Assembly (NCBI GenBank): GCA_046597055.1
Contig: JBKJLC010000111.1
Coordinates: 1-29,960 of the forward strand
DNA from: Kofleriaceae bacterium
GTDB taxonomy: Bacteria; Myxococcota_A; Polyangia; Haliangiales; Haliangiaceae
DNA length: 29,960 nucleotides
Direction: 5' to 3'
Each line of letters begins with the position of its first letter. Position 1 is the first letter of the stretch. Shown here piece after piece: positions 1-29,960 of this stretch. The position numbers and the translations under genes are program-made. A model generated the notes under the pieces. That model worked only from the letters and a program-made list of their open reading frames with translations, ran no database searches and was not told the origin of the DNA.

Positions 1-269
1 TGCTGGTGCACATCGGCGTCGCCGGGGTCCGCCTCCGCGCCGACGTCGCGCGGCTGGCGCGGGCCGAGCGCGCGTCGCTGGTCATCTGCGGCCACTCGCA
101 CATCCCGTTCATCGGCAGCGAGCGCGGGCTGACGGTCTTCAATCCGGGCTCGGTCGGCCCCCGGCGGTTCAGCCTGCCGATCGTGTTCGGCACCATGGAG
201 GTCGGGGCCACCGGGGTCCGGCTCGGCCACGTCGACGCCGAGACCGGCCTTGCGTGGAGCCCGCCGTGA
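1..269 (+). CDS. Metallophosphoesterase, YfcE/MJ0936 family (5'-truncated by window edge)
   Basis: Motifs CGHSHIP and FNPGSVG; the frame is open to the window start. Confidence 0.85.
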
Positions 270-357
270 CCACGCCGACCGCGGGAACCGCGCGGCAGGG
301 TCGTTCGTCCCGAGCTCGAGCTCGCCGGACGCGCCCCGCGCATCGGGCGCCCGCACA

Positions 358-975
358 GGCACATCTTCTCCGGTGGCCCTGAGCCAGGGCTCGCGCAGCG
401 AGCCCGCGGTCGAAGGTTAGACCGTCGAAGAACACGTGCTGCACCCTGCCGCGCTGCCCTCGGGATTGATCACAAGTCTTCATGTGATCGGAAGCGCTCA
501 CCTTTCCCGGTGGCCCTGTGCCGGCGCCGCAGGCGCCGTGTCGAAGGGCAGAGCGCCAAGGTGCCGCACGTGATCTTCGACGGACTGCCCTTCGACGGCG
601 GGCTCGCTTGCGCTCGCCCTGGCTCAGGGCCACCGGAAAGATGTGCGGGATCCTGAGGGCAGCGGGCAGCGCTCAGGATCCCGCACATGTTCGTCCGGTG
701 TCCGTGAGCGAAGGCTCGCGCAGCGAGCCGAAGTCGAAGGGCGGCCCGTCGAAGATCGCGTGCTGCACCCTGCGCCTCTGGCCTCTGGCCCTTCGACACG
801 GCGCCTGCGGCGCCGGCTCAGGGCCACCGGGAAAGGCAACGAGTTCGGTCACCTGGCGAGTTGCGATCAATGCCGAGGGCAGCGCGGCGAGGTGCCGCAT
901 GTGAGCTTCGGTGGTCCGCCGTTCGACCGCGGGCTCGCTGCGCGAGCCCTGGCTCAGGGCCACCGGAACACGTGC
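358..975. repeat. Nested REP/BIME-like array forming a ~620-bp imperfect palindrome (6 units)
   Basis: Units of CCGGTGGCCCTGAGC-(GC hairpin)-GTCGAAGG run forward at ~370-416, 507-548 and 695-741, and reverse at ~588-636, 789-830 and 919-966. The spacers are also mirrored. The centre is the hairpin ATGTGCGGGATCCTGAG...CTCAGGATCCCGCACAT (641-688). Confidence 0.9.
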
Positions 976-1089
976 GGGATCCCGAGGCCCCCCCATCAAC
1001 CGGCAGCATCAGCCGCGCTTCGCCGGATCGTGCCACGCGAGCCGCGCCCGTGCCGCTCGCCGGCGCGAGGCGCGTCCGTGGGGGCCGCC

Positions 1090-1109
1090 GCGTTGCCGCG
1101 ATGCAACGC
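1090..1109. promoter_or_regulatory. Palindromic putative enhancer-binding-protein site (UAS)
   Basis: Perfect GCGTTGC-N6-GCAACGC, ~95 bp upstream of the predicted sigma54 start site. Confidence 0.5.
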
Positions 1110-1168
1110 CCTCGGTCGCTCGCTCGCGGGCGTGGTTGCAGCGAGCTGATCCGACAGACCAGACGGGG

Positions 1169-1184
1169 TGGCACATCGGCTGCA
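1169..1184 (+). promoter_or_regulatory. Sigma54 (-24/-12) promoter
   Basis: TGGCACATCGGCTGCA has exact GG-N10-GC spacing and ends ~54 nt before the ATG at 1238. Confidence 0.7.
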
Positions 1185-1237
1185 CTCACGGGTTCACACA
1201 AACCAACGGCGACCCTCGCCGAGAGCGGAGCAGGACC

Positions 1238-1441
1238 ATGATCAAGAACAAGCAGTCGAAGCTGACCCTCGCGAAGCACACGATCCGTCAGCTGAACGCC
1301 CTGAACAACGACGAGATCGCCCAGGCTGCCGGCGGCGGCACGTCCGGCTACGGCATGTGCAAGAACTACGCGACGCTGTACTGCTCGGTGGGCGGTGGCC
1401 GCGGCACCTGTTACGCAATGGTAGAGGCGCCCATCGAATGA
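1238..1441 (+). CDS. Putative RiPP precursor peptide (lanthipeptide-like leader, double-glycine site), 67 aa
   Basis: MIKNKQSKLTLAKHTIRQLNALNNDEIAQAAGG|GTSGYGMCKNYATLYCSVGGGRGTCYAMVEAPIE. RBS GGAGCAGGA directly upstream, strong GC3 codon bias, own promoter. Confidence 0.75.
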   Translation: MIKNKQSKLTLAKHTIRQLNALNNDEIAQAAGGGTSGYGMCKNYATLYCSVGGGRGTCYAMVEAPIE

Positions 1442-1457
1442 GGATCGCGGTTGCTCT

Positions 1458-5180
<3,723 letters not shown>

Positions 5181-5369
5181 GCTCGCAGCATAACCCACCG
5201 CCTGTGCGGCGCGATCGCGAACACCGTCCGCTGCCCGGCTGACACGCGATCGGCGCACGGCCGCAGGCGCCGACTGGGCGAGATGTAGGCAGGCAGGACC
5301 CGGCCCGGGAGTGGCGCTCCCGCGGGCGGCCCGGGGCTCGAGCACAGGGTCGGCCCCCCCGCCCGCCGG

Positions 5370-6176
5370 TCAGCGCCGGACGTCGGTCGAGTGGAACAGC
5401 TTGTCGGCCGAGCCCGGCACGAAGCCCTGGAACAGCGCCCCCGATGGCAGGGCGTGGCGGCGTGCGAACTCGTAGTAGCAGCTCGGTACCCGGTGGCTGC
5501 CGTCGGCAAAGGCGACCTCGACGGCATCGGCCCGGGTCGATGACTGTTCGAGCAGCTCGGCCGGCGAGCCCTTGATCAACCCGCCCTCCAGGTTGAGCTG
5601 GAAGCCGGCGCCGATCAGCAGCTGGTTGACCGCCTCGAGCCCGGCCAGGGTCGTCAGGCGACCGACGTCGACGGTGAAGTGGTTGACCCGGAAGCCGAAC
5701 GCCGCGACCCACGCCGCGTACTCGCTCTCCGCCAGCAGCGCCAGGTAGGTCGCATGATCGATCGACCACGGTCGGCCCGCGTACGGCAGGTCGTCACGCT
5801 CGCCGAAACCGTCGGGGAGCTGATCATGCAGCGCGTGGATCGCGGCCTGGGCGGCCGGCGACAGCTCCTCGACCACGAGCTCGCTGATGAACACCTTGGG
5901 CACGGTCGGATCGGCGTGCTGGAAGTAGCGGGCGCGCAGGTGCTTGGCCGGGAACCGGTAGTCTTCGCGCGCGACGAAGCCGCGCTGCTCGAACGGATTG
6001 GCCAGGGCCGCGAGGCCCATGCCGGGTCGCGCGTAGGTGCGCAGCGCGACGTGATCGTTGATGATCGTCTCGCCGCGGGCGGCGAACAGCGCATGGATGG
6101 CGCGGGCCTGGGGCGTGATGGCGACGTAGTCGCGCCACAGCGCGTCGAGGTATTCGCTCAAGCTGGGGTTCGTCAC
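5370..6176 (-). CDS. DUF1338 family protein (2-oxoadipate dioxygenase/decarboxylase-like, short form)
   Basis: INDHVALRT, VNHFT, GGLIKGSP..LLEQSST and YYEFARR motifs; start at GTG 6176 or ATG 6188. Confidence 0.85.
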   Translation of the reverse strand: MTNPSLSEYLDALWRDYVAITPQARAIHALFAARGETIINDHVALRTYARPGMGLAALANPFEQRGFVAREDYRFPAKHLRARYFQHADPTVPKVFISELVVEELSPAAQAAIHALHDQLPDGFGERDDLPYAGRPWSIDHATYLALLAESEYAAWVAAFGFRVNHFTVDVGRLTTLAGLEAVNQLLIGAGFQLNLEGGLIKGSPAELLEQSSTRADAVEVAFADGSHRVPSCYYEFARRHALPSGALFQGFVPGSADKLFHSTDVRR

Positions 6177-6398
6177 GGCCGCGACCATGCCACGACCGCG
6201 CGTCGGTCAGGCAGCTCGCCGGGGCAGGCCGCGCCACCGCGGTCGCGCGCGCGATGACCCTGCCGAACACCGCGACCCGGCACGTGGGGGCGACCACGTC
6301 CTCACGCTGCCGCCGAAAAAGCAAAAGCCGCGGAAGCCGCGGCGGTTCACGCTGCCACGCGCCGCGCGTCGATGACGTCGCGGCGCAGGTGACGTGGA

Positions 6399-7883
6399 CT
6401 ATCGGGTGACGACCTCGATCGACCAGGCGTTGAGCGTGCCGACGTCCTGGCCCGCGTGGTCGCTGACCGTGAGGACCCAGTCACCGGCGAGGGCGAGGCC
6501 GCCCAGGGTGGCGGCGTCGAGCGTGAGCTTGAGGTGATCCTCGTAGCCACCGGTCTTGTCGTGCAGCGTCACGGTCTGGCCGGCGTGGGCCAGCACGACC
6601 TTGAGGTCGCCACGGTAGGTGTGGCTGATGTCGAGGGTGACCTTGACCGCGCCGACCGTGCCCGCGTCGGGGACCGCGATGGTGCTGGTGATGCCGGCCG
6701 GGGTGTTGTCCGGGATCGCGACCGCCGGGGTCGCGCCGTAGGTGCGCGAGGTCGGGGTGGCCTGGCAGCTGGCGTGGGTCGCGCACTGGCTGTCGTCGCA
6801 GTCGACCTGGGTGTCGGCGTCGTCGTCGACGCCGTTGTCGCAGGTCTCGGCCGGGGTCTCGAGGGTCGGCACCGCCGAGACGTAGGCGGTGGCGTACTCG
6901 GCGACGTACTTCATCGACAGGTAGCCGTAGCCATCGCCGTGCGGGTTACCGACGCCGAAGCTGCCGGTGCCCCACGAGTTCTTGAAGATCCAGAAGCCCT
7001 TCTCGACGACCGGGTTGCCGGCGGCATCGACCACGGCCGCGCCGTTCTCGTCGAGGACCGGGACCTGCTTGTCGTCATCCCAGCCCACGATGTGGATGGC
7101 GTGGCCGGCCCGCTTGGCGAGCGACAGCTCCTTGTCCTTGGCATTGGGGTACCGGACGACGCCCTCGCGCCACGACTCGGTGTTGACCGGGATGGTCGAG
7201 GCGCGGTGGTTCCACGCCTGGTAGAAGAAGGTGAGCCCGATCGTCACGCCCGACTTCTTGGTGGTGAGGTGCTCCTTGATGTCGCGGTTGCTGAGGTAGC
7301 GACCGGCGGGCAGCTTCCACTTCTTGGCGGCGACCGCCTCGGCCGGCGGCGCGCCGTTCGTGTAGCACTGGACCGGCAGGTCCTCGCCGCCGACGCACAT
7401 CGGATCGTTGGTCGCGTTCCACGGCCGGGACTGGTACGGCCAGAGCGCCTCCTCGACGATGCCGAAGTTGCTGATGGCGCGCAGGTTCGAGTCAGCGCTG
7501 GAGCCCTCGGTGTTGCGGAACGACCGCACCTGCTCCTTGGCCGACCACTGCAGGTACTGCTCGGAGAAGTCGGCGTCGCGCTTGCCGGCCTTGATGTAGA
7601 GGTTCTCCATCAACGCGGCGCTCGCGAAGATCGAGCACACGCCGCGGCTGCCCTGGCTCTTGACCGACGACTGCTCGGTCAGGAGCGCCGTGAACAGCTT
7701 CGGGTAGACCGCGTCGGCCTTGCTCTCGGACGGGATGGTGTTCGGGGCACCGTCGAACAGCGGGTCGTAGCTCGAGACCGGGTACTCGTCGTCGAACGGC
7801 GAGGGACCGGCGTCGGGATCGTCACCGGCGCAGGCGAGGAGGGGAAGGCTGAACAGGGTGGCGGCGAGGAAGCTCAGGCGCAT
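6399..7883 (-). CDS. Papain-like (C1) cysteine peptidase lipoprotein with a C-terminal proprotein-convertase P-domain
   Basis: Lipobox LLAC; QGSRGVCSIF (Gln/Cys), GHAIHIVGW (His) and KNSWG (Asn); ETCDNGVDDD..VDCDD repeat; IPDNTPAGITSTI..ISHTYRGDL..GDWVL P-domain. Confidence 0.9.
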   Translation of the reverse strand: MRLSFLAATLFSLPLLACAGDDPDAGPSPFDDEYPVSSYDPLFDGAPNTIPSESKADAVYPKLFTALLTEQSSVKSQGSRGVCSIFASAALMENLYIKAGKRDADFSEQYLQWSAKEQVRSFRNTEGSSADSNLRAISNFGIVEEALWPYQSRPWNATNDPMCVGGEDLPVQCYTNGAPPAEAVAAKKWKLPAGRYLSNRDIKEHLTTKKSGVTIGLTFFYQAWNHRASTIPVNTESWREGVVRYPNAKDKELSLAKRAGHAIHIVGWDDDKQVPVLDENGAAVVDAAGNPVVEKGFWIFKNSWGTGSFGVGNPHGDGYGYLSMKYVAEYATAYVSAVPTLETPAETCDNGVDDDADTQVDCDDSQCATHASCQATPTSRTYGATPAVAIPDNTPAGITSTIAVPDAGTVGAVKVTLDISHTYRGDLKVVLAHAGQTVTLHDKTGGYEDHLKLTLDAATLGGLALAGDWVLTVSDHAGQDVGTLNAWSIEVVTR

Positions 7884-7895
7884 GGCGACCCATCT

Positions 7896-7911
7896 AGCGC
7901 GATCCGTGCCA
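7896..7911 (-). promoter_or_regulatory. Possible sigma54 promoter for the C1 peptidase
   Basis: Minus strand TGGCACGGATCGCGCT: perfect -24 and GG-N10-GC spacing, but a non-consensus -12. Confidence 0.35.
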
Positions 7912-8132
7912 GCCACGGCGTGGCGTAGGTTGGCAAGATCACGGGAGGTTCACACCCGGATTCTGCCGGAGGCAGCCGACGCCGCCGGCGAACCGCGTGG
8001 CCAGGGACGCAAGGCCCCTGCACTGAGGACAGGAGGTTGCAGGCAAGTCGAGTCGCCACACCCGGACCCCATCGACCGGTCCGCACTGGGTGGCCCGATC
8101 GCCAACCGGAGCCGGGGCGCTACGGTTGCCGC

Positions 8133-8849
8133 ATGTGCGGCCGCTACAAGTCCACCCACCAGGACACGCTGGTCGCGGAGATGCAGCTGGCGCTCGCGAC
8201 CGACGCCGAGGTCGCGGCGGTGCTGGCGACCGCGCCGGGGCTCCCCGCCGGGCTCACCTCGTGGTGGGCACCGCGCTGGAACATCGCGCCGACCCAGCCG
8301 GCCGCCATCGTGGTCGCGCGCGCCCGGCCCACGCTCACCTTGATGAGGTGGGGCCTGGTGCCGCACTGGGCCACCGACCTCTCGGGCGGGGCCCGGATGA
8401 TCAACGCGCGGGCCGAGACGGTCGCCAGCAAGCCGGCGTTCCGCGAGGCGCTCCAGCGGCGCCGCTGCCTGGTCCCGGCCGACGGCTTCTACGAGTGGCG
8501 TGCGAGCGCGGTCAAGAAGGCGCCGCGGCAGCCGTTCCTGATCGGGCCCACCGCCGCGCTCGCGACCGTCACGTTCGCCGGGCTGTGGGATCGCTGGAAG
8601 TCGCCGGCCGGCTGGGTCGAGTCGTTCACGATCATCACCACCGCGGCGGCGTCGCTGGTGGCGCCGCTCCACGACCGCATGCCGCTGGTGATCGAGCCCG
8701 CCGATCGCGCCCGCTGGCTCGCCGCGGACGAGGCGCCCGCCGAGGCGGTGGCCGAGCTGCTCCGAGCGCTGCCGCTCGTCGGCTGGGCGGTGAACGAGGT
8801 CGAGCCGTGGATCAACGTGGCCGGCCGCGAGCATGGCGCCGTCGCCTGA
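8133..8849 (+). CDS. SOS response-associated peptidase (SRAP/YedK/HMCES family)
   Basis: N-terminal MCGRY, NIAPTQ, MRWGLVP, INARAET, RRCLVPADGFYEW and HDRMP. Confidence 0.95.
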   Translation: MCGRYKSTHQDTLVAEMQLALATDAEVAAVLATAPGLPAGLTSWWAPRWNIAPTQPAAIVVARARPTLTLMRWGLVPHWATDLSGGARMINARAETVASKPAFREALQRRRCLVPADGFYEWRASAVKKAPRQPFLIGPTAALATVTFAGLWDRWKSPAGWVESFTIITTAAASLVAPLHDRMPLVIEPADRARWLAADEAPAEAVAELLRALPLVGWAVNEVEPWINVAGREHGAVA

Positions 8850-9241
8850 CGAGTGGGTCCGCGGAATCGATCAGCGCTTGCGGCCGTCTCCGCCTTGCCG
8901 CTGAACGCAGCGCGCAGCACGAAGTCGGGGGCCGAGCTCGGGATCGCGCACATCGCTTGCCGTGATGGTGGGCTCGTACTGGGGCGGCGCGGCCGGCCTC
9001 GCCGTCGGCGGAGCCGAGGTCCCGGCGCTTGCTCGATCCGGGGTCCCCGGGCGTGACGCACGCCGGTGCCATTGCCCCAACCCGCCGACGCATGCACCGC
9101 CCGGCCGGGGAAATTACGAGCGCGCCTGGGACCTCGTCCCCGCCTCGGCTCGTCCTCCGTGCCGGTCTCGAACCCCCGCCCCGTGCTCGACGGAGATGCC
9201 GCTCGTGCGACAGCCCGAACCGTGCGTCCTGAGTCCATCCA

Positions 9242-9371
9242 CCGTTTGACCTGGGCGCAGCCGGTCGCGAAGCGTCGGGAGTCGAAGGACACCCAGTCGC
9301 CGTTCGACTCCGCGCTTCGCGCTGCGCTCAGGGCGAACGGTGAAGCACCGAGGGCGAACGGTGAAGCACCG
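9242..9371. repeat. Inverted REP-like doublet plus a 21-bp tandem duplication
   Basis: CCGTTTGACCTGGGCGCAGC..GAGTCGAAGG (9242-9288) faces CCGTTCGACTC..GCTGCGCTCAGGGCGAACGG (9300-9340). AGGGCGAACGGTGAAGCACCG occurs at 9330-9350 and 9351-9371. Confidence 0.75.
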
Positions 9372-9425
9372 AGCGCTTCTCGGTACGACCGGCGGGTGAG
9401 ACGCGCAGGCCGCGCCGCCCGTGGG

Positions 9426-10445
9426 CTAGAACGCGAACGGCACGTCGACCTGGACGATGTCGTAGCCCTTGCCGCTCATCGGATCATCGAGGGGACGCGC
9501 GTAGGCGAGGCCGGGGCGCAGCCAGCGGTTGCCGGCCAGCTTGATGTGGCCGCGGACGCCGGCGGCGGCCGTGAGGTTGTCGCGGCTGGCCCCGGTGGCG
9601 TCGGCGGCGACCGCGGCCGGGGTTGACAGCCAGCGCTGGTAGCGCAGCTCGGCGCCGACCGACAGCCACGGCAGCGCGAAGTAGCCGGCGTGCAGCCCCG
9701 AAGTGAAGTTGGTCTTGTGCTCGTCCAGCTGGACGTCCTCGCCGCGCACCCGGGTCAGCTGGAGCACGGTGACCTCGGCCTGGACGGTCAACCCGCCGGC
9801 GATGTACGCGAGGCCGGCGCCGCCGATCAGCGCGTGATCATTGACGGCGAACAGCGCGTTGTCCATCGACGACCGGGCCGCGATCGCCAGGCGGTTGGCC
9901 CCCGCGCGCGCGAGGTCGGGGTTGTCGCCGCCGCCGGCGCCGAGCGGCAGCGTGAACGCGCCGAACAACCCGAGCTTGACCGTCGGTGACAGCGGCCGGC
10001 CCCAGCTCAGCCCGAGCAGCGGGTTCGAGATCGTGTTCACGCCGTCACCGACCGCCGGCAGGTCGCGCACGACCGCGACCCGGACCAGCGGCGCCAGTCG
10101 CGGGCTCACCTTGTAAGCGACCAGCAGCGTCGACGCGACGGTGGTGCCGGCGCCGGCGTCGGTCTGGTACCCGGCGACAGTGGTGTCGGAGCGCACCACG
10201 CTGCCGGGCGCGATCGGGCGCAGCTGCCACGGGAGCGCATACGGCGGCGGGGTCGCCGCCAGCGCGGGGCCCGGGGTGGCCGCCGGCAGCGTGGTCGCGA
10301 CCGTCGGTTCGCTCGGCGGCGGCAGCGTCATGCCCGCGCTCGTCGTCGGGGGTTCGTCGCCCGCGGCAGTGCGCGGCGCCAGCATGGCGAGCGCGGCGGC
10401 CAGGGACAGGGAGGCGTGGATCAGGGGCGATGGGGTCATCTTCAT
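9426..10445 (-). CDS. Secreted protein, probable outer-membrane beta-barrel
   Basis: Signal-peptide-like N-terminus, Pro/Thr linker, alternating amphipathic strands and a terminal Phe (VQVDVPFAF). Confidence 0.7.
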   Translation of the reverse strand: MKMTPSPLIHASLSLAAALAMLAPRTAAGDEPPTTSAGMTLPPPSEPTVATTLPAATPGPALAATPPPYALPWQLRPIAPGSVVRSDTTVAGYQTDAGAGTTVASTLLVAYKVSPRLAPLVRVAVVRDLPAVGDGVNTISNPLLGLSWGRPLSPTVKLGLFGAFTLPLGAGGGDNPDLARAGANRLAIAARSSMDNALFAVNDHALIGGAGLAYIAGGLTVQAEVTVLQLTRVRGEDVQLDEHKTNFTSGLHAGYFALPWLSVGAELRYQRWLSTPAAVAADATGASRDNLTAAAGVRGHIKLAGNRWLRPGLAYARPLDDPMSGKGYDIVQVDVPFAF

Positions 10446-10518
10446 GGTGCGCACGCTAGCGAACGCCGGTTTCGTCGCGATGTCCGCCGCGCGAACCGTC
10501 TCAGCAGAACTCGCCTCG

Positions 10519-10535
10519 TGTCCGACATCCGGACA
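10519..10535. promoter_or_regulatory. Palindromic operator candidate in the divergent promoter region
   Basis: TGTCCG-N5-CGGACA lies between the outer-membrane protein gene and the ABC operon. Confidence 0.35.
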
Positions 10536-10620
10536 GAAGCGAAGTCGGCTTCAGTCTGGTTACGACGAATTTACGAGAGGGGTCCTGCCCACGACATGTG
10601 CGCCAGCGAAAGTGCGATGC

Positions 10621-11910
10621 ATGATGAAGGACGATGAGAGGGAGAAGCGTGCGGCGCCTTCGCGTCGCGCGGTCCTCGGTGGGCTAGGTGCGGCCGGCGC
10701 TGCGGTCCTGACCGGGGCCTGCGGCGACTCGCGGTCGGAGGTCCAGCCAGCCGACCTGGGCGCGGCTGGACCCGAGGTCAAGCAGCTCCGCATCGGCATG
10801 ATCGCGCTCACCGACTGCTCGTCGATCGTGATCGCCAAGGAAAAGGGCTGCTTCGCCCGCCACGGCCTCGACGTCACGATCGTCAAGGGCGCGAGCTGGG
10901 CGGCGATCCGCGATTCGCTCTCGCACGGCGATCTCCACGCGACCCACATGTTGCTGGGCATGCCGATCGCATCGACCCTGGGCCTGGGCGGTTCACCCAA
11001 GGTGCCGATGGTGGTGCCGTGGCTGATCAACCGCAACGGCCAGGCGATCACGCTGCGCACGGCCTTCAAGGGCAAGGTCGCCGCCGATCCCAGGGCGCTG
11101 GCGCCGCTGGCGCAGGAGGCCAAGGCCGCCGGCAAGCCGATGACCTTCGCGATGACCTTCCCGCCCGGCACCCACGCGATGTGGATGCGCTACTGGCTCG
11201 CCGCCGGCGGCATCCACCCCGATCGCGACGTCGCGCTGACCACGATCCCGCCGCCACAGATGGTGGCCAACATGAAGACCGGCGCGATGGACGGCTTCTG
11301 CGTCGGCGAGCCGTGGAACGCGCGCGCGATCGCCGATGGCGTCGGCTACACCGCGATCACCACCCAGGAGATCTGGAAGGACCATCCGGAGAAGGTGTGC
11401 GCCTTCACCCGCGCGTTCGCCGACGCCAACCCGCGGACGGTCAAGGCGGTCATCAAGGCGCTGCACGAGGCCAGCGTGTGGCTCGACACGATGTCGAACC
11501 GCGCCGAGCAGGCCCAGATCGTCGGCCGCACGACCTACATCAACTGCCCGCCCGCGATCATCCAGCCCCGGCTCGAGGGCCACTACGATCACGGCGACGG
11601 TCGGGTCCGCCAGGACCCCGACTACATGATCTTCCACGACCGCAACTGCAACTATCCGCAGCGCAAGTACGCCGTGTGGTGGCTGAGCCAGTTCCGGCGC
11701 TGGGGCATGGTCGAGGGCGCCCCCGACTACCAGGGCGTCGCGGACACGGTCATGCGGCCCGACCTCTACGAGGCGGCGATGAAGGAGCTGGGCGCCGAGC
11801 ACGGCGGCGCCAACGACCAGCCCGAGACCCTGTTCGACGGCGTCACCTTCGAGCCCGCGCGCGCGGAGGAGTACGCGCTCGGGTTCGCGGTCAAGAGCCC
11901 GAAAGGATGA
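10621..11910 (+). CDS. CmpA/NrtA family ABC substrate-binding protein (nitrate/nitrite/cyanate/bicarbonate type), Tat lipoprotein
   Basis: SRRAVLG twin-Arg and LTGAC lipobox; GMIALTDC, FAMTFPPGTH, PPPQMVANM, GFCVGEPWN and IWKDHPEK. Confidence 0.92.
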   Translation: MMKDDEREKRAAPSRRAVLGGLGAAGAAVLTGACGDSRSEVQPADLGAAGPEVKQLRIGMIALTDCSSIVIAKEKGCFARHGLDVTIVKGASWAAIRDSLSHGDLHATHMLLGMPIASTLGLGGSPKVPMVVPWLINRNGQAITLRTAFKGKVAADPRALAPLAQEAKAAGKPMTFAMTFPPGTHAMWMRYWLAAGGIHPDRDVALTTIPPPQMVANMKTGAMDGFCVGEPWNARAIADGVGYTAITTQEIWKDHPEKVCAFTRAFADANPRTVKAVIKALHEASVWLDTMSNRAEQAQIVGRTTYINCPPAIIQPRLEGHYDHGDGRVRQDPDYMIFHDRNCNYPQRKYAVWWLSQFRRWGMVEGAPDYQGVADTVMRPDLYEAAMKELGAEHGGANDQPETLFDGVTFEPARAEEYALGFAVKSPKG

Positions 11911-12680
11911 CGATGCGCGACCGCGTGATCAATCTGTGTCTGCCGCTGGTCGGCTTCGCCGGGATGCTCGCCCTGTGGTGGCTGACCAGCGCGGTGTGGG
12001 TCGACGACCTGCCGTCGCCGTTCGAGACCTGGACCGCGAGCAAGCCCTTCATCCTCGAGCCGTTCGCCAAGCGTGGCGAGATGGACCAGGGCATCCTGCG
12101 GTTCACCGGCTACTCGCTGGCCCGGGTCGCCAAGGGCTTCGCGCTCGCGCTCGCGATCGGCACGCCGCTCGGGTTCCTGCTCGGGATGTCGCCGCGCTTC
12201 ACCGCCGCGTTCGACCCCGTCATCCAGGTGCTGCGCCCGGTGTCGCCGCTGGCGTGGCTGCCGCTCGGCCTGGTGCTGTTCGACAAGCCGGCGCCGGCCG
12301 CGACCTTCACGATCGCCATGTGCTCGATGTGGCCGACGGTCCTGAACACCGCGTTCGGCGTCCGCTCGATCCCGGCCGACTATCTCAACGTCGCCCGGGT
12401 CCTCAACCTGTCGCGCTGGCAGACCATCCGGCACGTCATGGTGCCGGCCGCGCTGCCCTACATGTTCACCGGCTTCCGCCTCAGCCTCGGCCTGGCCTGG
12501 CTGGTGATCGTCGCCGCCGAGATGCTCACCGGCGCGCCCGGTATCGGCGGCTTCCTCTGGCAGGAATACAACGCGCTCATCTACGAGCACATCCTGCTGT
12601 GCATCCTCACGATCGGGCTGGTCGGCTTCGCGCTGGATCGCCTGATGATCGCCGTCGAGCGACGGCTGAAGGTAGGTTGA
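11907..12680 (+). CDS. Nitrate/cyanate-type ABC transporter permease (NrtB-like)
   Basis: DPVIQVLRPVSPLAWLP, WPTVLNT, FTGFRLSLGLAWLVIVAAEML; ATGA overlap with the upstream gene. Confidence 0.92.
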   Translation: MTMRDRVINLCLPLVGFAGMLALWWLTSAVWVDDLPSPFETWTASKPFILEPFAKRGEMDQGILRFTGYSLARVAKGFALALAIGTPLGFLLGMSPRFTAAFDPVIQVLRPVSPLAWLPLGLVLFDKPAPAATFTIAMCSMWPTVLNTAFGVRSIPADYLNVARVLNLSRWQTIRHVMVPAALPYMFTGFRLSLGLAWLVIVAAEMLTGAPGIGGFLWQEYNALIYEHILLCILTIGLVGFALDRLMIAVERRLKVG

Positions 12681-12682
12681 CC

Positions 12683-13471
12683 ATGGCATTCCTCGAGCTC
12701 GAAGGCGTGTGCAAGGGCTACGGCCCCGACCCGCGCGCGGTGCTGCGCGACGTCGATCTCCACATCGAGCGCGGCGAGCTGGTCGCGGTGGTCGGGCGCT
12801 CGGGCGCCGGCAAGACCACGCTGCTCTCGATCGTCGCCGGGCTGATCGCGCCGTGTCGCGGCGCGGTGCGCGCCGGCGGCAGCGTGGTGACGCGGCCCGG
12901 TCCCGACCGCGCGGTGGTGTTCCAGAGCTACGCGCTCTTGCCGTGGCGAACCGTGCACGAGAACGTCCAGCTGGCGGTCGACGCGGTCCATCCCGACTGG
13001 TCGCCGGCGCGGCGCCGCGATCACGCCGAGCAGTACATCGCGCTGGTCAACCTCACGCCGGCCCGCGAGAAGCGGCCCCACGAGCTGTCGGGCGGCATGC
13101 GCCAGCGGGTCGCGGTGGCGCGCGCGCTGGCGATGGAGCCGATGGTGCTGCTCATGGACGAGCCGCTGGCGGCGCTCGACGCGCTGACCCGGGCCACCTT
13201 GCAAGAGGAGATCGAGGCGATCTGGCAGCGCGATCGCCGGACCGCGCTGCTGGTCACCAACGACGTCGACGAGGCGCTGCGGCTCGCCGATCGGATCGTC
13301 CCGCTCGAGCGCGGCCCGGGCCCGTCGCTGAGCGAGCCGATCGCGGTCGAGCTGCCCCGGCCCCGGACGCGGCAGATGCTGGCCCGTGATCCGCGCGCGA
13401 TCGCCCTGCGCGCCGAGGTGGTGGCACGCCTGCGCGGCGAGCCCGGCGCGCCGCTCGAGGTCGCGGCGTGA
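12683..13471 (+). CDS. ABC transporter ATP-binding protein (NrtC/D-like)
   Basis: Walker A GRSGAGKT, LSGGMRQR, LLMDEP, switch VTND. Confidence 0.92.
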   Translation: MAFLELEGVCKGYGPDPRAVLRDVDLHIERGELVAVVGRSGAGKTTLLSIVAGLIAPCRGAVRAGGSVVTRPGPDRAVVFQSYALLPWRTVHENVQLAVDAVHPDWSPARRRDHAEQYIALVNLTPAREKRPHELSGGMRQRVAVARALAMEPMVLLMDEPLAALDALTRATLQEEIEAIWQRDRRTALLVTNDVDEALRLADRIVPLERGPGPSLSEPIAVELPRPRTRQMLARDPRAIALRAEVVARLRGEPGAPLEVAA

Positions 13472-14229
13472 ACCCCGGCAGGACCCTCGACCTCACCGGC
13501 CTCGGCAAGACCTACCGCACCAGGCGCGGCCCGGCGGTCGTGGTCGACGACGTCTCGCTCCACGTCGCCGACGGCGAGCTGGTGAGCCTGATCGGCCACT
13601 CCGGCTGCGGCAAGTCGACCGTGCTGTCGATGATCGCCGGCCTGGTGGTGCCGACCACCGGCGAGATCCGGGTCGGCGGGCAGCGCGTGCGCGGCCCCGG
13701 GCCCGACCGTGGCATGGTGTTCCAGACGCCGTGCCTGTTGCCGTGGCTCGACGTGCTGGGCAACGTCCAGCTCGGCGTCTCCCAGGTCGTCCGCGGCGCC
13801 GCCGCCCAGCGGGCCCGCGCCGAGCAAGCGCTGACCGCGGTCGGCCTCGGCGACGCGCTCGCGGCCCGGCCCGCCTCGCTGTCGACCGGGATGCGGCAGC
13901 GGGCGGCGCTGGCCCGCGCGCTGGCGCTGGCGCCGCGCATGCTCCTGCTCGACGAGCCGTTCGGCATGCTCGACTCGGTGACCCGGGCCGAGCTGCAGGA
14001 CATGGTGCTCGCGCTCGGCGAGGCGCGCCCGACCACGGTCCTGGTCACCCACGATCTCGACGAAGCGCTGCTGCTGTCGGATCGGATCGCGGTCATGACC
14101 GACGGGCCAGCCGCGCGGATCCGCTGCGTGCTCGAGGTTCCGTTCGGGCGCGTGCGCCGCCGCGAGGACGTGCTGGTCCACCCCGGGTACGACCCGCTGC
14201 GGGAACGGCTGCTCGGCCTGCTCGTCTAG
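13468..14229 (+). CDS. ABC transporter ATP-binding protein (NrtD-like)
   Basis: GHSGCGKST, LSTGMRQR, LLLDEPFGMLD and VTHD; GTGA overlap. Confidence 0.92.
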   Translation: MNPGRTLDLTGLGKTYRTRRGPAVVVDDVSLHVADGELVSLIGHSGCGKSTVLSMIAGLVVPTTGEIRVGGQRVRGPGPDRGMVFQTPCLLPWLDVLGNVQLGVSQVVRGAAAQRARAEQALTAVGLGDALAARPASLSTGMRQRAALARALALAPRMLLLDEPFGMLDSVTRAELQDMVLALGEARPTTVLVTHDLDEALLLSDRIAVMTDGPAARIRCVLEVPFGRVRRREDVLVHPGYDPLRERLLGLLV

Positions 14230-14244
14230 CGTACGCTCGGGCGC

Positions 14245-14751
14245 ATGAACCTGTACGACGCGACCGTTCCGGTCTTCACCAAGTTCCTGACCAACGTCGA
14301 CCGGTGGCTCGACAAGGCGGTCGCCTACGCCGACCAGCGCAAGTTCGACCCCGAGCTCCTCGTGGTCGCCCGCCTCGCGCCCGATCAGTACCCGCTCGTC
14401 GGCCAGATCCAGAGCGCCTGCGACCAGACCAAGTACACGGTCGCCAAGCTGACCGGCAAGGAAGCCCCATCGGTGCCCGACACCGAGAAGACCCTCGCCG
14501 AGCTGCGGGCCCGGCTGGCGCTCGCGTGCGCGTACATGGCGACCTTCACCCGCGAGGACTTCGTGGGCGCGGAGGACCGGCCGTGCACGTACACGTGGCT
14601 GCACGGCAAGCACATGCGTGGCGGTGACTTCCTCGACCACATGGCGCTACCCAACCTGCACTTCCACCTCACGACCGCGTACCAGATCCTCCGGCACAAC
14701 GGCGTGCCCCTCGGCAAGCAAGACTTCATCGGCGAGCTGCCGCTGCGCTGA
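14245..14751 (+). CDS. DUF1993 family protein (DinB-like fold)
   Basis: ARLAPDQYPLVGQIQSACD and LPNLHFHLTTAYQILRHNGVPLGKQDF. Confidence 0.9.
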   Translation: MNLYDATVPVFTKFLTNVDRWLDKAVAYADQRKFDPELLVVARLAPDQYPLVGQIQSACDQTKYTVAKLTGKEAPSVPDTEKTLAELRARLALACAYMATFTREDFVGAEDRPCTYTWLHGKHMRGGDFLDHMALPNLHFHLTTAYQILRHNGVPLGKQDFIGELPLR

Positions 14752-14844
14752 CGGCCGACCGCCGCGACCGCCGCGGCTGAAGCCGATCCGGAGCGTGAGT
14801 TGCGGCGAGACGCACGGTGTGTCGGCCGAGCGCGTCGCAGAACC

Positions 14845-14869
14845 GCGAGGCGACTCGCCAACGCCTCGC
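14845..14869. terminator. Hairpin between convergent genes
   Basis: GCGAGGCG-N9-CGCCTCGC, with no U-tract. Confidence 0.3.
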
Positions 14870-14955
14870 AAGCGTTCGACGAGGCCAGGGCCCGTGGGTT
14901 GCACAGGCGCCAGGGGCAAGGCGCTCATGGCAACCCACGCTCACCAAGGACTTCG

Positions 14956-15399
14956 TCAGCTCGCCAGCGAGCGCGAGACGATCCGTCGACGTGGCGTCGG
15001 CGCCTCGCCGACGATCGCGCGCAAGGTCGACAGCGCCGCGGGCTTGAGCAGGTGCAGGTCCATGCCTGCCTGGTACGACCGCCAACGATCCTCGGGCTGT
15101 CCCCACCCGGTCAGCGCCACGATCAGGATGGGCCTGCCCTCCGCCGCGCGCCGGAGCGCGACCGCCACGTCGTGGCCCGTCAGATCGGGCAATCCGATAT
15201 CGAGGAAGATCACGTGCGGCTGGAACTGCGCCGCCACGGCGATCGCGCTGGCGCCATCCTTCGCCCACCGCGCCTCGTGACCGAGCGCGACCATGATGTC
15301 GCAGACGCACTCGCCGATGTCGGGATTGTCATCGACCACCAGGACCCGCTTCGGCATCACCGGCGTCGTGTCTTTGGGTACGGCTTCTTCAGGTCTCAT
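14956..15399 (-). CDS. Single-domain response regulator (receiver)
   Basis: VLVVDDN, FLDIGLP (phospho-Asp), ALTGWG and HLLKP. Confidence 0.9.
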   Translation of the reverse strand: MRPEEAVPKDTTPVMPKRVLVVDDNPDIGECVCDIMVALGHEARWAKDGASAIAVAAQFQPHVIFLDIGLPDLTGHDVAVALRRAAEGRPILIVALTGWGQPEDRWRSYQAGMDLHLLKPAALSTLRAIVGEAPTPRRRIVSRSLAS

Positions 15400-15402
15400 G
15401 AC

Positions 15403-17085
15403 TCAGCTCCCCCCCTCCGCTAGCGGAAATTCGACGACGAACAGGCTGCCCAGGCCGGCTCCCTCGCTCTCGGCCCGGACGGTTCCCCCATGCAACTCGA
15501 CCAGCCGGCGCACCAGGTTGAGCCCGATGCCGAGGCCGTCGCGCGATCGCCCGAGGGCGTCGCTGCGCTGGACGAAGATCTCGAACAGGTGCGGCATCAG
15601 GTCGGGCGTGATGCCGACCCCGGTATCGCGCACGTTGACCGCGACCGTCCGCCGGGCCGGATCCAGGCTGGTGGACAGCGTGATCGCGCCGCCCGGCGGC
15701 GTGTACTTGCCGGCGTTGTTGAGCAGGTTGACCAGGATCTGCGTCAGGCGGGTGACGTCGCCGTCAATGACCGCGCTCGGGTCTGGTCGCTCGACGGTGA
15801 GCTGGTGCCGACGCCGCTCGAGCAGCGGGTGGGTCGCCTCGACCGCCGCCTCGACCACGTCGGCGAGCGCGATCGGCCGCCGCGCGAGCTTGATCTTGTT
15901 CTGGCTGATCCGCGACAGGTCGAGCAGGTCGTCGACCAGCTGGGTCAGCTGGTCGACCTGGCGCTCCATGATGGCCCGGGCCCGGGCCACCCGTTCGGGG
16001 TCGTCGCCGGCGAGCTTCTGCAGATCGAGCGCTGACCGCAGCGGCGTCAGCGGGTTGCGCAGCTCGTGGGAGAGCGTGGCCAGGAACTCGTCCTTGCGGC
16101 GGTCGGCGTCGAGCAGGCGGCGCACCGCCAGCGTGCTGTCGGTGATGTCAAAGCCCACCGACACCACGCCCGCGGTCCCGCAAGCCTCGATGATCGGCTC
16201 GAAGTGAAAGTCGAACACCCGGGGCTGCCCGTCGAGGGTCAGCTCGATCTCGGCGCGCTGGCCGCGGCCGCTGGTCACGACCTCGTGCTGGCTGGTCGCC
16301 AGCTGGTCGCCGCTCGCGTCCGGGAAGGCCTCGGGGTTGCCATGACCGAGGAAGTCGATCGGCGCGCCCAGCAGGTGGCCCCACGTGTAGCGCAGGTCGA
16401 GGCCCTGGTGGAGAACGATCAGGGGCGCCGCGCCGACCGCCAATCGAAACCGCGCCTCGCTGGTGTGCACCGCGGACTCGCCCCCGCGCCGCGCGTCCTC
16501 GGCCCGCTTGATCTCGGTGATGTCGACGAAGGTGAGGACCACGCCCTCGACCCGGTCATCCACCGCGCGGTAGGGCAGCAGCCGGGCCAGGAACCGTCGG
16601 CCGTCGTCGGCGCGGACCTCGCGCTCGACCGTGCGCAGGTCGGCGAGCACGCCGAGCGCCAGCTGCGGGAGGACCAGGCAGTCGAGGCGGTGGGCAAGCT
16701 GATCGAGCGGCCGACCGAGATCGGAGGGGCCCAGGTCGATCAGCTCCTGCGCGCGTGGCGTGAAGCGCGTGATGTGCAGATCGCGATCGAGCAACACGAC
16801 GCCGATGTCGGTCGACGTGATCAGGTTCTCGAGCTCGCGGTTGGCCCGGCTGACCTGGTCGCGCTCCCTTCTGAGCCTGGTGAGCTCCTGGTTCACCGAG
16901 CGCAGCGCCTGCGTGTGGGCCTCGAGAACGGTGGGCTCGGGCTGCGCGCCGACCGAAGCGACGATCGCGAGCCCGCTCGTGGGCCTCAAACGGACGATCA
17001 AACGCTCCAGCGCATCGCTGTCCGAGTCGTCCGCTATCACGAGACGGCCGGCGTCCCCGGGCACGGAAGAGGGTTCGGTATCCAT
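15403..17085 (-). CDS. Cytoplasmic PAS-domain sensor histidine kinase
   Basis: NLITSTDIGVVLLDRDLHITRFTP (PAS), FLATLSHELRNPL (H-box), NLLNNAGKYT, DTGVGI and GLGIGL. Confidence 0.9.
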   Translation of the reverse strand: MDTEPSSVPGDAGRLVIADDSDSDALERLIVRLRPTSGLAIVASVGAQPEPTVLEAHTQALRSVNQELTRLRRERDQVSRANRELENLITSTDIGVVLLDRDLHITRFTPRAQELIDLGPSDLGRPLDQLAHRLDCLVLPQLALGVLADLRTVEREVRADDGRRFLARLLPYRAVDDRVEGVVLTFVDITEIKRAEDARRGGESAVHTSEARFRLAVGAAPLIVLHQGLDLRYTWGHLLGAPIDFLGHGNPEAFPDASGDQLATSQHEVVTSGRGQRAEIELTLDGQPRVFDFHFEPIIEACGTAGVVSVGFDITDSTLAVRRLLDADRRKDEFLATLSHELRNPLTPLRSALDLQKLAGDDPERVARARAIMERQVDQLTQLVDDLLDLSRISQNKIKLARRPIALADVVEAAVEATHPLLERRRHQLTVERPDPSAVIDGDVTRLTQILVNLLNNAGKYTPPGGAITLSTSLDPARRTVAVNVRDTGVGITPDLMPHLFEIFVQRSDALGRSRDGLGIGLNLVRRLVELHGGTVRAESEGAGLGSLFVVEFPLAEGGS

Positions 17086-17367
17086 GAGGTGTCGATTCGT
17101 CTGAACCGTCTTTCAAGGAACCATGGATAGGCAGGGTCCGGCAAGCCAGGCTCATCGAGCCGCCCGGTGAATCGTCGGTGCTGCAGAAAAAACCGTCGGA
17201 CGGCGCTGCCGTCAGCTCGCTCGACGCTGACCCGGTGAGGGAGCCGACGTCTCAGGCGGTGGGCGAGGCGCGGGGGCGCGATTTTCGGCGTCGAGATTCG
17301 CGTCAAACTTGCCGCTCCCGGCAACTCTGATCTGAGGCGCGGGGGCGATGCCACGATCGGCGGCCCC

Positions 17368-19611
17368 TCAGAGCGGCGCGACGTCGACCGGGACCCCGTT
17401 GAGCGCTGCATTGCCCGAGGGCAGGTCGATCCGCTCGTCGTCGGACAGGAGGTTGACGTTCACCCCCGCCCGGCGGCGGGCGACGTCCATCCGCACGCCC
17501 GGCAGGTCATGGCCGTAGCCGTGCGGCAGCGAGATCACCCCGGGCATGACCTCGTCGGTGATCTCGACCGGTGCGATCACCTCGCCGACGCGACTGCGGA
17601 CGCGCGCGCGGCTCCCGTCGGCCAGCCCGAGCCGGGCGGCGTCGTCGGGATGGACCCGCAGCGTGCAGCGATCGGGTCCCTTGATGAGCGGCACGAGGTT
17701 GTGCATCCAGGAGTTGTTGCTGCGCAGCTCGCGGCGGTTGATCAGCACCAGCGCCGGCGCGGGCCGCGCGAACGCCGCCTCCAGGCGCGGTAGGTCACCG
17801 ACGATCGCGGGGGGCACCAGGTCGATCCGGCCCCCGGGCGTGCGCAGCACCTCGGGCAGGCGCGGCGCGAGCGGCCCGAGATCGAGCCCGTGCGCGTGCG
17901 CGCGCAGGCGTTCGAGCGTCAGGCCCTCGGGCCGCGCGCCGAAGTGGTCGCCGTACGGGCCCAGGCGCAGGAACAGATCGATCAACCGCTCGGGCCCGCC
18001 CAGCGGTCGCAGCGCGGCGAGCACCGCGTCGGCCCCGCCGGCCCCGGCGTTCGCGGCCAGGCCGGAACCGGGGCGCAGATCGGCCGGCAGCTCGGCGAGC
18101 TCGCGCGCGATCGCCTCGCGGGTCACCGCGTCGTCGGCCATGGTCAACGACGCCGCGGCCATGCCGGTGAGCCCCTTGGCCAGGGTCAGCACGATCTCCC
18201 ACTCGGCCGGGTGTCCGTCGGGGCGGGGCAGGGCCGGCGGCGACCAGCGTGCGATGTTGCGGATCGCGAGCTGGTAGAGCGCGACATCGTAGGCCGGGCG
18301 CTCGAGCGGCGACGGCGGCGGCAGGATCACGTCGGCGAGCCGGGTGGTCTCGTTGACGTAGGGGTCGATCGCGATCCGGACCTCGAGGTCGGCGAAGGCG
18401 GTGGCCAGCCGGCCGGCCCCGGGCGCCGACAGCAGCGGGTTGCCGGCGACGGTGACGATGGCGCGGACCCGGCCGTCCCCGGGCGTGAGGATCTCGTCGG
18501 CGAGGGTCGCCACCGGGAGCTCGCCGAACACCTCGGGCAGCTTGCGGACCCGCGACGCGTAGCGCGGGGCGCGGGCGCTCGCCTGGCGGCGGTAGCGACC
18601 GGGCGCGACGGCCGGGTTGGTGAACATCGTGCCGCCGACTCGGTCGAGGTTGCCCGTCACGATGTTCACCAGCTGGAGTGCCCAGCTCGCCAGCGTGCCG
18701 AACTCCTGACAGGTGGTCCCGACCCGCCCGTAGCAGACCGCCGACGGCGCCGCCGCGTGGTCGCGGGCCAGCCGGCGGATGGTCTCGGCCGCCACCCCGG
18801 TGAGGCCGGCGACGCGCTCGGGCGTCCAGGGCGCGACGATGGCGCGCACGGCCGCTTCGCCGTCGACCAGGGCGGCGGCGGCGCCGAGCGTGGTCAGGCC
18901 CTCGGCGAACAGGACCTGCAGCATCGCCAGCAGCAGGTACGCGTCGGTGCCGGGCCGGATGAAGATGTGCTCGTCGGCGCGCGCCGCGGTCTCGGTGCGG
19001 CGCGGATCGACCACGATGACGGTGCCGCCGCGCTGCCGGATCGCGTCGAGCCGCCCGCGCACGTCGGGCGCGGTCATCAGGCTGCCGTTCGAGACCAGCG
19101 GGTTGCCGCCGAAGATCACCAGCCGCGCGGTCCGGTCGAGGTCGGGCACCGGGATGGTCAGGCCGCCGCCGTACATCGCCGCCGCGACCACCTGGGTCGG
19201 CATCTGATCGAGCGTGCTGGCCGAGTAGCGCTGGCGGGTGCCGAGCGCGCGCACCAGCGCCGGCAGGTACAGCAGCAGATCGACGCTGTGGGCCGAGGGG
19301 TTGCCGAGGTAGACCGCGACCGCATCCTTGCCGTGCCGGGTGCGCACGCCGTCGAGCAACTCGATCGCGGTCGCGAACGCCTCGGCCCACGACACCGCGA
19401 CCAGCGCGCCGTGCTTGCGGACCATCGGTGCGCGCAGCCGGTCGGGGTCGTCGTGGAACGCGCCCAGCCCGTGCGCCTTGGGGCAGATGTACCCGCGTGA
19501 GAACGGGTCGGCAGCGTCGCCGCGGATGCTGGCGATCCGCGGCCCGTCGAGCTCGATGGTCAGGCCGCAGGTCGCCTCGCACAGCGTGCAGGTCCGATAC
19601 ACGGTCGTCAT
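17368..19611 (-). CDS. Molybdopterin (Mo/W-bisPGD, DMSO reductase family) oxidoreductase with an N-terminal 4Fe-4S motif
   Basis: CTLCEATC..GYICPK, GGNPLVSNGS, VVDPRRTETA..AD, SNNSWMHN and a C-terminal VHPDDAARLGL molybdopterin dinucleotide-binding domain; no Tat signal. Confidence 0.9.
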   Translation of the reverse strand: MTTVYRTCTLCEATCGLTIELDGPRIASIRGDAADPFSRGYICPKAHGLGAFHDDPDRLRAPMVRKHGALVAVSWAEAFATAIELLDGVRTRHGKDAVAVYLGNPSAHSVDLLLYLPALVRALGTRQRYSASTLDQMPTQVVAAAMYGGGLTIPVPDLDRTARLVIFGGNPLVSNGSLMTAPDVRGRLDAIRQRGGTVIVVDPRRTETAARADEHIFIRPGTDAYLLLAMLQVLFAEGLTTLGAAAALVDGEAAVRAIVAPWTPERVAGLTGVAAETIRRLARDHAAAPSAVCYGRVGTTCQEFGTLASWALQLVNIVTGNLDRVGGTMFTNPAVAPGRYRRQASARAPRYASRVRKLPEVFGELPVATLADEILTPGDGRVRAIVTVAGNPLLSAPGAGRLATAFADLEVRIAIDPYVNETTRLADVILPPPSPLERPAYDVALYQLAIRNIARWSPPALPRPDGHPAEWEIVLTLAKGLTGMAAASLTMADDAVTREAIARELAELPADLRPGSGLAANAGAGGADAVLAALRPLGGPERLIDLFLRLGPYGDHFGARPEGLTLERLRAHAHGLDLGPLAPRLPEVLRTPGGRIDLVPPAIVGDLPRLEAAFARPAPALVLINRRELRSNNSWMHNLVPLIKGPDRCTLRVHPDDAARLGLADGSRARVRSRVGEVIAPVEITDEVMPGVISLPHGYGHDLPGVRMDVARRRAGVNVNLLSDDERIDLPSGNAALNGVPVDVAPL

Positions 19612-19661
19612 GGCGCGCAGTGTACGCGCTCGGGCCCGATCGCGGCGGACCCCGGCCGGGG

Positions 19662-20639
19662 TCAGGCGCGCTCGATGTTGACCGGCAGCGTGACGGTGAA
19701 CGTCGAGCCACGGCCGACCTCGCTGTCGACGATGACGGCGCCACCCATCGCCTCGCACAGCTCGCGCGCGATCCACAGGCCGAGTCCCATCCCGCCCGAG
19801 CCTCGCGACAGCCGCACGCAGCGCTCGAAGATCCGGCCGTGGTCCGCGGGCGCGATGCCGATCCCGCGATCGCGAACGCTGATGCGGGCCAGATCACCGG
19901 TCCGGGCCGTCGTGACCACCACCGGTTGCATCTCGCCAAACTGCACCGCGTTCGACAACAGGTTGGCAATCACCTGCATCAACCGATCGCGGTCCCAGCG
20001 CCCGGGGAGGGCCTCGACGCCCGTCACCGTGACCTCGATGAGGCCGCTGGCTTGCTGGCGCGCCTCGGCGACTGCCTGGCGGGCCAGCTCGACCAGATCG
20101 AGGCCCTCGGGAGCCAGCGAGGCATGGCCGGTCTGCAGGCGGGTCACGTCCAGTAGCCGATTGAGGCGTGCCAGGAAGTCTTCGAGGCGTCGGGAGATGG
20201 TCTCCACCCGCGGCCGGAGCCAGGCGATCGGCAGGGTCTCCACGTCGCGGCGCCGGACCTCCTCGGACAGCCGGCTCGCCATGAGCAGCACCGGGGCCAG
20301 CGGTTGCCGGAGGTCATGGGCGACGATCGCGAGACACTCCTCGCGCTCGCGCAGGTCGCGCTCGAGCGTGCGGATCTGCTGGCGCAGGGCCTCCTCGGAG
20401 GCGATCGGCTCGTCGGCCATCCTCGGGCCGCGGCCCCGCCGCCGCTTGAGCTCGGGATCGCGGCCGATCAGCGCCGCCTCGGCGTCGGCCAGGGCGTCGA
20501 CCACCGGCCCGAGGATGTCGGCGTCGAGCGGATTGTCGCGCGCCAGCGTCAGCAGGCGGTAGCGCGTCCGCCGCAACATCGGCCAGATCGCGTGCCGTGC
20601 CGACGCCAGGACGACTGCAGGGCGTCTCAAGCTCGTCAT
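19662..20639 (-). CDS. Histidine kinase without a recognisable sensor domain
   Basis: IVAHDLRQPL, NLLSNAVQF, DRGIGI and GMGLGL; start uncertain (20639 or 20420). Confidence 0.85.
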   Translation of the reverse strand: MTSLRRPAVVLASARHAIWPMLRRTRYRLLTLARDNPLDADILGPVVDALADAEAALIGRDPELKRRRGRGPRMADEPIASEEALRQQIRTLERDLREREECLAIVAHDLRQPLAPVLLMASRLSEEVRRRDVETLPIAWLRPRVETISRRLEDFLARLNRLLDVTRLQTGHASLAPEGLDLVELARQAVAEARQQASGLIEVTVTGVEALPGRWDRDRLMQVIANLLSNAVQFGEMQPVVVTTARTGDLARISVRDRGIGIAPADHGRIFERCVRLSRGSGGMGLGLWIARELCEAMGGAVIVDSEVGRGSTFTVTLPVNIERA

Positions 20640-21380
20640 GTAGAACCTTCCCACCCGATCGTGGTCGCCGAGGCGACCAGTCCACTACCTACCTACCGCC
20701 ATCTGTCTAACAAAGTGCCTTCGCGTCTGCAACTTTGTTCTTGCCTGTCCGTGCGCGGCAGGCGTGCCGCGCTCGCGGCGGACACGCCGCGCACGCGTCT
20801 CGAGATCCAGAGGGTCGCGCCGGGCGACCTCGCCGCGATGCTGCGCTACGCGTGAGCGGCGCGAGCCGAAAATGGTGAAGAGGCGGTTTCACCCGCCTCC
20901 TCTCGTGACTCGATGCATTTTTGTATCGGTTATCCCTTCGATTCCTGTGCGTGCTCTGACTCGACAGAACCTGCCATCGTGCGCGTAGGCTGCACCTGCG
21001 CGTAGCGCGTTGGGACACGACCCATCACGTGATCCCGACCGAGGTCTGGGGATCTGTTGTGGCTGCGCTCGGATGGCACCTCTGGCTGGCTCCTTGACTT
21101 GCGTCGTGGCAAGCCACCCACCTGCTATCTGCTCGTCGAGAACCTCCTGCCTGGAAACGTGGCGAGAGTTTCAATCGTCCGTCGAATACAAAGCTACGCC
21201 CGGCTCACGCCTCTGGCAACCACAAACTGACATTGATCGAAGGTGAATTGTCACGCTCCTCGCGACGCGCTGCGCTGCCGCGCCGCGGCGCGGGTGGCGA
21301 TGCGCGGGATCATTCACGCTCCCGCGCGATCGATGGTCGGACGGCTGGCGTGCGGCGGCGCGCGTCATATTCTCCGCCCC

Positions 21381-21911
21381 ATGGGCATCGAAACCACCGG
21401 CAAGCTCCACACCATCTTCGAGACGAAGCAGGTGTCGGAGCGCTTCTCGAAGCGCGAGTTCGTCCTCGAGCTGTTGGACAACCCCAAGTACCCGCAGGTC
21501 GTGCTGTTCCAGCTCACCGGCGATCGCTGCGCGCAGCTCGATGGCCTGAACGTCGGCGACGAGGTCCGCATCGAGTTCAGCCTGCGCGGCCGCGAGTGGC
21601 GCAGCCCGCAGGGCGAGACCAAGTACTTCAACAGCCTCGACGTGTGGAAGATCGAGGCCGCGCGGGGCGGCGCCTCGGGCGGCCGGCGTGACGACCGCGG
21701 TGGCGGCGGCGGCAGCGGCGGCGGCTACGACCGCGGCGGCGGCGGTGGCGGCGGTCCCGACCGCGGCGGCGGCGGTGGTTACGGCGGCGGGCGCGGCGGC
21801 AGCACCGGTGGCGGCGGCGATCCGCGCGACAGTGATGCGCCGCCGCGCGACGACCGCGACGCGCCGCCCGGCCCCGACCGCTCCCGCGACGACGACGACA
21901 TGCCGTTCTGA
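21381..21911 (+). CDS. DUF3127 family SSB-like OB-fold protein with a Gly/Arg-rich tail and acidic tip
   Basis: FSKREFVLE, YPQVVLFQL, FSLRGREW and YFNSLDVWKI; ends DDDDMPF. Confidence 0.88.
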   Translation: MGIETTGKLHTIFETKQVSERFSKREFVLELLDNPKYPQVVLFQLTGDRCAQLDGLNVGDEVRIEFSLRGREWRSPQGETKYFNSLDVWKIEAARGGASGGRRDDRGGGGGSGGGYDRGGGGGGGPDRGGGGGYGGGRGGSTGGGGDPRDSDAPPRDDRDAPPGPDRSRDDDDMPF

Positions 21912-22058
21912 CGGCGGGCGGCGCCCCTGGACGTGATCACGACCGACCGCGCCGAGTCCGTGGCCGGTCCGTGACCTGTCCGATCAGGCGGCCGCGATGG
22001 AGCTCCACGAGCCGCCGGCGGACGTCGGAACGGCTAGAGTGGCCACCGGAGGCTCTCG

Positions 22059-22715
22059 ATGAAGAAGATAGGTGTTCTGGGATCCGGGCAGGTCGGACAG
22101 GTGCTCGCGGATGGTTTCCTCGCCCATGGCTACGAGGTCACGCGCGGCTCGCGCGAGCCGACCAAGCTGGCCGACTGGTCGGTAGGCGCCGGCAGCCACG
22201 GCCGCACCGGCACCTTCGCGCAGACCGCGGCCTGGGCCGAGATCATCGTCCTGGCGGTGAAGGGCACCGCGGCCGAGGAGGCGATCGCGCTGGCCGGCAT
22301 CGACAACCTCGCCGGCAAGCTCGTGATCGACACGACCAACCCGATCGCCGATGCGCCGCCCGAGGCCGGAGTGCTTCGCTACTTCACCGGGCCCGACGAC
22401 TCGCTGATGGAGCGGCTGCAAAAGGCGGCCCCGGCGGCGCGGTTCGTCAAGGCGTTCTCGTCGGTGGGCAACGCGTTGATGATCAACCCGGCCCTGGCCG
22501 GCGGGCCGCCGACGATGTTCATCTGCGGCGACGACGCCGACGCCAAGGGCGAGACCCGGCGGATCCTCACGCAGTTTGGCTGGGAGGCCGAGGACTGCGG
22601 CAGCGTGGTCGCGGCGCGCGCGATCGAGCCGCTGTGCATGCTGTGGTGCATCCCCGGGTTCGCGAAGAACGACTGGCTGCACGCGTTCAAGCTGCTGCGC
22701 CCGATCGCGTCGTAG
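22059..22715 (+). CDS. NADPH-dependent F420 reductase-like / NAD(P)-binding oxidoreductase
   Basis: Rossmann GVLGSGQVG, LVIDTTNP, VKAFSSVG and FICGDD; GGAGG RBS. Confidence 0.85.
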   Translation: MKKIGVLGSGQVGQVLADGFLAHGYEVTRGSREPTKLADWSVGAGSHGRTGTFAQTAAWAEIIVLAVKGTAAEEAIALAGIDNLAGKLVIDTTNPIADAPPEAGVLRYFTGPDDSLMERLQKAAPAARFVKAFSSVGNALMINPALAGGPPTMFICGDDADAKGETRRILTQFGWEAEDCGSVVAARAIEPLCMLWCIPGFAKNDWLHAFKLLRPIAS

Positions 22716-22782
22716 CGACCGCCTACGGCCCCGCCGAGCAGCCCGTCGGCCAGGCCCGGTTGGTCCGGACCGCCCTCGCGCA

Positions 22783-23997
22783 TCACGCCATCTTGGCCTT
22801 GAGGCCTTCATCGAGCGCGTCGAGGAACTGCTCGGTCGTGAGCCACGGCTGCTCGGGCCCGATCAGGATCGCGAGATCCTTGGTCATCTTGCCGCCCTCG
22901 ACGGTGGCGACGCACACCTGCTCGAGCGCGTCGGCGAACCGGACCACCTCGGGCGTCTCGTCGAACTGGCCGCGGTACTTGAGGCCCTGGGTCCAGGCGA
23001 AGATCGACGCGATCGGGTTGGTCGACGTCGGCTTGCCCTTCTGGTGCTCGCGGTAGTGGCGGGTCACGGTGCCGTGCGCGGCCTCGGCCTCGACGGTCTT
23101 GCCGTCGGGCGTGAGCAGCACCGACGTCATCAGGCCGAGCGAGCCGAAGCCCTGCGCGACGCTGTCGGACTGGACGTCACCGTCGTAGTTCTTGCAGGCC
23201 CACACGAAGCCGCCGTCCCACTTGAGCGCCGACGCGACCATGTCGTCGATCAGGCGGTGCTCGTAGGTGGTGCCGGCCGCCTTGAACTTGTCGGCGAACT
23301 CCGCGTCGAAGACCTGCTGGAACAGGTCCTTGAACCGGCCGTCGTACTTCTTGAGGATCGTGTTCTTGGTCGACAGGTAGACCGGCCAGCCGCGGTTGAG
23401 CCCGTAGGTGAAGCAGCTCCGCGCGAAGCCGCTGATCGACTCGTCGAGGTTGTACATGCCGAGCGCGACGCCGCCGGCCGGGAAGTCGAACACCTTGTAC
23501 TCGACCGGCTTGCCGCCGTCCTTCGGGGTGTACGTCATCGTCACCGTGCCGGCGCCGGGGACCACGAAGTCGGTCGCCTTGTACTGGTCGCCGAACGCGT
23601 GACGGCCGACCACGATCGGGCGGGTCCAGGTCGACACCAGCCGCGGCACGTTCGAGCAGATGATCGGCTCGCGGAAGATGGTGCCGCCGATGATGTTGCG
23701 GATCGTCCCGTTGGGGGACTTCCACATGTCCTTGAGGCCGAACTCCTTCACCCGCGCCTCGTCGGGCGTGATGGTCGCGCACTTCACGCCGATGCCGTGC
23801 TCCTTGACGGCGTTGGCGGCGTCGATCGTGACCTGATCGCTGGTCGCGTCGCGGTGCTCGATCCCGAGATCGAAGTACTTCAGGTCGATCTCGAGGTACG
23901 GAAGGATCAGCTTGTCCTTGATGAACTTCCAGATGATGCGCGTCATCTCGTCGCCGTCCATCTCGACGACTGGATTCTTGACCTTGATCTTGTTCAT
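22783..23997 (-). CDS. icd: NADP-dependent isocitrate dehydrogenase (IDH1/2-like subfamily)
   Basis: [54 protein letters not shown] and [10 protein letters not shown]. Confidence 0.98.
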
Positions 23998-24038
23998 CTT
24001 CCCGCGTTGTTAGCCCAGGCCCACCCCCGAGGCAACGG

Positions 24039-24290
24039 TCAGGGGTCGCCGTCCACGTCGAAGGCGCGGTCGATGACGATGATCCGGCGCCCGTCGCGCA
24101 GCTCGATGTGGAAACCGGCGGCGCGGCCGTCGGTCCCGGCGTCCACCGCCGGCGCGGCGCGGTCGGGCCGGTGGCCGATCACCGGCGCCGCCGGCGGAGC
24201 GGTCGGGCCAGCGCATGCGGCCACCAGCACTCCCGCGACGAGCCCGCAGATGGCGCCAGCGCTGCACGACGTTGCGAATCGAGACACCAC
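24039..24290 (-). CDS. Small hypothetical lipoprotein
   Basis: Hydrophobic stretch with an LVAAC lipobox; GTG start; fits the intergenic space. Confidence 0.5.
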   Translation of the reverse strand: MVSRFATSCSAGAICGLVAGVLVAACAGPTAPPAAPVIGHRPDRAAPAVDAGTDGRAAGFHIELRDGRRIIVIDRAFDVDGDP

Positions 24291-24445
24291 GTGACTGCGA
24301 TTGTGCCATGTGCTGCCAGCTGGTCTTCGTTCTACTGATCAGCAGAAACCGGAGTAGTCGCGATTGACCGTGAGGCTCGCGACTGTTGTGGCGTCGACAG
24401 TGGAACTGCACATAGGATGCGTTCAACCGGTGTCGACCGGTCCCA

Positions 24446-24937
24446 ATGCGCAGCACGACCACCATCGTCGTCGACACCGACACTCCGGTCCACCTCCGTC
24501 AGCTCGGTGGTCCGAAGCGGCGGCGAACCAACCTGGGGACGCAGGTCCTGAAGCGCCACAGCTCGGTCCGTCCCGACGCGTTCCTGCTCGCCGCGCTGGG
24601 GCTCGATCTCGCGGTGGTCGAGACCACCCCGGCGTGGGACGGCCACCACGTCGTGCACACGTGCGTGATCGGACGTCAGTCGATCCAGCGCGCGCTCGGC
24701 CTGCTCGAGTGCGCGATCGCCGATGCCGAGCGGCTGGCCGAGCGGCTGGCCGCGCGCAGCCCATGCGAGTCGATCGCGCAGGTGATCGCCGCCTTCCGGG
24801 CCGGCGAGGCCAGCGCCGGCGCCGGGCCCGCCGAGGAAGCCGCGGCGTTCGCGATGCAGCTGGTCGAGAGTGTCCGGGTCGCCGAGCGCTACCTCACCAG
24901 CGTGTGCTGGGAGCACCGCGACCCGCAGCCGGCCTGA
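24446..24937 (+). CDS. Hypothetical protein, 163 aa
   Basis: Strong GC3 bias, protein-like composition, followed by a hairpin; no family recognised. Confidence 0.65.
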   Translation: MRSTTTIVVDTDTPVHLRQLGGPKRRRTNLGTQVLKRHSSVRPDAFLLAALGLDLAVVETTPAWDGHHVVHTCVIGRQSIQRALGLLECAIADAERLAERLAARSPCESIAQVIAAFRAGEASAGAGPAEEAAAFAMQLVESVRVAERYLTSVCWEHRDPQPA

Positions 24938-24948
24938 TCCGGGCTCAG

Positions 24949-24974
24949 GGGTGTGATTCTTTCGAATCCCACCC
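24949..24974. terminator. Putative intrinsic terminator between convergent genes
   Basis: GGGTGTGATTC-TTTC-GAATCCCACCC (11-bp stem, 1 mismatch) followed by GCTCTTTC. Confidence 0.5.
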
Positions 24975-25052
24975 GCTCTTTCGATCGGTCGGTCGCGGCC
25001 CGGGGGCCGCGCCCGATCTGTACGGACCCAGAGCCGCCTCGCTTCGCTCGGC

Positions 25053-27920
25053 TCAAGGGGAAGCGGTGAAGCGCAGCCGCTGGACCGCGTGGGCCTCGAC
25101 GTCGGCCCGCTCGTAGGCGAGGGGCGGCTGGCGGTTACTCCGCCACAGCTCGGCCTCGTCGGCGTGACGCGGCGAGTCGGGGTCTTCGACCTGCCCGCCG
25201 GGGAGGGCGTTGAACGGCCGGGGACCGGCCGGCGTCATCTCGACCACCAGGCGCTGCGACGCGCCGGCGCCGAAGCTGAAGCTGGTGGGCCCGTAGATGC
25301 CGAAGTTGCCGGGGTCGACCGCGCCGAGGTCGCCGTGGCGGGGGAAGCCGTCGGGGAACCCGGGGTCGTTGGCGGCCGGCACCGAGACCTGCGCGACGCC
25401 ATCGAGCGCCGGCACCACCTGGTCGAACCGCACCGTGTGCAGCCGGCCCCAGCGCCACTGCTCGCGATCGGCGCCCAGCTCGGCGGCCAGGAAGCCGTAG
25501 GCCGCGATCACCGCGCGCACGATGCGCTCGTCGCGGGTCTCGACCACGGTCGCGGTGGCGAGGTCATCCCACAGCACGGTGTCGTCGTAGCCGACCACGC
25601 CGGCGTACGTCGAGCGGTAGGTCGCCATCGTCGCCGGTGACCGCATCGCCCACTCGAGCGCGCGCGCGGTCTGCAGCGTGCCGGGCCGGCGGCCGAGCCG
25701 GGTGGTCTCGTCGCCGAACGCCAGCGGGGCCAGCCGGGTGAGGATGCCGTTGAAGACGGTGGTGGCGATGCTGTCGACGACCTCGGGGGTCGCGGTGGCG
25801 CCGAGCCCGTGCGGGGTCGCGAACGACCACACGGCCAGGCGATTCCGTGCGTCCGTGAGGGTCGCGCGGCCGGCGTCGCCGAGCGCGACCATCGCCGCCT
25901 GCAGGGCCGGGTCGTCGCTCGGGTCGCCGAGCGCGTGTTCGATCGCGGCGACGATCGGATCGCGCAGGGTGACGCCGAGGCTCGACCGGGTCTCCGCCTG
26001 CAGCGCGATCATGTCGTCGGGCGTGATCGCGTCGGCGGTCACCAGCGCGTCGAGCCGCTCGCGGATCCGGCCCTGGCGGTAGCCGACGTCGAAGTCGCCG
26101 CCGAGGTAGTGGGGGTCGTTGCACGGGTTGCCATCGGCGGTGACGCCGACGTTGTCCTGGTTGGACGTCGCGATGTAGCCGCGGGCCGGGTTGACCTCGT
26201 GCGGCAGGTAGCGGTCCTCGAGATCGGTCGTCCACTCGTGGTTGCCGCTCTGGCCGTCGAGCACGAACTGCGGCGACACCCCGGACACGACGCCGCCGCT
26301 GTCGTAGGCGAACGTGCACGCGCGCGGGTCGCGCTGCGGCACCCGTGACTCGGTCGACCACCGGATGCCCTCGCTGGCCGACGCGAACGAGAAGTTCTGG
26401 GCGCCGACCCGGAAGTGATCCTGGGCGGTCTCGGCCTCGGCGAACGTGCGGGCGTCGAGCAGGCCCCCGAAGAACGCCAGCTCGTTGGTCGGGACGTTGC
26501 CGGTGTAGCGCACCGACAGCGCGCGCCCGGTCGGGTCGGCGACGTTGGTCGGCGGCACGATCGAGTCGGGGATGAGCCCGCCGTGGTGCGGGGCCAGGTA
26601 GACCTTGAACGGTACCGCCGCGGACTGGCCCTGCACCGTGATCGGCTCGTCGACCACCTCGAGCGCGACCTCGGCGCCGCGGAAGCGGACCGAGGCCGGC
26701 ACCCAGACCGGCGCGGCGGCGGTGCCGTCGTTGCGGAACGTGACCCGCTCGTCGTAGACGTCGGTGACGTCGTAGCCGGTCGTGGTCGCGCTCCACGCCA
26801 GGTCGCGGTTGAAGCCGAGCACCACGCCAGGCAGGCCGGCGAACGCGACGCCCTGGGCGTCGATCATGCGCTCGCCGTTCATCGCCGCGGTGTTGAGGTG
26901 CACGTACCACCACACCGGCGGCGCGATCAGCGACAGGTGCGGGTCGTTCGACAGGATCGGATGGCCGCTGGCGGTGTGCGCGCCGCTCACCACCCAGCTG
27001 TTGGAGCCGACGTGGGGATCGCGGCGGAGCAGCCGGTTGGCCTCGAAGCGCGCGAAGAACGCCTCGGCGCCGGCCAGCGCGCGCGGGTCGACGGCGGCGC
27101 TCGGCGTCGCCCGGGTCGGGCGAACCCGGGCCCGGGTGCCGGTGTCGGTGCCGACGTTGGGGAAGCCGGCGTCGACGGTGAACACCGCCCGGGCCGGCCG
27201 GTCGGTCCAGAAGTCGGCGTAGACGCCGGCGCGCGCGGCCAGCCGCGGGTCGGCGCTGCCGGCCGGGAACGTCGCGGCCACCGCGGCCAGCGCCGCCGAA
27301 CGATTGATGTCGGCGTCGGCGTCGTACGACAGGTTCCAGGCCTGGAACCGGGCCAGCGCGAAGATGTCGGCCGGCTGCCAGTGTCCGAAGTGCGGACTGC
27401 CCAGGATCAGCGCCAGCGCCTCGTTGCCGCGGGTGGCGACGTAGTCGCCCGACTCGAGCACCCGGTCGATGTACTGGTTGATGCCGGCCACGAACGCCTC
27501 GGCGGTGGCCCGGCTGGGATCGCCGGCGGGGAGCGCGTCGTAGATCGCACGGCCCTGGCGCGCGAAGCCGAGGTAACGCTGGGCGCGGTCGCCGTCGATC
27601 AGGCTGGCGTCGAGCGCGCCGGCGACCTCGGCCAGCCGGCCGAGCACGCTGCGGCGGATGAACTCCATCTGGGCGAAGCGGTCCTTCGCCATCAGGTAGC
27701 CCTCGACCATCAGCACGTCGTGCACGGTCGTGCCGTAGATGTGCGGGACGCCGCGGTCGTCGACGATCACGTCGACTGGGCCGTCGAGGCCGGTGAGCAC
27801 GAGCTGGTCGGTGCCGGTGGGACCGTCGGGGGTCGCGGCCTGGTTGTCGCCGCAGCCGGCGCTGGCGGCCGCGGCCGCGGCAAGCAGGAACGTCGCGATC
27901 CATCGGAGCGCTGATGCCAT
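25053..27920 (-). CDS. Penicillin acylase family (Ntn hydrolase, S45) lipoprotein, ~955 aa
   Basis: Lipobox ASAGC; DDRGVPHIY, GSNSWVV (catalytic Ser), NDPHL, WRWGRLH and LPGGQ; GGAGG RBS before ATG 27920. Confidence 0.93.
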   Translation of the reverse strand: MASALRWIATFLLAAAAAASAGCGDNQAATPDGPTGTDQLVLTGLDGPVDVIVDDRGVPHIYGTTVHDVLMVEGYLMAKDRFAQMEFIRRSVLGRLAEVAGALDASLIDGDRAQRYLGFARQGRAIYDALPAGDPSRATAEAFVAGINQYIDRVLESGDYVATRGNEALALILGSPHFGHWQPADIFALARFQAWNLSYDADADINRSAALAAVAATFPAGSADPRLAARAGVYADFWTDRPARAVFTVDAGFPNVGTDTGTRARVRPTRATPSAAVDPRALAGAEAFFARFEANRLLRRDPHVGSNSWVVSGAHTASGHPILSNDPHLSLIAPPVWWYVHLNTAAMNGERMIDAQGVAFAGLPGVVLGFNRDLAWSATTTGYDVTDVYDERVTFRNDGTAAAPVWVPASVRFRGAEVALEVVDEPITVQGQSAAVPFKVYLAPHHGGLIPDSIVPPTNVADPTGRALSVRYTGNVPTNELAFFGGLLDARTFAEAETAQDHFRVGAQNFSFASASEGIRWSTESRVPQRDPRACTFAYDSGGVVSGVSPQFVLDGQSGNHEWTTDLEDRYLPHEVNPARGYIATSNQDNVGVTADGNPCNDPHYLGGDFDVGYRQGRIRERLDALVTADAITPDDMIALQAETRSSLGVTLRDPIVAAIEHALGDPSDDPALQAAMVALGDAGRATLTDARNRLAVWSFATPHGLGATATPEVVDSIATTVFNGILTRLAPLAFGDETTRLGRRPGTLQTARALEWAMRSPATMATYRSTYAGVVGYDDTVLWDDLATATVVETRDERIVRAVIAAYGFLAAELGADREQWRWGRLHTVRFDQVVPALDGVAQVSVPAANDPGFPDGFPRHGDLGAVDPGNFGIYGPTSFSFGAGASQRLVVEMTPAGPRPFNALPGGQVEDPDSPRHADEAELWRSNRQPPLAYERADVEAHAVQRLRFTASP

Positions 27921-27986
27921 GGGGTAACCTCCGGCGGACTCTACCCTGAGCCTCCCTCCTTCGGGGCTGCACGCTAAGGTGCCGCG

Positions 27987-28373
27987 ATGAGCATCGAGTT
28001 CCTGTCCGACGCCTGGTTCACCAAGGTCGACGAGCTGATCGCCGCCGCCGGCGATCTCCAGATCCCGCCCGCGATGAAGGCGGTCGAGGTCAACGTCACG
28101 GTCGCTGGCGCCGGTGGCGAGACCCAGCTGTTCATGACGGACGGCCGGTTCGTGCGCGGCCACCGCCCCGACGCGGCGACCACGTTGACCCTGTCGACCG
28201 AGCTGGCGCGCCGCATCTTCCTCGACGGCGACACCGCCGCCGGCGTGCACGCGTTCCTGACCGGCGAGATCAAGGTCGACGGCGACCTCGCCAAGCTGGT
28301 CGCGATGCAGACGGTCGAGCCGAGCGAGCCGCAGAAGGCGCTCACCAAGCGCATCGCCGGCATCACCGCGTAG
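27987..28373 (+). CDS. SCP2 sterol/lipid-binding domain protein
   Basis: FLSDAW and AFLTGEIKVDGDLAKL. Confidence 0.85.
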   Translation: MSIEFLSDAWFTKVDELIAAAGDLQIPPAMKAVEVNVTVAGAGGETQLFMTDGRFVRGHRPDAATTLTLSTELARRIFLDGDTAAGVHAFLTGEIKVDGDLAKLVAMQTVEPSEPQKALTKRIAGITA

Positions 28374-28384
28374 GGCTCCGCGGC

Positions 28385-28816
28385 TCAGTGCACGAGCTTG
28401 CCGGTCAGCGTGGTGGCGCCGGCCCCGGTACTGCCCCATGCGCGCGCCGCGTGACGGGCTGCATCACGCTCGGCCTGGCGCTCGCGCCAGGCGACGTAGA
28501 CGTCGAAGACGCCGAGCGCGGTCACCGCCGCGAGCGCCCCGAAGACGACCTTGCGCTTGCTGCTCCGCCTTACCGCCAGGCCGAGCAGGCCCGCATCGAC
28601 CACGTCGCCGAGCACGCGACCCCAGAGCCCTACCGAGGGCGCTCGCCGGAACAGGACGCCGAGGCTGGTCGCGATCTCCCGTGCGCCCAGCGCACGCAGC
28701 AGCATGTTGTGCTCGCGCACGCCGAGCAGATTGTTGAGGATGCGAGGGATCGCGAGCTCGGCGATCCCCATGGCGATCCCTGTGATTCCGAGGGCTCGCG
28801 CGGCCTTGTGTTGCAC
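28385..28816 (-). CDS. Small membrane protein (resembles the membrane module of cyclase/dehydrase-annotated proteins)
   Basis: ARALG..GIAEL..P, GAREIA and LWGRVLGDVVD; AAAAGGAG RBS before the GTG. Confidence 0.7.
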   Translation of the reverse strand: MQHKAARALGITGIAMGIAELAIPRILNNLLGVREHNMLLRALGAREIATSLGVLFRRAPSVGLWGRVLGDVVDAGLLGLAVRRSSKRKVVFGALAAVTALGVFDVYVAWRERQAERDAARHAARAWGSTGAGATTLTGKLVH

Positions 28817-28843
28817 GGTTGGCTCCTTTTCGGTTCAAGGACC

Positions 28844-28859
28844 TGCAGTGGCCATGCCA
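28844..28859 (-). promoter_or_regulatory. Sigma54 (-24/-12) promoter
   Basis: Minus strand TGGCATGGCCACTGCA, GG-N10-GC spacing, ~28 nt before the GTG at 28816. Confidence 0.6.
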
Positions 28860-28964
28860 CGCTCGCGGGAACGTCAGGACGTCGATGACGCAGGTGGTCG
28901 GTGTCGGAGGGCCCGACCGGCCACGGGCGCGCGGCGCGCGATGGTGATGGTATCCAGGCGGAAG

Positions 28965-29960
28965 ATGCCTGTCGCGCCTCCAGCGTCGTTGCCGCCCGGC
29001 CACCGCGTGGTCGTCTCCGAGCTCGGCGACGATCCGCTCACCGCGATCGAGCAGTTCGCGTCGCTGGTGCCGATGGCCGCGCCCGATCCGGCGACGCTCG
29101 GGTCCGGCGACGTGATCGTCGCGGTGCGCAGCGCGGCCGTCGGGTGGGTCGACCTGATCATGACCAGCGGCCAGTACCAGCACGTGCCGGCGCCGCCGTA
29201 CACGCCCGGGCTCGAGTACGCCGGCGTGGTCGCGTACGCCGGGCCCGCGGCCGGCGCGTTCGCGGTCGGCGATGCGGTCCTGGTCGACCCGTTCCTGGCC
29301 GGCCCGCGCTCGCACGGCGACTACCGCAGCTACGGCGGCTTCGCGTCGTACGCGGTCGCGCCGGTGGCGGCGGTGCGGCCCATCCCGGCCGGGCTGTCGT
29401 TCGATCAGGCATGCAACCTGCTTGGCAACTACGAGACGGCCTATCACTGCCTGATCACGCGCGGCCGCCTCACCGCCGGCGAGACCGTGCTGATCCACGG
29501 CGCATCGGGCGCGACCGGGTTGGCCGCCGTGCACGTCGCCAAGCTGGTCGGCGCCACCGTGATCGCCACCGGTCGCTCACCGGTCAAGCTCGCCCAGGTC
29601 CAGGCGCAGGGCGCCGACCACGTCCTCGATGTCCGGCGCCCGGACAGTGCGCCCGGGATCCGCGACCTGCGCGACGAGGTCAAGGCGCTGACCGGCGGCC
29701 GCGGCGTCGACGTCGTCTATGACGGGGTCGGCGGCGACCTCTCGGCCGAGAGCCTGCGCTGCGTGCGGTTCGGGGCCCGGTTCCTCATCGTCGGCTGGGC
29801 CTCGACGCCGTTCGTCGCCCGCGGCAAGGGTCAGCGCGGCGCGCCCAACGCCAACGTGCTGCCGACCAACCTCATCATGATGAAGGGCGTCGACGTGCTC
29901 GGCTGTCCCACCGTGATCGCGACCGTGAATGAACCATCGCTGCGCGCGCCGCGGCTGGCC
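28965..29960 (+). CDS. NADPH:quinone oxidoreductase (MDR/zeta-crystallin family), 3'-truncated by window edge
   Basis: Not in the ORF track because it has no stop in the window. Manual translation gives GQYQHVPAPPYTPGLEYAG, VLIHGASGATG and GVDVVYDGVGG. Confidence 0.9.
   Translation, partial: MPVAPPASLPPGHRVVVSELGDDPLTAIEQFASLVPMAAPDPATLGSGDVIVAVRSAAVGWVDLIMTSGQYQHVPAPPYTPGLEYAGVVAYAGPAAGAFAVGDAVLVDPFLAGPRSHGDYRSYGGFASYAVAPVAAVRPIPAGLSFDQACNLLGNYETAYHCLITRGRLTAGETVLIHGASGATGLAAVHVAKLVGATVIATGRSPVKLAQVQAQGADHVLDVRRPDSAPGIRDLRDEVKALTGGRGVDVVYDGVGGDLSAESLRCVRFGARFLIVGWASTPFVARGKGQRGAPNANVLPTNLIMMKGVDVLGCPTVIATVNEPSLRAPRLA

Follow-up and report, generated by a model that had tools for sequence, protein, structure and literature searches.

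What is a small gene with the look of a lanthipeptide precursor doing beside a repeat array, with no synthetase nearby, and which enzymes would mature its product? The question is raised by a 67-codon reading frame in DNA of a Kofleriaceae bacterium (assembly GCA_046597055.1, contig JBKJLC010000111.1). The window, meaning the whole stretch of 29,960 nucleotides that was analyzed, is contig C178 of the source bin (G000) from its first base, and only 1,237 nt upstream of the gene are visible. We conclude that the frame is a real, conserved class I-type precursor gene with its own predicted sigma-54-type promoter, and consider it probable that its product is matured in trans by enzymes whose genes lie on other contigs. 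Modification in trans, promiscuity of the enzymes, use of the promoter and activity of the peptide are all readings that we infer from sequence. The gene and its parts are as follows.

1238..1441, + strand: precursor gene, encoding protein P0001; 67 codons plus stop, recognized from its translation, GC phasing, homologs and codon comparison
1227..1230, + strand: ribosome-binding site GGAG, 7 nt 5′ of the ATG, in a block conserved in the metagenomic homolog L079
1238..1336, + strand: leader, residues 1-33, with an LxLxKx5L box (L9, L11, K13, L19) and ending in Gly32-Gly33
1337..1438, + strand: core, residues 34-67, with Ser/Thr36, Thr46 and Ser50 upstream of Cys41, Cys49 and Cys58, and with an acidic tail of 9 residues at its end

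The frame opened by the ATG at 1238 is closed by a TGA at 1439-1441 and forms the 3′ end of a 176-codon ORF (911-1441). The GC contents at codon positions 1, 2 and 3 are 0.52, 0.46 and 0.90 in 1238-1438, versus 0.69, 0.74 and 0.78 in 911-1237; in a bin with 72% GC, this contrast indicates that only the last 67 codons of the longer ORF look coding. The pattern of substitution points in the same direction. Between the precursor core and the full-length copy of a relative's genome (G107), 29 aligned codons comprise 21 identical, 6 synonymous and 2 non-synonymous ones, and a comparison with the second G107 copy, which lacks the leader, yields 3 identical, 7 synonymous and 0 non-synonymous codons among the 10 aligned. 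A preliminary description of this DNA had proposed a 67-residue ORF with a ribosome-binding site, a leader, a GG site and a 34-residue core (3 Cys, 3 Thr, 2 Ser and 4 Tyr), hidden inside a longer spurious ORF. The first part matches the sequence, and the second is borne out by coding-type GC phasing that is confined to the last 67 codons and by the existence of homologs. Positions 1238-1441 of the + strand are thus confirmed as a genuine 67-codon gene within a longer spurious ORF. The region 1100-1500 of the window is wholly or partly present in 10 sequencing runs of DNA or unknown type, belonging to 5 studies; none of those listed is an RNA run, and the finding does not bear on expression.

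Homologs of the precursor amount to ten full-length sequences and one leaderless copy. Three share 70-84% identity with it (word-indexed search of 5.8 billion proteins), five more share 60-66% (exhaustive search of 1.84 billion cluster representatives), and two further ones were retrieved by profile search; every one of them originates from metagenomes or metagenome-assembled genomes. G107 carries one full-length copy and the copy without a leader. The peptide was found in none of the 16 other genomes of the same genus. When 185,579 species genomes were scanned with a pattern, two loci came up, both in one record; these carry the same two peptides as G107, so that no further genome with the peptide family was added. 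G107 is the sole other genome with this family. One homolog, P0004, is 71% identical to P0001 and is named "class I lanthipeptide" at NCBI. Three other matches were set aside: P0010, a protein of 1,299 residues from the representative search, is an unrelated repeat protein whose match is driven by composition, and the metagenome matches L080 and L081 are out-of-frame chance matches to the GGGRG-C pattern. P0007 is recorded on a contig of 515,880 nt and P0011 on one of 9,851 nt, neither of which was among the returns of the two collection scans. A precomputed PF28317 assignment exists for P0006 and P0013.

The leader box of P0001 reads L9-T-L11-A-K13-HTIRQ-L19. Walker et al. (2020; PMC7268733) report the LxLxKx5L motif from the class I LanAs of Bacteroidetes, and remark that GG is the end of many of these leaders and that their clusters frequently encode a C39 protease. 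G32-G33 of P0001 aligns with the (A/V)-A-G-G leader end of the family. The curated model for this leader type, NF038153 (lant_leader_L1a), scores P0001 at 13.5 bits, below its cut-off of 22; among the homologs, P0004 passes with 24.6 bits, and P0002 and P0003 reach 16.3 and 15.4 bits. A Pfam scan of P0001 gave no match. The combination of motif, GG end and a homolog that passes the model supports assignment of the leader to the class I lanthipeptide type of Gram-negative bacteria, in agreement with the preliminary description.

What does the core look like? C41, T46, C49, S50, G53-G54-R55-G56 and C58 are invariant in a 12-sequence alignment, where position 36 is occupied by Ser or Thr throughout. 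In all twelve sequences, an invariant Ser/Thr thereby precedes every one of the three invariant cysteines, with spacings of i to i+5, i+3 and i+8. This polarity fits three successive (methyl)lanthionine rings, a ring pattern that we infer from the alignment. Most homologs end 1-3 residues past the third cysteine, and an acidic tail ending in (I/L)-E is found in P0001, P0009 and the second G107 copy only. The precursor core belongs to a separate, conserved small family.

The surroundings of the gene comprise three features.

3..269, + strand: Metallophos_2 phosphoesterase, 3′ part (Pfam positions 87-151 of 154), truncated where the contig ends
350..1000, no strand assigned: REP/MITE-like repeat array of direct and inverted repeats, between the phosphoesterase gene and the precursor (context)
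1458..5345, − strand: convergent Ser/Thr kinase with an AAA_16 domain (STAND-type; Pfam Pkinase and AAA_16), ending 16 nt past the precursor stop (context)

These are the neighbors that had been named from the letters of the sequence, namely a phosphoesterase, a repeat array and a convergent kinase, and all three were recovered by Pfam and repeat analysis. The repeat family of the array is abundant in the bin, where blastn yielded 633 HSPs spread over 114 of the 303 contigs, and the summed contig word depth over the array reaches 4,677 versus 9-18 in its flanks. The 5′ part of the phosphoesterase (Pfam positions 1-59) is found on contig C70, at its start and directed outward. In sequencing run X2, a contig of 1,007 letters with a depth of 16.4 matches C70 positions 1-848 on the minus strand over its letters 1-848, and a contig of identical length and depth matches window positions 1-93 over its letters 915-1007. 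The two records, which are numbered separately in each answer, were taken as one because their length, depth and run are the same. Joining C70 and C178 in this way leaves a gap of 66 nt, in keeping with the part of the phosphoesterase that is missing. Run X2 may be the source of the bin, and it counts as a second assembly and not as an independent sample. Together the contigs span about 53 kb, and the precursor has about 24.6 kb on one side and 28.5 kb on the other. Genome-wide searches placed no LanB, LanC or C39 match on C178 or C70, and only housekeeping and signaling genes were recognized when 21 window ORFs and 15 C70 frames were scanned with Pfam. The earlier statement that no synthetase lies nearby therefore holds for the window and also for the approximately 53 kb of joined contigs. 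None of 11 neighbors of the G107 copy has a homolog on C178 or C70, and no gene shared around the precursor emerged when C178 proteins were compared with the G107 loci and the 11 G107 neighbors with G000.

Which enzymes does the bin offer elsewhere? A single Lant_dehydr_N match was found in G000, and it corresponds to a full-length LanB on contig C42 (Lant_dehydr_N 514.8 bits, Lant_dehydr_C 207.2 bits). On the same strand, this gene is followed by a GAF-HlyD adaptor and then by a C39 domain, of which the first 72 positions are present before it runs off the contig. The single LANC_like match is a 443-residue frame on contig C279 (134 bits), flanked by a kinase-WD40 gene and an FHA-sigma-54 activator gene. 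Six C39 matches were found, two of which are full-length ABC exporters without a LanB nearby. The search for leader-type ORFs gave none on C42, of which 9.9 kb are assembled, so that its LanB is without a visible substrate of its own on that stretch; C42 is cut at both ends, and its own precursor could lie just beyond. C42 has the highest GC content of the 303 contigs (0.762), and among 41 contigs of comparable size its tetranucleotide distance ranks at the 93rd percentile. Completeness of the bin is 94% and contamination 7.55%, and in combination with the outlying composition of C42 this means that the LanB might belong to another organism or have been recently acquired.

A leader HMM run over the 122,263 six-frame ORFs of G000 identified three candidates beyond the precursor. 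One is a small ORF on contig C231 (E 0.0011), next to a PLP decarboxylase and proteins of unknown function. The other two are tandem small ORFs on contig C190 (E 0.051 with the leader HMM and E 0.41 with the full-length HMM), which directly follow genes for a kinase-WD40 protein, a kinase, an FHA-sigma-54 activator, a C39-ABC exporter and an HlyD protein. The cores of the C231 and C190 candidates differ from that of the precursor. These matches weakly support a small, dispersed set of leader-sharing paralogs in G000. The proposal of a dispersed precursor set thus stands insofar as three leader-sharing ORFs exist elsewhere, and it is weakened by how few and how weak they are (E 0.0011 to 0.41). 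The accompanying analogy to prochlorosins is not fully supported, since the core of the precursor family is conserved and not hypervariable. The preliminary description had also named findings that would speak against it, among them the lack of any leader-sharing ORF and the lack of a maturase or C39 transporter; leader-sharing ORFs, a LanB, a LanC and six C39 matches are all present in the genome.

A predicted complex of LanB residues 1-720 with the precursor weakly supports the pairing. Its score was 0.57, with 0.00 for the best of three controls, against a mark that 116 of 157 solved complexes attain, as do 2 of 215 mismatched pairs; scores at or below 0.60 that still reach the mark belong to only 18 of the 157 solved complexes, along with both mismatches that passed. 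The prediction used custom alignments, and these calibration counts hold only roughly for it. At least 31% of contacts agreed between runs, and the pLDDT of the partner was at least 39. A LanB-leader complex has already been solved, and a pass may therefore reflect likeness only.

G107 is informative with respect to this pairing. An assembly break divides its LanB, one part lying at the end of contig C98 and the other at the start of contig C245, and the two halves are 63% and 71% identical to the G000 LanB, the closest among the LanB-bearing loci compared; the next LanBs are at 64%, 63% and 60%, and those of the same genus at about 48-49%. The gene order LanB, GAF-HlyD, C39-ABC is common to both genomes; genes for another HlyD and for a LanC come next in G107. 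This LanC is 49% identical to the G000 LanC, and the stretches GLAHG, WCYG and CHG occur in both. The full-length G107 precursor copy lies at 38.5 kb on a 49.9-kb contig that has no LanB or LanC match. Given that C98 and C245 abut at the LanB, contig arithmetic places this copy about 49 kb or more from the LanB. Two weak leader-like ORFs (E 0.0011 and 0.048) also lie in the G107 cluster region itself. In neither genome is an enzyme linked to the precursor gene, and the pairing with LanB rests on co-occurrence in two bins.

Across the order, the family profile matched 15 of 147 genomes, a count that includes G000, at an E-value of at most 0.001, with most matches covering the leader only. LanB was found in 83 of the 147 genomes, a tally that includes the unpublished G037 and G038. 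Among the 14 relatives with a leader match, 13 have a LanB, the exception being G118, which is 99% complete; with LanB so common in the order, this is only a mild enrichment. At least 5 of the 18 leader matches outside G000 are 1.2-9 kb from a LanB on the same contig, among the LanB matches listed. These leader matches near LanB are located as follows.

G056, contig C342: one leader match
G050, contig C635: one leader match
G021, contig C22: one leader match
G085, contig C551: two leader matches

In the 1.5-kb flanks of LanB loci, L065 has two tandem leader-type ORFs (E 1.6e-6 and 7.1e-5) and L060 has one (E 0.0016). Run over all fetched loci, the leader HMM recovered many small ORFs that have a common leader and very different Cys/Ser/Thr-rich cores.

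How would expression of the lone gene be controlled? Two elements upstream of it bear on this question.

1169..1184, + strand: predicted sigma-54-type −24/−12 promoter, TGGCAC-N5-CTGCA; single pattern match in the window, with 0.07 expected by chance
1146..1162, + strand: near-palindromic block upstream of the promoter, conserved between the window and L079

A looser sigma-54 pattern has 88 matches in the 8.4-Mb genome. In an alignment of the upstream regions of the window gene and L079, the conserved blocks coincide with the promoter, the near-palindrome, and the ribosome-binding site with the start. In L079 the two 6-nt arms of the near-palindrome are perfectly complementary, and the block at 1146..1162 may, speculatively, be the site of a regulator. 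A sigma-54-type element is thus also present 5′ of the L079 homolog, and a similar one precedes the first C190 peptide. None was found before the G107 copy, and in the wider leader family the element occurs in 3 of 32 upstream regions, indicating that it is no trait of the leader family as a whole.

Putting these elements together, the following sequence of events would account for maturation of the peptide. The C42 LanB would bind the leader and dehydrate Ser/Thr36, Thr46 and Ser50 by way of glutamyl-tRNA. The C279 LanC would then add Cys41, Cys49 and Cys58 to the dehydrated residues, resulting in three non-overlapping thioether rings. Finally, an ABC exporter with a C39 peptidase domain and an HlyD-type adaptor, such as the one beside LanB, would cut after Gly33 and export the 34-residue product.

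The alternative that survives best, although unlikely, is that P0001 is a GG-leader peptide which stays unmodified or forms disulfides only, as a class II-type bacteriocin or signal, and which is exported by a C39-ABC/HlyD system such as the C190 module with no involvement of LanB. The export machinery for this is at hand, in that two of the six C39 matches are full-length ABC exporters without LanB nearby, and the C190 module itself encodes two GG-leader peptides with no modifying enzyme adjoining. The sigma-54-type element 5′ of both the window gene and the first C190 peptide, and sub-threshold matches to GG-bacteriocin models (P0011 scores 18.3 bits with Bacteriocin_IIc, whose cut-off is 27.1), favor it as well. 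However, three invariant cysteines are an odd number and cannot all pair in disulfides, and each is preceded by an invariant Ser/Thr in 12 of 12 sequences. The leader type is the LanB-associated one, and the peptide family is found alongside the closest pair among the LanB clusters compared. These points speak against the alternative.

Improbable is the idea that the peptide is a RiPP matured by enzymes of another class encoded elsewhere, through radical-SAM thioether formation (TIGR04149-type), glycocin-like S/O-glycosylation or Tyr aryl cross-links. The glycocin_F model NF033417 gives 17 bits on P0001 (cut-off 40) and TIGR04149 gives 17.5 bits on P0003 (cut-off 25), but both matches are sub-threshold, the matched stretches start in the leader and cross the GG into the core, and P0001 itself has no TIGR04149 match. 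Glycocins have two nested disulfides, requiring four cysteines, whereas the core here has three. The Tyr-rich core had suggested aryl cross-linking in the preliminary description; this suggestion is disfavored by the 12-sequence alignment, in which the three positions that it covers, Tyr38, Tyr44 and Tyr48, all vary, and Tyr59 falls within the variable tail. The 21 window ORFs and 15 C70 frames that were scanned include no radical SAM, P450 or glycosyltransferase family, and the lack of C178 or C70 homologs for the 11 neighbors of the G107 copy also weighs against this idea.

A similarly slim chance is given to a relic, that is, a precursor left behind by a former cluster that was rearranged, and no longer expressed or matured. 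The gene adjoins a repeat array with hundreds of family copies, shows no synteny with the G107 copy and is absent from 16 other genomes of the genus, and the second G107 copy has lost its leader. Yet the frame, ribosome-binding site and start are intact, the promoter and ribosome-binding-site blocks are conserved in L079, the differences from the G107 copies are mostly synonymous, and a full-length gene is kept, unlinked, in two genera. Least credible is that there is no gene here at all and that the frame is a chance opening in GC-rich DNA: long spurious ORFs do abound in high-GC genomes and the 67-codon frame sits within one, but this reading is already contradicted by homologs down to 54% identity in independent metagenomes, by a GC3 of 0.90 with a GC2 of 0.46 and by the synonymous substitution pattern. 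A conserved precursor gene whose product is matured by a distant LanB and LanC remains the preferred reading.

How does such a gene compare with known systems? The closest likeness is to class I precursors with LxLxKx5L-GG leaders (NF038153, pinensin-type), which have the same leader motif and GG end, a core with Ser/Thr and Cys, and a C39 exporter beside LanB. Unlike the Bacteroidetes systems treated in this respect by Walker et al. (PMC7268733), the host here is a bin of 72% GC and not a member of the Bacteroidetes. The precursor also lies outside a cluster, with at least 24 kb on one side and 28.5 kb on the other without LanB, LanC or C39, and P0001 itself falls below the cut-off of the NF038153 model. 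Prochlorosin precursors, which are likewise encoded far from their synthetase, escape cluster-based mining, as noted in a passage of the same study (PMC7268733). The likeness to prochlorosins and ProcM, a class II system of marine cyanobacteria, extends to the use of one enzyme set, which here would serve several precursors with a shared leader. The differences are that ProcM is a LanM acting on Nif11-type leaders, in contrast to a separate LanB and LanC and an L1a-type leader here; that G000 has no LANC_like protein of LanM size, its only match being the 443-residue frame; and that prochlorosins comprise tens of hypervariable precursors, versus about four candidates here, where the core of the precursor family is conserved. 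With nisin (NisA, NisB, NisC, NisT and NisP), the present system shares a full-length LanB with glutamylation and elimination domains, a stand-alone LanC, and Ser/Thr located N-terminal to Cys. In nisin the leader is of the FNLD type, the protease LanP is separate and the genes form a linked operon, whereas here the leader ends in GG, the exporter carries a C39 domain and the precursor is unlinked. A myxobacterial lanthipeptide, myxococin, was reportedly characterized by Wang et al. in 2023 in J Am Chem Soc. It is described as having five overlapping bridges (PMC11251773, in the part that concerns its structure). Myxococin is thus a lanthipeptide of a related bacterial group and is set apart by this description, since the product predicted here has three rings that do not overlap.

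None of the leader type, the GG/C39 logic or the LanB/LanC chemistry is new, and one homolog has already been labeled by NCBI. Less usual is a class I precursor that is unlinked in two genera and has its own predicted sigma-54 promoter. A non-exhaustive literature search on remote class I precursors and "myxococin" returned no paper describing unlinked class I precursors; within class II, prochlorosins provide the known example.

What would this mean for the family? A broader reading can be offered tentatively, as a possibility rather than an expectation. Class I systems outside cyanobacteria may be able to split, with a LanB-LanC-exporter set in one place and a stand-alone precursor with a sigma-54 promoter tens of kb away, in two genera, and with production switched by flanking kinase and FHA-sigma-54 activator cascades. 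The regulatory link is suggested by the predicted sigma-54 promoter on the one hand and the FHA-sigma-54 activators and kinases beside the enzyme genes on the other. Cluster-based RiPP mining was limited to seven open reading frames from the synthetase in the procedure described by Walker et al. (2020; PMC7268733). With mining limited to a few genes from the synthetase, stand-alone precursors go uncounted, and the chemical output of LanB and LanC is underestimated. The peptide family is small, uncharacterized and environmental, and its predicted ring pattern is simple. With one LanB, one LanC, one three-ring candidate and three weaker ones, G000 offers a compact test of class I enzymes on unlinked substrates. 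If the split reading is true, these precursors would represent a substrate class that is missed by cluster-based genome mining, and the peptide would be a regulated signal or weapon rather than a constitutive product of a cluster.

The surroundings of the precursor gene in the Kofleriaceae bacterium (genome G000) include three features upstream of it:

Window 350-1000: REP/MITE-like array in which direct and inverted repeats are nested
Window 1146-1162: near-palindromic block directly 5' of the predicted sigma-54-type promoter
Contig C70 (locus L082) 361-3468, minus strand: frame of 1,035 residues containing EGF-like and Sushi (SCR) repeats

By blastn against the G000 genome, the repeat family of the array was found to give 633 HSPs on 114 of the 303 contigs, of which 245 lie no more than 1.5 kb from the end of a contig. 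Word depth summed over the run contigs reached up to 4,677 in the array, versus 9-18 in its flanks. This repeat family probably caused much of the fragmentation of the assembly. The near-palindromic block is kept in the metagenomic homolog L079, where both 6-nt arms are perfectly complementary, and may be a regulator binding site. The C70 frame adjoins the phosphoesterase gene that lies 5' of the precursor; EGF-like and Sushi domains are typical of animals.

Peptide, export and modification genes elsewhere in G000 and in its relative G107 are as follows:

G107 C350 (L036) 9922-10083, minus strand: second copy of the peptide family
G000 C190 (L075) 324-11737: kinase-WD40, Ser/Thr kinase, FHA-sigma-54 activator, C39-ABC exporter and HlyD adaptor
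G000 C42 (L013) 303-2240, minus strand: GAF-HlyD-type adaptor after LanB
G107 C245 (L041) 2002-3921, plus strand: GAF-HlyD-type adaptor after LanB
G000 C279 (L014) 149-6725: LanC region

The C350 copy lacks the LxLxKx5L leader and is probably truncated; it retains the core and the GG site, together with an acidic tail resembling that of the window precursor. In the same frame, the stop codon of a sigma-54-activator-like gene directly precedes its start. Two small ORFs in tandem, each encoding a GG leader and a Cys-rich core, come after the C190 module, the first having a sigma-54-type element about 28 nt 5' of its leader start, and no modifying enzyme was found nearby.

The LanB contig C42 (9,936 nt) has the highest GC content of the 303 contigs (0.762; mean, 0.719), and the tetranucleotide profile of the whole contig is an outlier in G000. 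C42 is either a recent acquisition or misbinned. The adaptors following LanB in G000 and G107 are 54% identical and both carry an N-terminal GAF domain, a fusion that is unusual for a peptide-export adaptor. Kinase-WD40 and FHA-sigma-54 activator genes flank LanC within this C279 region of G000 and, in G107, the entire LanB-LanC cluster (C98 and C245; L040 and L041), and constitute a regulatory neighbourhood recurring in both genomes.
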